From a virus: DNA of 48,996 nucleotides. A program made the translations under genes and the position numbers. The stretch lies in IMG/VR virus record IMGVR_UViG_3300045988_094163. One strand, given 5' to 3'. Below, piece after piece: positions 1-48,996 of this stretch; position 1 is the first letter of the stretch, and each line of letters opens with the position of its first letter. The notes beneath the pieces are model-generated. The model ran no database searches, was not told the origin of the DNA, and was given only the letters and a program-made list of their open reading frames with translations.

Positions 1-77
1 AGGATAGACATTGCCTTAGTGTTATCATTCAATGGTTTAAACAACATCACAAACAATCCAATCAAAGAGGATAAACA
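1..77. repeat. 77-bp exact direct repeat of the window ends (1-77 = 48920-48996). This is an assembly overlap of a circular or circularly permuted genome; unique length is 48919 bp.
   Basis: Both termini read aggatagacattgccttagtg...atcaaagaggataaaca. An ORF continues in frame across the junction. Confidence 0.95.
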
Positions 78-113
78 CAAAACCAACATTCCTAAAAATT
101 CTATTTTACTCAT
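1..113 (-). CDS. 5-prime part of a BhlA/UviB-like holin-type membrane protein. It continues at 48742-48919 across the junction (96 aa in total).
   Basis: ATG at 113-111 with GGGGTGG 7 nt upstream. N-terminal TM helix (MSKIEFLGMLVLCLSSLIGLFVMLF) followed by a charged coiled-coil tail. Lies directly upstream of a second holin and the endolysin. Confidence 0.5.
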   Translation of the reverse strand, partial: MSKIEFLGMLVLCLSSLIGLFVMLFKPLNDNTKAMSI

Positions 114-124
114 TTATACCACCC

Positions 125-1429
125 CTATTTATTTACTTGTTTATATGTTGCTTGTATGCCTACTGGTAACTCTCCACCGTCTACTGTGACTACTGTAGTT
201 GGATAGTAGGTTGTTAATGCTCGGATTGCATCTTGTTCTTCTTGCGGAAGTGGAATGAATTCTGTTTCTGATTTATGCCATAATTCTATAGGATTATTTA
301 TCAGCCATTCTTTCCATTGTTCTATTGTCTGAACCGATTCATTTGGTTGTCTAAAATATCTAGTCGGTACTCTTTGTTCCACATGATCGCTATATAATCC
401 ATACTTTCCTCTATGTTCTTTGGCGTATGCATAATTGACATTTTTAAATGTTTTACAAAAGCTTGTTTGATTTCCACCCAATGAACCAATAATATTCGTT
501 GAAAAAGTGAAATTATCCTCTTCATTAGGGTCTATACGGAAAACTTTCCAACTTGTTTTTTCATTTAATACGGATTTTTTACTTCCATACAACCACCCAA
601 TCTGTCCATCTTGTTCTACAAGCTTGTCCCATTTTGTAATAGGACGGTCGGATGTGAGAGTGAGGACTTGCTCTTTGCTCCAATTCTGCTCGGCGTTGGT
701 AACTTTCACATCCACTTCATACTTCTGTGTTTCCTCATTCCACTTTCCAACGTTCTTGATTTCTTGTGGATAATCGGGTGATGGGGATGGTTTACCTCCT
801 GTGTATGGCTCATAAGGAGATGCTTTGTCTCCAACCTCCACCATAAGCTTAGATGTGTTATTCTCAAGAACCTTATCAAAATTTAACTTCCCAATCTCTC
901 CATCGGTAATAGCCATTATAACAAGATATTTTGTATCTTCTTCGGTAGTAATAGTTAAAGGTTTATCTAATGTTGTTTCAGCCGTTTTAGTAATCTTAAC
1001 ATTAAACGCTGGGAGTTCCGATGTTAAACCAACCCTATTTTTTCTTGTCATATCATTGTTAATATTTTTTCTACCATGTATTGTGTAGGTTGTGTTTGGT
1101 TCACAGGGCAAATACACCACAGCATTACTAGAATATGGTACAATTTCTTTATTTTCTCCGTGATAAAAATATGCATGTAAATAATTGTCTGTTAGTTTAA
1201 ACAACTGCTTCCCAGTTGTACTATCTTGATGTGAATTACCTAAGATGTTTAAATCTGTTACAACATCTTTAAACTTTCCTACCTTTGGATTATTCAACAC
1301 AACTGTGTTTTCTCCATTTATTGTATCAAAAACAAATTGTTCTGTCAACCCCAAACTTCCATATATTTTGTTATGTTTGTACAACATTACCATGTCGTTT
1401 CTGCCATATATTTGTTGTTTGTCTTGCAT
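125..1429 (-). CDS. Putative receptor-binding / tail-fibre-like structural protein (434 aa)
   Basis: AGGAGG 8 nt upstream of the ATG. Beta-rich sequence with a PSPSPDYPQEIKNVG linker motif of the kind seen in Gram-positive phage fibre or baseplate proteins. Family not firmly recognised. Confidence 0.3.
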   Translation of the reverse strand: MQDKQQIYGRNDMVMLYKHNKIYGSLGLTEQFVFDTINGENTVVLNNPKVGKFKDVVTDLNILGNSHQDSTTGKQLFKLTDNYLHAYFYHGENKEIVPYSSNAVVYLPCEPNTTYTIHGRKNINNDMTRKNRVGLTSELPAFNVKITKTAETTLDKPLTITTEEDTKYLVIMAITDGEIGKLNFDKVLENNTSKLMVEVGDKASPYEPYTGGKPSPSPDYPQEIKNVGKWNEETQKYEVDVKVTNAEQNWSKEQVLTLTSDRPITKWDKLVEQDGQIGWLYGSKKSVLNEKTSWKVFRIDPNEEDNFTFSTNIIGSLGGNQTSFCKTFKNVNYAYAKEHRGKYGLYSDHVEQRVPTRYFRQPNESVQTIEQWKEWLINNPIELWHKSETEFIPLPQEEQDAIRALTTYYPTTVVTVDGGELPVGIQATYKQVNK

Positions 1430-1440
1430 TGCATCACCTC

Positions 1441-1719
1441 CTAAAAATCAACAGATGCAACCTCTACCATACCTGCAACAACACTTGTTACCTTAACAAT
1501 GTTTGTACTCTCTGCTGTTCCTGTTGTTTTATCGTCTATGTTATTAAACACACGCTCCCAACTTCCTGCACCAATCACAGAACCATTTTCATTGTTTCCT
1601 AGTTTTACTGTAATCATATCATCTGTCATGTTTTTCACAAGAAACTGACTTCTCTTTAGCTTCATGTTAAAAATTGCTTCTTTTCCAGCTTCCAACTGTT
1701 TTTGCATAACATCTTTCAT
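1441..1719 (-). CDS. Hypothetical protein (92 aa)
   Basis: AAGGAGGG RBS, tight packing with neighbours, purine-rich coding strand like the rest of the genome. Confidence 0.6.
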   Translation of the reverse strand: MKDVMQKQLEAGKEAIFNMKLKRSQFLVKNMTDDMITVKLGNNENGSVIGAGSWERVFNNIDDKTTGTAESTNIVKVTSVVAGMVEVASVDF

Positions 1720-1720
1720 C

Positions 1721-1960
1721 TCATACCCTCCTTATTCCACTTGCTATCGTTCGTCCTGTCTGTTCTTCTTTTTTCTCTATTACTGGTGGTTCTTTTACAC
1801 AGGCTAGGAACTCTGGCTCTCTTCCTTCCAGAATCGCTGTTGCCATCTCTAACCCATTATACAACCCCACCATGTAATCATCTGTTGATTTCTCAAAACT
1901 CTGTTTCTGTAAATCTCTGATGCCTTTTACTTGTTTTGTTTTACTTCTCAATGTGTTCAT
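1721..1960 (-). CDS. Hypothetical protein (79 aa)
   Basis: AAAGGAGAACAGAGAGAGA-ATG context. First gene after terL exon 2. Confidence 0.6.
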   Translation of the reverse strand: MNTLRSKTKQVKGIRDLQKQSFEKSTDDYMVGLYNGLEMATAILEGREPEFLACVKEPPVIEKKEEQTGRTIASGIRRV

Positions 1961-1985
1961 TCTCTCTCTGTTCTCCTTTCTGCTC

Positions 1986-2005
1986 TACGTTTCACATGAA
2001 ACATT
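1986..2005 (-). repeat. Copy 1 of an exact 20-nt repeat (tacgtttcacatgaaacatt) that forms a small hairpin just after the terL stop codon
   Basis: Identical 20-mer at 20790-20809 just after the dnaE stop. On the minus strand it reads AAUGUUUCAUGUGAAACGUA (arms GUUUCA/UGAAAC). Confidence 0.8.
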
Positions 2006-2309
2006 ATCCTGCTTTACTGTTTGTTTTAATCTCCTTCACATCTGCAACGGTATATGTGTCCAACGCATACCACAACGCAGAGAATGTATGTGGGTCAATG
2101 TTAAATTCATCATAGATTGCATTGCCCCTTGAATCCCTCTTATATGTAAGGTCTTTCAACTCTCGGATTGTGTTCTTACATCTAGGGGAACAAACTATCT
2201 TGTTAAATCGTTTCATCTTCTTTGTGTTCTGTAAACGACTTCCAATGTACTTTTTCGCTCCATACATGTTGTACCCTTGCTGTCTGTAAAACTGAATTGT
2301 TTTGGGCTC
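2004..2309 (-). CDS. terL: Terminase large subunit, exon 2 (C-terminal 101 aa)
   Basis: [14 protein letters not shown]...[17 protein letters not shown]...[12 protein letters not shown] is the C-terminal end of the nuclease domain of PBSX/T4-type large terminases. No ATG of its own (the track start is TTG). Joins in frame to ...CADSA at 3149. Confidence 0.85.
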
Positions 2310-3148
2310 CAATATATTCTGTATAGATCGCTACTCTATACACGTTCTCTTATGAACTGCTTATACTTTCATATAAGTTTAGACTATATCTTAGCATTTC
2401 TGCTCCATGCTTTTCCACACGCTTGTGTGTACTCTACTCACTTCCATTACATTTTGGATATCTAACATAATGTGTTTTCGATAGTCGTTGAATAGCTTGT
2501 TCTTTCGTTAGTTTTTGATATGAGAACAAATATCCTTTATGTTGTCTTTCAATTCCTCTGCATACATTTGCAACATGTGAGCTATTAAACCCATCATAAT
2601 GTGCTTCTTTTGTAGAGATATAACTTTTTATAAAATACCCATTGCTATCATACATATAAACTTTCTTTGATAAACTCCAATCATTGTTCTCCTTTGGAGT
2701 CACCCAACACAAATTATCTGCATTATTATTTTTTCTATTTTCGTCTTTATGATTAACATATTTTCTTTTTGATGTTTCTCCTTTTACAAAAGCCTTTGCA
2801 ACTAATCTGTTTACCCTAACATAATTTACTTTGTTGTGTTTTGTTGTAAGAGCAACATTCAAATAACCACCTGTTTTCTCATACTGCTTTAATTCTTTTC
2901 TATGAGAGACATCTACAACCTTTCCTCCGTTTGTTCTAAGAGAAAATACTCTTCCATCATAAGAAACATAATATCCATCGTTTATATGTTCAAACCCTTT
3001 TATTTTATTTATTTGTTTCACTTTCATATCAAAATCCTCCGTTTACTTTAAACTACTACTGATTACCCAATCCTTAAAATTGTCACGCTACGGTATTTAA
3101 GGCTCTAAGGGCTTCCCAGTATTTAACATGGTTAAGTACCAAAATTTT
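2310..3148 (-). mobile_element. Group I self-splicing intron (839 nt) interrupting terL and carrying an HNH homing endonuclease ORF
   Basis: 5-prime splice site after U (GCU|AAAAUUUU) and last intron base G (2310). P1: exon AGUGCU (3154-3149) pairs with intron GGUACU (3140-3135), giving the U-G wobble. R-like CAACGACUAUCG (2490-2479) and S-like AAGAUAUAGUCU (2392-2381) can form P7 (GACUAU/AUAGUC). The exons rejoin as ADSA-EPKT. Confidence 0.8.
2434..3027 (-). CDS. HNH homing endonuclease (HNH_3 type with NUMOD-like DNA-binding modules), intron-encoded
   Basis: GGAGG 8 nt upstream of ATG 3027. N-terminal GYYVSYDGRVFS module and HNH core YVNHKDENRKNNNADNLCWVTPKENN. Lies entirely inside the terL intron, and its 3-prime end overlaps the intron core. 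Confidence 0.85.
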   Translation of the reverse strand: MKVKQINKIKGFEHINDGYYVSYDGRVFSLRTNGGKVVDVSHRKELKQYEKTGGYLNVALTTKHNKVNYVRVNRLVAKAFVKGETSKRKYVNHKDENRKNNNADNLCWVTPKENNDWSLSKKVYMYDSNGYFIKSYISTKEAHYDGFNSSHVANVCRGIERQHKGYLFSYQKLTKEQAIQRLSKTHYVRYPKCNGSE

Positions 3149-4201
3149 AGCACTATCTGCACAAATAGGCTTTTCACATCTTCCTGCCCTCTCCGCTACT
3201 GCACGAACATCTTGTCTCTGTGAGAATCTATCATCTGTTATCTGATTCATGTACACTTCATCATAAATGTACAGCACTTTGTTTGCATCATCAACACAAC
3301 AACTGATAAGCGCATTGTAACTCTCTTCAAAACCAAAATCAAGACCAAAGAAATGGAATTGCGAAGAAATGCTGTTCACCTTCCGTTTGAACTCTCTGCT
3401 GTCCTTCGCAACAACAAAGTTCGGAAGTACCCTTGTTCCATTCGCTCCAAACCTTCCCCACCTTGCAACAACCCACAATTGTTTGTCTGTTCTCTTCAAT
3501 CCATCCAGACGGCGAATGTATGAAACAGGCAGGAACGGGTTATCATCTGGTAGGCTGTGATGATAATAAACACCATTCTTTTTGTTCACCAATGTTCTAC
3601 GTCTGTAAAACTCTTCTGGACTTTGTATTGTTCTCTCTCTTCCTTTATCATCTGTATGCACAAAAAAGGTATTGTATACCCAATTTTCCTTGCCGACAGG
3701 GTTTGTTGTTAAGATAAAATGCAACGTCACTTTAGGCTCTCTGATACGCCCTAGCAATTCGGTATATGCTTCATAACGGATTTCGCTACATTCTTCCATC
3801 CAAACAATGCTGACACCGTGAATGGACTTGATTTTCTCCGTATTATCCATTCCTCGGAATATGATTCTTGAACCATTCGGAAAACGGATTTCCAAAGGGC
3901 TAGAAATCGCAACCACTTTGTCCCCCTTTGGTCTGTGATTGTTTCTTACCGCTTCGTCTGATAACAACCCCATCTTTTCAAGGATTTCTTTAAACAATGC
4001 GAAACAAGATTCTTTGATTGTTTCACGCACTTGTCTTACCACCAATGCTGTTCGTTTTTCTTCCAGAAGTTTTAGTATAATCTTCAATGCTACATGGTAA
4101 CTCTTTCCGCTACCATACCCACCCAATAACAGGTATTGTTCATAATCCCAATCGGTTAGAAAAGAAGCAAATCTGTTTGACACTTCAATGTTCACATCCA
4201 T
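3149..4201 (-). CDS. terL: Terminase large subunit, exon 1 (351 aa); the spliced product is 452 aa
   Basis: Start moved to ATG 4201 (AAGGAG 9 nt upstream) because the track M1 at 4297 lies upstream of the predicted transcription start. Walker A LLLGGYGSGKSY, Walker B SIVWMEE, nuclease motifs FGLDFGFEES and ICADSA. After ADSA the frame runs only 21 codons into the intron. Confidence 0.9.
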
Positions 4202-4229
4202 GTTTGTTTGCTCCTTTGTTTTAATATGC

Positions 4230-4290
4230 ACAAAACAGATAAGTGGCAAATGTACACAATCTGATGTACACCGAACCTTATCTGTTTTGT
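4230..4290 (-). promoter_or_regulatory. 5-prime-terminal stem-loop of the terL mRNA leader (stabiliser, attenuator or protein-binding site)
   Basis: 14-bp perfect inverted repeat acaaaacagataag (4230-4243) / cttatctgttttgt (4277-4290) enclosing a UGUACA/UGUACA inner stem. It begins within a few nt of the predicted +1 of promoter 4298-4327. Confidence 0.6.
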
Positions 4291-4297
4291 CTATCAT

Positions 4298-4327
4298 ATT
4301 ATACCATATTCAATTATTGTTCGTCAA
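4298..4327 (-). promoter_or_regulatory. Sigma-A-type promoter for terL
   Basis: Minus strand TTGACG (4327-4322), 18-nt spacer, TGgTATAAT (-10 at 4303-4298). Confidence 0.7.
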
Positions 4328-4330
4328 GGT

Positions 4331-4864
4331 TTATTCAAAAATTTCTTTTAAGAAATCAACAAAACCTTTCATGTTCTCATAATCATCTTCGTCTATTTCG
4401 TCCTCTTCCTCAAATGCCTGCATCTCTTTCTCACGTCTATTTAATTCCTCATTCATTCCAGAAATATCAATCATGCGTTCTGTGAGACAACCGAGTGCAA
4501 TCTGTCCATATTTAATTATTCCCTCTTCGCACTTGCTTAACTTTAACTGTTCCTTTCTTTCACTCATAACACTGAACAATGTATTGATTCCATTTGCAAT
4601 ACAACCCTGTGCAATCTCGATTTCTTTCAGATGTTTCAAAATCTGCTCGTTTGTTACTTCCTTTGCCGCTTTCTCGGAAACAACCTCAAATTCTTCTTCT
4701 TTCCACTTGAGGACATTGTTTAAATCATACGAACCAAAGCCGATGTTATAATCATCGTTCCCGACTTCTCTGTACTTAATCTCATAATACGGTTTGTTCG
4801 CAATACCTCTTACGATAACCTCAATGTCATCTACAACTAATTTGTTACCTTTGTTCTCACTCAT
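4331..4864 (-). CDS. Hypothetical protein (177 aa); a small-terminase candidate by position only
   Basis: ATG 4864 with GAAGGAG upstream (the track M1 lies inside the promoter). Coiled-coil C-terminal half. Ends with the acidic module QAFEEEDEIDEDDYENM, which it shares with 10749-11432. Confidence 0.3.
   Translation of the reverse strand: MSENKGNKLVVDDIEVIVRGIANKPYYEIKYREVGNDDYNIGFGSYDLNNVLKWKEEEFEVVSEKAAKEVTNEQILKHLKEIEIAQGCIANGINTLFSVMSERKEQLKLSKCEEGIIKYGQIALGCLTERMIDISGMNEELNRREKEMQAFEEEDEIDEDDYENMKGFVDFLKEIFE
4369..4421. repeat. Copy A of a 53-bp dispersed repeat (51/53 identical to 11081-11133)
   Basis: tcatgttctcataatcatcttcgtct[at/gc]ttcgtcctcttcctcaaatgcctgc. Encodes QAFEEEDE[I/A]DEDDYENM in both genes. 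Confidence 0.9.
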
Positions 4865-4912
4865 GTTTTGTTCTCCTTCACTTATTATTTTCTTACTTCC
4901 TTTGATGATTAT

Positions 4913-4940
4913 ATTATAACACAATATAACAGAAAGTCAA
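4913..4940 (-). promoter_or_regulatory. Sigma-A-type promoter
   Basis: TTGACT (4940-4935), 16-nt spacer, TGtTATAAT (-10 at 4918-4913). Confidence 0.65.
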
Positions 4941-4968
4941 CAGTTATTTGTAAATATTTTGTAATAAA

Positions 4969-4997
4969 ATAAAAAAGGACAGAAACAATGTTCTGCC
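4969..4997 (-). terminator. Intrinsic terminator after the GT-like gene
   Basis: Minus strand GGCAGAA...UUCUGUCC (7 bp with one bulge) followed by UUUUUU. Confidence 0.55.
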
Positions 4998-5007
4998 CCT
5001 CTCTCTG

Positions 5008-5817
5008 TTAGATTCCCTTAATAGGTATCTTGATAATTGGATTATAGTCAATGTACTTTCTATTCTTTTTGCTTCGTCCTTTGTTTGATGTGTCCAACCT
5101 TACTATGTTGCTTCCCCACTTTTTACGCAACAACTCAAACTGTTCCTTTTCCCTTTCCATATTACGGTACATTGCACAACCGCCCTTTTGTTCTGACTGC
5201 CTACACACATAATGGTATTTGTTCAATCTCAATGCCCCTCTATACAGATTCATGTTCTGTAAAGTCATGTCATAATCTTCTTTTAATGGAAGTCTTTCAT
5301 CATATCTAAGTTCATTCCCTTTTAAAAAACACTGGAAAGGACCTCCTATATAGGATGTAGTGCTGAATGGTGAATACTGCCTATAAGACATTGTATCACT
5401 GTTACAATTCAATCCCCAGAATTTAAAACCCCAGTCATGGCACAATAAAGAATAACGATATAAGAAATCTAGTATTTCATCTGATTTTACTTTGACCTTT
5501 TCATACGCATATGCTTCGTCTTCTGACATTTCAAAATGTTCGATTGCTCGTAAATCATCATCGATCAATAAAACAATATCTGCACCATTTTCAAACTCTG
5601 TGTCAAGGATATAATTTCTTACTCTGCACAGATTTCCCTGCACCCCTTTCGGACACTTAACAATATTCCCATTATGTTTTGGGTTAAACTCTAAATATGT
5701 TTCATATTCTTCTGGCGCAACATAAACTTTACAGAAAGGAATATAACTTAGTGTCTCAACCTTATACCGTTTATAAGACGGACAAGCAACGATGATTTCT
5801 TTTCCCTTATACTTCAT
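5008..5817 (-). CDS. Putative GT-A-fold glycosyltransferase-like protein (269 aa)
   Basis: N-terminal beta strand IIVACPSYKR, DXD-like LLIDDDL after a hydrophobic strand, and PLKEDYDMTLQ downstream. The start overlaps the stop of the ParB-like gene by 11 nt. Assignment rests on the motif pattern only. Confidence 0.35.
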   Translation of the reverse strand: MKYKGKEIIVACPSYKRYKVETLSYIPFCKVYVAPEEYETYLEFNPKHNGNIVKCPKGVQGNLCRVRNYILDTEFENGADIVLLIDDDLRAIEHFEMSEDEAYAYEKVKVKSDEILDFLYRYSLLCHDWGFKFWGLNCNSDTMSYRQYSPFSTTSYIGGPFQCFLKGNELRYDERLPLKEDYDMTLQNMNLYRGALRLNKYHYVCRQSEQKGGCAMYRNMEREKEQFELLRKKWGSNIVRLDTSNKGRSKKNRKYIDYNPIIKIPIKGI

Positions 5818-6463
5818 TACTTGTCACCCTTTCTAACGCTTTCTGACCGTCTAGCACTCTTCCTACTCCTGCTCTCATGCCGAATGATTTCTTGTTTCCT
5901 TTCTTCTTTGTTGGGTACGCCTTTGCTTTCTCAATTCCAAACAATCCCATAGCATTGAGCCAATCAATCTTATTGTTGAACTTCAACACGATGTAATTGT
6001 TTTCTTCATTCAGTATCTCTGTGAATGGTACATCTGGTTCAACTTCTATTGTTTCATCTTCCAGTGCATCAATACTAAACCCAAACACTTCCATGTCTAT
6101 GTCCGATTTTAGAAGTTCACTGATTTCTTCATTAATCAATGTTTCATCATAACTTGATTCTGCTGTTTTGTTCTCAATCAATCTCCAAGCCTTGATTTGT
6201 TCCTCTGTCATATCATCCAGACAGATTGTAGGCACTTGTGTTAGCCCTGCTTTCTTTGCCGCAAGGATTCTTCCATGACCTTCAACAACATAATCATCTT
6301 TGTCAATTGCTACTGCCCTGTGTTCAAAGAACCCGAACTGCTTAATACTGTTCATAATTCTTTCAACCTGTTCTTTCGGATGTTTCTTTGCATTCTTCTT
6401 ATATGGTTTTAACTCTCTTATGTTTCTGTATGTTATCTTGATACCACTTGCTTTTGTTACCAT
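5807..6463 (-). CDS. ParB/Srx N-terminal (ParB-like nuclease) domain protein (218 aa)
   Basis: LKPYKKNAKKHPKEQVERIMNSIKQFGF ... VVEGHGRILAAKKAGLTQVP matches the ParBc pattern. Confidence 0.7.
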   Translation of the reverse strand: MVTKASGIKITYRNIRELKPYKKNAKKHPKEQVERIMNSIKQFGFFEHRAVAIDKDDYVVEGHGRILAAKKAGLTQVPTICLDDMTEEQIKAWRLIENKTAESSYDETLINEEISELLKSDIDMEVFGFSIDALEDETIEVEPDVPFTEILNEENNYIVLKFNNKIDWLNAMGLFGIEKAKAYPTKKKGNKKSFGMRAGVGRVLDGQKALERVTSNEV

Positions 6464-6576
6464 GTATTCTATGCCCCTTTCTATGTTCTTTGTTCTGTCT
6501 TTGTTCTAAATGGTATGTTATGTTCTATTGTTCTTTGTATACTTGTTATATACTATTCTTGTATGAACTCATAGAA

Positions 6577-6903
6577 CTATTCTAACAATCTTTGTTCTGT
6601 CCTGTCAAGTTTATATAGTTTCCTTTCTCTGACTTCCCTTTCGTTTCCTAATAGGTACTTGATTTGTTCTAACAGAAGTTCCACATCTGCAATCTCGTCT
6701 ACTATCATATATTCTGCATGACACATGTCTGTCTGGCATGTTTTATCTCCCTGTAAGATTCTCTGATACTTGCTTAACGCTTGTATGAGTTCTCCACATT
6801 CTTCTGTACACTGTAATAATCTGTTTTCAATCCCAAACTGTTCTGCTTGCTTCCTTGTGTATTTATCTATCTGTATTTGTTTTAATTCTGCATCAGTTGC
6901 CAT
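6577..6903 (-). CDS. mazG: MazG-like all-alpha nucleoside triphosphate pyrophosphohydrolase (108 aa)
   Basis: EECGELIQALSKYQR and VDEIADVELLLEQIKYLL correspond to the metal-binding helices of MazG-type NTP-PPases. Confidence 0.65.
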   Translation of the reverse strand: MATDAELKQIQIDKYTRKQAEQFGIENRLLQCTEECGELIQALSKYQRILQGDKTCQTDMCHAEYMIVDEIADVELLLEQIKYLLGNEREVRERKLYKLDRTEQRLLE

Positions 6904-7039
6904 TTGCTTTCACCTCAAACAATGTTATGTTATTCAAATAACAATACTCCATGATGTCTTTGTATTCTTTTGTTATGTTATGCTTCTTTGCATACTTTCT
7001 TACATAACTGTCTATGTCCTTCTGTAATTTACTTTTCAT
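6893..7039 (-). CDS. Small hypothetical protein (48 aa), below the track cutoff
   Basis: MKSKLQKDIDSYVRKYAKKHNITKEYKDIMEYCYLNNITLFEVKANGN. GGGAG just upstream. Overlaps the stop of 7029-7439 and the mazG start, filling an otherwise empty 125-nt gap. Confidence 0.45.
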   Translation of the reverse strand: MKSKLQKDIDSYVRKYAKKHNITKEYKDIMEYCYLNNITLFEVKANGN

Positions 7040-7439
7040 GTTCTCCCACCTTTTCTGCAAACATGGAAAACTGTTCGTCCTGCACTAACTTGATTCCTGC
7101 ATATTCTTCTGTCAGTGCTACCATTTCGGACATCTTCACCACACCACTTGTAAATGCTTCATATAGGCTCATACAATCATCTACAAACTTTGGTATGCGC
7201 TTCTTTGCTGACTTCTGCCAATAATCAGACACCAACACATTTGTTGGAATTACCAGCATCATTGTTAGTATTTGTTCTGCTAAAACATTTGTCTTATCAA
7301 GAATCACCTGTTTTGCCTTTTGCTGTTCTTCCCTTCTGATTCTTTGTTCTAACTGTTCCAACTCCCTTGCTGTAAGTGTGTAGGTTTTGTTATCCTTTTT
7401 CTGTTCTCTCTGTTTCCTTCTTAATTCTGCTCTGCTCAT
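7029..7439 (-). CDS. Hypothetical protein (136 aa)
   Basis: ATG 7439 preferred over the track TTG 7445 (GAGG 6 nt upstream). Basic N-terminus RRKQREQKKD followed by a coiled coil. Confidence 0.6.
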   Translation of the reverse strand: MSRAELRRKQREQKKDNKTYTLTARELEQLEQRIRREEQQKAKQVILDKTNVLAEQILTMMLVIPTNVLVSDYWQKSAKKRIPKFVDDCMSLYEAFTSGVVKMSEMVALTEEYAGIKLVQDEQFSMFAEKVGEHEK

Positions 7440-7448
7440 ATTCAACCT

Positions 7449-7769
7449 CTATTCTGTATATAAAATATACTGTTGCTGTTCTCCATTTTTCCCATTGTTC
7501 AGAATCTTAATTTGTCCATAGACTTCTGTTGTGACTTCTTCTCCTGTGTTTGGGTTTTGTGTAATGATTGTAACTGTACCCATATTGTTTGGTTCTGGTA
7601 TCACAATTTCCAATGGTTCTGGTTTATATTCTTCTACAACTGCTGTTTCTTGTTCCTGTTTCCCTTTTGTTGTAATATGATTGATAATATAACAAGATAA
7701 CAAGATTATACTTGCTATCATTACTATCTGTGATACTACAAACAAGGCTGTTTTTATTTTGTTCTTCAT
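7449..7769 (-). CDS. Membrane-anchored hypothetical protein (106 aa)
   Basis: N-terminal TM helix ALFVVSQIVMIASIILLSCYII. GGAG RBS. Confidence 0.6.
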   Translation of the reverse strand: MKNKIKTALFVVSQIVMIASIILLSCYIINHITTKGKQEQETAVVEEYKPEPLEIVIPEPNNMGTVTIITQNPNTGEEVTTEVYGQIKILNNGKNGEQQQYILYTE

Positions 7770-7773
7770 TTCT

Positions 7774-8007
7774 TTATACTCCTATTTTACTATGTTCTGC
7801 TATGTTTGTCAATATGTTCTTGCAAAATAATTCATTTTGTTCTGTGTGTTTCCATATCCACTCCAAAACAGATAACCTCTGTAAGCCGTTTATTTGCCCT
7901 TTTAATCCATTTTCTATATTAAGGTGATAACTTCTTAGGGTAGCCCCATATTCTCTCGCTATTTCAATAGCTGACGCTTTTCTGCCGCTATCCTTCATAG
8001 ATGTCAT
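7774..8007 (-). CDS. Small HTH protein resembling sigma-70 region 4 (77 aa)
   Basis: Internal ATG 8007 (GAGGA 8 nt upstream) chosen because the 129-aa track ORF overlaps 7988-8503 out of frame. SAIEIAREYGATLRSYHLNIENGLKG fits the region 4.2 helix-turn-helix pattern. Confidence 0.4.
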   Translation of the reverse strand: MTSMKDSGRKASAIEIAREYGATLRSYHLNIENGLKGQINGLQRLSVLEWIWKHTEQNELFCKNILTNIAEHSKIGV

Positions 8008-8503
8008 TGCCCCAATCCTCATCATCATCGCTGTCCTCCATCCAGTCTGTACTGTTCTCTGCATCCCATATATCTTGTTCATCCTGTTCATTCGGTTGAT
8101 ATGTTTCCCCTTTTGCAACAAGATTGATTGTGATATTGCTTGTGACCTTTCCTGTGTTTTCAAACATTTCTAGTTTGTCCATCATGTCTGTAATCTCTCT
8201 GATTGCAGAAACATCTCCTGTCAATCCCTTCTGGAACAATGCAACCATCAACAAGGAACGGTTCGTAAGTTCTTCATCTGTGAACCCAAAGGAACGTAAC
8301 ACTTGTTTCTTTTTATCGCTGTTTGTTTTCATCTCCAACAACTGACGCATACAATTCTGTAACGCCATGTTTTGTTCCTTCTTCTTTTTCCTTGCTTCAA
8401 CTCCCATCATTGCTATCCGTTTTCGTTCTTCTGGTGTTCTCTCATTCAGTGGTATTAGATTCTCACTTGCTTCTTTTACCTCTCTTCCTTTCCTTCTTCC
8501 CAT
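7988..8503 (-). CDS. Hypothetical basic/acidic helical protein (171 aa); small-terminase-like DNA-binding candidate
   Basis: First ORF after the structured leader, with an AAAAGGAGGA RBS. Basic N-terminus GRRKGREVKE..RTPEERKRIAMMGVEARKKKKEQ and acidic tail DSDDDEDWGNDIYEG. Confidence 0.3.
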   Translation of the reverse strand: MGRRKGREVKEASENLIPLNERTPEERKRIAMMGVEARKKKKEQNMALQNCMRQLLEMKTNSDKKKQVLRSFGFTDEELTNRSLLMVALFQKGLTGDVSAIREITDMMDKLEMFENTGKVTSNITINLVAKGETYQPNEQDEQDIWDAENSTDWMEDSDDDEDWGNDIYEG

Positions 8504-8514
8504 GTTCTGTCTTA

Positions 8515-8822
8515 TCCTCCTTTTGTTTTATTATTTGTTCTCTAAATACACAACAAGACAAGGTTGCCCTTGTCTGTTACTGTCTCTATATGATGAATCA
8601 CGTTGCCGCTTGAATCAATCACAATATTTAGTTTATGAATCAATATGTTTACAAGTTACATGACGTTTCTCGGTTACGTCAAACGGATATACTTACACAT
8701 TTTCTTGTACCACGACTAATATATGGCTACCACAGCGGCAACGTGATAATTTATTTTATTGGTAGGCATTTCCATTTAAGGCTACCACTTACTTGTGCCA
8801 ATCCAAGCACAACTCCTTCTTT
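8515..8822 (-). promoter_or_regulatory. About 310-nt untranslated, highly structured leader RNA between promoter 8830-8858 and the start at 8503
   Basis: No ORF with an RBS. 14-bp perfect long-range stem atcacgttgccgct (8597-8610) / agcggcaacgtgat (8734-8747) encloses nested stems (UACAAG/CUUGUA, UGACGU/ACGUCA). Direct repeat ggctaccac at 8725 and 8780. Distal 10-bp hairpin at 8553-8577. Confidence 0.6.
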
Positions 8823-8829
8823 TGATTCT

Positions 8830-8858
8830 ATTATAGCAGAGTTTGTTTGGATTGTCAA
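8830..8858 (-). promoter_or_regulatory. Consensus sigma-A promoter
   Basis: TTGACA (8858-8853), 17-nt spacer, TGcTATAAT (-10 at 8835-8830). Confidence 0.75.
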
Positions 8859-8861
8859 CAC

Positions 8862-9026
8862 TTAACTGTGATAATTTGCTCTAAATATGGTAGAACGGCT
8901 GATGGTGTCCTTCTTCCTGTTTCCCTTTATCCTCTCATTTTCTTCTTGGAACTTTCTGTATTCCTCACATTCTGCATGGCATTTTACTGTCCTTCTTCCA
9001 CATCCCTTACATGGTGCATAACTCAT
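8862..9026 (-). CDS. Small Cys-rich (putative zinc-binding) protein, 54 aa, below the track cutoff
   Basis: MSYAPCKGCGRRTVKCHAECEEYRKFQEENERIKGNRKKDTISRSTIFRANYHS, with CxxC-x6-CHxxC. The ATG lies 3 nt after the stop of 9030-9434. Confidence 0.5.
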   Translation of the reverse strand: MSYAPCKGCGRRTVKCHAECEEYRKFQEENERIKGNRKKDTISRSTIFRANYHS

Positions 9027-9029
9027 ATA

Positions 9030-9434
9030 CTATAACCAACCTTTGCTTTTTAAATAGTCCTCTACATCACACAAATAAAGCATTGCTTCTTGTGTTTCTT
9101 CTTCCTTTATGCTAATGAACCCATTCTCGTCTCTGTCCGTAAATCTCTGTAATGGAATCGGAAACCCTCTCTCTGTTACATGGTTCAATTTATATCCTAC
9201 TTCCCGAATGTACTTTACACATACCACCAGAACACACGACACTATCAACATCTTAGGAGTGCTTAAATCCATCTTAGCAATCACAATCGGTATTAATACT
9301 TGAATCACTATGGCTATTTTGTCTAATTCCTCAACTAACCCATATTTTAAAGTTGCAAACAATTCTGCCAGCGTTTGCAACAACACTACGCATACTCTTT
9401 GTTTCGTTTTTTTCTTGTTCTTCCTTTTCATCAT
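9030..9434 (-). CDS. Membrane protein (134 aa)
   Basis: Basic N-terminus KRKNKKKTKQR followed by hydrophobic segments IAIVIQVLIPIVIA and MLIVSCVLVVCV. The start overlaps the upstream stop (TAATG). Confidence 0.6.
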   Translation of the reverse strand: MMKRKNKKKTKQRVCVVLLQTLAELFATLKYGLVEELDKIAIVIQVLIPIVIAKMDLSTPKMLIVSCVLVVCVKYIREVGYKLNHVTERGFPIPLQRFTDRDENGFISIKEEETQEAMLYLCDVEDYLKSKGWL

Positions 9435-9802
9435 TATAATATCTTTCCTTTCAATTCTTCTTTGATTAAGTGCAACTTATCCTTTAACCTCTTTCTGTAC
9501 GGTGGCACTTTGCACACCTCACACATATATTTGTTTTGCGTCATAAAGAAACTACCTGTTACTTCTTTACAGATATTACAATTCCTTTCGCATATTTCTT
9601 CTTCATCTGCTGTTACATATAACGTCAATCTTACTATTCTGTTCCAATCGTCTGTTTCAACCTTCTCTGTTCTGTATGTAATATGTTTTGAATTGTTCAC
9701 AGCAATCACATTTGTAGACAACCATTTGCAACAATTCAAATATGCTTCTTTTGTTGTTTTCCCTTGAAAATCTTTCTCCAATATCTTCTCTGCTATCAAC
9801 AT
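9434..9802 (-). CDS. Hypothetical Cys-rich protein (122 aa)
   Basis: Cysteine pairs CERNCNICK and MCEVCK suggest a zinc ribbon. Tightly coupled to its neighbours. Confidence 0.55.
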   Translation of the reverse strand: MLIAEKILEKDFQGKTTKEAYLNCCKWLSTNVIAVNNSKHITYRTEKVETDDWNRIVRLTLYVTADEEEICERNCNICKEVTGSFFMTQNKYMCEVCKVPPYRKRLKDKLHLIKEELKGKIL

Positions 9803-10281
9803 TGCCTTACCCCTCCATGATTCTTTATTCTTTGTTTTGCTTCTACTGCACTTTTGTCTGCAAGTTCATTTAAGGGGTCGCCCTTGTGTCCTTTGACCTT
9901 TACCATTGTTATGTTCATCTTCTTTTCATATACAAGCAAATACATCTTTTCCCATATATGTTTGTTTTTTATAGGCTTTCCTTCTTTCGTTACCCAACCA
10001 TTGTTATGCCAGTTCTGTAACCACCCTTTTGTAATAGCGTTCACAACATAAGCACTGTCGCAATATACTGTGACCTGTTTTGTTTTGCTCTTCAAGGCTT
10101 TTACTAACGCCATATACACTGCTGTCAGTTCCATCTCATTGTTTGTCGTCTGTTTTTTATTTCCTGTTACCACATTTGTTTTGATTCCATTGCTACATGG
10201 AATAACTTCTACATACGCCCAACCACCCTCGCCAGGGTTTCCACTGCAAGCACCATCTGTATAGAATGTTATTTGTTTCAT
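9796..10281 (-). CDS. rnhA: Ribonuclease HI (161 aa)
   Basis: Start at ATG 10281 (ATGA overlap with the upstream stop). FYTDGACSGNPGEGGW, NNEMELTAV, CDSAYVVN and VKGHKGDPLNELADKSA give the DEDD catalytic pattern. Confidence 0.9.
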   Translation of the reverse strand: MKQITFYTDGACSGNPGEGGWAYVEVIPCSNGIKTNVVTGNKKQTTNNEMELTAVYMALVKALKSKTKQVTVYCDSAYVVNAITKGWLQNWHNNGWVTKEGKPIKNKHIWEKMYLLVYEKKMNITMVKVKGHKGDPLNELADKSAVEAKQRIKNHGGVRQC

Positions 10282-10652
10282 TGTTCTGTTTTCTCCTTCT
10301 TCAAATCCGCATAAATCTTGATAATTGCCTTTGCAACAACTTCCCATAATGTTACGCCATTTACATCCCCTATCCACTCATAAATATCTGTAACATGAAT
10401 CACTCCCATGTGGTAAAACTTGAATTTCTTTTCTTCGCTGTATGTATATATCTGTTGCAATTTATATGGGTATCGTTCACACAACCCATGCAACACCTGT
10501 TCTAATAACTCAATCGGTGCTATCTCTGTTCTTGTGTAATGGTTCTTTTCCAGAATTTTAGCACATGGTTTTACTTTCCAAAGGAACTTGTTTATTAACT
10601 CTCTGTTTCCTTCCTTCTTGCAATCTAACATGATGATGTCCTCTGTTTTCAA
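10278..10652 (-). CDS. Hypothetical protein (124 aa)
   Basis: TTG start with GGAGG 8 nt upstream (an alternative ATG lies at codon 8). Confidence 0.55.
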   Translation of the reverse strand: MKTEDIIMLDCKKEGNRELINKFLWKVKPCAKILEKNHYTRTEIAPIELLEQVLHGLCERYPYKLQQIYTYSEEKKFKFYHMGVIHVTDIYEWIGDVNGVTLWEVVAKAIIKIYADLKKEKTEQ

Positions 10653-10667
10653 TGTTCAATCCTCCAA

Positions 10668-10713
10668 TCCATAAAGAAAGGCAGAGAAGCATTGTTCCTA
10701 CCTCCCTGCCTTT
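10668..10713 (-). terminator. Intrinsic terminator after 10749-11432
   Basis: Minus strand AAAGGCAG...CUGCCUUU (8 bp) followed by CUUUAU. Confidence 0.5.
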
Positions 10714-10748
10714 GTTATCATTTCATTATTTTGTTATGTTATGTCAGA

Positions 10749-11432
10749 TTAGATTTCCCAATCATCGTCGTCGTCCTCTTCATCCTCTGTTTCGGCTTCT
10801 GCTTCGTCTGCCTTTTTCAGAAGTTTTACATAAGCATCTGCGGACTGTTTCGGCTTTGTTTTGATTCCTCTATCGGAGCACATCTTGAACAGTTCTTTTG
10901 CAGACTTTCCTGCATACGGGTCTGTTTCTTCCTCGTCCTCATCTCCCCAATCGTCTGCTTCATCTTCATCTGCCACACCATCATTTGCTTTCAGAACTGC
11001 GATAAGGGATGCTTTGTCACGCTTCTTGCACTGTGAGGAAATACCTCTGTCACAGCACAGTTTGTACAGTGCTTTAGATGTCATGTTCTCATAATCATCT
11101 TCGTCTGCTTCGTCCTCTTCCTCAAATGCCTGCTTTGACTTCGGCTTCTGTGTTGCCTTTGTTTCCTTCTTTGCTGATTTCTTTGGTGCTTCGTCTTTCT
11201 CTTCTACACCTTCCGCTTCTGTTTCCACATCATCAATGTCCTTCAGACCTGTTTCCACAACTCTTGCTGTTACCTTCGGGATTGCTTTCAGAAGTCCAAG
11301 AACATACTCACTGTTTGCCATTGATACGGTTCTTGTGAACAGTGGGTATCTGCTACCTACCTCTGCGACTTCCTCTACGTTGTTACCCATGATTGCTTCT
11401 GCGGCTTCATACGCCATCCAATTTTTTGCCAT
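10749..11432 (-). CDS. Highly acidic protein with two HeH/SAP-like (Rho_N-type) motifs (227 aa)
   Basis: MTSKALYKLCCDRGISSQCKKRDKASLIAVLKA and KSAKELFKMCSDRGIKTKPKQSADAYVKLLKKA. Long D/E tracts. C-terminus DEEDDDDDWEI. Confidence 0.6.
   Translation of the reverse strand: MAKNWMAYEAAEAIMGNNVEEVAEVGSRYPLFTRTVSMANSEYVLGLLKAIPKVTARVVETGLKDIDDVETEAEGVEEKDEAPKKSAKKETKATQKPKSKQAFEEEDEADEDDYENMTSKALYKLCCDRGISSQCKKRDKASLIAVLKANDGVADEDEADDWGDEDEEETDPYAGKSAKELFKMCSDRGIKTKPKQSADAYVKLLKKADEAEAETEDEEDDDDDWEI
11081..11133. repeat. Copy B of the 53-bp dispersed repeat (see 4369-4421)
   Basis: 51/53 identity, read directly from the sequence. Confidence 0.9.
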
Positions 11433-11559
11433 TTTGTTTTTCTCCTTTTCTTTTTAATTTGATTCTTTGTTTCTCTTGTTTGTTCTTTCCTTCTTCTCTT
11501 GCTGTTCTTTGTTTGTTTATCACCAGAAGGATTTTTATTTCCCTTCCTTTGATACTACT

Positions 11560-11588
11560 ATCTTAACACATCTTGTTCTGTGTGTCAA
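11560..11588 (-). promoter_or_regulatory. Sigma-A-type promoter with a ~120-nt purine-rich leader
   Basis: TTGACA (11588-11583), 17-nt spacer, TGtTAAGAT (-10 at 11565-11560). Confidence 0.65.
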
Positions 11589-11617
11589 CACGTTTTTGTA
11601 ACTTTTTCTTTTTCTTT

Positions 11618-11905
11618 TTATTTTTCCCCTTCGCAACATTCACAATCGCAAACGGTAATCAATCCTAACTTGATACAAGCATTGTCAACTGCTTCTTTTA
11701 ACTGTAACAATCCTTTTTCATCCACAATGCCAAGTCCTCCTTTAAGGAACACTTTGATTTCTTTTCCATCTTCTTCTGTTACCAACTGTTCCGCAATGGA
11801 ATATCCAAGAGGATTGTTGTCTCTGTCAAATGCTTCTGAAATCACAACATTGCGCTGTTCCTTGAACTTCTGTTTTGACAGTTCTTTGTAAGTTAATCTT
11901 CCCAC
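11618..11905 (-). CDS. Hypothetical protein (95 aa)
   Basis: GTG start preceded by GGGGGTG. C-terminal CDCECCEGEK. Confidence 0.5.
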   Translation of the reverse strand: MGRLTYKELSKQKFKEQRNVVISEAFDRDNNPLGYSIAEQLVTEEDGKEIKVFLKGGLGIVDEKGLLQLKEAVDNACIKLGLITVCDCECCEGEK

Positions 11906-12279
11906 TCTCCTGCACCCCCTTCTTCGCTATTGTCGGGGAGTTCAATGATTGCTTGGAATCGTAACTGGATATAATCTTCATCCACCAAAGCACAAATGTT
12001 GTCAAGATTCACATTGTCCACTAATGACTTGAATGGTATTGTTGCATTTCCATCCTTGTCAAAATTGACAGAACCTATGGTGAAGATGCCCAAACTCATT
12101 GGGTTGCTTGTTGCTGTTTTTGCATGAACCGTAATGTCATTGTTCAACCCCTGTAACAATTCAACACTTGTTAGGATTTCGTCATATCGGAGTTTGAACT
12201 TCACTTGTACTGTTCTGTTCTTTCCAATGCTCAACCCTTCAAAGGTTGCAATGCCCTTTTGTTTGAATTTCTTTTCCAA
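11893..12279 (-). CDS. Hypothetical protein with an acidic Trp-containing tail (128 aa)
   Basis: TTG start with AAAGGAG 8 nt upstream. Beta-rich. Ends in NSEEGGAGEWED. Confidence 0.55.
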   Translation of the reverse strand: MEKKFKQKGIATFEGLSIGKNRTVQVKFKLRYDEILTSVELLQGLNNDITVHAKTATSNPMSLGIFTIGSVNFDKDGNATIPFKSLVDNVNLDNICALVDEDYIQLRFQAIIELPDNSEEGGAGEWED

Positions 12280-12829
12280 CCTGTTTTCTCCTTTCTCTGT
12301 TTTTCTCTTTCATTCTTTGTTTGAACTCTTGTTCTTGCTGTTCTCGTTCCTTCCCTTTCTGTTTCATGTAGGCTTGCCGAGCGAGGTAGGACTTTCCTGC
12401 GTTCCTACCGCCTACAAATACATTATAATTTGTTCCATCTCCATTGTCAACCCCTAAATCTGTTCCGCAAAACAAATCTTCGTTGACATTCAATTGCTCG
12501 GAAATATCTTCACCAGCCACAAGGCTCTGTACCAGCCCTAAATCCTCTGGTCTTATCATCACCCATACTTCACCAGTATTAAGGAACTGCAAGGCAAATA
12601 CGGGCAGTTTGTGAGCCACAGCCGCATTTTGTTCGAGTATATGAATATCATTCTGTTTGATGCTGATGCTCTGCTTGTCCGTAGATTTTAACTGACAGAT
12701 ACACTGTTCATTTTGTCCATCCTCTTTTTCAATCCATCCTGCACCGCTATTCTTTGTCGGCTTGAATCCAAGCCGCTTCATTACCTCTGCTTCGTTTTTC
12801 CGATAGAACTTTGTAGAACGTTTATTCAT
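12239..12829 (-). CDS. PD-(D/E)XK-type nuclease-like protein (resolvase-like), 196 aa
   Basis: EAEVMKRLGF..NSGAGWIEKEDG..CICQLKST fits an E...D...(E/Q)xK nuclease core. Basic, K/R/E-rich C-terminal tail. Confidence 0.45.
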   Translation of the reverse strand: MNKRSTKFYRKNEAEVMKRLGFKPTKNSGAGWIEKEDGQNEQCICQLKSTDKQSISIKQNDIHILEQNAAVAHKLPVFALQFLNTGEVWVMIRPEDLGLVQSLVAGEDISEQLNVNEDLFCGTDLGVDNGDGTNYNVFVGGRNAGKSYLARQAYMKQKGKEREQQEQEFKQRMKEKNRERRKQVGKEIQTKGHCNL

Positions 12830-12870
12830 GTTTTGTTACCACCTTACACTGTCCTATGTCATATGTTTTG

Positions 12871-13062
12871 TTAATCACCATCTTGCTCTCGTAACTTCCT
12901 TTCTGTTTCTTCTTTCAGATATTGTAAATAGGGTTTGCTCTGTGCAAAGCCCTTCTTCCTTACTTCTTCAAATTCTTCTTTCCCGAACAAATCTCTGAAC
13001 ATTGTTTCCTGTTCACTTACTCGGAAAGTATAACTTCTCACATATTCCTCGCTATTGTCCAT
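12871..13062 (-). CDS. Hypothetical protein (63 aa)
   Basis: AAGGG RBS; compact spacing. Confidence 0.5.
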   Translation of the reverse strand: MDNSEEYVRSYTFRVSEQETMFRDLFGKEEFEEVRKKGFAQSKPYLQYLKEETERKLREQDGD

Positions 13063-13115
13063 TTGCTACGCCCTTTCTTTAACGGCATATCTTTCACCCC
13101 TTCCAACGCTTTTGT

Positions 13116-13427
13116 TCATCTTTTCACCAACCTTTCTGCTATATTTGAAATGTACTGTTTGTCTTTTTCGTTCATCCTACCCCAAAGGTCAAACCCTGTT
13201 GTTCCATCAAAATCATAAAAACAATATCCATATTGTGTGTTTTGTTTTATCCATGACTTTGTATGTTTGTTCTGTATGTTGGTAAGTTGTTTTGCAACTT
13301 CATCATACTGTTTATCACTCCACACACTGTTATTTGCTTCATAATACAGATAACTATGTATGAGGATAACCCTCTGTAAGTAATCTATCTTTAGTTTATC
13401 TGTCCAATAGACAGGGAATCTGTACAC
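13116..13427 (-). CDS. Small protein resembling domain Ia of NAD-dependent DNA ligase (103 aa)
   Basis: GTG start after AAGGAGGGG. IDYLQRVILIHSYLYYEANNSVWSDKQYDEVAKQL fits the LigA N-terminal pattern L..h..YY....p.isD.eYD.L...L. Confidence 0.35.
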   Translation of the reverse strand: MYRFPVYWTDKLKIDYLQRVILIHSYLYYEANNSVWSDKQYDEVAKQLTNIQNKHTKSWIKQNTQYGYCFYDFDGTTGFDLWGRMNEKDKQYISNIAERLVKR

Positions 13428-13443
13428 CCTGTTCCCCTCCTTC

Positions 13444-13911
13444 CTATCTCACAATGTCTGTTGCTTCGATAATCGGACACATACTGTACTGTCCTTCTGG
13501 AAAGATGTATGGTACGCTTCCATCATTATGAATCTTGCATCTTTTTGTTTTTCCGAACTTGTCTGCAATCACAACTGTCTTGGCTGTTACCTTTTCCACA
13601 CGATAGGAGAAAATACAATCGCTGTTACAAATGGAAGGAGTTTCATACACTCCACCCACAACAAAACTGGTAGGCTGTTCTTCTGTTGTTTCATCTGTTT
13701 CTGCTGTATCTGCAATAAACTTATGAACCATCATCATGTGGTGTTCCAGAGCATTTGCATACACATCTGTTTCTGCACAATCTATCTCGTCCATATCATC
13801 TGCATTGTTAAATGCCATTGTCTCATATACTCCTGTATCTGTAAACATTACTGTGCTGATAATCACACCACTTTCAATCTCTGTTCTCATTACCTTCTTT
13901 GTTCCTGCCAT
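13444..13911 (-). CDS. Hypothetical acidic protein (155 aa)
   Basis: ATG 13911 with GAAGGAGG upstream (the track M1 lacks an RBS). Confidence 0.6.
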   Translation of the reverse strand: MAGTKKVMRTEIESGVIISTVMFTDTGVYETMAFNNADDMDEIDCAETDVYANALEHHMMMVHKFIADTAETDETTEEQPTSFVVGGVYETPSICNSDCIFSYRVEKVTAKTVVIADKFGKTKRCKIHNDGSVPYIFPEGQYSMCPIIEATDIVR

Positions 13912-13962
13912 TTTGTTTTCCTCCTTCATTGGGTTGTTTTCCTTCCTTTACCTTATGACTTT

Positions 13963-13991
13963 ATTATACAACACTTATGATTGTTTGTCAA
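13963..13991 (-). promoter_or_regulatory. Consensus sigma-A promoter
   Basis: TTGACA (13991-13986), 17-nt spacer, TATAAT (13968-13963). Confidence 0.7.
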
Positions 13992-13997
13992 CACATT

Positions 13998-14222
13998 TTA
14001 TAAAAATTGTTTTCTTTGTTCAAAACTATAACAACCTGTCAGAACTGCTTCTGTTAATCTCTGGTACACCTTTACTGCTTCTTCGTTTGTTCTGTAACCT
14101 TTTGTTACATAGGTATCAGATTCTTCATCATATAAGCCAATGGTGTATTCATTTCCATTCTTGTTAAATTCAAATCTCTGTCCATTGTGTACATCTTCTA
14201 AAACTGCGATTGTGTAATACAT
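13998..14222 (-). CDS. Hypothetical protein (74 aa)
   Basis: GAGAAGGAGAACAAGTT-ATG context. Confidence 0.55.
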   Translation of the reverse strand: MYYTIAVLEDVHNGQRFEFNKNGNEYTIGLYDEESDTYVTKGYRTNEEAVKVYQRLTEAVLTGCYSFEQRKQFL

Positions 14223-14273
14223 AACTTGTTCTCCTTCTCATTTTGTTTTATTGTTTGCCTTTACTGTAATTAT

Positions 14274-14302
14274 ATAGTAACATATGTTTTGTTATAAGTC
14301 AA
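14274..14302 (-). promoter_or_regulatory. Sigma-A-type promoter
   Basis: TTGACT (14302-14297), 17-nt spacer, TGtTACTAT (-10 at 14279-14274). Confidence 0.55.
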
Positions 14303-14351
14303 TCCGTTTTGTATAAAAACTTTGAACATTTAAAACAGAACAAGGTGACAA

Positions 14352-15470
14352 TTAAGCCACCATCTGTAATTCCTGTAATGCTGTTTTATATTTATTGTTC
14401 AGTGCATACAATCTGAAATTGTTAATGGTATCTTTCTCCATTCCTTTAAATACTGCGATTGCAAGGATGTTCTTTAATTCAAGTCCTGTTTTCTCTAACT
14501 TTGTAACCATTCCAATGCAACGATAGGAGAATGTTGCCCGAATCCCATTTGTTTCTGCTTCTGTTCTGATTGCTTCCACAAAATCAACAAGTTCTTTGTT
14601 TCCTTTTGCAATGTGCATTTCAATGTTTCGGTCATAACCAAAATCAATGATTGCAAATCTATCCAGAGTTGCTTGGTCTAATACCAAACGTCCTGTATAC
14701 ATTTCATCTGCACCACTTCCAACTGTGTTTCCTGCCGCAACAACTCGGAAATTCTTATGTGCTTTGATTTTTCCGTTTGGAAACTCGAAGTATCTATTTG
14801 CGATTGCCGCATTTAACAAAACAAGAACCTCTGGTATGCTTGCATCCATTTCATCGAGAAAGAAGATACCACCATCCTTAAATGCTTTGTAAAACTCCGT
14901 TTCATGATACTTTCCTCCTGCATCAATGAAACCTGTCAACTTATATTCCTGCTGAACACTGTTTGTAAAATAGAACTCTAAACCTAAATCCCAACTAATT
15001 TGTTCAAGTGTGTAGTTCTTTCCGCTTCCTGCTGGTCCTGCAAGGTAAACAGGAATGTCATTTTCAATACAAGCCTTAATCATATTATACTTACAATGTT
15101 TTACTTCTTCATTGCAGTCATCTTTTGGTTCTGGTTTCTTAATCTCTGGCATTCTTAATTCTACACTACCATCAATGATTACTTTATCTTTTCTTCCTGC
15201 TCTGCGAAGTTCATTTGTTGTTCTATCCTCTGCTCTGAAATTCTCTGGCTCTTTATACTGTCTTCCGATTCCTTGTTCATTAAATGTGTACCAATATAAA
15301 ACTCCTTGAATTTCAAAACAATAAATACCCTGTTTTTTTAACTCTCTTATTTCCTTTGTATGTTTTCTGAATACTCTTTTAATATCAACAACACCAAAAT
15401 CTGTTCTTGTTCTTGCTACAACATGTTCTTCGTCTTTCTTAATAACCTCTACAAATGTTCTTGTTTTCAT
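14352..15470 (-). CDS. CobS/MoxR-type AAA+ (AAA_5) ATPase (372 aa)
   Basis: Walker A LAGPAGSGKN, Walker B IFFLDEMD, sensor VVAAGNTVGSGADEMYTGR and DQATLDRF. The overall pattern parallels CobS. Has a ~140-aa N-terminal extension. Confidence 0.75.
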   Translation of the reverse strand: MKTRTFVEVIKKDEEHVVARTRTDFGVVDIKRVFRKHTKEIRELKKQGIYCFEIQGVLYWYTFNEQGIGRQYKEPENFRAEDRTTNELRRAGRKDKVIIDGSVELRMPEIKKPEPKDDCNEEVKHCKYNMIKACIENDIPVYLAGPAGSGKNYTLEQISWDLGLEFYFTNSVQQEYKLTGFIDAGGKYHETEFYKAFKDGGIFFLDEMDASIPEVLVLLNAAIANRYFEFPNGKIKAHKNFRVVAAGNTVGSGADEMYTGRLVLDQATLDRFAIIDFGYDRNIEMHIAKGNKELVDFVEAIRTEAETNGIRATFSYRCIGMVTKLEKTGLELKNILAIAVFKGMEKDTINNFRLYALNNKYKTALQELQMVA

Positions 15471-15527
15471 TTTATTTGTTTCCTCTGTTTTCTGTTTTAT
15501 TGTTTATATATTCTTTAACTATAATAT

Positions 15528-15556
15528 ATTATAATATATATAAATATATATGTCAA
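15528..15556 (-). promoter_or_regulatory. Consensus sigma-A promoter in an almost pure A/T spacer
   Basis: TTGACA (15556-15551), 17-nt spacer, TATAAT (15533-15528). Confidence 0.65.
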
Positions 15557-15571
15557 TAACTATTTTATAAA
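15553..15571. repeat. Copy 1 of an exact 19-nt repeat (tcaataactattttataaa)
   Basis: Identical 19-mer at 27361-27379. On the minus strand it is UUUAUAAAAUAGUUAUUGA, which ends in the TTGA of a -35 box. Confidence 0.85.
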
Positions 15572-15575
15572 TTAT

Positions 15576-16376
15576 TTAATTTATTTTATATTGTTCAATA
15601 TCTGTGATTTCTTGTTCTTCCAAAACACTAGGTATTAGATATTCGTTTTTGTTTAAATATTGTTTTATTGTACCTATGTCCATAACTCGTCCATAACCTA
15701 ACTCAAAACCACGGTAGGAACATTCTTTGCTACGTTCCCACACAGCTAATATGATTCTTCGTAACATACTTGGGTGAATCAATGGAAAAGCAACTTGTTT
15801 GATGTTTAAACGCTGTGAAGCATTTTTAACTCTAACTTTTGTGATAACTTGATTCTTTTCAGATGTACCAAAAATTACACTGAGGTTTACACGGTACCCC
15901 TGCTTTTCCAACCGATTTACAAGTTGTAACACTTTCACACTTTCTTTTATGATTGTTTTATTGTCAACATTACAACTATAATTAGCCATTTTGTTAATGG
16001 TTATGACTTTGTTTTTCTGTAGAACAGGTTTACTATTTATCATATTTGTTGGGATTCCCTGCAAATATCTTGGAACGGAACATTGATACCCTACTATATC
16101 ATAAACGTTCTTTTGTTTTGTAGAGATTCCCGTTTGTTTCACATCTACTTGCTTTTTAATTTCCTTTGTTCCATGTTCCCACCCATGCAATAACAAGTCT
16201 TTTGCTTCTTCAAAATTGTTTGTTTTGGTAAATTCATAACTACCGCTCAGACTACAACAACCATTTTCCCTGTTTAAAAAGTTTTCATATGGTTCGTTTG
16301 TTTCGATAAAATGAACCAATTCTGTAATAGTTTCAAACTCTGTAATATAAACGTCTCCTTGCTGTTTCTTTTTCAT
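15576..16376 (-). CDS. Hypothetical protein (266 aa), upstream partner of the CobS-like ATPase
   Basis: Has its own promoter and follows a terminator. An alpha/beta pattern (VITINKMANYS...VKVLQLVNRLEKQGYRVNLSVIF) may be a VWA-like fold without a DxSxS MIDAS motif. More A/T-rich than its neighbours. Confidence 0.5.
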   Translation of the reverse strand: MKKKQQGDVYITEFETITELVHFIETNEPYENFLNRENGCCSLSGSYEFTKTNNFEEAKDLLLHGWEHGTKEIKKQVDVKQTGISTKQKNVYDIVGYQCSVPRYLQGIPTNMINSKPVLQKNKVITINKMANYSCNVDNKTIIKESVKVLQLVNRLEKQGYRVNLSVIFGTSEKNQVITKVRVKNASQRLNIKQVAFPLIHPSMLRRIILAVWERSKECSYRGFELGYGRVMDIGTIKQYLNKNEYLIPSVLEEQEITDIEQYKIN

Positions 16377-16410
16377 GTTCCTATGCCCCTATCTCATTTG
16401 TTCTGATACT

Positions 16411-16439
16411 ATATTAACATGAAATAAAACAAATGTCAA
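16411..16439 (-). promoter_or_regulatory. Sigma-A-type promoter
   Basis: TTGACA (16439-16434), 17-nt spacer, TGtTAATAT (-10 at 16416-16411). Confidence 0.65.
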
Positions 16440-16460
16440 ACAATTTTTAAACATTTTTAA

Positions 16461-16491
16461 AACAAAAAAGGACAGCTTATTTTCGCTGTCC
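16461..16491 (-). terminator. Intrinsic terminator after the RuvC-like gene
   Basis: GGACAGC-GAAAAUAA-GCUGUCC followed by UUUUUUGUUUU. Confidence 0.8.
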
Positions 16492-16504
16492 AATAATTTC
16501 TTCA

Positions 16505-17140
16505 TCAAAATGTTTCCTCCTTTAACTTTTGCTTTCCTTTTGGTAAATATCCATACATAGCAATACAATAGCTATCTGCCAAGTCATCATTGATTTCACA
16601 TGGTACTTTTTTCTTGACCTTTTTGCCACCCTCTACAACGTCCATTTTCACGCTTATAATGCCTTTTTTGCCCCTGCCCTTATATTCCTCGGCTATATGC
16701 TTTAAAAGCCCCCTATCACGCAAATACAAGATAGTACGGTACTTCTCTGGATTGATTCCATACGGATTGTCTAACGGTTTGCTACTTCCTACAATTTGAG
16801 ATTTCCATGAGCGTGTATCAACACTGTACACTGGGGTTTCATTGTAATAATGGAAGAAATCAATGATAGTGGCAATCAACGCTCCTGTTGACTTAATATA
16901 TGCTTCTGACAAGAAACCCTGTGAACGCAGACGGATACGTTCTGTTATCACCAATGGGTTTACTATGTTATGGTCTATCATAATTTCATTTAGCGTGTTT
17001 TCAAGTGCTGTTCTTTTTTCTGAATTGTTATTGCAATATTCATATTCAAGGCTGAACATCTCAACAACTTCTTTATTTTTTAACACCGTTATTCCTGTTC
17101 TTGTATAAGATTGGTCGATTCCTATGACATAATCGTGCAA
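16505..17140 (-). CDS. RuvC-like Holliday junction resolvase (about 211 aa)
   Basis: TTG 17140 (GGAGG 8 nt upstream) preferred over the track GTG 17149. VIGIDQSYTRTGITV N-terminal catalytic Asp strand and C-terminal DDLADSYCIAMYG. Confidence 0.65.
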   Translation of the reverse strand: MHDYVIGIDQSYTRTGITVLKNKEVVEMFSLEYEYCNNNSEKRTALENTLNEIMIDHNIVNPLVITERIRLRSQGFLSEAYIKSTGALIATIIDFFHYYNETPVYSVDTRSWKSQIVGSSKPLDNPYGINPEKYRTILYLRDRGLLKHIAEEYKGRGKKGIISVKMDVVEGGKKVKKKVPCEINDDLADSYCIAMYGYLPKGKQKLKEETF

Positions 17141-17155
17141 CCCTTCCACCTCCTT

Positions 17156-17725
17156 CTAATTGAACGGTAGTATGCTTTCCTCTTCCCATCGTTCAATCGC
17201 TTTCTTTTGTAACTTTCTTGCCTGTTCAATTCCATCTGCTCGCAATACTGTTATAATTCCTTCACGAATCATTGTTTTGCTTTCTTTTGTTTCCATTCTC
17301 AACAGGTTCTCAACCCCTGTCAATCCATAACTGTTTTTATGTTGATACACCACATATAGGTTGTGATAATCATATATGAGTATGTTCTTTCCCTCTATCC
17401 AATCATCGTCAACATATTCTTTCTGCTTCCATGTCAGATTGTACAGGCAACGCTTTTTAAAATATTTTCCAACCGTTCCAAGATAGATGTATCTGCATGA
17501 TAGATTCTTTTCGGTTTTCCTCACCCCAAACACTGTCCCAAAACATAATTTGTTTGATTCACTACACCCCATTTGTTTTAGCCCACTGTCTGAACTCAAC
17601 CAACCTGTAATGTGTCCCATATACGCATGGTGACTTCTACAACCATATTTGTACATCACCCCTGTCTGTACCTTTTCTGTTTTATCCAGATAACAACAAT
17701 TCGCACATGTTATCCCCTTAGCCAT
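17156..17725 (-). CDS. Hypothetical Cys-rich protein (189 aa)
   Basis: ATG 17725 (GGAGG 10 nt upstream). N-terminal CANCCY...GCRSHH cluster. Confidence 0.55.
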   Translation of the reverse strand: MAKGITCANCCYLDKTEKVQTGVMYKYGCRSHHAYMGHITGWLSSDSGLKQMGCSESNKLCFGTVFGVRKTEKNLSCRYIYLGTVGKYFKKRCLYNLTWKQKEYVDDDWIEGKNILIYDYHNLYVVYQHKNSYGLTGVENLLRMETKESKTMIREGIITVLRADGIEQARKLQKKAIERWEEESILPFN

Positions 17726-18213
17726 TGTAAGCATCCCTCCTTTGTTGTAAACACTGGATAATATTGTTTGTCTATCCCTCTGTGTCCAGTATCAATGTTT
17801 GAATTTCTGAACATATAGAACTTTTCATACTTGTTTACATCCACTGTCTTATCATTCATGCAACGATTGATTTCACAGTTATATGTTATTCCATCTTTGT
17901 CAACTGTTGCTTTCACCACTTCTACACGAAAAACTATGTTCTTTGTATATCCTTCCCTTTTTGAAGCAAACACTAGGAACAATTCAGTTCCTATGTCTAC
18001 TAAGAGGTAAACCTTTTTCATCCCTTCTTGTTCTTCTTTCTGTGAGTTCGCACCTTCCATACATTGTACAGATGATGCAATCTTTCTCTGTAATTGTTCT
18101 TCCATACTTACATTTGTTTGTTCTTCTCGTCTTGTTATACATTCCTTGTCCTCACATTCCATACAATCCAAATAGGTAACATATAAGCCCATAGGCTTGC
18201 AATATTTACTCAT
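17710..18213 (-). CDS. Hypothetical protein with an N-terminal Cys cluster (167 aa)
   Basis: ATG 18213 with CAGGAG upstream (the track M1 lies inside the promoter). CKPMGLYVTYLDCMECEDKEC. Confidence 0.55.
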   Translation of the reverse strand: MSKYCKPMGLYVTYLDCMECEDKECITRREEQTNVSMEEQLQRKIASSVQCMEGANSQKEEQEGMKKVYLLVDIGTELFLVFASKREGYTKNIVFRVEVVKATVDKDGITYNCEINRCMNDKTVDVNKYEKFYMFRNSNIDTGHRGIDKQYYPVFTTKEGCLQWLRG

Positions 18214-18237
18214 GTTGTTTTCTCCTGTTCTGATTCT

Positions 18238-18266
18238 ATTATAACAAAAGGGTTGCACAAAGTCAA
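18238..18266 (-). promoter_or_regulatory. Sigma-A-type promoter overlapping a terminator hairpin
   Basis: TTGACT (18266-18261), 17-nt spacer, TGtTATAAT (-10 at 18243-18238). Confidence 0.65.
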
Positions 18267-18269
18267 CCC
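18244..18269 (-). terminator. Intrinsic terminator whose stem contains the -35 box of the next promoter
   Basis: GGGUUG-ACUUUGUG-CAACCC followed by UUUUGUU. The 5-prime arm and loop spell TTGACT. Confidence 0.55.
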
Positions 18270-18280
18270 CTAAATGTAAA

Positions 18281-18514
18281 TTATTCAACAACAATATTTA
18301 CTGCCTCATAATATGTTTCACACAAGATGTCAGTAACTCCGATTACTTTCAGATTACGATGTTTTTCATATCTGTTATCCTGCATTAGTTCCCAATCCAT
18401 TACCGGTTCGCATTCATCAAACAGACATAATCTTTCATGTCCATTTATATTCTTCCATAACCTTATCATTGTGTTTGGACACACATATTCTTTTAAAAAC
18501 TCTTTTAATTTCAT
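18281..18514 (-). CDS. Hypothetical protein (77 aa)
   Basis: ATG 18514 forms an ATGA overlap with the exonuclease stop. AAAAAGGAGAG RBS. Confidence 0.55.
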   Translation of the reverse strand: MKLKEFLKEYVCPNTMIRLWKNINGHERLCLFDECEPVMDWELMQDNRYEKHRNLKVIGVTDILCETYYEAVNIVVE

Positions 18515-19323
18515 TCCAATCTCTCCTTTTTCTTTCCGTAGCATACTTCACGCATCGGACACTGTTCTGCCATCTTACATTGATACCCTGTACACCTTTC
18601 ATGTCTCTGCACAAGTTTCTCTTTTGTTTCAAGCCTGTGTTTGTAATACTGTACTTTCTCCAATCTTGCTATGTATGGTTCAACCTCTTTGTAATTGAAC
18701 TTATACAAATATACTTTTATTTCTTGTGTGTTCTTATCCTCACACAAAACAAAGCCATCATGGATGTCTGTTAAATACATATATAACTGTAACTGCTTTC
18801 TTCCAGATACATGATATTTCTGTTTTTTAAACTGGAACGTATTTACTGACTTTATTTCTCCAACCATTTCTACGCCATCTATATCACAAATAATGTCTGG
18901 CGTATAGGAAAGGTCAAATTCTTCATTGAATCTGCTATAATCACAATCTAACGGTTCTGCATACCCTCCACGAATAAACAATCGTTGCCACTTTTCATGG
19001 ATTGCATCACCCTCTGAAAATATCCGCTTCAACCCAACTGGTACTTGTTCTCCCTGTGCCTGTTTGTAAAACAAACTCAACACTTGCTGTCTGTAACAGA
19101 ACTTATCATCGGAAACAATAATAGCACTCGCATGAAGTCCTTTCCTCTCTGCTGTTTCCTGCCCTCTTGTCATTACTGATTTTAAGAACTGCAATTCTTT
19201 CTTGATGTCCTTATCCAGATAATGCAATGCGTTCAACTTATGTTCCAATTCTGCTTCTTGACTGCTTTGTATCTTTGTTCGATTCCCTTCTGCTTCTCGT
19301 TTGATTTCGTCCATCAATCCCAT
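18511..19323 (-). CDS. Cas4/RecB-like PD-(D/E)XK exonuclease with a Cys cluster (270 aa)
   Basis: ATG 19323 (GAAGGAG upstream). DIICDIDGVEMVGEIKSV and RKQLQLYMYL nuclease motifs. One N-terminal Cys (KFCYRQ) plus the C-terminal CTGYQCKMAEQCPMREVC. Confidence 0.6.
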   Translation of the reverse strand: MGLMDEIKREAEGNRTKIQSSQEAELEHKLNALHYLDKDIKKELQFLKSVMTRGQETAERKGLHASAIIVSDDKFCYRQQVLSLFYKQAQGEQVPVGLKRIFSEGDAIHEKWQRLFIRGGYAEPLDCDYSRFNEEFDLSYTPDIICDIDGVEMVGEIKSVNTFQFKKQKYHVSGRKQLQLYMYLTDIHDGFVLCEDKNTQEIKVYLYKFNYKEVEPYIARLEKVQYYKHRLETKEKLVQRHERCTGYQCKMAEQCPMREVCYGKKKERLE

Positions 19324-19346
19324 TTGTTTTGTTCTCCTTCTTTTCT

Positions 19347-19511
19347 CTATGATACCACATGGACAGAAATAATGCAAGCACTTTTGTAACCTGTGGTAGC
19401 GCAGAATCTCTTCACTGCTTTCAGTTTTGTTTCCGCATAAACGAAAAACCTATGTTCTGCACTACCATCACCAATGTATGTTCTGTTAAATCTGATACAA
19501 TAAAAGTGCAT
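19347..19511 (-). CDS. Small hypothetical protein (54 aa), below the track cutoff
   Basis: MHFYCIRFNRTYIGDGSAEHRFFVYAETKLKAVKRFCATTGYKSACIISVHVVS. The ATG overlaps the recA-like stop (TGATG). Fills the 187-nt gap exactly. Confidence 0.45.
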   Translation of the reverse strand: MHFYCIRFNRTYIGDGSAEHRFFVYAETKLKAVKRFCATTGYKSACIISVHVVS

Positions 19512-20446
19512 CAATCTTCTAACATTTCCTTGTACATTCTCTTGTGTTCTTCCATTATTTCTTTTCGCACTCTGTCAAGGTCTGCAAAATCCACAAACCC
19601 TCTGTCATAAAACAAAGGTATCTCGCACTCACCCTTTGGATTGCAAACCTTTGACTTGACAACCTTGCATTTCATAATCATGCCAATTGTTTCTTTACTT
19701 GCACTATTATAAGGGTTATGGTTCGGAATGTCAATATACCCTTTTCGTGCAACCTGTATTCTAAGACTTGCGCTATGTTTCAACTTGTGACCGCCGGGTG
19801 TTTGTATGTTATCTCCAAAAGGCAATGCGTTCATCTTATCCCGAATCTGGTTTATAAACACAACCGTTGTTCCTGTTTGTTCAATCACATCTTCAAGTGT
19901 GGGCAAATATTTGTCCATGAGCCTTGCAACTCCACCTATCCTCATTTCTTGTTCGCTATCTGTGTTCACTGCTTTTCTAATTTTGTCAATATCATCTTTC
20001 GGTTGCATGGATGGAACACTATCAATCACAATCATGGGTATACCCTCTTCCGCAAATCTGATTGCCCTGTTGAAAGCCTTTTCTCCATACCTTGCTCTGT
20101 ATACCAACATTTGCTTTGGTGTGTTTCCAAACAACCTTGCTCTGTTCGCATCGAACGTACCTTCAATCGGAATGTCAAGGCACATTTCATGTTGAGCGCA
20201 AAACTGATATGCAAGTGTTGTTTTCCCTGCCGATTCTGCTCCGAATATTTCTATTGTTCTGCCTTTCGGTATTCCTCCACCTATGATGGCATCTAAGTCT
20301 GAAAGACCTGTACTCCAACGTGGTATTCGTAACACTCCGTTTTTGCTTCCCAAACTGTAAACCGTTCCTTCTCCTTCTTTCTTTGCAATCTCGGAACACA
20401 ACTTCATAATTCCTGCTTTGTTGATTCCCTTTGTTTTGTTAGCCAT
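19511..20446 (-). CDS. RecA/UvsX-like recombinase (311 aa)
   Basis: STGLSDLDAIIGGGIPKGRTIEIFGAESAGKTTLAYQ (Walker A), MIVIDSV (Walker B) and VVFINQIRDK. Confidence 0.75.
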   Translation of the reverse strand: MANKTKGINKAGIMKLCSEIAKKEGEGTVYSLGSKNGVLRIPRWSTGLSDLDAIIGGGIPKGRTIEIFGAESAGKTTLAYQFCAQHEMCLDIPIEGTFDANRARLFGNTPKQMLVYRARYGEKAFNRAIRFAEEGIPMIVIDSVPSMQPKDDIDKIRKAVNTDSEQEMRIGGVARLMDKYLPTLEDVIEQTGTTVVFINQIRDKMNALPFGDNIQTPGGHKLKHSASLRIQVARKGYIDIPNHNPYNSASKETIGMIMKCKVVKSKVCNPKGECEIPLFYDRGFVDFADLDRVRKEIMEEHKRMYKEMLED

Positions 20447-20768
20447 CTTTCAATCTCTCCATTTCTTTCTCGCTGATTCCAACAATTCCTGCGCTGTCAT
20501 TGCTCTCTGTCGGTCTGAAAAATGCACCATCTTTCTGTGGGTACATAAATTCAAACATAAGGTAATTCATAGCATCGAGCAAATATTCCTTGTTCCCTGT
20601 TCTGTTATATGCTTCTATGCACTTTTCATTACTTCCTAATGCATTGACATATCCTCTGCCGAAGTTACGTCTTGCAGAGCCATATTTGTAAAAAGATGTT
20701 TCCACTCTGTTCTGTCTCAATTCATCAACCTTGTTCGAATACTCATATTTTGGTATATACTGTTCCAT
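20439..20768 (-). CDS. Hypothetical helical protein (109 aa); weak resemblance to MazG/dNTP-pyrophosphohydrolase-type helical domains
   Basis: YKYGSARRNF ... NKEYLLDAMNYLMFEF. Pattern-level resemblance only. Confidence 0.3.
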   Translation of the reverse strand: MEQYIPKYEYSNKVDELRQNRVETSFYKYGSARRNFGRGYVNALGSNEKCIEAYNRTGNKEYLLDAMNYLMFEFMYPQKDGAFFRPTESNDSAGIVGISEKEMERLKDG

Positions 20769-20789
20769 TTTCTCACCACCTTTGTTTTG

Positions 20790-20809
20790 TACGTTTCACA
20801 TGAAACATT
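20790..20809 (-). repeat. Copy 2 of the exact 20-nt hairpin repeat (see 1986-2005), immediately after the dnaE stop codon
   Basis: tacgtttcacatgaaacatt is identical in both copies; the flanks differ. Confidence 0.8.
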
Positions 20810-23536
20810 TTAACGCCCCAACAAACTGCTGTTATATTTTACCACCCTTGACAAATAACGCCGCTTGTTAAACTCCAATGCTCCCTGTTCCTTTAAAATG
20901 TCAATTACTCTTGTTGTTACTGTTCTTCCTTTGCACCTGTCATAGAAATCATCATAGTCTCGGAACACTCCATGTTCCTTTCTTTCATGTTCGATTGCTT
21001 CTGCCGCTTTTTCTCCAATTCCCTTAATGATGCTCAACCCTTGCTGTATAACATTTTCCCCATCCATCATACGCATACTTGTTTCTGCTGTATAATTCAC
21101 ATGGGGTAACATCACAACCGCATTGTCCTTCACCGCAAACTGTGAATACTTGTGCAAATCTGCATCATTCCCTGCATACTTCATCTTGACATACCAGAAC
21201 TCGGCAGGATGGTGTATCTTATACCACATCTGATCTACACTGATAATCGTGTACCCCGTACTGTGTCCTTTGTTAAAACCATAGATAAGCATACTCGCCC
21301 AAATCTCCGTTGTCTGTTCCTTCGTAAGTCCTTCACTTCTACAGCCTTTGAAAAAATCTTTCTTCATCTGTTCAATGATTGGTATGTACTCTGGTTTGTT
21401 CTGATTCTCTGCTTTTTTCATAATCTTTAACAAGTCAAAACTTTGCTGTGGTGTCAAATGTCCTAATTTCTGTGCAACCTCAACTGTCTGTTCTTGGTAC
21501 AACATCGTTCCGTATGTTTCTTTCGTATACTTATAATACGGTGTGCTTCTGTCTATATTTCCAGACAATTTGTTATATGCGTATGTTTCGTGCATCTTTA
21601 ATTGTAACGGTGCTGGTCTGTTCAACGCATTAACCGCAATCACATCTTCAATGCAATCACACTGTATCATGTCCAGAATCTTCTTTGGTGCTGACTTCTC
21701 CATCTGAAATATACCGTCTGTTTTCCCATCTCGGAAACTCTCATATATTTCTTGTTCCTCTCTATCTTCATCTGTAACAACATGATGTGTATACTCTTCC
21801 AACTCTCGCAACTCTGACATTGTTTTAAGTCCTAACATATCGAACTTTGTACAATTAATATGTTCCAAATCATTAAGGTCATAACTACTGCTGAACATAT
21901 CGCCCTTGCGAATCACTGCTGTATAATTCGATATATCAGAACCAACCACTGCCACACCTGCGGCATGTTTTCCTAGATACCGAATTTTTCCAAACAACTT
22001 GGAAAAGTGTTTCATAATGTTGTCATACTGGCTGTTATACTCTTCTGTTCTTTCATCTTCCATGAGTAACTGCATATTCAATCTGCCATCTTCTTCATAC
22101 TCTCGTATAAATCGTTTGATTTCTGCAACCACCTTTTTGTTCTGTTCCTTGTCATACTCATCTAATTCTTTACCACTTGTAGGCAATCCACATACCCCTA
22201 CAAGGTCATTGACAAGGTTGTCAATCTTGTATTCTCCATAAGAACAAATCTGTACCGCCTGTCCTTTGTATTTATTCACAACATAATCAATAACGTCCTG
22301 TCGTCTGTCTGTTTCAAAATCAACATCTATGTCTGGCAACTTCTTCTTTTCCTTACGCATAAATCGGCTAAAATCCAGATTATACTTGATACTATCCACA
22401 TCTGTAATTCCAATAGCATAAGCTACCAAACAATTACACGCCGAACCTCTACCCGGTCCAACCGCTATGTTATGTTCTCTCGCCCAGTTCACATAGTCCT
22501 GTACCATGAGGAAGTAATCATCAAAACCATGATAATGTATTACATCTAATTCATGTTTACATCTTTCAATGTATTCTCGTTTATTCTTTCCTCGTTTTTT
22601 TAATCCTCGTTGCACCATCTTACGCAACACTGTTTCGCTTGATTCTCCATTTGTTTCAATTTTAGGCAGAACCAACTCGCATTGTGAAAGTATATCTTCT
22701 TCCACACTGTCCTGTAACTTCTTTAAGTTGTCAACGAACATCTCTGCAACCATAAAAGCATCCTTAAATTTGTTCTTATAGATTGTTGCAAATCGTTCTT
22801 CTATTTCATACTCGCTAGGCATATACCTTTCTGAATATGTGTTCTTTACATCAAGTGTTGTTTTCCCGATTTCGTGCATCTTACAATAGGTGTCAAAATC
22901 TTCCTTACTTCCAAAATGGCTGTCTGATGTTAGTATACACTTGATTTTCCGCTCCCTTGCTAACTTCATCAAAACATAATCTGTTTTCTGTTGTGTTCCC
23001 TTTTTGTCAATCTTGTATGGCTGAATCTCCACATACAGGTTGTTGCCAAAAATATCCTTGAACTTGTCAAGCAACTTTCCTGCTGTTTCAACATTACCAT
23101 TCACAATCGCTTGACTTGTTGCAGAAGCAATACACGCTGTTGTACAGATTAACCCATCTGCATACTTCTCCAACAGTCCAAAATCTACAATCGGTTTGTA
23201 ATAGAATTGTTCTACATTTGCTTCTGTCATAATGTGACACAAGTTTTCATATCCTGTTTTGTTCTGTGCAAACAAACATAAATGATATGACTTTCTCTGC
23301 GGATTCCTCTTATTAAACTTTGGTTGGAAATACACTTCACACCCTAATATTGGTTTGATTCCTACCTCCTTACACGCCAGCCAGTGTTGCACCAATCCTG
23401 TTATGTTTCCATGATTGCTCAACCCTAATGCTGTATATCCCAATTCCTTTGCCCTTCTCGCTAATTCAATTGGTTTTCCGAATCCATCAAAGAAAGAAGT
23501 TTCGTCATGTCTGTGTAAATCAAAATAATTACCCAC
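20810..23536 (-). CDS. dnaE: DNA polymerase III alpha (DnaE-type) replicative polymerase, 908 aa
   Basis: GTG start. PHP domain DLHRHDETSFFDG...GLSNHGN. Palm motifs GPGRGSACNCLVAYAIGITDVD and LPDIDVDF. HhH region near the C-terminus. Shorter than bacterial DnaE. Confidence 0.9.
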   Translation of the reverse strand: MGNYFDLHRHDETSFFDGFGKPIELARRAKELGYTALGLSNHGNITGLVQHWLACKEVGIKPILGCEVYFQPKFNKRNPQRKSYHLCLFAQNKTGYENLCHIMTEANVEQFYYKPIVDFGLLEKYADGLICTTACIASATSQAIVNGNVETAGKLLDKFKDIFGNNLYVEIQPYKIDKKGTQQKTDYVLMKLARERKIKCILTSDSHFGSKEDFDTYCKMHEIGKTTLDVKNTYSERYMPSEYEIEERFATIYKNKFKDAFMVAEMFVDNLKKLQDSVEEDILSQCELVLPKIETNGESSETVLRKMVQRGLKKRGKNKREYIERCKHELDVIHYHGFDDYFLMVQDYVNWAREHNIAVGPGRGSACNCLVAYAIGITDVDSIKYNLDFSRFMRKEKKKLPDIDVDFETDRRQDVIDYVVNKYKGQAVQICSYGEYKIDNLVNDLVGVCGLPTSGKELDEYDKEQNKKVVAEIKRFIREYEEDGRLNMQLLMEDERTEEYNSQYDNIMKHFSKLFGKIRYLGKHAAGVAVVGSDISNYTAVIRKGDMFSSSYDLNDLEHINCTKFDMLGLKTMSELRELEEYTHHVVTDEDREEQEIYESFRDGKTDGIFQMEKSAPKKILDMIQCDCIEDVIAVNALNRPAPLQLKMHETYAYNKLSGNIDRSTPYYKYTKETYGTMLYQEQTVEVAQKLGHLTPQQSFDLLKIMKKAENQNKPEYIPIIEQMKKDFFKGCRSEGLTKEQTTEIWASMLIYGFNKGHSTGYTIISVDQMWYKIHHPAEFWYVKMKYAGNDADLHKYSQFAVKDNAVVMLPHVNYTAETSMRMMDGENVIQQGLSIIKGIGEKAAEAIEHERKEHGVFRDYDDFYDRCKGRTVTTRVIDILKEQGALEFNKRRYLSRVVKYNSSLLGR

Positions 23537-23564
23537 TTCTGTTGTTCTCCTTCCTTACTCCTTT

Positions 23565-23592
23565 ATTATAACAAAAGGGCTGAATAAATCAA
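23565..23592 (-). promoter_or_regulatory. Sigma-A-type promoter for dnaE
   Basis: TTGATT (23592-23587), 16-nt spacer, TGtTATAAT (-10 at 23570-23565). Confidence 0.6.
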
Positions 23593-23616
23593 CCCCTTAA
23601 TTTTGTTCTGTATGTT

Positions 23617-24447
23617 CTAATCTTCCCAATCATCGTCAGAATCTTCATCATCCCAATCGTCAGAATCTTCCTCGTCTGCTTCTTCCAGAAGGTCAATATA
23701 ATATTCTTTTGTTTTCTTTGGCTTGCACTCAATGTCTCTGTCCTTACACAACTGGAACAACTCTTTTGCTGTCATACTCTCATAGTCCTGTCCTTCCTCT
23801 TCATCATCCCAATCGTCATTGTCGTCCTCTGGCTCATTCATCTTTCCTTTTATCGGCTTATTGTTTGACTTTGCACCCTTCTTTTTGTTTCTCTTCGGTG
23901 TTTCGTCCTCGTCCTCAAAATCTTCGGAATTGTCCGCAGGATAAGCCTTGTCAATACATTTCAACATTGCCTGTTCGGACATTGGTTTCACTTTTGTGTT
24001 TCGGAACTTCATCTTTTCCAGAGGAATCACGCTGTATGTTGTGTTCTGTCCTTTTCCGATTCTCTTAATCTCATAATCTCTATCGCACAATGTTCCATAA
24101 CTTTCATAAAGAGATGCAAGCGCAGGAACAGGAGAACAATTGTTGACTGCCGCCATAAGCAACTTTACTTCCTTGCTTTCATAATCATATACGCTCCACA
24201 CATACATGTTTCTTGTCCGTAAATCCTCATTCTCGCAATACTCGCAATCCCTTCCAAATACTTCTTGACATGGAACATTGATTCCCAACTGGAAACTGTC
24301 ATGGAAAGATACCTCAAGTCCATCTTCCATATCGGTGAGGAATCTTACTCTTACCTTGCTGTCCTCTTTGAAAAACAAAAACTTGCCTTTGCTTGTTCCG
24401 CTTTTCTTAATCTCATTCTTGATGTTTGCTAATTTGATTTTTCCCAT
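23617..24447 (-). CDS. gp32-like ssDNA-binding protein candidate with an acidic tail and a C-terminal HeH motif (276 aa)
   Basis: ATG 24447 (GAAAGGAAG upstream). H-x10-C-x7-C-x2-C (SFHDSFQLGINVPCQEVFGRDCEYC) resembles the T4 gp32 zinc site. Acidic region, HeH motif MTAKELFQLCKDRDIECKPKKTKEYYIDLLEEA, and tail DSDDDWED. No canonical OB-fold SSB found elsewhere. Confidence 0.45.
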   Translation of the reverse strand: MGKIKLANIKNEIKKSGTSKGKFLFFKEDSKVRVRFLTDMEDGLEVSFHDSFQLGINVPCQEVFGRDCEYCENEDLRTRNMYVWSVYDYESKEVKLLMAAVNNCSPVPALASLYESYGTLCDRDYEIKRIGKGQNTTYSVIPLEKMKFRNTKVKPMSEQAMLKCIDKAYPADNSEDFEDEDETPKRNKKKGAKSNNKPIKGKMNEPEDDNDDWDDEEEGQDYESMTAKELFQLCKDRDIECKPKKTKEYYIDLLEEADEEDSDDWDDEDSDDDWED

Positions 24448-24473
24448 TGTTTGTTCTTCCTTTCTTGTTTGTT

Positions 24474-24857
24474 TTACTTTTTGTTGAATTGAATGTCGAA
24501 CCCATCCAGACGAATTGCACAAAACTCTTTTGGGTTAATCATATACCCACCAAAAGATATGTATGCTGTTGTTCCTTGATAGTAGCAATTCTTTACAACC
24601 TGTTCAATCTGTTCAATTGTTTCTTTCTGTGCTTCTTTCGCCTCTCTTGCTAATTCCTTCATCAATTCTTTGTCAAACTCTGTTTTGTCAAGTTCTCTTG
24701 CAAATCCTATCACTTGTGTATATTCCTTGCACAACTCTTTGTATTCTTGACTATCTTCATTATAACTCTGTTCTATTACCTTGTCAATCCGTAATTCCTT
24801 CATGGTCTGTGCATGGAACAGCGTCATTCCCATCATCAACTTAAAACTAACTGTCAC
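24474..24857 (-). CDS. Hypothetical protein (127 aa)
   Basis: GTG start with AAGGAGGG 9 nt upstream. Overlaps the primase stop by 11 nt. Confidence 0.55.
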   Translation of the reverse strand: MTVSFKLMMGMTLFHAQTMKELRIDKVIEQSYNEDSQEYKELCKEYTQVIGFARELDKTEFDKELMKELAREAKEAQKETIEQIEQVVKNCYYQGTTAYISFGGYMINPKEFCAIRLDGFDIQFNKK

Positions 24858-25803
24858 GTTTATAATCCCTCCTTGTCCGTCTGATTGCCATTTTTAACTC
24901 TTGTTCCGACATTTCCCCTGCGTCCTTTACTCCTTCTGGATAATCAAACCTTATCACATGGAAAAACCGTTTTAAATACTCTGTACCCTTATTCCCTGCT
25001 TTGTCATTATCCAGAGCAGACACAACCGTTGTCACTCCTTTATCTTTCAACTTCTGTACTTGTTCATCTGATATGTGCCATCCCAAAATAGCAACAACAT
25101 TCTTAATGTGCCCTCTTGTCCTCAAACTAAGGTAATCCATGAACCCTTCGCAAACAAACACCACTTTGTTTTGTTCATATGTTCCACACAAGGTATCTCG
25201 CTTTCTAAAACCATCGTTGTATAAATACTTGCGCTTTTTTTCAACATACTTGTTCATGGTTCTGCCAACCCATCCTTTGAACTCCCCATTGTCTAATATT
25301 GGAAACAAAAACGGATAAGCAATATTATAGTTTGTTTTACAATGTGCAATGTTCAATGCTCTTTCATCAAATCCCCTTTGTTTCATATACTGTAAAACTT
25401 CATGTTCTTCTTTTGTGTGTATGTCATTCCAATCAACAGTTCGTAATCCATAATAATAGTCATGTGCTTCATTCAATGCTTGCTTGTTCTGCAATCTTCT
25501 TTTCTTCTTATACTTCACATTTAACTTTTTTACTTCATCACTGTTCAATATTTGTTCCAACAAAACACACGCTTGTAACTCATTTAATTCTGGATGTACC
25601 TTCCTCACAAAGTCTAGGGCATTTCCCTTTGCTTCACATCCAAAACAGAAGAAAGAACCATCTGTTAGGCACACCCTCATGGAAGGGTTTATATCCTCAT
25701 GGAAAGGGCAAATGATGTTAAAATCAGAGCTTACGACATCTGCAATCAGTCCATAATAGATAAGCACTTTTGCTAGTTCTTTCCCTCCATATTCTCTCGT
25801 CAT
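24847..25803 (-). CDS. dnaG: DnaG-type DNA primase (CHC2 zinc finger + TOPRIM), 318 aa
   Basis: CPFHEDINPSMRVCLTDGSFFCFGCEAKGNALDFV, plus TOPRIM VVFVCEGFMDYLSL and SALDNDKAGNKG. Confidence 0.85.
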   Translation of the reverse strand: MTREYGGKELAKVLIYYGLIADVVSSDFNIICPFHEDINPSMRVCLTDGSFFCFGCEAKGNALDFVRKVHPELNELQACVLLEQILNSDEVKKLNVKYKKKRRLQNKQALNEAHDYYYGLRTVDWNDIHTKEEHEVLQYMKQRGFDERALNIAHCKTNYNIAYPFLFPILDNGEFKGWVGRTMNKYVEKKRKYLYNDGFRKRDTLCGTYEQNKVVFVCEGFMDYLSLRTRGHIKNVVAILGWHISDEQVQKLKDKGVTTVVSALDNDKAGNKGTEYLKRFFHVIRFDYPEGVKDAGEMSEQELKMAIRRTRRDYKRDS

Positions 25804-25804
25804 G

Positions 25805-26347
25805 TTACCTCTTTAACTCTGTGATTCTGATGTATGGCTCTCCCATCTTCACAGTGTAACAACCTTCTATGTCTTTTGTTTTCAATGCCCCTGTTTCATA
25901 GTAGGTATCAAGTTTTGTTTCGTCAAGTTCTTCTGTCACATCAATGAACCTTTTGAACTTCTTTGGATCAACTCCGCATGTCTTTAAATACCGAATCAAA
26001 CCCTGCATATCATTTACTGTATATGTTTTGTTCACAACCTCACTGTATATGTCTTTCCCGACCTTCTGTTTTAACTTGTCCAGCAACCATGTCACTTTTT
26101 TTGTCCTTGCTCTTGTTACATTCAATTTCACATGGTTTGTATAATATCCTGCCCCCTCGTCAAGTTCTATTTCAAAACTGTTCTGTCCTTTTGGGAGACT
26201 TGTAAACATGAAATTTGAAATAGCAAGTTGTTCTTTCTTCCTCACCTCTTCATAATATTTGTCAAACTGTTTCTTTTCCTGTTGTGCATCATATAACTTT
26301 CTTACGCTGTCCTTAATCAGCAACATTGTTTTCTGCAAATCTTTCAT
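25805..26347 (-). CDS. Hypothetical replication-module protein (180 aa)
   Basis: AAGGTG RBS. Overlaps the upstream gene by 35 nt. Confidence 0.55.
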   Translation of the reverse strand: MKDLQKTMLLIKDSVRKLYDAQQEKKQFDKYYEEVRKKEQLAISNFMFTSLPKGQNSFEIELDEGAGYYTNHVKLNVTRARTKKVTWLLDKLKQKVGKDIYSEVVNKTYTVNDMQGLIRYLKTCGVDPKKFKRFIDVTEELDETKLDTYYETGALKTKDIEGCYTVKMGEPYIRITELKR

Positions 26348-27002
26348 TGATAAGCACCTTGCCTTTCTCTGTTCTCTGTTCTTTCAGATACATTGTAATG
26401 TCCTTCGGATAGGAACAATTCTTTGCACTTCCCTTGATGTAAAGCAACTCATCAAAACATAATTCTTTTTCTGTTCCTAACAGAGTAACAACTCTAACAA
26501 GTTCTTTTTTTCTGTTGATTCCAACAACCTTTGCTGTTCTTAACTTCTTGTAAATCTGTCCGTTTCTCGCTTCTACATAATGGACAAACACAACATAACT
26601 GCCTACCTTTAACTCGTTGTCATAGATTTCCTGTTTCTTTCTGTTTCCATACTTCTTCTCGATTTCTTCCAGTGTTTTTGCATATACAATGTAACCATCT
26701 TTGTCTCTGTTTGTTTTAACCTCTGGTGTATTCTCGCATGGTGCTTCTTCACAATCTGCACAAGTTTCAACTTCTTTTGTACACTCTGCTTCACCCCATG
26801 TTTCATTGTCGTCTGGCTGTCCTGCTTCATCAATCGCTTTCTGAATATCTTCATCAATGTCTGCCTGTTCCATATCCCACTTAATAAGTCTCTCGATTAA
26901 TTCTGGCTTCGTGAACTTCTTGCCTTTACTTTCTAATGTAAGCCCACGTTTTTTACTTTCTTCTCTTAACTCCTTCACTGTCATTGTTTCAAATTCTTTC
27001 AT
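26313..27002 (-). CDS. SAP/HeH-domain DNA-binding protein; first gene of the replication operon (229 aa)
   Basis: N-terminal MTVKELREESKKRGLTLESKGKKFTKPELIERLIK, an acidic Cys-containing linker, and a beta-rich C-terminal domain. AAAGGAGAACAAAACA-ATG context. Confidence 0.6.
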   Translation of the reverse strand: MKEFETMTVKELREESKKRGLTLESKGKKFTKPELIERLIKWDMEQADIDEDIQKAIDEAGQPDDNETWGEAECTKEVETCADCEEAPCENTPEVKTNRDKDGYIVYAKTLEEIEKKYGNRKKQEIYDNELKVGSYVVFVHYVEARNGQIYKKLRTAKVVGINRKKELVRVVTLLGTEKELCFDELLYIKGSAKNCSYPKDITMYLKEQRTEKGKVLINERFAENNVAD

Positions 27003-27053
27003 TGTTTTGTTCTCCTTTTCTGTTTGAATTGAATTTATTTATTTTATACTTTT

Positions 27054-27082
27054 ATTATACTACCAACACACCAACGTGTCAA
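27054..27082 (-). promoter_or_regulatory. Consensus sigma-A promoter for the replication operon
   Basis: TTGACA (27082-27077), 17-nt spacer, TATAAT (27059-27054). Confidence 0.75.
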
Positions 27083-27085
27083 TCG

Positions 27086-27244
27086 TTAAATTCCAAAAAA
27101 TGCAAGGAATATTCTTAATATGAATGGGGACATGATTATAGATATTGCCCCTAGTAACACTTCAAATTCTTCCCATGTAATTCCCCATTCTTTCCAGAAC
27201 CTCTGGAACTTCCTTTTCAACCTTCTTTTCTGTAATGGTGTCAC
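27086..27244 (-). CDS. Small membrane peptide (52 aa, GTG start), below the track cutoff
   Basis: GAAGGAGGG 8 nt upstream of GTG 27244. VTPLQKRRLKRKFQRFWKEWGITWEEFEVLLGAISIIMSPFILRIFLAFFGI has a basic N-terminus and a C-terminal TM helix. Purine-rich like the other genes. Confidence 0.5.
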   Translation of the reverse strand: MTPLQKRRLKRKFQRFWKEWGITWEEFEVLLGAISIIMSPFILRIFLAFFGI

Positions 27245-27278
27245 TGTACTTGCCCTCCTTCTCCGATTCTATTGTATG

Positions 27279-27320
27279 ATAGTGTGTTGATGAAAACAAC
27301 ACACTATTTTAAAATTTTTA
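27279..27320 (+). terminator. Hairpin with terminator geometry only in the plus orientation (the only plus-strand signal found in the genome)
   Basis: 11-bp perfect stem atagtgtgttg (27279-27289) / caacacactat (27297-27307). The plus strand continues TTTAAAATTTTTAAT, while on the minus strand the stem is followed by a non-U-rich sequence. Confidence 0.45.
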
Positions 27321-27360
27321 ATAACACATTGCTTTACTTAGTTCTGGATTGTTAAATTAT

Positions 27361-27379
27361 TCAATAACTATTTTATAAA
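27361..27379. repeat. Copy 2 of the exact 19-nt repeat (see 15553-15571)
   Basis: tcaataactattttataaa read at both sites. Confidence 0.85.
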
Positions 27380-27452
27380 ACATAATTTCTAAGTTCTTTA
27401 TCTTCTGGTTCTTCTAAATCAAGCCATTTGTCAACACCCTGTTGTAATTTAA

Positions 27453-27659
27453 TTAAAGCTGATTGATTTTATTGAACACTGTTGAAATTGTTCCTCTTGT
27501 AAACACTGTTTTTCCATCAACTCGTAGAGCATATAAAGGTCTGTATATATTCATGTTATTTCGTTCTATGATGGCTCTCTTCCCTGTTATTGTTTCTGTT
27601 ACTGCAATACCATTATCATCAAACTGTAATGTTTTAATAAATTCTCTTTCCTTCATCAT
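27453..27659 (-). CDS. Hypothetical early protein (68 aa)
   Basis: First ORF after terminator 27772-27814 and promoter 27723-27751. TAGGAGAACAAA-ATG context. Confidence 0.55.
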   Translation of the reverse strand: MMKEREFIKTLQFDDNGIAVTETITGKRAIIERNNMNIYRPLYALRVDGKTVFTRGTISTVFNKINQL

Positions 27660-27722
27660 TTTGTTCTCCTATCTTTTTGTTTTCTATCTTGCTTGGGAAT
27701 CTCATTCCCTTAACTTGATTAT

Positions 27723-27751
27723 ATAATAACATACTTTTCTATGTTCGTCAA
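27723..27751 (-). promoter_or_regulatory. Sigma-A-type promoter (probable first early promoter)
   Basis: TTGACG (27751-27746), 17-nt spacer, TGtTATTAT (-10 at 27728-27723). Confidence 0.6.
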
Positions 27752-27771
27752 TACATTTTTGTAAAAATTTC

Positions 27772-27814
27772 AAAAAAAATAAGCCCACCTGTAAACATAC
27801 AAGCAAGCTTATTT
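27772..27814 (-). terminator. Strong intrinsic terminator closing the accessory region
   Basis: 8-bp outer stem AAAUAAGC/GCUUAUUU with an inner extension, followed by UUUUU. Confidence 0.8.
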
Positions 27815-27856
27815 ATGTTCTATGTTTTGTTTCTTCCATGTTCTCACATTCCTGTT

Positions 27857-28450
27857 TTACTCCTGTACTTTCAACTTCCGCATTTTGTCTTTGTACTCAA
27901 CATGGATTTGTTTCTGTATCTCAACAATGTACAACAAATCATACCCTGTTCCGTTTAGTTCCTCACATAATCTGTATATCTTTTTTAGTTCATGTTGCAC
28001 GTCCTCAAGATAACACATCATCAAATTGTAATCAATGAGCCATCCCTTTTCATAGAACACACAACACACTGCTTCATAAAACTCTTTTGTTTTCTCTTCC
28101 CACTCTTTGTATTGCTTCATAGCAGAACGAACAAACTTTGTCAACACACTATCATCAATATCCATTCTAGTGTGATTGTACCATTCCTTCGGAATTACCT
28201 CTGGTTTTTCATGTCCTTTTATCGGTATCAGTTTGTTATGAATATCTAACACCTTTTTGTGTAACTTCCGCTTTCCTATGGATTCCTCATAATACTGTAA
28301 CTCATGTATTCGTTTAAATCCATGCAACCCGATAAAGTTAAAATAGTCAGACATTCCAGAATGAAACATAAGTGCCGTTGTCATATGTTTATCTACCTCT
28401 GCATATATCTCTATACATGATAACTCTTTTAGCTGTTCTTTGTCAAGCAT
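27857..28450 (-). CDS. Ferritin-like four-helix-bundle-type protein (197 aa); function unknown
   Basis: ALMFHSGMSDYFNFIGLHGFKRIHELQYYEESIGKRKLH parallels the ferritin/Dps pattern (f...gl.Gf......EE). GGGAGGGAAGG RBS. Confidence 0.35.
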   Translation of the reverse strand: MLDKEQLKELSCIEIYAEVDKHMTTALMFHSGMSDYFNFIGLHGFKRIHELQYYEESIGKRKLHKKVLDIHNKLIPIKGHEKPEVIPKEWYNHTRMDIDDSVLTKFVRSAMKQYKEWEEKTKEFYEAVCCVFYEKGWLIDYNLMMCYLEDVQHELKKIYRLCEELNGTGYDLLYIVEIQKQIHVEYKDKMRKLKVQE

Positions 28451-28664
28451 TTTCCTTCCCTCCTTCCAATAATTCTATAATATGGTCTATCTTATTGTCC
28501 TGTTCTTCCAGATGTTCATGTACATCTCGCAACGCTCCTTTTATCATGTCCTGTACATCACTTTCTGACAGGTTTTCCTCATAGTTTGCAACACCTATCA
28601 GAAACCCGATAAAAGCCATTGCGTCTAAAGTCCGTTGATTAAACCACCCATTGTCATTTCCCAT
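28443..28664 (-). CDS. Small TM + coiled-coil protein (73 aa); second protein with BhlA-like architecture
   Basis: ATG 28664 preferred over the track GTG 28673. TM helix LDAMAFIGFLIGVANY followed by an acidic helical tail. Confidence 0.45.
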   Translation of the reverse strand: MGNDNGWFNQRTLDAMAFIGFLIGVANYEENLSESDVQDMIKGALRDVHEHLEEQDNKIDHIIELLEGGKENA

Positions 28665-28682
28665 ATTAAACACCTACACTGT

Positions 28683-29063
28683 CTACGCAGGGATTGTAGG
28701 GAAATTAAATCCCGTCTTGCACAATTCACAAGCAGATACAACAAACAAACCAGTATCTGTTGCAACATTGGTATGATATACCCTTCTACTACGAATCTGG
28801 TCTGCATGAACATTGTTTCCACACTTTGTTATTAACGGGTACTGTGTTGTTCCTGTTCCAATCGTAACCGCAACAGTCTGCGCAGATGTTACATCCGGTA
28901 AAGCCTGTGCAACACAGATACAAACCTTTTCTTTGTTACTATATGTTTCCTGTGGAATATTCAGAACCAAAACAGAACCCACAAGTGTTACACTATTTGT
29001 TCTAACAAAATGTTCGCAACCTCCACACCCAAAACCATTATTATTGTATAAACTGCAAGCCAT
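28683..29063 (-). CDS. Cys-capped beta-rich protein of unrecognised family (126 aa)
   Basis: GAAGGAGGA RBS. N-terminal MACSLYNNNGFGCGGCEHF and C-terminal SACELCKTGF flank a beta-rich core (LVLNIPQETYSNKEKVCICVAQALP). Confidence 0.55.
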   Translation of the reverse strand: MACSLYNNNGFGCGGCEHFVRTNSVTLVGSVLVLNIPQETYSNKEKVCICVAQALPDVTSAQTVAVTIGTGTTQYPLITKCGNNVHADQIRSRRVYHTNVATDTGLFVVSACELCKTGFNFPTIPA

Positions 29064-29090
29064 CTTTTTTATCCTCCTTCATTTTTTAAT

Positions 29091-29121
29091 CAAAACAAAA
29101 GGGCGGTATTGAAACCGCCCC
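29091..29121 (-). terminator. Strong intrinsic terminator after 29145-29849
   Basis: GGGCGGU-UUCAAU-ACCGCCC followed by UUUUGUUUUG. Confidence 0.85.
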
Positions 29122-29144
29122 ATAACTCACGCTATATCAGCGGA

Positions 29145-29849
29145 TTAGCAACAAGAGTTACAACCACAACCATTTCCATATGTACCATATAATCCTCTTG
29201 TTGCATACATATTAGATTCATATGGTGAGCAGGTCAGATATGCAGGCGTTGGTGTTGGTCTTAACTGTCCGATAATGTTTGCACTCTGTGCCTGCTGTGA
29301 CAACTGGAAATTCGCTGTCTGCAACTGGTCACGAAGTGTCTGCACTTCATTCTGAACCATGTGGTCAATAATTCTCTGTGTGTTTCTGTCATTGTTCTGC
29401 ATGATGTCACAGCAACACTGACTTAACTGGAACTTTGCACTGTCAATGTTTCTGTTTGTTTCACAGCAACACTGCTGTGCGTCAAACCTGCTCTGGTTAA
29501 TTGCCGCATTTACTCCTGAGAATCCAGAACAAAGGTCACGCTGTACACCATTGAAACCATTGAGCATTGTTGTGTTCTGTGCATAGAATCCATCGCAAAG
29601 ACCATTTTCCAGACCATTCAGTTTGTTCATAACATTCTGGTTGTCAAATCCTCTCTGCACCTCTGCGCTTGTTGCAAGCTGTTCTGCTCCACGATTGTTT
29701 CCGAAGAAGCCACCTCCACCCCAAGCGAGTAGGAAGAATAAGAAAAACACCCAAGAACCATTGCCGCCAAACATTCCATCATTGTCATAGCCATCCCTCT
29801 GCAATGCGAGAGCATCTGCTACACTTAAACCGCTTCCATCCATACCCAT
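29145..29849 (-). CDS. Single-pass membrane protein with a Q/N-rich ectodomain and CCC motifs (234 aa); unrecognised family
   Basis: AAAGGAGG RBS. TM helix GGNGSWVFFLFFLLAWGGGGFFGNN. Internal duplications LCDGF/LCSGF and QQCCCE/SQCCCD. C-terminus GNGCGCNSCC. Confidence 0.6.
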   Translation of the reverse strand: MGMDGSGLSVADALALQRDGYDNDGMFGGNGSWVFFLFFLLAWGGGGFFGNNRGAEQLATSAEVQRGFDNQNVMNKLNGLENGLCDGFYAQNTTMLNGFNGVQRDLCSGFSGVNAAINQSRFDAQQCCCETNRNIDSAKFQLSQCCCDIMQNNDRNTQRIIDHMVQNEVQTLRDQLQTANFQLSQQAQSANIIGQLRPTPTPAYLTCSPYESNMYATRGLYGTYGNGCGCNSCC

Positions 29850-29888
29850 AGTATGTACCTCCTTTAAATTATTTTATTTATATAAACC

Positions 29889-30104
29889 TTATCGGTTTAT
29901 ACCATGATTGTTTTGTTTTCCCATCATTCCAGAAAACTGTTTTTCAAATTGTGCATAGGCTTCATTAAGGTCAATTCCTCTTTGTTTGCACAGATTGTTT
30001 GCAATCTGCTTTAACTCTTCCTCAGACTTTCCCTGTGCCATCTGTTGCGCTCTCTGAAATAACGGGTTACTTCTTAACATCTGATTTACCATTTGTTGCA
30101 TCAT
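29889..30104 (-). CDS. Small Q/M-rich helical protein (71 aa)
   Basis: GAAGGAGG 9 nt upstream. Overlaps the upstream gene by 38 nt. Confidence 0.55.
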   Translation of the reverse strand: MMQQMVNQMLRSNPLFQRAQQMAQGKSEEELKQIANNLCKQRGIDLNEAYAQFEKQFSGMMGKQNNHGINR

Positions 30105-30555
30105 AAGGCATTACCTCCTTCAACCCTTCAATCTGTCTGTTTAATTCTCCGACGATTCTTTCAAAATCTTCTCGTAACACATACTGCTGTGTTTTGTTTC
30201 CATTATCTCGTTTTGTTTCACCTTGTTTCTGTTCCTGTAACACATAGGTTTTCAATTCAGCAGAACCATCCAATAATATCTGTTTTGTGTAGATACAATT
30301 GTTTGCAATATCTGTAAACACAAATAATGTTCCGTCAAGGTCAATCATACTTGCTTTTGCTTCATCATAACTTGATACTGGTCTACCCTTTAGAGCTTGC
30401 ATCTGTGTTCCCATCTGCTGTGTATTCTGCATTTGATAATTGTTCGGCTGATATGTTCCAACATTATATTGCTGTTCCATCTGGTTCAACCGATTCTGTG
30501 CTAACTGCTGTTGGTATGGACTCATTCCATATCCAGTGTTGTAGTTTCCATACAT
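30067..30555 (-). CDS. Protein with a Q/N-rich low-complexity N-terminus and a compact C-terminal domain (162 aa)
   Basis: GAAGGAGGG RBS. The first 55 aa contain 14 Q and 8 N, followed by GRPVSSYDEAKASMIDLDGTLFVFTDIANNCIYTK. Confidence 0.6.
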   Translation of the reverse strand: MYGNYNTGYGMSPYQQQLAQNRLNQMEQQYNVGTYQPNNYQMQNTQQMGTQMQALKGRPVSSYDEAKASMIDLDGTLFVFTDIANNCIYTKQILLDGSAELKTYVLQEQKQGETKRDNGNKTQQYVLREDFERIVGELNRQIEGLKEVMPYDATNGKSDVKK

Positions 30556-30675
30556 CTATGTTCCCTCCTTCTATCTTCTCTGCTACTTCTCACCTTTGTT
30601 ATGATTCTATTATATAATGGGTAAAATTCTCGAAATATAAATAAAGTATACGTTAAGTATCTGAAAAGAATTGCA

Positions 30676-30701
30676 ACAAAAAAGGAGAGCTTTCGCTCTC
30701 C
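30676..30701 (-). terminator. Strong intrinsic terminator ending the head-tail operon
   Basis: GGAGAGC-GAAA-GCUCUCC followed by UUUUUUG. Confidence 0.9.
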
Positions 30702-30707
30702 CAATTC

Positions 30708-30857
30708 TTAAAACATCTTGCCAATTTTCATCAGCATTTTACTATGTTTCTTTTTTATTGTTATCTCTGACATTCCTAATTCATCTGCAATAAATGCCAT
30801 TGTTTTCTGTTCCTTGTAATGCAACCACAATATTCGCTTTTCTTCCTCACTCAACAT
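30708..30857 (-). CDS. Sigma-70 region-4 / LuxR-type HTH mini protein (49 aa), below the track cutoff
   Basis: MLSEEEKRILWLHYKEQKTMAFIADELGMSEITIKKKHSKMLMKIGKMF fits L.e.E..il.l.y.e..s..eIAeeLgiS..Tik. The ATG overlaps the end of 30847-31092, and the stop lies 7 nt before the terminator. Confidence 0.55.
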   Translation of the reverse strand: MLSEEEKRILWLHYKEQKTMAFIADELGMSEITIKKKHSKMLMKIGKMF

Positions 30858-31092
30858 AACTAGCATTTGCGGATTCTCCATCCGCATTGATATCTACATC
30901 ACTGCTACTGTCAATTGTTTCTGTCATAACATAGTCGAATTGACTTTCGTACCATACAAAACCACTATAACCGATAACTGCTTCAAGAAACATCAAAACG
31001 ATTAACAATGTAATTATCTTGTCTTTAAATTTATTTGATTTTCGATATTCCTTTTGCACATCTAACAGAACTCTATCAAATTCATCACCCAT
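30847..31092 (-). CDS. Small membrane protein (81 aa)
   Basis: TM helix IITLLIVLMFLEAVIGYSGFVWY with an acidic C-terminus. AAAGGAG RBS. Confidence 0.55.
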   Translation of the reverse strand: MGDEFDRVLLDVQKEYRKSNKFKDKIITLLIVLMFLEAVIGYSGFVWYESQFDYVMTETIDSSSDVDINADGESANASYVE

Positions 31093-31106
31093 TTAACCTC
31101 ACTCCT

Positions 31107-32036
31107 TTACATATTGCTTTCTTTATATGCTCCGTCTTTCTTAATGTTTACAACTCCTGTTTGATATGTTCCGTTTACTTTTTGGTACATCATTCCGGCT
31201 ACATATTCACTGTTCTTTTTAATATAACAATTTGCTTGTAATTTAAAAATCGCATACACTCTATCATTATCAAAAACTTTTGTGTCGTACGAAACATACA
31301 AACCAGAACCATTGCTTTCTGTATTCCATCCTAAAAATTCATAATTTCTACGAACTGCAACTGGTAATTTATGTTCTTCCCCTCCAATCGCATCTCCATA
31401 ATATCTGTTAATTACGATTTTATTTTGTCCTTCTACTGTCCCGCCATTTGTACTTGCATCAAATACAATGTTAAATACAATTCTTTCCCAGACAGCATAT
31501 AGTGTAACAGATGCATTGCTTGTATAACTTCCTCCCGCTTTATAAGTTGGTTTAGTAGCACCTTTATTCGTGCTCCAACCTAAAAAATTATATCCAACTC
31601 TAGTTGGTATTGCTTTAGACAAAGTTAATGTTTTCCCATATGTTTTCGTCTGTTTACTAGGTGCACCAGAACCACCATTCGCATTATAAGATATAGTATA
31701 AGTTGGAGTAGGTGCTACAAAACTATACGATGCTGACGATTCGTAGTAACTTGTTCCTGTGTAATTTGCAGAAGCTGAAATTGTTGTGCTACTACCATAC
31801 CTTACATCTACGGAACTCCAACCAGAAATAGCATAATCTCCAACGCCATAGATATATACATTTCCCGCCCAACTTGTGCTCAAGTTTGTTCCGTAAAAAT
31901 CTCCTGCTGTGACAGTTACCCATCTTCTGTATTGTAACCTATAATAACCATTTCCTAAGTCATGATAACTGTATTCGATTCTTGTTTGAAAATAGGATGG
32001 GCTAGGTCCTGCTGTGGTTCCATATACAATTGCCAT
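31107..32036 (-). CDS. Tail fibre / receptor-binding protein with Listeria-Bacteroides (Flg_new) repeats (309 aa)
   Basis: YTISYNANGGSGAPSKQTKTYGKTLTLSKAIPTRVGYNFLGWSTN...VTLYAVW, plus a second degenerate copy ...RRNYEFLGWNTESNGSG...RVYAIF. Confidence 0.6.
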   Translation of the reverse strand: MAIVYGTTAGPSPSYFQTRIEYSYHDLGNGYYRLQYRRWVTVTAGDFYGTNLSTSWAGNVYIYGVGDYAISGWSSVDVRYGSSTTISASANYTGTSYYESSASYSFVAPTPTYTISYNANGGSGAPSKQTKTYGKTLTLSKAIPTRVGYNFLGWSTNKGATKPTYKAGGSYTSNASVTLYAVWERIVFNIVFDASTNGGTVEGQNKIVINRYYGDAIGGEEHKLPVAVRRNYEFLGWNTESNGSGLYVSYDTKVFDNDRVYAIFKLQANCYIKKNSEYVAGMMYQKVNGTYQTGVVNIKKDGAYKESNM

Positions 32037-32050
32037 AATAACACACCCTC

Positions 32051-32755
32051 CTATTCTACAATTCGAATATAAATATCTCCGTCTTTTCCAACCGAATTAT
32101 CTGGCTCTGCTGTTCCACTTCTTATCACTTGCATACTCTGTTTAATTTGGTTAATCTGGTTTAACAAATTCCCAGCCACATCTTCTCCTAATGTTCCTTT
32201 TACTTCATTAAGCCATTCATTAAACATAGAATCATATTGTAAGAATAACTCTGTCTCGTCAATCTGTTTTATTAATCCTTCTACAAAACCACAATATTCC
32301 TTATCTGGTCTTTTGTCTGTTATATCAGAATTTTTTATAGTTCCAGTTCCAACACTAACATTAATTGTTGCAAGCACAAGTTCATGAATTGTTCCATCGT
32401 TTATCGGCTTATCTGTTTTTACATCTTCTTTTTTCTCTATTGTTATCTGTCTGTTTGTTTTGTTTAAAATGCAACATATAGAATCTGTAATCACATAACT
32501 TGTTGTGTTTGGATTAAGAATAATTTCTTTATCCTCAGTTAATTCATACCAATATCCATCTATGTATGCACTACCTTTTCTCACCACAACTGATAACCCT
32601 GTTTTTGCAACCACTTTCAATTGGTTCGTTGGTGTTACGAAAACACCATTCGAAATAAACCTAGAAAAATAATTTGCAAAATCAGACGCATCATATGTCC
32701 TGTCATATATTCCATTAAATTCCAACGCATTAAAAAATCCGCTTTGTTCTGCCAC
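32051..32755 (-). CDS. Putative tail fibre / baseplate-associated structural protein (234 aa)
   Basis: GTG 32755 with GGGAGG upstream. N-terminal SGFFNALEFNGIYDRTYDASDFANYFSRFISNGVF is a motif recurrent in Gram-positive phage fibre proteins. Confidence 0.4.
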   Translation of the reverse strand: MAEQSGFFNALEFNGIYDRTYDASDFANYFSRFISNGVFVTPTNQLKVVAKTGLSVVVRKGSAYIDGYWYELTEDKEIILNPNTTSYVITDSICCILNKTNRQITIEKKEDVKTDKPINDGTIHELVLATINVSVGTGTIKNSDITDKRPDKEYCGFVEGLIKQIDETELFLQYDSMFNEWLNEVKGTLGEDVAGNLLNQINQIKQSMQVIRSGTAEPDNSVGKDGDIYIRIVE

Positions 32756-32814
32756 TTTTTTTCCTCCCTTCTTTACTTTAATAATTATATCACAACAAAA
32801 CTTAATTGTCAATA

Positions 32815-34527
32815 TTACCTTACCACTTTTACCGTAAAATAACTATGCGAACCATTCCTAATCGTAAATCTTGTTTTATCAATGCTATATATATCTAGCC
32901 TATCTCCTTCTTTCACAGGCACTAACATCTCGGCAAAACAAATAGAGCTATATTCGCCCCATTTTACGTTCTGTATGCAGATCGCCATATTACTTTTAAC
33001 ACCGTTTCTATCTCTTGTAACATTAAACCATAAATATGGGAGCGAATCATCCCCAGCACTACTATAATGTTGTACAAAAAAGCATCCACTTACGGACACC
33101 ATTTTTACTCCACTACCTATCACTACACCTATTCCATCACTTTTTAACAACCCCATAGACGTGTCACCTAGCACTGCTGGGAAATAAATTCTCGTAGGGG
33201 TATTATTTACTTCTGTATTGTAAGGTGAATTTGGTCTAGCAACTGTAATCGCGAACATATAAGGTTGTTTCAAAAAATCATTCTTAAATTCTGTAAATTT
33301 GTTCTCAAGATACTTTATGTCATTGCTATTCTTGTCAATATTGTTTCCAATATTCCCAACCTGCTCCACTGGGTCACGATTTACTTTACCATAAGTAAAT
33401 TCTATGTCAACAATTTCTCTGACACCCTCTATGGACTTTGTTACCTCTGTTATCTGTACATCAATGCTGATTCCTAATTCATCATCAATTACTGTTACAA
33501 GGTCGCCTATTACATAGTCTACACCATAGGTATATTGTTTGTTTGCTTCTGTTAATGTTGCTGTGTAAGATTCTTCCACTGCATTGTCTGTAAACTTCTC
33601 GTCTGCCCTTTGTTTGATTAACTTTTCGTACTCCGCTTCTGTTATCTCATTTCCTTCTTCGTCTGTACTCTGAATGTCTCGTGCATCTATCCACAACTCG
33701 TTTCGTTGCCAACCTGCTTTGTCCTCAACCCCTCTTATTGTTTCTTCCTTTGCATAGACTTCATACCATTTTCTTTGTTCTTCTTCTCCCTCTCCTGCAA
33801 CATAGGCTACATTGCAATACTTCTGTGTATCAAGTTCATAATCCGTTCTTGCAATGTTGCTCAAACTTTGAGAAAATACAACGGGAACATTCCCCTGTGC
33901 ATTTCCTTTCGTTCTGTCCTTTCCTGCGCTGATTGTCAGCTTCCACTTTGATATGTTTGTTGGTTCTGTTCCCCAACTCGGTATATGTTCTGTTTCCACA
34001 ATCGGCACAAAATATAAACCGAGTTTGTCCTGTTCCAATACAGATTGTACACTATCCCAGACATACCCACCTGTTACCTGTTTGTCAATCAGGCTACAAA
34101 AAGAAGTCAGATATGTTTCGTTATCATATTGTATATCTATATTCACATACCGTTTACTGCTCTGGTTTTTCACAATCTCATTGTAAATTACATTCTTTAC
34201 AAACTGTGCTGTGTTTCCTTTGAATTTGATTGTTCCTGCAATTACACGTTTGGTAAACAATAACAAACCAAGCCTTCCAGATAGCACAATGGTCTGTTCA
34301 TGTTCACTGTCGCTTTCTCGTTTTACATTCTCTATCTTCCCAAACACTGTGCCATCAAACAACACATAGAACTCTTTTGTTTTGTCCAACAGGTATAGGT
34401 TCTCCTGCACAATTCTTGCATTGATTTTAAATGTTCCCACTTCTCGGAACTTATCATTGTACTGTGCAAAGGTATATTTCCTCAATATATCAACTTTCTT
34501 TAAATTCTCGTCTAAAATCTCTATCAT
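32815..34527 (-). CDS. Tail-tip protein (Tal / Sipho_Gp37-like), 570 aa
   Basis: Position after Dit. The N-terminal MIEILDENLKKVDILRKYTFAQYNDKFREVGTFKI pattern is typical of siphovirus Gp37-like tail proteins. Confidence 0.5.
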   Translation of the reverse strand: MIEILDENLKKVDILRKYTFAQYNDKFREVGTFKINARIVQENLYLLDKTKEFYVLFDGTVFGKIENVKRESDSEHEQTIVLSGRLGLLLFTKRVIAGTIKFKGNTAQFVKNVIYNEIVKNQSSKRYVNIDIQYDNETYLTSFCSLIDKQVTGGYVWDSVQSVLEQDKLGLYFVPIVETEHIPSWGTEPTNISKWKLTISAGKDRTKGNAQGNVPVVFSQSLSNIARTDYELDTQKYCNVAYVAGEGEEEQRKWYEVYAKEETIRGVEDKAGWQRNELWIDARDIQSTDEEGNEITEAEYEKLIKQRADEKFTDNAVEESYTATLTEANKQYTYGVDYVIGDLVTVIDDELGISIDVQITEVTKSIEGVREIVDIEFTYGKVNRDPVEQVGNIGNNIDKNSNDIKYLENKFTEFKNDFLKQPYMFAITVARPNSPYNTEVNNTPTRIYFPAVLGDTSMGLLKSDGIGVVIGSGVKMVSVSGCFFVQHYSSAGDDSLPYLWFNVTRDRNGVKSNMAICIQNVKWGEYSSICFAEMLVPVKEGDRLDIYSIDKTRFTIRNGSHSYFTVKVVR

Positions 34528-34528
34528 G

Positions 34529-35470
34529 TTACATACCTCTCACATTGAAATATTTTTCTGTAAACATAACAGATACTTCTATATTGTTTCTGTATTCCTC
34601 TCCCACATCATAGGCATAAAAACTACTGCCTTGTTGTATCTGTATGAACTTACTGCCCTGTGTAATACTTCCCACTACAGAAAAGTTTTCTGCTGTTTCT
34701 GCTATATGTTTGATTGCATTTTCTTCTCCGATATCTGTTGTAATTGTTATGTAATCTCCATTTTCAAGTGTAACATTTTCAAAACCTATATATTCCCCAC
34801 TATTTACATTATACACTTTTGGAGATTTTACAATGCCACCATTCGCTTTTATAACAATTACACATCCGACTCTGGAATCTCCTTTATTTTCAATTCTAAT
34901 AGATTGCCGTTTCATAACTTCTCCAAATATAACCTTTTCTGGTGGAATGATTAATGGAAAATGAAACAATCCTTTTGTTGTTGCAAGTTTAACTTTTTTT
35001 GTGTCTTGATAAAACATGGATTTGTAGCACTTAAATTCCAACTCAAAAAAACATAACACTTCGTTGTTTTCTTTTTCTTTCGTAGAGTATTTTGGAGGGT
35101 GTATTGGTCTTGCATCCAGATAATATCCATTCGCTTCAATTCTAACGTCTTGATAAATGGAAATAAACCTGTCTAACTCTTCTTTGCTTTGTTCTATCTT
35201 CTGTTCTTGTATTCTATAATATTCTTCCCATGTTTTTCCTAAAACACTTTCATTCGTCATATCTGCCACAATATAACCAGTAATGGTTGGATTTCTTGTT
35301 CCCACCATTATACCCGCTAAAGATTCTCCAATCTGATACGGCACTCTATAAGTATCGTCTGAAACACTCGGAGAACCCCAGTCAATTTCTTCAATAAAAT
35401 ATGTTTTGTTCCCACCGATATTTATTGCTTTACCTGTCGAAACATTTAACAAATTAACTTGTCTTATCAA
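34529..35470 (-). CDS. Distal tail protein (Dit), 313 aa
   Basis: Immediately follows the tape measure gene. Size and the FIEEIDWGSPSVSDDTYRVPYQIGESLAG...TRNPTITGYI pattern fit this role. Confidence 0.6.
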   Translation of the reverse strand: MIRQVNLLNVSTGKAINIGGNKTYFIEEIDWGSPSVSDDTYRVPYQIGESLAGIMVGTRNPTITGYIVADMTNESVLGKTWEEYYRIQEQKIEQSKEELDRFISIYQDVRIEANGYYLDARPIHPPKYSTKEKENNEVLCFFELEFKCYKSMFYQDTKKVKLATTKGLFHFPLIIPPEKVIFGEVMKRQSIRIENKGDSRVGCVIVIKANGGIVKSPKVYNVNSGEYIGFENVTLENGDYITITTDIGEENAIKHIAETAENFSVVGSITQGSKFIQIQQGSSFYAYDVGEEYRNNIEVSVMFTEKYFNVRGM

Positions 35471-35487
35471 CTCTGTTTTCTCCTTTC

Positions 35488-38400
35488 TTAAAATCCATAA
35501 AGCAATTCTTTCTTTGCCTTCTTCATTTGTCTTGCATACTCATAAGGTGTCGGTTTCGTGTTATAGAAATTGAATGTATCTCCACCTTTTCCTGTTCCAC
35601 CTTCATTATACTCTCTGTTCTGTTGTTTTGTCAACACCCTTTCACCTTCATGTAATTCTGCAACATATCCATTGTACGGAACATAAGACAATCCTCCTGC
35701 ATGAGATCCGCTGATTGCAGACGCAAGCGCACCTACTCCTGCCGCAACGCCTGATACAGACGCTCTGATTGTCGCAGTAATTTGAGTCGCAAAAGCATTT
35801 TCAAACGCAGATCTAGCCGCCCTAGCAACCCTAGCGGCACTCGTCTCTGTATTACTGTCAACATCAGGAGATTTTAACGTCTTCCCAAGCTCATCATGCA
35901 TGCTTTTGTTTCCTGCACTTCCAACATTTGCCGCCGCATCTGATACAACCTGTTCATTACTGTCTATCCCTCCTGCGACACTATTATCAACCTGTATCCC
36001 GAGATCTCTCAATTGTGCTAGCACATCAGGTCTTTTCGCCTGTTCTCCATACTGTAACTGTGATAACAAATTAATTGCACTCTCCTGCACACTAGGCTGT
36101 AATACTGTCAACTGATCTATTAACGACTGTGGGGCATCAATACCAAGGGTTGTAAACACTGTCTTTAACTGTTCCCCTGACAACTGTACATTGTTTTGCA
36201 ACATTGATAACATTGTCAAAACCTGATTCTGTATATCTGAATCTTTCTGTGCAAAAGCATCAATCATTGCTTGAGGTGCTTCCATCCCTATATTCTGGAA
36301 TGAGGTGGTAAGCTTTTGTTTTGATTGATCTAAAGATATCTGTAATTGTTCATCTGACTGCTGAACAAGCGATTGCATCTGATCCAGCATTTCTTGTGTG
36401 ACATTAGTGTTTCCCTGCTCAAACGCTTTCACCATCTGGTCATACTTTTCTTTCAGGTTTTCGCTTTGTTTCTCTAATGATTCCGTTGTTGCTGTTTCTG
36501 CTGTCAGAAAACTCTCCTGAATCTTCAACAGAGCCATATCTATACTAGCCGCATCCCCTTCAATTAATGCCGCACTCAAACCTTCGTAATTCTGAACAAC
36601 TTGATTCCAATGCTCATATGTTTCTGTTAGCTCTCCTAGCTCTTCCTTGTTATCTTTTAGCTTATCTTGTAACGCAGACACTTCCTCTGCCGCTTGATTA
36701 TACTTTTGTCCAAGCTCATAACTTGCTTCTCCATGCTCCCTGATATAATCAGCATTTTCTTTTTGAATCTGTGCAAGTTCTGATTGTTTTTCTGCAAGCT
36801 GTGATTCAAGATCAATCCTTTCATAGATTGATTCATTATACAGCCTCTCCGCTTCTGCTTGTTTTGCCAATGCTTCGTTGTATTCTTCTGACATTGCTTC
36901 CTGGATTGCCAATGCTCGCTTTGCATCAATTGTTTTATATATTTCATTTGATAATGCTTGATAATTTGTAATTTGTCCATTTGATATTCCAATCTCTGTT
37001 CCGATTGCATCTGACAACTCCCCGGCGATTACACGGGCATACGTTTCCTTCCCGGCTACAATCTTCCCATTTTCATCTACAACCTGAGTTAGTTTTTCCA
37101 TCAGCTTTGTGTTTGCTTCATACTCTGCATTTGCACTGTTTACAGCTTCATCAATCGCTTCCACTGACTGATTCTTTGCTTCTACTTGTTTATTGATTGC
37201 ATCTGTCAACGCCTTCTGTTCTTCTGTTTCTTCCCTTAATTGTTCCCTGTATTCTTCTGTGCGTTTGTGTGCATCATATGTAGCTACGCCTAATGCTACA
37301 AGTGCCGTTCCTGCCGCCGCAATCCCAAGATTCATTGGTGTAAGTATGCCCTTTACAGATGTTAATGTTTTATACAGGCTCCCTGTCTGTACAGCCGCAT
37401 CTTGCATCCCATTTTTAGACAACTTCAAAGCTTTTATAAATAGACTTATCTCACTGTTTACAGTAACAAACCCTTTTCCAAGCTTTGTTGCTCCGCTTAA
37501 CAACTTTGAGCTTACCATTATGACGGGTCCTGCCGCCGCCGCTACAAGTCCAAAATTGACAATCTGTTCTTGTTCTTCATCCGATAAACTGTTGAATCTA
37601 TCTGTTAAATCTTCAATCCACCCTGTAATCGTTCTCACCTTCGGAGTCAATTTAGATCCTATCGCAATCCCCGCAGACTCCAAAGATCCTGTCATCTGTT
37701 CCACTGCTCCGGCAAGATTATCCTGCATTATTTCGGCAGTTTCCTTTGCTGTTCCGCTTGCTGTTTTCATACTCAAGGACAGATTGTCATATTCCTGCTG
37801 AGACATCCCTAACAATGCATTTAATCCAGACATTCCCTCTTGCCCGGCAAGGATAGCAGAATAATAAGTCTGCTGTTCCGGGGTCAATGTCTGGAATGTT
37901 GTTCTCATTTCTTCAAGGATTGTATTCATTGACTTAAAATTACCTTCACTATCAGTAAGTACAATCCCTAACTGATCCATGGCAATTTTCACATCGTCTG
38001 TTGGTTTCACAAGTCGGGCAAACATTGTTCTGAGTGACGTTCCTGCCTGAGATCCTTTGATTCCTGCCTGTGACATTGCTGTAATCGCTGTAACAACATC
38101 CTCAATGTTGAATCCCATTGTTTTAGCAACAGGGCCAACATACTTCAATGATTCTCCTAAATCTGTTACACTAATTGTTCCGGCATTTGCTGACTTGGAC
38201 AACAAATCTGCAACCTTTGTGCTCTCAGAAGCGGACAAACCGAATGTTGTAATTGCATCTGCAACAATTGTAGCAACCGTGGAGAGTTCTTCTCCTGAAG
38301 CCGCTGTCGCATCCAAGACCCCCTGCATGCCGGACATGATCTGCTGTGACGTCCATCCCGCTTTTGCCATCTCTGTCATAGCATTTGCAACATCCGTTGC

Positions 38401-38745
38401 ACTAAACACTGTGCTCTGACCGAGATCTAATGCCTTTTGTCTTAGATCATCAAACTCTCTTCCCGTTGCACCTGATATTGCCTTTACATTTGACATGGAC
38501 TTTTCAAAATCCATAGAAAACTTTAATGATACTGTCCCGGCTGTCGCTAACGGGACAGTGACAGACTTAGACAACACCCCGCCAACTGCTCTCATTGAAT
38601 TTGTCAATCCTATAACCTTCTGGCTTACAGTAGCAGAAGAATCACCAAATACCTTTAGTTCTGACTTTGCTTTTGCGAATCCTTTTGTAAATGATGAAAC
38701 ATCAAGATCAAGATACGCAATAGCCTTACCCATGTTTACTGACAC
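35488..38745 (-). CDS. Tape measure protein (1085 aa)
   Basis: GTG start after GGAGG. Long alpha-helical and coiled-coil protein with hydrophobic glycine-rich segments. Canonical position. Confidence 0.9.
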   Translation of the reverse strand: MSVNMGKAIAYLDLDVSSFTKGFAKAKSELKVFGDSSATVSQKVIGLTNSMRAVGGVLSKSVTVPLATAGTVSLKFSMDFEKSMSNVKAISGATGREFDDLRQKALDLGQSTVFSATDVANAMTEMAKAGWTSQQIMSGMQGVLDATAASGEELSTVATIVADAITTFGLSASESTKVADLLSKSANAGTISVTDLGESLKYVGPVAKTMGFNIEDVVTAITAMSQAGIKGSQAGTSLRTMFARLVKPTDDVKIAMDQLGIVLTDSEGNFKSMNTILEEMRTTFQTLTPEQQTYYSAILAGQEGMSGLNALLGMSQQEYDNLSLSMKTASGTAKETAEIMQDNLAGAVEQMTGSLESAGIAIGSKLTPKVRTITGWIEDLTDRFNSLSDEEQEQIVNFGLVAAAAGPVIMVSSKLLSGATKLGKGFVTVNSEISLFIKALKLSKNGMQDAAVQTGSLYKTLTSVKGILTPMNLGIAAAGTALVALGVATYDAHKRTEEYREQLREETEEQKALTDAINKQVEAKNQSVEAIDEAVNSANAEYEANTKLMEKLTQVVDENGKIVAGKETYARVIAGELSDAIGTEIGISNGQITNYQALSNEIYKTIDAKRALAIQEAMSEEYNEALAKQAEAERLYNESIYERIDLESQLAEKQSELAQIQKENADYIREHGEASYELGQKYNQAAEEVSALQDKLKDNKEELGELTETYEHWNQVVQNYEGLSAALIEGDAASIDMALLKIQESFLTAETATTESLEKQSENLKEKYDQMVKAFEQGNTNVTQEMLDQMQSLVQQSDEQLQISLDQSKQKLTTSFQNIGMEAPQAMIDAFAQKDSDIQNQVLTMLSMLQNNVQLSGEQLKTVFTTLGIDAPQSLIDQLTVLQPSVQESAINLLSQLQYGEQAKRPDVLAQLRDLGIQVDNSVAGGIDSNEQVVSDAAANVGSAGNKSMHDELGKTLKSPDVDSNTETSAARVARAARSAFENAFATQITATIRASVSGVAAGVGALASAISGSHAGGLSYVPYNGYVAELHEGERVLTKQQNREYNEGGTGKGGDTFNFYNTKPTPYEYARQMKKAKKELLYGF

Positions 38746-38761
38746 TGTCCCACCTCCTTTT

Positions 38762-38965
38762 TTATTTTAACAACTTACTATAAAAATCGCTGAAACTATG
38801 ATACTCTTGTTTCTTCTGAACCAGCTCATTTTCCTCATACTGAGGAATTTCTCCTGCTTCTAGCTTTTGCCTGATATACGCACAGGCTTCATCAAAACAA
38901 AAAGCTGTATAATTATCCTGCACACCTACGATATCGCTAGGCTTGCAATTATACAGCTTTGACAT
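38762..38965 (-). CDS. Small protein in the gpT-equivalent position between the chaperone and the tape measure (67 aa)
   Basis: Has its own ATG 13 nt after the chaperone stop. Separate ORF, not a frameshift extension. Confidence 0.5.
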   Translation of the reverse strand: MSKLYNCKPSDIVGVQDNYTAFCFDEACAYIRQKLEAGEIPQYEENELVQKKQEYHSFSDFYSKLLK

Positions 38966-38978
38966 TGTTATTACACTC

Positions 38979-39425
38979 TCAATCTTTCTTGCCCGGACGA
39001 AAGGAAAGCATATCTTTAATACCTACCTGCGTATAGTTGTAAATAGCAAAAAGCTGTGCTTCTGTCAACTCCATTCCTGAATCTGTGATTTCATCAAATG
39101 TCGGTTCAGCAAGAGAACTTTTTGCAATCACCTCCAACACTGCTCTTGTATCTTCAAATGATGCTTTCTTTTCCTCCGGCGTTTTGTCCTGCTTCTCTTT
39201 GCTTTCTTCTCCATCGAATAACTCCATCGCTACTGGCAACAGAGCATTTGGAATCAATCCATTCGCCATCAGAGATACGATAGATGGTCTTTTTAACATC
39301 GCAACAAATGGCTGGCCTTCCGCAAACGGAGGTAACATAACTGCATTCCCTTTTGCATATGTTTCAAGATCTTTAACGCTTGTAAGCTCTAAAATTGGCA
39401 TTAGTTCTTTTGATTTCTCACTCAT
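38979..39425 (-). CDS. Tail assembly chaperone (148 aa)
   Basis: Lies between the major tail and tape measure genes. Acidic, with LPPFAEGQPFVAMLKRPS of the XkdN/gpG-like type. Confidence 0.6.
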   Translation of the reverse strand: MSEKSKELMPILELTSVKDLETYAKGNAVMLPPFAEGQPFVAMLKRPSIVSLMANGLIPNALLPVAMELFDGEESKEKQDKTPEEKKASFEDTRAVLEVIAKSSLAEPTFDEITDSGMELTEAQLFAIYNYTQVGIKDMLSFRPGKKD

Positions 39426-39449
39426 GTTCCTTTTCTCCTATCTCATTTA

Positions 39450-40094
39450 TTACGACTTCACCACTGCCGAGGTTTTTCCTGACCCTTGTACTGCAACCTC
39501 ATTTCTGAGCACACTCATACTTGCCGCCGCCGAAAATGTTGGAATAGATTTCACATAACTAATCGTGTACGGTGCTTCTCCTGTTTTCGGTGCTGAGTTA
39601 ATAACATACTCTGGAAGTCGGAACACACCATCTTCTGTGTTAATTGTAATTGGCGTTCCTTGACAATTCGGGTATGTAATCTTCTCATACTTCACAATCT
39701 GTCCACTTGCATCATACTCCGCAGAATAACAATCAAGTTCAAATACCTGTCCTTTCTCTGCACTTCCTGCAACTGGCGGTTTGTAAACAAGTGTGTCTCC
39801 TTCTCCTTCGATTGTTCCACCTTGAAAAATCTGAACGAGTTCTAGAATGAACACATTGTCTGTCAATGTAATCTGATGTCCTGTAATTGTTGTCTCTGAC
39901 GGCTTCTGTGCTAACAATCTGCCGAGTTTTACCAACTTTACAGCATTCGTTGTTTCTGTCTGCGGTTCTACTCTAATTTTGTTCGCTGTGTCAACTGCGA
40001 TTTCTAACCCATTATCTTCCGTTCCTGTTCTTACAACAACAAGCGAAACATCAATTGTAGGAATCCCAACCGCTTTCTTTTTTGTTTTAGGCAT
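39450..40094 (-). CDS. Major tail protein (214 aa)
   Basis: Position, size and beta-rich composition. No sheath gene is present. Confidence 0.65.
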   Translation of the reverse strand: MPKTKKKAVGIPTIDVSLVVVRTGTEDNGLEIAVDTANKIRVEPQTETTNAVKLVKLGRLLAQKPSETTITGHQITLTDNVFILELVQIFQGGTIEGEGDTLVYKPPVAGSAEKGQVFELDCYSAEYDASGQIVKYEKITYPNCQGTPITINTEDGVFRLPEYVINSAPKTGEAPYTISYVKSIPTFSAAASMSVLRNEVAVQGSGKTSAVVKS

Positions 40095-40107
40095 TTGTTT
40101 TACCTCC

Positions 40108-40470
40108 TTACCAATTTTCTATTTTTCTGCACCCTTGATATTGGAAACTTATCATGTGAGCCTTTACAGTATCATCATAGAAACTTGGTGTTTCATTTCC
40201 GATGTACATTACAAGGGGGAACACTTCTTTCATTTTTTGTTTTGTTTCCTCAACAAAGGTTTCCAATCTGCTGTATTCATCTTGTGGAACATAACATAAC
40301 AATGTATAGATTGGTCTTTCACTTGACACTGTTGCTTCTTCAATTGTTCCATCTGACTTTACAACAATGTATTCTTTCAAACACTCCCCCTTATGCTGTG
40401 AAGGGAAGAATACATCTGTTTTTCCATCTTTCTTTAGCACATCATAAACTGTTTTTAAAATACTGCTCAT
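40108..40470 (-). CDS. Tail terminator / tail completion protein (120 aa)
   Basis: Position in the head-tail connector series. Confidence 0.45.
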   Translation of the reverse strand: MSSILKTVYDVLKKDGKTDVFFPSQHKGECLKEYIVVKSDGTIEEATVSSERPIYTLLCYVPQDEYSRLETFVEETKQKMKEVFPLVMYIGNETPSFYDDTVKAHMISFQYQGCRKIENW

Positions 40471-40823
40471 GGTTTCATGTACCTCGTTAATTCTTCATAC
40501 CCTTCTAGCACTTCCTTGGACAAAGCGTTTACTGTTGGCTGTAAGATTGCAAACCTCTTTTCGTGGCACAACTCTAAATATACACCATAATCAACGCCAT
40601 GTCCAATGTGGATTCGTACTTTATTTGCTAACACTTCTACCCAACCTGTCAACCTCTGTCTCGCATGTCCTGTTCTGTCTGTCCAAGGTCTATGTGTTTT
40701 TGCATAGTTCTCAAACTTCTTTGCACCCTCCTGTGCAAACATACGAATTGCAACCTGTGACTTTGTTTCGGCATTTTCCAGATTTGCCAACAACTTTGAA
40801 GCATCAATCCTAATTCCTGCCAT
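40467..40823 (-). CDS. HK97 gp10-like head-tail joining protein (118 aa)
   Basis: RPWTDRTGHARQRLTGWVE...VDYGVYLE fits the gp10 family pattern. Confidence 0.55.
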   Translation of the reverse strand: MAGIRIDASKLLANLENAETKSQVAIRMFAQEGAKKFENYAKTHRPWTDRTGHARQRLTGWVEVLANKVRIHIGHGVDYGVYLELCHEKRFAILQPTVNALSKEVLEGYEELTRYMKP

Positions 40824-41193
40824 CTAAAACCAACTCCAATGAAATGTCTGTTACTATGTTATATTCCTGTATGTTGTTCTTCTCCACAACTTTGTATGTG
40901 TTTTCATTTATTATTAAAAAATCTTCCGTCTTAATCTCTCCTATGTTCTCATGTGCGACCATCAGCATTGGCTGTCCTTTGCTGTGTGTCTTTGTTTCAT
41001 CCTGTATGCTCTGTGTAATATATCCTTTTGATACATGAAACAACCCTTTAACATTTGCAATTTGTTCTGGTTCTTCTTTTGTTGGCTCTCCATACTTATC
41101 AACCTTTTTTCGGAAGAATGTATACTCTGTTCCATGCATCTGTATCTCTCTTAAAACCTTGTGGAGTTCCATTTTCATTCTTGCTTCATTCAT
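40810..41193 (-). CDS. Head closure / head-tail adaptor protein (127 aa)
   Basis: Position and size. Confidence 0.45.
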   Translation of the reverse strand: MNEARMKMELHKVLREIQMHGTEYTFFRKKVDKYGEPTKEEPEQIANVKGLFHVSKGYITQSIQDETKTHSKGQPMLMVAHENIGEIKTEDFLIINENTYKVVEKNNIQEYNIVTDISLELVLDGRN

Positions 41194-41441
41194 TATGTCA
41201 GCACCCCACTATTCGTAGAAACATATCGGGAAGCCAACATCTTGAAATAACTAGAACTATCCTGCGTAGTCAATCCACTGACATTCAAGCCTGTTGTTTC
41301 AGCTTTTAAAATCAATCCTTCATAACTCGCTTTGTTCACATCTCCACCATTGTTATCCAATAATGCCTGTAACTCCGATTCTTCAAAATAAGGAATTTGT
41401 TTTTCCCTTAAATTGAATTTTAGCTGTTCTAATTTATCCAT
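41193..41441 (-). CDS. Head-tail connector (gp6-like) candidate (82 aa)
   Basis: ATG 41441 (AGGGAG upstream). The track N-terminal extension overlaps the upstream gene. Confidence 0.4.
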   Translation of the reverse strand: MDKLEQLKFNLREKQIPYFEESELQALLDNNGGDVNKASYEGLILKAETTGLNVSGLTTQDSSSYFKMLASRYVSTNSGVLT

Positions 41442-41460
41442 TCTGTTCACTCCCTTTCTG

Positions 41461-41778
41461 TTACATCTTTGCTTCTCTGATTGCTTTCTGGATAATCTGC
41501 CTTGCCTCTCGAACATTTCTTGCACCAGAAGTATCAATGTTATGTTCTTTCGCATACTCTGCTAACTGTTCTTTGTTCATCTCTGAAATCGGAATTGTTT
41601 CAACCTCGTGTACTTCTTCCTCTTCTTCCTCAAACTCTCCTGTATCAATCATGTCTGTTTCTTGTTTCGCTTCTTCCTCTCCAACAATCCTGTACCCTTT
41701 GTTACGGAACAATGTTTCATAAGAATGTTTGCTCACCTTCACAACATGCTGTCCTCTTTTTGCTGTTACCATTGCCAT
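41461..41778 (-). CDS. Acidic head-module protein with a C-terminal HeH/Rho_N-like motif (105 aa)
   Basis: ATG 41778 (GGGAGG upstream). EEEEEE tract. MNKEQLAEYAKEHNIDTSGARNVREARQIIQKAI. Confidence 0.5.
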   Translation of the reverse strand: MAMVTAKRGQHVVKVSKHSYETLFRNKGYRIVGEEEAKQETDMIDTGEFEEEEEEVHEVETIPISEMNKEQLAEYAKEHNIDTSGARNVREARQIIQKAIREAKM

Positions 41779-41792
41779 GTTACTTTCCTCCC

Positions 41793-42827
41793 TTACGCAA
41801 TTACATCCAGAATGTAAACTTGGTCTGCTGTTGGGAAGTCTGGCAGACAAATCATAGTTACTTTTGTTTCAACTGTTACTGGGTCTGCTTTCTGAATGGT
41901 TGTTACTGCTACACCTGTGTCTGTGATTGTTACATTTGCAACACTTCCTGTCATAAGGTCAGATTCTTCTGGTGTTGTTCCGAACCATGTGTTGCCTAAC
42001 TGTCCAGACGGGAACATAACAAACACATCATCTGCAACATATCTCTGTGCTGTTCCTTTTTCATCTTTGTAACGCTTGTCATTTACAACAATCTGTAATC
42101 CAAGTTCATCTGCAATGTACTGTTTGATTTTCGCATCTGAAATAAAGCCTGCTCCATCTGTAAGAACCATGATGGAAGCCTTGATTTCATTGTTAATGCG
42201 AAAATATCCGAACACCTTAGAAGAACACGTTGCTCTCTCTGGTGTTACTCCTGTATCATCAACAATCTTCTGGATTCCTTTTCTAATGTCCTCCATGATT
42301 GTTGCTGTCGGGTCACTCCATGACTTTGTTACAGTTACTTTGTGGTCTTCTGGCATTTGATAGTCATACTCATAAGCCTGTCCGTTACCTTCCATAACGA
42401 TTGTTCCAGTTGTAAGTGCCATCATACGCATACGCTCTCTCTGTGCCGCCGCACCCTCTAACAAATCCATTTCGTCATTGAAGATTCTGTTTACTACTGC
42501 GTCAATGTACGCTTGATTGTTGCTCTCGATAACTTTGTTGAGTTCCTGTCTCAATTCCTCATCAATGTACTTTGATTCCTTAAAAAACGGCATCTGTGCG
42601 CTTAACTTCTCAAATCCAATTCTCGGACGAGGAATAGCCGCAACATCAAACGCAGACGCTTTCAGAACAACAGGAAGTCCATTTGAACCCTTTAACCATT
42701 TAAGGTCAAGTCCTAACTTCTTATCATCTGGGAACAGTTCTTCCCCCATGTATGGCTCTCTCTCTTGTGTCAGCAACTCCCAATACGCAACAATTTCTTC
42801 GCTGATAATTAAATCGTAAATACTCAT
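41793..42827 (-). CDS. Major capsid protein (gpE-like family), 344 aa
   Basis: ATG 42827 (GAAGGGAG upstream). Position after the scaffold and decoration genes. N-terminal MSIYDLIISEEIVAYWELLTQEREPYMGEELFP pattern. Confidence 0.7.
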   Translation of the reverse strand: MSIYDLIISEEIVAYWELLTQEREPYMGEELFPDDKKLGLDLKWLKGSNGLPVVLKASAFDVAAIPRPRIGFEKLSAQMPFFKESKYIDEELRQELNKVIESNNQAYIDAVVNRIFNDEMDLLEGAAAQRERMRMMALTTGTIVMEGNGQAYEYDYQMPEDHKVTVTKSWSDPTATIMEDIRKGIQKIVDDTGVTPERATCSSKVFGYFRINNEIKASIMVLTDGAGFISDAKIKQYIADELGLQIVVNDKRYKDEKGTAQRYVADDVFVMFPSGQLGNTWFGTTPEESDLMTGSVANVTITDTGVAVTTIQKADPVTVETKVTMICLPDFPTADQVYILDVIA

Positions 42828-42852
42828 TGTTTTTGTTTCTCCCTTCTTTGTT

Positions 42853-43251
42853 TTAGCAAGCCACAAACTTAATCATAGGCAGAGCCGCCTTGACCTCTGC
42901 GGTAATCTTTGCTTTTGTTTTATCATCAATTCTGTTTGTGTTTACAAATCCAAACAACAAAATTGTACCATTATTATCTCCCACTGTTACATCGACATCA
43001 TGTAACAGGATTCCTACTGCATTAGATGTCTTGTTAGTATCACCAGACGAAACAGCCGCAGTAAATGCTGTTTCCCTTGCATCAAGGTTTCCTGTAATCG
43101 GTGTTCCTGCCTTTGCAATCTTCTTTGTTCCCTCTGCAACTCCTACGGTTTCATCTACCACGATACCCATAGATACTTGATGTTCTACTGCAAAAAGAAT
43201 CTGATTTCCAGAACCATAAGTTTCTTTCTTAATACCTGTATTGTTCAGCAT
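42853..43251 (-). CDS. Head decoration-like protein (132 aa)
   Basis: Lies between the scaffold and capsid genes. Beta-rich, with AKAGTPITGNLD. Confidence 0.35.
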   Translation of the reverse strand: MLNNTGIKKETYGSGNQILFAVEHQVSMGIVVDETVGVAEGTKKIAKAGTPITGNLDARETAFTAAVSSGDTNKTSNAVGILLHDVDVTVGDNNGTILLFGFVNTNRIDDKTKAKITAEVKAALPMIKFVAC

Positions 43252-43263
43252 TGTTTCTACCTC

Positions 43264-43950
43264 CTATTTGAAATAATGGCTTTTGTTTGTTTTACGTCCT
43301 GCTAACAGACGTTCAGCCATAGAACCTTTGTGTTCTTCCTTTGTTTCCATTCCGCCCTTTTCTTCTTTCTTTGTTCCAGACTTCTCAGACGGTTTTGTTA
43401 CTCTCGCTCTTGTAACTGTTTTGTCCTTGTTCTTTCCCTTTTCTTCTGTTTCTTCTTCGTCGGACTTAAAATACACCTTTCCAGATGTACTGTCTTTGAT
43501 TTCTGCAATTACAGCATTGATGTCCTTGTCCTTTGTTACCTTTGCTTTTGCAACAACCACAAGGTCGTCTACCAACTCTGGCTTTGCTCCTAACTGAACC
43601 GCTGACAACTTTGCTTCTGCAAGGATTCTTCCCTCACGTTCTCTTGCAAGTTCCTTTGTTGTCTCTGTCAGAGCATCTTCCTTCCTCTGTAACTCTGTTT
43701 TGTTTGCTTCTTCCGTTTCCTTGTGTTTTGTTACAATCCCTTTCAAAGCATCTGCATCCTCAACTCCGAGGTCTTTCAGAAATCCAGACAACGCTTCACT
43801 TTTCACTTTTTCAACATCGACTTTCTGTTCTGTTTCCTGCTTCTGTGTTTCCGTTGTCTGCTGTTTTGCACTCTGCTGTGTCTGCTGATTCTGTGTTCCT
43901 TCTGTTCCCTGCTGTCCTTCTGTTCCTGTTCCCTTTACTTCTTCTGCCAT
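43264..43950 (-). CDS. Scaffolding protein (228 aa)
   Basis: ATG 43950 (AAGGAG 9 nt upstream). Q/E/K-rich helical protein with LQRKEDALTETTKELAREREGRILAEAKL (DUF4355-like). Confidence 0.6.
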   Translation of the reverse strand: MAEEVKGTGTEGQQGTEGTQNQQTQQSAKQQTTETQKQETEQKVDVEKVKSEALSGFLKDLGVEDADALKGIVTKHKETEEANKTELQRKEDALTETTKELAREREGRILAEAKLSAVQLGAKPELVDDLVVVAKAKVTKDKDINAVIAEIKDSTSGKVYFKSDEEETEEKGKNKDKTVTRARVTKPSEKSGTKKEEKGGMETKEEHKGSMAERLLAGRKTNKSHYFK

Positions 43951-43952
43951 GT

Positions 43953-44279
43953 TCAATTCTCCTTTTCTTCAAAATATTTGCAATACTTTGTCTGCAAGAT
44001 TTTCATTTCTCTTTCTAACCGTTTTTGTTTCTTCTCAATATCTTTTAACTTTCTCCTGTATTGGTGTTCATCTCTAATTGTTCCCAACATTGCTGTGTGC
44101 CTGCGAATCTGTTTCTTTAAAACCAATGTGGATTGGCTATCATAACAAACATTATATTGTTCTCCACAATGTGGGCATTCCAGATATGTTCGTATGATGT
44201 ACTGTCCATCAATCTGTTTTTCCTTTTCCTTCAATACATTGTTAAATTCCTTATGACATCTATCACAAGTTACTTTCAA
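43953..44279 (-). CDS. Zinc-ribbon protein, paralogue 2 (108 aa)
   Basis: CDRC...x30...CPHCGEQYNVCYDS followed by a basic coiled coil. Confidence 0.55.
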   Translation of the reverse strand: MKVTCDRCHKEFNNVLKEKEKQIDGQYIIRTYLECPHCGEQYNVCYDSQSTLVLKKQIRRHTAMLGTIRDEHQYRRKLKDIEKKQKRLEREMKILQTKYCKYFEEKEN

Positions 44280-44676
44280 TTATATCACCAACCTTTGGGA
44301 ATGTCAACTGTTCTACTACAACTTTTTTATTTTCATCAAATAATTTTTTTCCGCTACACAGTTCATTCAAATCTTCCCTTTTTCTTCGTAACTCCTTCAT
44401 CCATCTGTCTTTTTTACGAATATCTTTCGGACTAATTGTTTCTCCTTTCATTTTCTTTCTTGCAACTTTGATTGTCAGACTTTTCAGCTTTCGGAACATT
44501 TCTAATGTCTCTGTACTATCAATCTGTACCACATCACGTTCTCCGCAACGCTTACAATCACAATACATAATTTTGTAATATGTTCCTTCCTCGTCATATA
44601 CATCCATACGAATCAGATTCCCAGAATCAATCTCATTTACTTCTCCACACTTTCTGCAAACTCTCTGAACTTTCAC
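44263..44676 (-). CDS. Zinc-ribbon protein, paralogue 1 (137 aa)
   Basis: CRKC...x28...CKRCGERDVVQIDS followed by a basic coiled coil. Confidence 0.55.
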   Translation of the reverse strand: MKVQRVCRKCGEVNEIDSGNLIRMDVYDEEGTYYKIMYCDCKRCGERDVVQIDSTETLEMFRKLKSLTIKVARKKMKGETISPKDIRKKDRWMKELRRKREDLNELCSGKKLFDENKKVVVEQLTFPKVGDIIESNL

Positions 44677-44711
44677 CTATTTTGTTCTCCCTTCTGTTCT
44701 TATTCATTTTG

Positions 44712-45680
44712 TTATGCAACAAAATCCAACGCATATCTGTCTATGTCTGGATATGTTCCAATCGGTGCTTGATACCACTGTCCTATTTTTCTTGCTATAT
44801 CTGTCATGCTGTCTGGTATCACTGCTTCAAATGTACACATACCATTTGGATGGTCTAACGGTAACTGGTCTTTTGGGAACACTCCCACACCCAAACCAAA
44901 TTGGTCTGTCTCTGACCTTTCTCTGCATATCTCGCATACTCTTCCATGGAAATTAGAGGTTAACCACCGATACCCAACGACAAATGGGTCATTTCTATTT
45001 ACATTCTCAAAACTTTGTTGGTACGCATGACTTATCATTGTTCTAGCCAATCGTAACGCATTGTAATCAATCTTTCCAAAATATACACTGTCTTTTATTT
45101 TGTTTCCTGCCTTGTCATATCTCCACGATTGAATTGTTTTTGCCTGTTTCCTTGCACTAGGGTCAACATACTGTTCTAACTCTTTCGCTATCTCAACTGC
45201 TGATTTTCCTTGTGCTGTTCCAATAGATATAATCTTGCTTAAATCATCCTGTGTTCGTTTGTTATATCCCCAGATAGCACCACTTAATGTCCAACCATCT
45301 TGGTAAACATTTCCACTTGTGATGTTTCTAATAATCTGGTCTGGAACATAACTAAACGCATTGTGTATATCCTCATCACGAAACCCACACTGTTTTAGAA
45401 ATGTCCTTGTATCTTCCACAACTTCATTGGAAACAATCCGCATATCTCGAATGATTCCATTCTGTATATTACTATTTAACTGTGCAATTCTGTTCTTGAT
45501 GTCACGCTGTAACAATATCAAGTTCTGTTTCTGTAAATTATTGTTTCCTAATTGTCCAACCTTCCTTGTCACATCTTGGTATAATTGTTCATATAACCTT
45601 TTGATTTCTTTCTGTTGTGACATGGTAGTTGTTTGTCTGACTTGTTCTGCATTTTTCAAACTAAACTTTTGTCTTGCCAT
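44712..45680 (-). CDS. Head morphogenesis protein (SPP1 gp7 / Mu F family), 322 aa
   Basis: C-terminal GRVCEICRERSE...PLDHPNGMCTFEAV is the Phage_Mu_F signature. Follows the portal gene. Confidence 0.75.
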   Translation of the reverse strand: MARQKFSLKNAEQVRQTTTMSQQKEIKRLYEQLYQDVTRKVGQLGNNNLQKQNLILLQRDIKNRIAQLNSNIQNGIIRDMRIVSNEVVEDTRTFLKQCGFRDEDIHNAFSYVPDQIIRNITSGNVYQDGWTLSGAIWGYNKRTQDDLSKIISIGTAQGKSAVEIAKELEQYVDPSARKQAKTIQSWRYDKAGNKIKDSVYFGKIDYNALRLARTMISHAYQQSFENVNRNDPFVVGYRWLTSNFHGRVCEICRERSETDQFGLGVGVFPKDQLPLDHPNGMCTFEAVIPDSMTDIARKIGQWYQAPIGTYPDIDRYALDFVA

Positions 45681-45707
45681 ACTTCACCGCCTTGTTTTTA
45701 TATTTCA

Positions 45708-45735
45708 ATTATACTACATCTGCAAAGAATGTCAA
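45708..45735 (-). promoter_or_regulatory. Sigma-A-type internal promoter
   Basis: TTGACA (45735-45730), 16-nt spacer, TATAAT (45713-45708). Confidence 0.6.
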
Positions 45736-45738
45736 TAC

Positions 45739-47325
45739 CTATTCTTCATTTGTTTGTGTATCTTCTAACGTTTTCTGTGTTTCAATCACTTCCAGATTAT
45801 CGTCAACCTTTTCAGATGTTCCACGTCTGTTTAACTCTGCCTGTACTTGTGTGTTCATACTCATAGAATCAAACATATTGTTTTCAATCGCAATCTGCAT
45901 AAGTTCATCATCAATCTGTGCATCTGTCTTAAATTCTGCCCTTCTCCATTTCTTAATGTATGACTTTCTGCTTCGTGCATTTGCCGCAATCTCTGCAAGG
46001 TCAGAATTTTTTTCTTCTTCTTCATCCTCTGCAAGTGCATAGTTTTCCATGACTTCAATGTTGTACTGTACTTCATCTAATCCTGTTAAAACATAATAAG
46101 AAACTACATCTGCTTTGTTTAATACAGCAAGGTCAATGATTGCTTCTGCAATAAACTCAATCGCTGGTTTCCATGTTTTTAACTTTTCATCACAACGAAC
46201 CTGTAATGGATAATACAATGCTTTCAATGCCTTACCGCTTGTAATTGTTCCTGCCATTGTTTCTTCTGATATGTTTGGCATATCAACTTCATTGTACATA
46301 GTTGTTTTCAATCGGTCAAGCGTAACTTTCACTGGCTCTGTGTGGTTCATACTAGGCGCTAATGTACCAACCATAGGTGAAACATTGTTCTGGTTCTGTT
46401 CTGATTTCAAATCCCAATATGCTCCTGCACCAGAACTAAGGTTCTTTGTTGTATGCGAGTTCATGTCCACAGTGTAACGGATTGGGTTCATTCCTTTTCG
46501 TTCACTGTCAATATCTCCATTCCCAAGCCGACTATAACCAGACTCATACTCGGTAAGGCTTTCAATCTCTGACACTCCTTGTTTATCCTCTAATGTTCCA
46601 TCATTCACAATCACAACAGCAGGAATGTAATCTAACTTTATTTCCTGTTCTTGTATTACTGTTTCCTGTACTACCCCTAAACCATTATAAAGGATAGAAC
46701 TCATATAAATTGTCCCATTCCTTTCCTCATACCGATTTACAAGGTATAATCTTTCTTGTGTTGACTTTGTTTGATTTACATTTTCAAAACTGATAAACTT
46801 CGTTAATCTGTCTGAACCATACTCTGTTTCATAATAGAACTGTAAACTGTTGTAAAAATGTGTCTGTATGCCATCCTCTTCGGAAAAATCCACGAGACAC
46901 GCAACACGCTTTCCGATAAAACAATCTTTTGCACTCTGTAACAATGTTCTAGGGAAATTATTCTTTTTGTCCTTTAACACTTTGTCAATCAATATTTGGT
47001 ATTGTTCCACCTGTTTCATGGCTGTCTGTTCTGTATCTACAGATTGTATGAATACATCTGGTGTTTGTGAAAACATGAAACGTGCTTCTTTGTCAATCAA
47101 TGTTTTCGCAATCTTAAAACGAATGTTTGACGGTTGATAATCTCCACTGCTACCCTCTGTGTAGAACTCTGCACCTTTTTTGTAATCCAAATAATTTTGT
47201 TTGATTTCAAGCAATTCTCTTGTATATAGATTATATCCTGTTTTAATTTCATTCTTCAAAACAAAATAGGGGAAACTTGCCAGTGCCTTTGTTACCTCTA
47301 CTGTGTATTGTTTGTTCTTTGCCAA
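45739..47325 (-). CDS. Portal protein (SPP1 gp6-like), 528 aa
   Basis: TTG 47325 with GGAAGGAGGGAG upstream. The track M1 at 47367 lies inside the promoter. Size and position fit, as does FKIAKTLIDKEARFMFSQ. Confidence 0.8.
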   Translation of the reverse strand: MAKNKQYTVEVTKALASFPYFVLKNEIKTGYNLYTRELLEIKQNYLDYKKGAEFYTEGSSGDYQPSNIRFKIAKTLIDKEARFMFSQTPDVFIQSVDTEQTAMKQVEQYQILIDKVLKDKKNNFPRTLLQSAKDCFIGKRVACLVDFSEEDGIQTHFYNSLQFYYETEYGSDRLTKFISFENVNQTKSTQERLYLVNRYEERNGTIYMSSILYNGLGVVQETVIQEQEIKLDYIPAVVIVNDGTLEDKQGVSEIESLTEYESGYSRLGNGDIDSERKGMNPIRYTVDMNSHTTKNLSSGAGAYWDLKSEQNQNNVSPMVGTLAPSMNHTEPVKVTLDRLKTTMYNEVDMPNISEETMAGTITSGKALKALYYPLQVRCDEKLKTWKPAIEFIAEAIIDLAVLNKADVVSYYVLTGLDEVQYNIEVMENYALAEDEEEEKNSDLAEIAANARSRKSYIKKWRRAEFKTDAQIDDELMQIAIENNMFDSMSMNTQVQAELNRRGTSEKVDDNLEVIETQKTLEDTQTNEE

Positions 47326-47352
47326 AGGTTCTCCCTCCTTCCTTTTTCTTTT

Positions 47353-47381
47353 ATTATACCACAACAAAAAATAGATGTCAA
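47353..47381 (-). promoter_or_regulatory. Consensus sigma-A promoter of the head-tail operon
   Basis: TTGACA (47381-47376), 17-nt spacer, TGgTATAAT (-10 at 47358-47353). Confidence 0.75.
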
Positions 47382-47383
47382 AT

Positions 47384-47413
47384 AAAAAATAGGGTGGAAA
47401 ACATCCACCCTAT
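47384..47413 (-). terminator. Strong intrinsic terminator after the endolysin gene
   Basis: AUAGGGUGGA-UGUUU-UCCACCCUAU followed by UUUUU. Confidence 0.85.
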
Positions 47414-47421
47414 AAAACAAA

Positions 47422-48456
47422 TTACACAATATCAATAATCAACTTATCAGCCGCAATTCCGATAACACCTGCATAACCATCATAACCACCGCCAACTTGA
47501 TTATCAATCTGATAAGGATAATAAGATTCGTTGTTAATATCGGACAAACAATATTTTGCATATTTATATTTGTACCCTGATGGTGTCAAATATTCCGCTT
47601 CCAACGCCTGAATCGGAGAACCATCACCAACAACCCCATTGACTAAATCATTGACATTGTATGATTGTCCGAAAATAATATATTCAAGCCATCCATTCTT
47701 CTGTGTACACACTCTTGCTTTCAATTTTCCAACAGACACTCTAAAGCCTAAATATTTTAACGGCTCACCGTCTCTCGCTCCAATCCAGTCAGTAGCGTTC
47801 AAGACTTCGTCCCACCATCTATCAGTATACCCTCTCGTCCAGATATTAACCTTTCCTAATTCTTTAAGTCCACCTGTGTTCGGAACAACAGAGCCTTGTG
47901 GTCTTGGTTTTGAGACATCACTTGCACCAGAACTAGCCTGTTTATTAATTCCATCTGCAATGAGTCTCGCAATCCCTTTTACACCTAAAGAATTATAAAT
48001 GTCAACATCATGTTTGTTATCACAAAACAATGTTTCGATAATCATAGCTGGCATAACAGAAGCCGTCAAATCGTGATATCCTGTGCTATATTTTGTTCCT
48101 CTGTTGTAAAATCCCTTTGATTTAAAGTTCTTACAAATCTGTTCTGCAATCTGATTCATGTTTCCATTAGACTGGTCATATAGCCAACATTCAACGCCAT
48201 TTGCCACACTATTAAATGCATTCATATGTATCGAAACAAAGATATCACATCCATTTGCATTTGCTTTACTTGTTCCATCATACAATTCCTGCCCTTCGCT
48301 ATATGCATCGGAATTACAATTAACAATCGTATGTCCTTGTGCTGTCAGCATCGGTACAAGTTCATTATAGACTTTCCTTACTTCTGCCTGTTCATCCAAA
48401 TAGCCAATTTTGCCTTTACAATTCGGTGAATGTCCACCTCTTAACCCGATTTTCAT
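47422..48456 (-). CDS. Endolysin: N-acetylmuramoyl-L-alanine amidase (Amidase_3 type) with an unrecognised C-terminal wall-binding domain (344 aa)
   Basis: GLRGGHSPN, LDEQAE, IFVSIHMNA and AMIIETLFCDN match the Amidase_3 zinc and catalytic positions. Downstream of two holins. Confidence 0.85.
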   Translation of the reverse strand: MKIGLRGGHSPNCKGKIGYLDEQAEVRKVYNELVPMLTAQGHTIVNCNSDAYSEGQELYDGTSKANANGCDIFVSIHMNAFNSVANGVECWLYDQSNGNMNQIAEQICKNFKSKGFYNRGTKYSTGYHDLTASVMPAMIIETLFCDNKHDVDIYNSLGVKGIARLIADGINKQASSGASDVSKPRPQGSVVPNTGGLKELGKVNIWTRGYTDRWWDEVLNATDWIGARDGEPLKYLGFRVSVGKLKARVCTQKNGWLEYIIFGQSYNVNDLVNGVVGDGSPIQALEAEYLTPSGYKYKYAKYCLSDINNESYYPYQIDNQVGGGYDGYAGVIGIAADKLIIDIV

Positions 48457-48459
48457 GTT

Positions 48460-48714
48460 TTAAACCTCCTGTTCTTCTTTTGTTTCATGTTCTGATTCTA
48501 CTTCTGGGATTCCCGCAACACTGATAGCAACACTAATCACAGCCGCAACACCAGACACAGAAAAAATGTGTGCCCAGCCTACCTCGTTAAACGCCTGACC
48601 AACTGTTACCATCGAAACAAATGTTTCTGCGAATGTTTTAACTGCACGAACCCATGTTGCTTTTGCCCATTTTTTTGTATCTACTGACACTTTAAACACT
48701 GCATTTTTAAACAT
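48460..48714 (-). CDS. Holin (phi LC3 / LL-H-like), 84 aa
   Basis: AAAGGAGG RBS. KWAKATWVRAVKTFAETFVSMVTV... plus a second TM helix FSVSGVAAVISVAISVAGI. Acidic C-terminus. Confidence 0.7.
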   Translation of the reverse strand: MFKNAVFKVSVDTKKWAKATWVRAVKTFAETFVSMVTVGQAFNEVGWAHIFSVSGVAAVISVAISVAGIPEVESEHETKEEQEV

Positions 48715-48741
48715 ATATTCTCACCTCCTTTGTTTTATTTA

Positions 48742-48996
48742 CTATTTAATTGAGTGTTTAATGTCAATTATACCATCACTCAATTCATCAATCTTATCCC
48801 ATTGCCTTTTTTGACCCTCTCTCACTTTATCTTTGTAATCATCAAATTCTTTGATATGCTGTTTTAACTCTTCGTCTCTTTCATCCATCTTTTCTGCTAT
48901 TCTGTCTATCCTAGACACGAGGATAGACATTGCCTTAGTGTTATCATTCAATGGTTTAAACAACATCACAAACAATCCAATCAAAGAGGATAAACA
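48742..48996 (-). CDS. 3-prime part of the BhlA/UviB-like holin-type gene that starts at 113 (wraps the junction)
   Basis: In-frame continuation across the 77-bp overlap. Coiled-coil tail RIDRIAEKMDERDEELKQHIKEF. Confidence 0.5.
   Translation of the reverse strand, partial: CLSSLIGLFVMLFKPLNDNTKAMSILVSRIDRIAEKMDERDEELKQHIKEFDDYKDKVREGQKRQWDKIDELSDGIIDIKHSIK
48920..48996. repeat. Second copy of the 77-bp terminal overlap
   Basis: Identical to 1-77. Confidence 0.95.

What the first reader, a model, noticed from the sequence alone, without database searches (positions are those of the whole stretch)
8504..8861. Consensus promoter feeding a ~310-nt untranslated leader with a 14-bp long-range stem
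Seen: a perfect TTGACA-17-TGcTATAAT promoter (8830-8858) starts 3 nt after the stop of the preceding gene. It is followed by about 310 nt with no RBS-linked ORF before the 8503 start. On the minus strand, AUCACGUUGCCGCU (8747-8734) pairs perfectly with AGCGGCAACGUGAU (8610-8597) across 123 nt. That interval contains nested stems (UACAAG/CUUGUA, UGACGU/ACGUCA, an AUAUUAG/CUAAAUAU stem with a bulge). GGUAGCC occurs twice. A 10-bp hairpin (8577-8553) with a weak U tract sits 40 nt before the RBS. A perfect GC-rich 14-bp stem stands out in this A/T-rich genome.

Inference, three alternatives:
- an antitermination or attenuation switch controlling the downstream block (analogous in layout to a PR-prime/qut/tR-prime arrangement)
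- a stable phage ncRNA
- as DNA, a pac/cos or origin element upstream of a small-terminase-like gene
Basis: partly seen in the sequence, partly recalled or inferred. Interest (0 to 1): 0.65.

Follow-up and report, generated by a model that had tools for sequence, protein, structure and literature searches.

The report
Conserved structured leader RNA in gut phages
A strong promoter in this gut Clostridium phage makes about 320 bases of folded, non-coding RNA that ends in a terminator just before a gene; its conserved core is a new two-hairpin motif that most likely decides whether transcription reads on.

Summary
On the minus strand there is a perfect TTGACA-17-TGcTATAAT promoter (8858-8830), a leader of about 320 nt with no credible ORF, a perfect 14-bp long-range stem (8747-8734 / 8610-8597) and a terminator-like hairpin (8575-8556) ahead of the RBS.

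Relatives change the emphasis. About 120 loci of one family of human-gut phages (Clostridium phage CS266P1-4 and metagenomic kin) share one layout:
- a small Cys-rich gene, then a consensus promoter;
- a two-hairpin module of about 55 nt (window 8818-8761);
- a variable domain closed by a long helix;
- a terminator hairpin, an RBS, then a 171-aa gene of unknown function.

The module is the conserved core. It has 26 different hairpin-1 stems, 6 hairpin-2 stems and invariant loop letters (GGAU, AGU, GCC..AAA). It occurs once per genome and matches nothing in Rfam.

That insert is a real RNA structure, with compensatory changes and 24 G.U against 0 A.C pairs.

Best reading (about 45%): a conditional-termination leader comparable to put or nut, not homologous to either. 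Not excluded: a stand-alone ncRNA, a classical attenuator, or a stabiliser/processing leader. A DNA pac/cos/ori element is unlikely.

The parts
8862..9026 (-). Upstream neighbour: a 54-aa Cys-rich protein (PCxxCxxRxxxCHxxCxxY). Its stop codon lies 3 nt before the -35 hexamer. Candidate trans factor only.
   Evidence: It sits directly upstream of the promoter in all clades read. Its 62 homologs are unannotated. Distant homologs occur without any leader or module after them.
8830..8858 (-). Sigma-A/sigma-70-type promoter: TTGACA, 17 nt, TGcTATAAT. The predicted transcription start is near 8823.
   Evidence: 12/12 match with extended -10. TTGACA(A) plus 17-18 nt plus TGnTAnnnT is conserved in every clade. 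The start site is an inference.
8761..8818 (-). Conserved two-hairpin module: AAGGAG, hairpin 1, GUAAGU, hairpin 2, UACC. This is the core of the element.
   Evidence: The covariance model R1 scores 70 bits (E 3e-20) here, and the next best hit in the window is 12 bits. One hit was found in 85 of 90 related loci. Covariation score 0.79 against 0.28 (A6) and 0.73 against 0.27 (A10).
8793..8812 (-). Hairpin 1: UUGUGCU [UGGAUU] GGCACAA. The loop motif GGAU is invariant.
   Evidence: 26 distinct stem versions with a conserved loop. 6 of 7 pairs show changes on both sides.
8761..8786 (-). Hairpin 2: GGUA [GCC UUAAAUGG AAA] UGCC, followed by the tail UACC.
   Evidence: Six stem versions: GGUA/UACC, GGUA/UGCC, GACA/UGUC, AACA/UGUU, GUUA/UGAC, GAUA/UAUC. 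3 of 4 pairs show double changes.
8748..8760 (-). A-rich 13-nt linker between the module and the closing helix.
   Evidence: The closing helix starts 11-15 nt after the module in every clade that has a middle domain.
8597..8747 (-). Clade-specific middle domain, closed by the 14-bp helix P1 (8747-8734 with 8610-8597).
   Evidence: P1 is kept at 14-16 bp in four haplotypes, with double changes at 4-5 positions. Other clades have unrelated sequences closed by 11-19-bp helices at the same place.
8707..8730 (-). P2 hairpin: GUA-G-CCAU [AUAUUAGUC] GUGG-UAC. Its 5' arm is the second GGUAGCC.
   Evidence: 100% paired, but only one one-sided change (U.G to U-A), so the evidence is weak.
8661..8681 (-). 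P3 hairpin: UGACGU [AACCGAGAA] ACGUCA.
   Evidence: 4 of 6 pairs show double changes: GACGU/ACGUC, GAUGU/ACAUC, GACAU/AUGUC, GGUGU/ACACC, CGACGU/ACGUCG.
8546..8584 (-). Terminator-like hairpin. Core AGACAAGG GCAA CCUUGUCU at 8575-8556, tail UGUUGUGUAU, and an upstream A-rich stretch that can extend the stem.
   Evidence: Found by the terminator scan. A GC-rich hairpin followed by a U/A-rich tail occupies the same place in all clades, often with much better U tracts. The stem is conserved but shows little covariation.
8501..8520 (-). RBS (AAAAGGAGG) and ATG of the first gene downstream.
   Evidence: Read from the sequence. No promoter-like site lies between the terminator and the RBS.
7988..8503 (-). 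171-aa gene of unknown function with a basic N-terminus and an acidic C-terminus. It is always the gene behind the leader.
   Evidence: phrog_2412 (unknown function), and DUF5681 far below the cut-off. 153 unnamed homologs. AlphaFold2 pLDDT 60, with no fold matches in the PDB.

Best explanation
This is a cis-acting regulatory leader that sets how much transcription passes its own terminator.

Proposed sequence of events:
- Host sigma-A RNA polymerase starts at about 8823 from a consensus promoter.
- The first 60 nt fold into a conserved two-hairpin module (8818-8761).
- Unless that module acts, the polymerase stops at the hairpin at 8575-8546 and releases an RNA of about 275 nt.
- When the module acts, the polymerase reads on into the 171-aa gene and the small genes behind it. 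The module could act on its own, like HK022 put RNA, or as the loading site for a phage or host protein, like lambda nut.
- The 150-nt domain closed by the 14-bp stem is an accessory insert. Its closing helix loops it out, so the module stays about 15-35 nt (through the helix) from the terminator. It may also be an RNase III target or a timing loop.

Shown by computation: the promoter, the RNA structures, their conservation, the single copy per genome, the fixed architecture, and the absence from known families.

Inferred: termination at the hairpin, read-through control by the module, and the role of the insert.
For: 1. The layout is conserved while the sequence is not. In relatives whose 171-aa protein is 45-100% identical, the order is always consensus promoter, module, optional helix-closed domain, GC-rich hairpin with U/A-rich tail, RBS.
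2. The module is a real RNA structure. 93.8% of cells pair against 69% in shuffles, and 9 of 11 pairs change on both sides. The covariation score is 0.787 against 0.277 (0 of 500 shuffles reach it), and slid controls give at most 0.17. The same holds for 38 distinct sequences. G.U outnumbers A.C by 35 to 3.
3. There is one copy per genome, always upstream of the same gene and on the sense strand.
4. This is the only unit in the genome ordered promoter then terminator. The other units are ordered terminator then promoter, with 30-60-nt leaders.
5. There is no universal complementarity between module and terminator. The linear distance varies from 0 to 350 nt, yet the closed domains always begin 11-15 nt after the module and end 2-21 nt before the terminator. 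This fits an element that acts on the polymerase at a nearby terminator rather than a sequence-specific alternative pairing.
6. There are precedents for RNA-based cis antiterminators in mobile elements of Gram-positive bacteria and in phages: put, about 70 nt with two stem-loops just after PL (PMC9378689); conAn2, a 238-nt centre flanked by 20-bp inverted repeats, whose activity falls with distance from the terminator (PMC8191782); and canT (PMC11658703).
Against: - There are no expression data. Termination at 8575-8546 is only predicted, and the window's U tract is poor (UUGUUGUGUA).
- No antiterminator protein is recognisable nearby. Homologs of the Cys-rich neighbour occur without the RNA.
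- The module has no similarity to put, EAR or any Rfam family.
- Near-consensus promoters downstream (7812, 6608, 4940, 4327) mean little of the genome depends on this read-through.
- In L031 and L033 the module overlaps or complements the terminator in ways that imply opposite logics. A single simple mechanism is therefore not evident.
Confidence: 0.45

Rival explanations
1. A stand-alone phage non-coding RNA of about 275 nt, with its own promoter and terminator, that acts in trans (for example on host or phage RNAs or proteins, or against a defence system). The downstream gene is expressed only by incidental leak-through.
For: - A promoter and a terminator bracket a structured, non-coding segment that covaries.
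- The conserved loop letters would suit binding of a partner.
- The variable middle domain could be a fast-evolving functional part.
Against: - No promoter lies between the terminator and the next gene in any clade examined, so that gene depends on read-through.
- The unit is strictly tied to one downstream gene family.
- Minimal versions (L033, 127 nt from the -10 to the ATG) leave almost nothing but module and terminator.
Confidence: 0.2
2. A classical attenuator or riboswitch-like switch. A ligand or protein stabilises hairpin 2, which competes with an antiterminator or terminator pairing.
For: - L031: the hairpin-2 3' arm plus tail (UACCUGCCUU) is complementary over 10 nt to the terminator 5' arm (p = 0.003).
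- L033: the terminator 3' arm is the hairpin-2 3' arm.
- L190 and L186: the terminator 5' arm repeats 11 nt and 9 nt of hairpin 2.
- Window: GUGGUAGCC is repeated 9 nt at P2.
- Invariant loop letters with variable stems are typical of binding pockets.
Against: - Most clades show no complementarity or repeat beyond chance.
- The pairings in L031 and L033 imply opposite outcomes.
- The module is small and matches no Rfam riboswitch.
Confidence: 0.12
3. A leader for mRNA stabilisation or processing. The 5' polypurine AAGGAG plus a 5' hairpin protects the transcript, and the long closing helices are RNase III sites. This would resemble the phage SP82 early RNAs and the lambda N leader (both from my own knowledge). 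There would be no control of termination.
For: - An SD-like polypurine without a usable start codon precedes hairpin 1 in all clades.
- Long perfect helices of 11-19 bp are a recurrent feature.
Against: - This does not explain the invariant loop and linker letters of hairpins 1 and 2, nor the obligatory terminator hairpin before the RBS.
- A 14-bp helix is short for RNase III (my own knowledge).
Confidence: 0.1
4. A DNA-level element (pac/cos site or replication origin) in which the inverted repeats serve as protein-binding sites.
For: - It is the largest stretch of the genome without a long ORF (8504-9029).
- It has inverted repeats, and some metagenomic contigs break near it.
Against: - G.U outnumbers A.C by 24 to 0 and 35 to 3 in paired positions, so the structure is selected on the transcribed strand only.
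- There are no iterons and no skew change.
- The assembly closes on itself with a 77-nt overlap elsewhere in the genome.
- The adjacent gene is not recognisably a small terminase.
Confidence: 0.03

Closest known systems
HK022 put RNAs (putL, putR)
   Same: Both are about 55-70 nt of nascent RNA with two stem-loops. putL lies just downstream of a strong early promoter and ahead of terminators, and it acts in cis (PMC9378689).
   Different: - No sequence or structure similarity: R1 finds nothing at the put sites of HK022.
- One copy per genome here, against two in HK022.
- The host here is Gram-positive (Clostridia).
- The conserved letters here are in loops and the linker.
- Factor independence and binding to the beta' zinc-binding domain are untested here.
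Lambda PL-nutL-N leader (N/nut antitermination)
   Same: Strong promoter, then a short conserved RNA site (a linear motif plus a hairpin), then a large structured leader, then the RBS of a small basic protein. The lambda details are from my own knowledge.
   Different: - No boxA/boxB motifs.
- Here a terminator precedes the first gene.
- The 171-aa protein has no recognisable relation to N.
Lambda Q / PR' / qut / 6S RNA / tR'
   Same: A small gene ends just before a constitutive strong promoter, whose transcript stops a few hundred nt downstream unless modified.
   Different: - The upstream 54-aa Cys-rich protein matches no Pfam or PHROG family, including Q families.
- The conserved element here is in the RNA well downstream of the promoter, not a DNA site within it.
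- This is not the only late promoter of the phage.
conAn2 RNA of pLS20 (with ConAn1), and canT of Tn916
   Same: These are large (260-600 nt), poorly conserved structured RNAs of Gram-positive mobile elements that antiterminate in cis. conAn2 has a 238-nt centre flanked by 20-bp inverted repeats plus internal stem-loops, and a small protein gene lies directly upstream (PMC8191782, PMC11658703).
   Different: - No ConAn1 (PF17362) among the ten neighbouring proteins scanned.
- Phage context, not a conjugation operon.
- Here the promoter lies between the protein gene and the RNA.
- Here the invariant part is a small 5' module that conAn2 lacks.
Catalogued candidate structured RNAs of IMG/VR phages (Fremin et al. 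2023)
   Same: That work used comparative genomics on the same kind of contigs and lists 8,495 unnamed candidate structures, many upstream of genes (PMC10690425).
   Different: I could not check whether this motif is among them, because no supplement is held. No function is assigned there in any case.

Membership tests
Any Rfam 15 family (riboswitches, EAR, pRNA, T-box, ribozymes, leaders) | Match to the family covariance model at or near its gathering score | tested here: not met
   No hit in the whole window at gathering thresholds. With E up to 10 on 8300-9100, the only hit is a spurious plus-strand miRNA match (16 bits against a gathering score of 110).
HK022 put RNA | Two stem-loops of about 70 nt just downstream of an early promoter | tested here: met
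   The module at 8818-8761 starts about 6 nt after the predicted transcription start and has two hairpins supported by covariation. This is a resemblance of layout only.
HK022 put RNA | Sequence and structure homology to putL/putR | tested here: not met
   Model R1 run without filters on the HK022 genome gives no hit better than 8.5 bits, and none in the PL/PR regions.
HK022 put RNA | Factor-independent antitermination through the RNA polymerase beta' zinc-binding domain | not testable with these tools
   This needs in vitro transcription or genetics.
conAn (ConAn1 + conAn2) | ConAn1 protein (Pfam PF17362) encoded directly upstream of the RNA | tested here: not met
   A Pfam scan of the ten neighbouring proteins, including 8862-9026 and 9030-9434, gives no PF17362 hit.
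conAn (ConAn1 + conAn2) | RNA region of 260-600 nt with long flanking inverted repeats and internal stem-loops | tested here: met
   A 14-bp inverted repeat flanks 123 nt containing the P2 and P3 hairpins. In conAn2, however, the inverted repeats were dispensable (PMC8191782).
Lambda Q-type late control | Q-family antiterminator gene upstream of the promoter | tested here: not met
   The 54-aa protein has no Pfam or PHROG match, and its homologs are unannotated.
Lambda N/nut | boxA/boxB RNA site and an arginine-rich N protein | tested here: inconclusive
   No boxA/boxB-like consensus was seen by reading the module. The 171-aa protein has a basic N-terminus but no detectable relation to N. RNA binding is untested.
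Intrinsic (Rho-independent) terminator | GC-rich stem-loop directly followed by a U tract | tested here: met
   The scan finds an 8-bp stem with 4 G-C pairs, a 4-nt loop and the tail UGUUGUGUAU at 8575-8546. The U tract is weak in the window but canonical in relatives, for example L186 UUUUUCUU and L190 UUUUUAAU. Function is untested.
Riboswitch / alternative-pairing attenuator | Conserved mutually exclusive pairing between the sensor and the terminator | tested here: not met
   Only 2 of 18 clade representatives (L031, L190) show a clearly non-chance complementarity or repeat (p = 0.003). L186 (p = 0.047) and the window (p = 0.06) are marginal, and the rest show none.
pac/cos or origin DNA element | Symmetry selected at the DNA level, adjacent small terminase, skew change | tested here: not met
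   G.U against A.C is 24:0 and 35:3. GC skew is flat. The neighbouring gene is not recognisably a small terminase. Physical ends of the genome are untested.

The most novel reading that the evidence does not exclude
The 55-nt two-hairpin module is a new, self-sufficient RNA that modifies RNA polymerase. It would be a functional counterpart of put in phages of Gram-positive Clostridia, making host sigma-A polymerase terminator-resistant without any phage protein. The helix-closed variable inserts would be an evolved way to add a delay or a payload while keeping the module next to the terminator.
Probability: 0.25. Interest if true: 0.8.

Novelty: new variant of a known kind. Interest (0 to 1): 0.62.

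Why it matters
RNA-only or RNA-centred antitermination is known from very few systems: put, EAR, conAn2 and canT. None of these is from phages of Gram-positive anaerobes.

This case offers a compact motif backed by strong covariation, with natural minimal versions (115-150 nt) and expanded versions (up to 500 nt). It sits in phages that have been isolated (CS266P1-4) on a culturable gut Clostridium. That makes testing direct.

It could give a new handle on transcription timing in gut phages and a portable part for controlling read-through. It also shows that these phages run on a dozen perfect host-type promoters, which raises the question of how they achieve temporal control at all.

Tried and rejected
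- Rfam, at gathering thresholds and at relaxed E-values: nothing.
- Similar DNA in deposited phages: only CS266P1-4, annotated as hypothetical.
- One representative genome per species: only one MAG hit, so there is no sign of prophages.
- The hairpin-2 DNA patterns in IMG/VR: only this family, plus chance hits inside coding regions.
- Second copies of the module in the window: none.
- Homology to put in HK022: none.
- The Cys-rich neighbour as an obligate partner: weakened, because distant homologs lack the RNA.
- Identity of the 171-aa protein: nothing firm from PHROG, Pfam, PDB sequence search, an AlphaFold2 model (pLDDT 60) or a PDB fold search. A second fold search against viral structures was submitted but never collected.
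- Origin of replication by GC skew: flat.
- Universal module-terminator alternative pairing: not found.
- A leader peptide: the short ORFs after the AAGGAG differ or are absent between clades (read).
- An apparent likeness of the module to the 23S rRNA L11-binding region was considered by eye and dropped. There was no Rfam support and it was not tested further.
- Literature on these phages and the supplement of the phage structured-RNA catalogue: not available.

Full report
**What is there**

All coordinates are on the minus strand. The stop codon of a 54-aa ORF (8862-9026) is followed after 3 nt by TTGACA (8858-8853), a 17-nt spacer ending in TGc, and TATAAT (8835-8830). About 320 nt follow before AAAAGGAGG and the ATG at 8503 of a 171-aa ORF. 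No short ORF in this stretch has a usable RBS. Close relatives carry 2-nt and 6-nt indels here.

AUCACGUUGCCGCU (8747-8734) pairs perfectly with 8610-8597. A hairpin at 8575-8556 with the tail UGUUGUGUAU is picked up by the terminator scan. The leader folds at -79.2 kcal/mol against -62.8 for shuffles, z = -3.4.

**Context**

The window is a complete phage genome that was assembled as a circle; it has a 77-nt terminal overlap. All of its genes are on the minus strand. It is 96-97% identical across this region to Clostridium phages CS266P1-4, whose host is Clostridium_AP sp000509125 and in which the region is unannotated.

The genome encodes a DNA polymerase, a primase, a recombinase, a split TerL and more. 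I saw no integrase. Only one MAG among 185,579 species genomes carries the neighbouring gene. The phage is therefore probably virulent.

The window holds 12 perfect TTGACA-N16-18-TATAAT sites, all on the coding strand. The promoter at 8858 is thus not 'the' late promoter. Other transcription units run terminator then promoter, with 30-60-nt leaders. Only this one runs promoter, long structured RNA, terminator.

**Relatives**

I searched with the 171-aa protein and recovered 31 loci (32 with a profile of the family) from IMG/VR, 73 metagenome loci and one MAG. A DNA pattern search added L112.

Down to about 45% protein identity the same layout recurs:
- a small Cys-rich gene;
- TTGACA(A), 17-18 nt, TGnTAnnnT;
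- a purine run (GGAG);
- hairpin 1 with an nGGAUn loop;
- (A)AGU;
- hairpin 2, G-N-N-A [GCC...AAA] U-N-N-C, followed by [U/A][G/A]CC;
- a variable part;
- a GC-rich hairpin with a U/A-rich tail;
- the RBS.

The most distant homologs (38% identity; L214 and L216) have no leader at all.

**The conserved core**

Across 43 distinct versions, hairpin 1 has 26 different stem versions and hairpin 2 has six.

On a 12-sequence MAFFT alignment:
- 93.8% of cells pair, against 69.2% in shuffles.
- 9 of 11 pairs change on both sides.
- The covariation score is 0.787 against 0.277, reached by 0 of 500 shuffles.
- Slid controls give at most 0.17.

A covariance model built from that alignment (R1) gave these results:
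- Exactly one site in the window, 8818-8761, at 70 bits. The next best is 12 bits.
- One site in 85 of 90 related loci, always on the sense strand upstream of the gene.
- Nothing at the put sites of HK022.
- Nothing in loci of other phages that carry distant homologs of the Cys-rich protein.

On the resulting 38 distinct sequences the covariation score is 0.729 against 0.273. That alignment is fitted to the model, so it leans towards the structure.

The stem closes a 151-nt domain that exists only in the window's clade. Within that clade it is clearly a selected RNA structure:
- P1 is kept at 14-16 bp in four haplotypes, with double changes at 4-5 positions.
- P3 (8681-8661) has four pairs with double changes.
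- Overall 97.6% of cells pair, with a covariation score of 0.275 against 0.167 (0 of 500 shuffles) and slid controls at most 0.09.
- Paired cells include 24 G.U and no A.C. The module has 35 against 3. The structure is therefore read on the transcribed strand.

P2 (8730-8707), whose 5' arm is the second GGUAGCC, never breaks but hardly varies. UACAAG/CUUGUA is not supported. AUAUUAG/CUAAAUAU is equivocal.

**A fixed architecture around a variable insert**

Other clades carry unrelated sequences at the same place, each closed by a long helix of 11-19 bp. L185 and L189 carry two in tandem. L031, L033 and L112 carry none.

In every case the closing helix starts 11-15 nt after the module and ends 2-21 nt before the terminator hairpin. 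In the window these gaps are 13 nt and 21 nt. With the inserts looped out, the module always sits about 15-35 nt from the terminator. That matches the 0-39 nt seen in the minimal leaders.

**How it most likely works**

Two things argue for regulated termination. The promoter-then-terminator order is unique in this genome, and no promoter lies between the terminator and the gene.

A test for complementarity or repeats between module and terminator was clearly positive in only two clades. L031 has a 10-nt complement (p = 0.003) and L190 an 11-nt repeat (p = 0.003). It was marginal in two more: L186 has a 9-nt repeat (p = 0.047) and the window a 9-nt repeat (p = 0.06). The pairings in L031 and L033 would give opposite outcomes. 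A classical alternative-pairing switch is therefore not the general mechanism.

A module that acts on the elongating polymerase near the terminator fits better. It could act alone, like put (PMC9378689), or with a bound protein, like nut. The compaction by closing helices recalls conAn2, whose antitermination falls with distance unless a protein helps, and which is itself flanked by 20-bp inverted repeats (PMC8191782).

I put this reading at about 0.45. Candidate protein partners are pure inference. They are the Cys-rich protein encoded just upstream, which is not obligately linked to the RNA, and the basic 171-aa protein encoded just downstream, which has no annotation and no confident fold.

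**Rivals**

- Stand-alone ncRNA of about 275 nt: 0.2.
- Ligand- or protein-sensing attenuator: 0.12.
- 5' stabiliser or RNase III processing leader: 0.1.
- DNA pac/cos/ori element: 0.03. This is disfavoured by the strand asymmetry of wobble pairs, flat GC skew and the lack of a recognisable small terminase next door.

**Comparison with known systems, and novelty**

The element works like, but is not a member of, the put, nut, Q/PR'-tR', conAn2/canT or EAR systems. There is no Rfam match, no put homology, no ConAn1 domain and no Q or N family protein.

A catalogue of 8,495 unnamed candidate structured RNAs from IMG/VR exists (PMC10690425). I could not check whether this motif is listed there.

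I class it as a new variant of a known kind: a new RNA motif family in a familiar regulatory position, with an unusual fixed-point insert closed by a helix.

**Verdict**

- The more interesting object is the two-hairpin module at 8818-8761, not the 14-bp stem.
- Interest: 0.62.

Noticed in passing
window, first-hexamer starts 47381, 45735, 44307, 35634, 32812, 27082, 24787, 19734, 15556, 13991, 12450, 8858 (all minus strand): There are twelve perfect TTGACA-N16-18-TATAAT promoters, all on the coding strand and none on the other strand. By my rough estimate, far fewer than one would be expected by chance. Several lie inside ORFs, including the tape-measure gene.
   Followed up: partly
window 2004-4297 (-): The large terminase gene is split into 3083-4297 and 2004-2312 by an HNH endonuclease ORF (2434-3027). 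A weak match to the 3' end of a group I intron (RF00028, 21 bits, E 0.008) lies at 2362-2392. This probably marks a mobile intron.
   Followed up: partly
window 4200-4327 (-): A second leader has the layout promoter, closed hairpin, RBS. TTGACG-18-TGgTATAAT (4327-4298) is followed by a perfect 14-bp helix (4290-4277 / 4243-4230) around an inner palindrome, then AAAGGAGC and an ATG near 4200. The real TerL start is probably there, not at 4297.
   Followed up: no
window 5008-6903 (-): A MazG-like NTP pyrophosphohydrolase (6577-6903), a ParB-like nuclease/methyltransferase-type domain protein (5807-6463) and a TET-associated-type glycosyltransferase (5008-5817) lie in a row. This could be a DNA hypermodification module.
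   Followed up: no
window 1-77 and 48920-48996: There is an exact 77-nt terminal direct repeat. This is an assembly overlap, so the window is a complete, circularly closed genome of about 48.9 kb.
   Followed up: yes
window 27003-27452 (-): This is the second-largest stretch without a long ORF. It holds a 19-nt imperfect hairpin (27271-27315) and a perfect promoter at 27082. A strong 17-bp terminator (27814-27777) and a promoter at 27751 lie just upstream. It may be the early control region.
   Followed up: no
window 38901-38960: This is the third perfect 14-nt inverted repeat (AAAGCTGTATAATT / AATTATACAGCTTT, 32 nt apart). It lies in the gap upstream of the 1085-aa tape-measure-like ORF.
   Followed up: no
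L185 (about 1150-1460) and L189 (about 1030-1400); L210 (about 1100-1200): Some relatives carry two helix-closed domains in tandem between the module and the terminator. In L210 a module-like element lies about 250 nt downstream of its promoter instead of about 15 nt.
   Followed up: partly
window 12380-12421 (-): The transcript from the perfect promoter at 12450 would begin with a GGUAGGA...UCCUACC hairpin, inside an ORF. It recalls the letters of hairpin 2 but is not a hit for model R1.
   Followed up: partly

Follow-up and report, generated by a model that had tools for sequence, protein, structure and literature searches.

An ordered phage gene cassette around a predicted membrane-anchored, fibre-like protein

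Genes and features of the locus

Three minus-strand genes, encoding proteins A (162 aa), B (71 aa) and C (234 aa), lie between two strong terminators in the window, by which we mean the whole 48,996-nucleotide stretch of viral DNA analysed here. This arrangement had been proposed in the original prediction, and the ORF list, a hairpin scan and folding calculations agree on it. The trio had also been taken to be a closed unit. However, gene D starts only about 35 nt past the second terminator (T1), and a scan found no promoter-like site in between, so D, E and F probably depend on read-through. Comparisons of related loci further showed that D, E and F downstream, and a regulator gene upstream, belong to the same unit. 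It is thus well supported that the full unit is an ordered, self-contained cassette of 6-7 genes, of which A-B-C form only the promoter-proximal half, predicted to be the more highly expressed one. The order of its parts, which is also well supported, is as follows.

30847..31092, minus strand: small membrane protein gene (ORF, 81 aa)
30708..30887, minus strand: regulator gene (59 aa, Pfam Sigma70_r4)
30683..30702, minus strand: terminator T0 (hairpin and T-run scan, folding)
30609..30661, minus strand: activator-type promoter (three direct repeats and TATAAT)
30067..30555, minus strand: A (ORF, 162 aa)
29889..30104, minus strand: B (ORF, 71 aa)
29145..29849, minus strand: C (ORF, 234 aa)
29100..29121, minus strand: internal terminator T1 (hairpin and T-run scan, folding)
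28683..29063, minus strand: D (ORF, 126 aa)
28443..28673, minus strand: E (ORF, 76 aa)
27857..28450, minus strand: F (ORF, 197 aa)
27777..27814, minus strand: terminator T2 (17-bp stem then T-run), closing the cassette

Searches of Pfam, NCBIfam, PDB sequences and Foldseek placed none of the trio in a named family, in agreement with the original prediction; A and C matched only PHROGs annotated as function unknown (phrog_21718 at 3.3e-9 and phrog_16490 at 1.7e-20, respectively). The Q/N-rich N-terminus reported for A holds, with exactly 40.0% Q+N in the first 55 residues. This Q/N/P/Y-rich region carries a conserved motif, QQRLxQMEQQY, and is followed by a small alpha/beta domain (GRPVSS..DEAKA..IDLDG..FVF.D....IYTKQ) and a C-terminal coiled-coil helix. 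An iterative search gathered 134 family members in the loci; no Pfam match was found in 63 members, and none in the PDB. B is helical and, as described earlier, Q/M-rich (26.8% Q+M), with NP motifs in its M/Q-rich N-terminus followed by GKSxEEL..NLCKQRGID. Its gene has its own ribosome-binding site, AAGGAGG, and by ORF coordinates overlaps A, not C, by the 38 nt previously given. PDB matches of B were only of helix-loop-helix type (TAL repeats and the 130-residue 'Gogy') and were uninformative.

C is, as had been proposed, a predicted single-pass membrane protein with one transmembrane (TM) helix, and it has family-conserved cysteines among its 13 Cys. Its best 17-residue hydrophobic window, VFFLFFLLAWGGGGFFG, has a hydropathy of 1.84, and in 66 of 126 family sequences the strongest hydrophobic stretch scores above 1.6. 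A short acidic N-tail (a mean of 3.9 D/E residues) with a conserved helix, LSVADALAL, precedes the Gly-flanked TM helix at residues 32-50; K+R counts in its flanks (58 versus 25) show a mild preference for the N-terminus inside. Residues 61-196 form a rod with 11-residue GF repeats and then a heptad coiled coil, and the hydrophobic period is 3.64 residues. AF2, run on a 95-sequence alignment, predicted this stretch as one 136-residue helix of ~20 nm (pLDDT 81-93 over 120-190). Beyond the rod lie LRPxPxPAYxTCSPY and a Pro/Cys-rich C-terminal tail, GCGC..CC. Within the rod, Cys 85, 107, 127-129 and 147 are conserved in the family, positions 228 and 230 are Cys in ~90% of its members, and the ectodomain motifs CCCETNRNID, QLSQxAQ and PAYxTCSPY are kept across phyla. 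The internal duplication seen earlier in C is better described as periodicity, with GF every 11 residues and layers of cysteines; of the second CCC, C147 alone is conserved. The N-terminal segment of enterobacterial homologues is a weakly hydrophobic Gly zipper (~0.8 by hand estimate), which makes membrane insertion there uncertain. GC content over C is 0.42-0.44 compared with ~0.35 nearby in the window, a rise that Gly, Cys and Ala codons could partly explain.

The window D is Cys-rich and beta-rich, with CxxC pairs at 13/16 and 112/115, and Cys3 is near-invariant in its family; it shows 66% identity to its counterpart in Dulem virus 36 and 41% to that in XP41-N3. It starts M-x-C with no hydrophobic leader, and it lacks a signal peptide and a lipobox. 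Window-type D had no Pfam match in 32 members and none in the PDB. An alternative D in the same slot (cluster c7) matched BclA_C (PF18573, 2.4e-6, 27.9 bits, below the Pfam cut-off of 38 bits). Since this sub-cut-off match concerns the alternative type only, and hhalign gave a probability of 0.4% for the two types being related, we rejected a BclA_C/C1q-TNF-like domain for the window D. E has an N-terminal hydrophobic or amphipathic helix (hydropathy 1.41) and then a charged coiled-coil helix, with no significant PDB match; polar residues within the hydrophobic stretch of the family alignment make its membrane insertion doubtful. F appears to be a ferritin-like helical bundle with conserved H30, E56, E118, E154 and H183, and its sequences carry the four-helix bundle signature of the ferritin-like superfamily. 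A profile of 14 sequences matched PDB ferritins over helices A-B (5ls9 at 6.9e-5, with 3kx9, 5v5k and 1s3q, all <=5e-4) and contained a weak second ferritin stretch over helices C-D. In the canonical ferroxidase ligand set (E17, E50, H53, E94, E130), the alignment places Q at E17 and a variable residue at H53. No enzyme domain was found in any cassette protein in Pfam or NCBIfam, and the only NCBIfam match bearing on anti-phage defence was a chance-level one (E = 0.13) of protein E to a retron Ec48 effector. Export signals are lacking in all of A, B, D, E and F, A and B having no signal peptide.

Terminators, promoter and regulator

The scan found 8 hairpin and T-run sites in 6 kb compared with 1.8 expected, including those at 30702-30683 and 29121-29100. 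The first, T0, consists of GGGAGAGC-GAAA-GCTCTCC then a T-run (-15.5 kcal/mol, z = -3.27), and its stem is preserved in one relative through two compensatory pair changes. The second, T1, consists of GGGGCGGT-TTCAAT-ACCGCCC then a T-run (-15.5 kcal/mol, z = -3.35) and probably attenuates transcription, leaving less of D-E-F than of A-B-C. A third, T2, follows F (27814-27777, -19.7 kcal/mol, z = -5.55). Among non-redundant relatives, terminator-like hairpins were present upstream of A in 49 of 83 and downstream of C in 31 of 67, as against 108 of 1033 at all other gene junctions. The insulation of the cassette exceeds chance.

The A promoter has a TATAAT (30614-30609) and, as first noticed, no -35 box: the hexamer 17 nt upstream is TATTTC, which matches TTGACA at 1 of 6 positions, whereas a perfect TTGACA-17-TATAAT is present elsewhere in the window at 32812 and 27082. 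The missing box is replaced by three TATACTT-type repeats, GATACTT (30661-30655), TATACTT (30650-30644) and TATATTT (30639-30633), spaced exactly 11 bp apart, the last overlapping the -35 position. The window contains a single tandem ATACTT-N5-ATACTT, against an expectation of 0.07, and across 85 non-redundant loci ATACTT occurs 30 times upstream of A where 4.2 are expected, an enrichment of ~7-fold. The promoter region is near-invariant in three relatives, and similar repeats are visible in more distant loci. The unusual promoter and the flanking terminators thus recur, in line with the layout first proposed.

The gene that T0 closes off had been counted as the end of the head-tail operon, but it encodes a 59-aa protein with the helix-turn-helix of sigma-70 region 4 (Pfam Sigma70_r4 at 2.9e-8, 33.5 bits against a cut-off of 24.1; Sigma70_r4_2 at 3.4e-7), so T0 closes the tail operon plus a regulator gene. 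Its PHROG match falls among transcription regulators, and an NCBIfam match to sigma70-ECF (1e-7) is below cut-off. Profile matches cover region 4 only, with no sigma region 2, in this 59-aa protein, which is 5'-truncated or recombined relative to the 77-aa versions in relatives. We therefore rejected a sigma factor in its own right and regard it as a predicted region-4-like DNA-binding protein and a candidate activator of the A promoter. Directly upstream, overlapping by 41 nt, lies the gene for the 81-aa protein, which has a single TM segment, IITLLIVLMFLEAVIGYSGFVWY, and an acidic C-terminal tail, and no Pfam or PHROG family match; it is a possible membrane partner of the regulator.

Distribution and links to fibre genes

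Searches of 84 loci with the window proteins (tblastn) found the genes at fixed offsets, with A in 76, B in 76 (between A and C), F in 74, the regulator in 69 (upstream of A), D in 51 and the 81-aa membrane protein at the equivalent relative position in 46. In distant loci, small genes upstream join the HMM family of the regulator. Among 139 loci with a called C gene, A was present in 116, a D-type gene 3' of C in 117 (80 of the window type and 37 BclA_C-like), E in 41 and an F-type gene in 95 (72 ferritin-like, 20 DUF7841 and 3 rubrerythrin-like). Nearly all of 80 IMG/VR relatives carry the cassette in one order, which recurs in 80 GTDB loci from many phyla. Synteny is thus conserved, and its absence, which the original prediction had named as refuting, was not observed. 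In total, the order recurs in ~140 loci of gut phages, whose hosts include Melainabacteria as well as Firmicutes, Negativicutes, Bacteroidota and spirochaetes, among others. Anaerobes are the hosts of most carriers; some carriers belong to hosts without an outer membrane (C. perfringens phages and Lachnospiraceae and Oscillospiraceae contigs) and some to non-sporulating hosts (Bacteroidales, Treponema, E. coli and Negativicutes). An order conserved across phyla, in hosts with and without an outer membrane, suggests that the cassette probably serves something general in phage biology.

C also occurs apart from the rest, in T1-like and 9NA-like coliphages and in crAss-like phages; in the coliphages (T1-like Drexlerviridae, and 9NA-like and BASEL Queuovirinae), C is accompanied by three linked genes. 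In the window, most relatives, Drexlerviridae and Queuovirinae, C lies 3' of tail-fibre genes, and in damhaus and JenP1 it directly follows an S74-type fibre gene. It does not directly follow a fibre gene in XP41-N3, Dulem virus 39, C3_41T2LP and PJ16; in the first two and in C3_41T2LP, a Bacteroides phage, the cassette is in early or replication regions. In crAss-like phages it lies within the tail gene block, and in two crAss-like subfamilies C is two genes past a predicted holin and adjoins a LysB/FtsL-like gene. Four temperate loci (L120, L131, L138 and L141) have the cassette in the lysis-cassette slot between tail genes and integrase.

Several fusions bear on C. Two loci, L064 and L065, contain a natural in-frame A-C fusion and have lost B, which is therefore possibly dispensable; D is disrupted in L064. 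Coliphage KurtStettler fuses a fibre, Peptidase_S74 (1e-14) and C, and P0320, a 557-aa fibre-like protein in an equivalent gene context, ends in the C rod without the TM segment. Because the domains fused to the N-terminus of C (A, or fibre and S74) are cytoplasmic, these proteins would place that terminus inside, although both fusions could be tolerated defects. S74 was seen only in enterobacterial neighbours and fusions and in none of 164 non-enterobacterial loci, and A, B and C had no Tfa/Caudo_TAP or Peptidase_S74 match in Pfam. C is conserved while the adjacent fibres vary (PMC8594841). On E. coli K-12, phages can do without their lateral fibres (PMC8594841).

The C family is large: clustering at 50% identity gives at least 2,579 clusters, and a 90%-clustered database contains more than 7,500 matches. 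Yet A, B, C and window-type D have no assignment in Pfam, NCBIfam, PDB or Foldseek, and we found no description of the role of the C cassette. Roughly half of the proteins of Drexlerviridae and Queuovirinae coliphages are still unassigned (PMC13164509). The presence of C and linked genes in culturable model coliphages makes the cassette directly testable. Side products of the analysis are a compact, predicted activator-promoter pair and a natural fibre-S74-anchor-rod protein.

Possible roles and comparison with known systems

Taken as a whole, these observations are best explained, in our tentative view, by a fibre-like structure in the envelope of the infected cell, produced late and under the control of an activator. 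The regulator would bind the three 11-bp-spaced TATACTT repeats and, being encoded last in the tail operon, would cause the cassette to fire after the structural genes. C would insert in the cytoplasmic membrane with its N-terminus inside and project a ~20-nm coiled-coil rod, probably as a trimer, with the helix taken from structure prediction and the assembly deduced. Layers of cysteines may lock the rod: CCC would occupy a core position, and the C-terminal CxC/CC would form a cystine knot resembling that of collagen III. A, and B with it, would sit on the cytoplasmic N-terminal helix of C, and D, E and F would be made in smaller amounts through read-through. Such a tail-fibre-like structure, planted late in the envelope of the infected cell, would act on adsorption or an envelope step, perhaps by preventing superinfection or renewed adsorption, or else by conditioning the envelope at release, apart from primary holin-endolysin lysis. 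The apparent fibre ancestry of C (the P0320 rod, the position after fibre genes and a D slot open to a BclA_C/C1q-like protein) counts for this reading, as does the autonomy of a cassette found in early or replication regions and beside predicted holins. Other points count against it. Covalent Cys knots make more sense in a long-lived virion fibre than in a cell about to lyse, and ectodomain motifs kept across phyla are odd for a protein masking host-specific receptors. To our knowledge, the exclusion proteins described so far are single genes, not six-gene cassettes. In addition, D, E and F lack signal peptides and so would have no contact with the C ectodomain before lysis, which fits better with a C-inside topology or a virion role.

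A virion role would make C a side-fibre, a tip part or a trans-acting fibre assembly factor, its Gly-rich hydrophobic N-terminus serving as a docking element or as a membrane-penetrating one that resembles a fusion peptide. The other proteins, A, B, D, E and F, would help assembly or form part of the fibre tip. We consider this somewhat improbable, although much fits: the commonest position of the cassette is directly after tail-fibre or receptor-binding genes (next after S74-type fibres in damhaus and JenP1, and inside the tail gene block in crAss-like phages), the rod is fused to a fibre-like part in P0320 and to an S74 chaperone in KurtStettler, a BclA_C/C1q-like protein can fill the D slot, and Cys knots with a 20-nm rod are typical of stable extracellular fibres. 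The strongly hydrophobic, TM-like helix in most C family members speaks against it, as do insulation from the tail operon under a separate regulator, the early-region or replication-region location of the cassette in XP41-N3, Dulem virus 39 and C3_41T2LP, the absence of S74 from the non-enterobacterial loci and of homology to Tfa or other chaperone families, and the conservation of C beside variable fibres (PMC8594841). Carrying the membrane anchor over into lysis, C could instead be spanin-like or class-III-holin-like and act with its partners in late envelope disruption or lysis timing after holin and endolysin, which we judge unlikely. Its architecture (N-terminal TM, long extracytoplasmic coiled coil and conserved Cys, as predicted from hydropathy, AF2 and flank charges for a type II protein) is that of i-spanins and T4 holin T, its TM segment is a Gly-zipper, and regulator-gated expression after the tail genes suits a last step. 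The holin and LysB/FtsL-like neighbours in two crAss-like subfamilies and the four loci with the cassette in the lysis slot point the same way, together with a gene 5' of the cassette in L133 and L141 that we take to be XhlA-like from our own reading of the sequence, made without a family search. However, lysis genes are already present at 47422-48996 of the window, comprising a BhlA-like gene, a holin and an endolysin (holin-like gene 48460-48713; endolysin 47422-48456, phrog_435 at 2e-58, 18 kb from C), and no cassette protein had a lysis-category PHROG or Pfam match. This canonical pair elsewhere led us to reject C as the primary lysis protein; C as a holin was set aside on the same distance and on the absence of a holin family match in Pfam, PHROG or NCBIfam. 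C as an i-spanin was rejected for want of an o-spanin lipoprotein, D having no signal peptide or lipobox and no lipobox ORF appearing among the window ORFs of >=30 aa, and because carriers include hosts without an outer membrane (C. perfringens and Lachnospiraceae). Known holins are smaller and less fibrous than C. T1-like phages, moreover, come with a holin, endolysin and unimolecular spanin of their own.

The C-inside topology would have the N-tail outside and the Cys-rich rod in the cytoplasm, binding metals with D and F in an intracellular metal or redox complex. The lack of export signals on A, B, D, E and F, the ferritin-like F with its His-rich DUF7841 or rubrerythrin-like alternatives, Cys clusters suited to metal binding in a reducing cytoplasm, acidic N-tails that can be translocated, a P0320 rod that folds without export and the predominance of phages of anaerobes are all consistent with such a complex. 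It nevertheless seems improbable: the K+R counts slightly favour the N-terminus inside, the N-terminal fusions, if functional, are incompatible with one outside, the F alignment does not retain the ferroxidase residues E17 and H53, and the cassette contains no enzyme domain. The original prediction had favoured a moron-like accessory system, possibly at the spore surface. An ordinary moron or lysogenic-conversion cassette would account for the private promoter and terminators, the position at the end of the tail operon and the slightly higher GC over C, but the distribution largely refutes it and we regard it as very improbable. The cassette is not sporadic; its order is kept in phages of many phyla and extends to virulent coliphages and crAss-like phages, a scan of ~40 window ORFs showed no integrase, and its presence in phages of non-sporulating hosts leaves the spore-surface role without support. 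Extending the envelope-fibre reading, the cassette might, though we doubt it, be a previously unrecognised cross-phylum device in which a region-4-only activator, possibly held by its membrane partner, fires a dedicated promoter late to build a covalently knotted, trimeric, membrane-anchored coiled-coil fibre for an undescribed envelope step of the lytic cycle. Such a fibre would derive from tail-fibre modules, have the architecture of a fusion protein and act in release or against re-adsorption in hosts with and without an outer membrane.

Among known lysis proteins, the i-spanins (lambda Rz and P2 LysB) share with C an N-terminal anchor, a long extracytoplasmic coiled coil, conserved Cys and a compact phage cassette, and in crAss cr53_1 C adjoins the LysB/FtsL-like gene. 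In contrast to them, the C cassette has no o-spanin partner and no sequence or PHROG relation to lysis families; the predicted C rod consists of one unbroken 136-residue helix in which 11-residue repeats and CCC occur, and C belongs to a set with A, B, D, E, F and a dedicated regulator. The class III holin T4 gpT (218 aa, against 234 aa for C) likewise has ~30 cytoplasmic residues, one TM and a ~180-residue outside domain with Cys. The T4 T ectodomain is globular and binds RI, whereas that of C is a predicted fibrous rod, and there is no homology between the two. S74/Tfa chaperone modules resemble C in gene position directly after fibre genes and in the KurtStettler fusion, but the window C has neither domain, carries a strongly hydrophobic anchor and belongs to a cassette also found away from tail genes.

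Class I fusion subunits (influenza HA2 and HIV gp41) have, like C, a Gly/Phe-rich hydrophobic N-terminal segment and then a long coiled coil; C lacks a second anchor and a heptad-repeat-2 region, and with no structural match in Foldseek the likeness is an analogy only. The GenBank label 'spike protein/glycoprotein' carried by crAss homologues may, we conjecture, stem from this layout. The adjacent cysteines in or at the end of the rod recall cystine-knotted fibres (collagen III GPCCG, COMP/matrilin and the BclA exosporium nap), although C has no collagen repeats and no homology to them, and many hosts are strict anaerobes. Lambdoid morons share a private promoter and terminator after the tail genes, but here there are 6-7 genes in a cross-phylum order, virulent phages and a dedicated regulator. 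The S74-TM fusion form of C appears to mirror the domain order of MYRF, a eukaryotic membrane-bound factor. Finally, the single-pass membrane gene beside a sigma-70 region-4 gene and the non-canonical -35 resemble ECF sigma/anti-sigma pairs; by comparison, the regulator here consists of region 4 only (59-77 aa) and its neighbour has no detected anti-sigma domain.

Conserved gene order around three uncharacterized genes

A larger conserved cassette contains the three genes A, B and C for which an accessory system had been predicted, and this conservation extends to both gene order and phylogenetic breadth. ORF calls bore out the trio on the minus strand, including the overlap of B with A, and the features surrounding it in the window are as follows.

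Features of the window, read along the minus strand
47422-48996, minus: lysis cassette, with a BhlA/XhlA-like gene that runs off the window end, a holin-like gene (48460-48713) and an endolysin gene (47422-48456)
31107-32036, minus: receptor-binding-like protein with Listeria-Bacteroides repeats, directly ahead of the cassette in the gene listing
30847-31092, minus: 81-aa single-pass membrane protein, overlapping the start of the regulator gene by 41 nt
30702-30683, minus: T0, terminator upstream of A; -15.5 kcal/mol, z about -3.3
Between T0 and A: promoter repeats GATACTT, TATACTT and TATATTT, exactly 11 bp apart, the last overlapping the -35 position
30067-30555, minus: A, 162 aa
29889-30104, minus: B, 71 aa, starting 38 nt before the end of A, with its own AAGGAGG site
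29145-29849, minus: C, 234 aa
29121-29100, minus: T1, terminator between C and the next gene, D; -15.5 kcal/mol, z about -3.3
27814-27777, minus: T2, terminator after the genes D, E and F; -19.7 kcal/mol, z = -5.6, the strongest of the three

The window is a siphovirus genome. The lysis cassette lies upstream of the portal region rather than behind the tail genes, and is followed by the portal region, scaffold, major head protein, tail tube, tape measure, Dit and tail proteins. The A-F cassette is succeeded by genes for a primase, SSB, DNA polymerase and UvsX-like recombinase, and at a greater distance by ParB, glucosyltransferase-like and terminase genes. A scan of roughly 40 window ORFs turned up no integrase. 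The glucosyltransferase-like gene (5008-5817, minus; glucosyl-HMC type, phrog_842, 2e-15) hints at DNA modification. Also encoded are a CobS/porphyrin-biosynthesis-like AAA ATPase (14352-15470, minus; phrog_249, 5e-59) and, immediately behind the gene for the terminase large subunit (3083-4297), an HNH endonuclease (2434-3027, minus), past which the next large ORF (125-1429, 434 aa) had no PHROG match.

Conserved synteny of the trio in related genomes had been named as a test of the original prediction, and its gene order is indeed kept in loci from IMG/VR, GenBank and GTDB. Dulem virus 36 encodes homologues of A, B, C, D, E and F in an order identical to that of the window, and the Clostridium perfringens phage XP41-N3 has A, B, C, D and F in window order. 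In total, 503 IMG/VR stretches encode a relative of C. We placed the remaining genes by tblastn in 84 loci (80 kept from IMG/VR and 4 GenBank phage loci).

Position relative to C and occurrence of cassette genes (tblastn, 84 loci)
Regulator (sigma-70 region-4 protein, 59 aa in the window): about -1000 nt; 69/84
A: about -650 nt; 76/84
B: about -230 nt; 76/84
D: about +800 nt; 51/84
E: about +1200 nt; 21/84
F: about +1400 nt; 74/84

The same order was found in 80 further loci from GTDB genomes, mostly on contigs of 30-50 kb with a few within large contigs, from taxa that include Lachnospiraceae, Oscillospiraceae, Negativicutes, Bacteroidales, Treponema, Melainabacteria, Mycoplasmatota, Mucispirillaceae and Cetobacterium. 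Among 139 loci with a called C gene, A was present in 116, a D-type gene in 117 (80 of the window type and 37 of a second type) and an F-type gene in 95. Small upstream genes of distant loci joined the same region-4 family in HMM searches. The C family is large, with more than 7,500 matches in a 90%-clustered database, and at 50% identity comprises 2,579 clusters at E ≤ 1e-3 or 1,409 at E ≤ 1e-10.

Promoter repeats, terminators and the region-4 regulator

Terminator scanning and folding recovered a GC-rich hairpin with a T-run on each side of the trio, as had been proposed. The head-tail operon had been described as ending at the first of these, T0; the last gene before it encodes the 59-aa regulator, a sigma-70 region-4 protein (Pfam 2.9e-8). 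The second, T1, is present, but the claim that it closes the operon fared less well, as D starts about 35 nt beyond it and a scan of this gap found no promoter-like site. D, E and F therefore probably rely on read-through of T1, which could thereby set the stoichiometry of A-B-C relative to D-E-F.

Upstream of A, a TATAAT (30614-30609) lacks a -35 box, the hexamer at that distance being TATTTC, whereas perfect sigma-70 consensus promoters are present elsewhere in the window. One of these, TTGACA-17-TATAAT with a TG extension (32784-32812, minus), lies among the tail genes, where the gene for a 253-aa tail protein (32051-32812) begins. The tandem repeat pattern between T0 and A occurs once in the window against 0.07 expected, and ATACTT was counted 30 times in upstream regions from 85 non-redundant loci, where 4.2 would be expected, with similar repeats visible upstream of A in many relatives. 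Among close relatives the repeat region is nearly unchanged and the T0 stem shows two compensatory changes. Of 83 non-redundant loci, 49 have a terminator-like hairpin upstream of A, and the junction downstream of C has one in 31 of 67, compared with 108 of 1,033 other junctions. Both the repeat promoter and the terminators are conserved.

The region-4 protein may bind the repeats and switch the promoter on and, as the tail operon ends with its gene, expression of the cassette would come after that of the structural genes, that is, late. The 81-aa membrane protein gene lies directly upstream of the regulator in 46 of 84 loci, a layout that resembles an anti-sigma/sigma pair; if the two act in such a manner, the cassette would respond to a signal. 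Recombination has altered the 5′ end of the regulator gene in the window (30708-30960, minus, compared with homologous loci L005, L008 and L036): the protein has 77 residues and starts MDKHNAKTRKK in relatives but has 59 and starts MRMENPQ in the window, with the junction just ahead of MLSEEEK.

Predicted properties of the encoded proteins

None of A to E matched a functional family in Pfam, NCBIfam or PHROGs, in agreement with the original prediction for the trio. For C, AF2 was unusable with a shallow 41-sequence alignment (pLDDT 45) and worked only with 95 diverse sequences, which gave a transmembrane helix (32-43) and a single unbroken helix (61-196), with pLDDT 81-93 over 120-190 and the final 38 residues disordered. 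C is thus predicted to be a transmembrane anchor bearing a 20-nm rod. Its hydrophobic segment has a hydropathy of 1.84, and counts of K+R on either side of it point to an N-inside topology (58 to 25), which C would then adopt. The internal duplication described earlier is present as a repeat, although it is periodic in nature and conserved only in part: the hydrophobic period is 3.64 residues and GF recurs every 11 residues from 88 to 122. Of 13 cysteines, those at 85, 107, 127-129, 147, 207, 228 and 230 are conserved in the family, and manual heptad assignment put the middle cysteine of the CCC motif on a core position. The C-terminal CxC/CC offers an analogy with the collagen III cystine knot, and C may form a trimer locked by such knots. 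Foldseek of the C model against BFVD and PDB gave no match at E ≤ 0.001, and the family profile found nothing significant among PDB sequences.

A and B may bind C. A has a low-complexity N terminus (40.0% Q/N over the first 55 residues, as noted previously), a small alpha/beta domain and a C-terminal helix; it had no family in the databases searched and its profile found nothing significant among PDB sequences. A is not a paralogue of C, as their joint clustering was due to one fusion ORF (BLASTP E = 0.7). B is a helix-loop-helix protein whose profile matched nothing in PDB beyond helix-loop-helix units of the TAL-repeat kind and 'Gogy', a protein of 130 residues. D is beta-rich with a nearly invariant Cys3; its window type had no match in Pfam or PDB-sequence profile searches, and the second type matched BclA_C at 2.4e-6, below the Pfam cut-off. 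E is a small helical protein, its membrane insertion doubtful, whose profile found only generic coiled coils in PDB; we rejected it as a holin because most members have a hydrophobic helix that is both short and polar. F carries a ferritin-like signature (5ls9 at 6.9e-5); other phages have DUF7841 (1.9e-19) or a protein resembling rubrerythrin in its slot. hhalign linked neither the two D types, nor the F types, nor crAss gp65 to D.

Genomic contexts, fusions and possible function

In enterobacterial phages, C and three other conserved genes occur together (phrog_9288, 9157, 8329 and 7239, function unknown in PHROGs). The gene for the lateral tail fibre precedes C in Drexlerviridae (damhaus) and in Queuovirinae (JenP1, slur01). 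This fibre ends in a Peptidase_S74 chaperone in damhaus (Pfam) and in JenP1 (annotated 'endosialidase-like'). The Escherichia phage KurtStettler encodes both parts, separate genes in JenP1, as one 510-aa protein (bas22_0024; L165:3900-5432) in the order fibre-like N terminus, Peptidase_S74 chaperone, Gly-zipper segment and C-type Cys rod. This domain order is identical to that of eukaryotic MYRF, a membrane-bound transcription factor (ICA domain, transmembrane segment, luminal domain). An iterative search found no S74 in 164 non-enterobacterial loci. The genes after C (damhaus, L166:5467-6540; PJ16, L003:4483-5603) encode a His-rich helical protein of about 110 aa, a beta-rich one of about 165 aa and a helical one of about 85 aa (phrog_9157, 8329 and 7239); these are possible analogues of F, D and E, to which no homology was detectable.

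C lies between terminase and portal in PJ16. The cassette has early or replication genes as neighbours in XP41-N3, Dulem virus 39 and Bacteroides phage C3_41T2LP, and in some temperate loci it occupies the usual lysis slot, with tail genes on one side and integrase on the other. Two crAss-like subfamilies carry a full-architecture C homologue two genes past a predicted holin, inside the tail block; in cr53_1, a DUF7841 gene (by cluster membership) directly precedes it. The cr53_1 homologue and its neighbours (L004:4521-5435, 5453-5893, 5937-6500) contain in-frame TAG under table 11, consistent with stop-codon reassignment. P0320 (557 aa) lies in a cassette setting, ahead of an 80-aa gene and then a DUF7841 gene; it lacks the anchor, and its C rod continues straight on from a fibre-like N-terminal part. 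An in-frame deletion in L064 (5614-6669) and L065 fuses A to C (351 aa), with B lost and D truncated; these cassettes may be decaying, or B and D may be dispensable. Collectively, these contexts and fusions show that the cassette is autonomous and mobile, that the C rod is evolutionarily tied to tail-fibre modules and that the N terminus of C tolerates cytoplasmic fusions.

We tentatively favour, as a possible rather than a probable reading, a fibre-like structure that is set into the infected cell's envelope and acts on adsorption, exclusion or release. Against it count the lack of an export signal in D, E and F and the conservation of the C ectodomain across phyla; covalent knots would also better suit a virion part. 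Of the main rivals, we consider a virion-fibre or fibre-assembly role rather unlikely. An accessory role in lysis is less probable still; the window has a canonical lysis cassette, so that primary lysis does not fall to the trio, and a two-component spanin was rejected, as there is no lipoprotein partner and some hosts have no outer membrane. In two distant loci (L133:6576-6914 and L141:5353-5682), a protein of about 110 aa ahead of the cassette, which begins with a coiled coil and carries a transmembrane segment at its C terminus, looked XhlA-like by eye. We regard a cytoplasmic metal or redox complex as improbable, and a plain moron as very improbable, the distribution not matching that of a classical moron. 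The Cys-rich C terminus had raised a RiPP or bacteriocin precursor, which we dismissed given that C is a 234-aa anchored rod and modifying enzymes are absent, and a spore-coat or exosporium function does not fit a cassette found in phages of non-sporulating hosts.

The literature searched contained no description of the cassette, and the BASEL paper gives the label 'lateral tail fiber chaperone' without a reason. About half of T1 proteins are still unassigned according to a 2026 T1-like genome paper (PMC13164509). The composition of the cassette matches no known system, although the cassette may yet turn out to be a variant of one that assembles fibres or disrupts the envelope.
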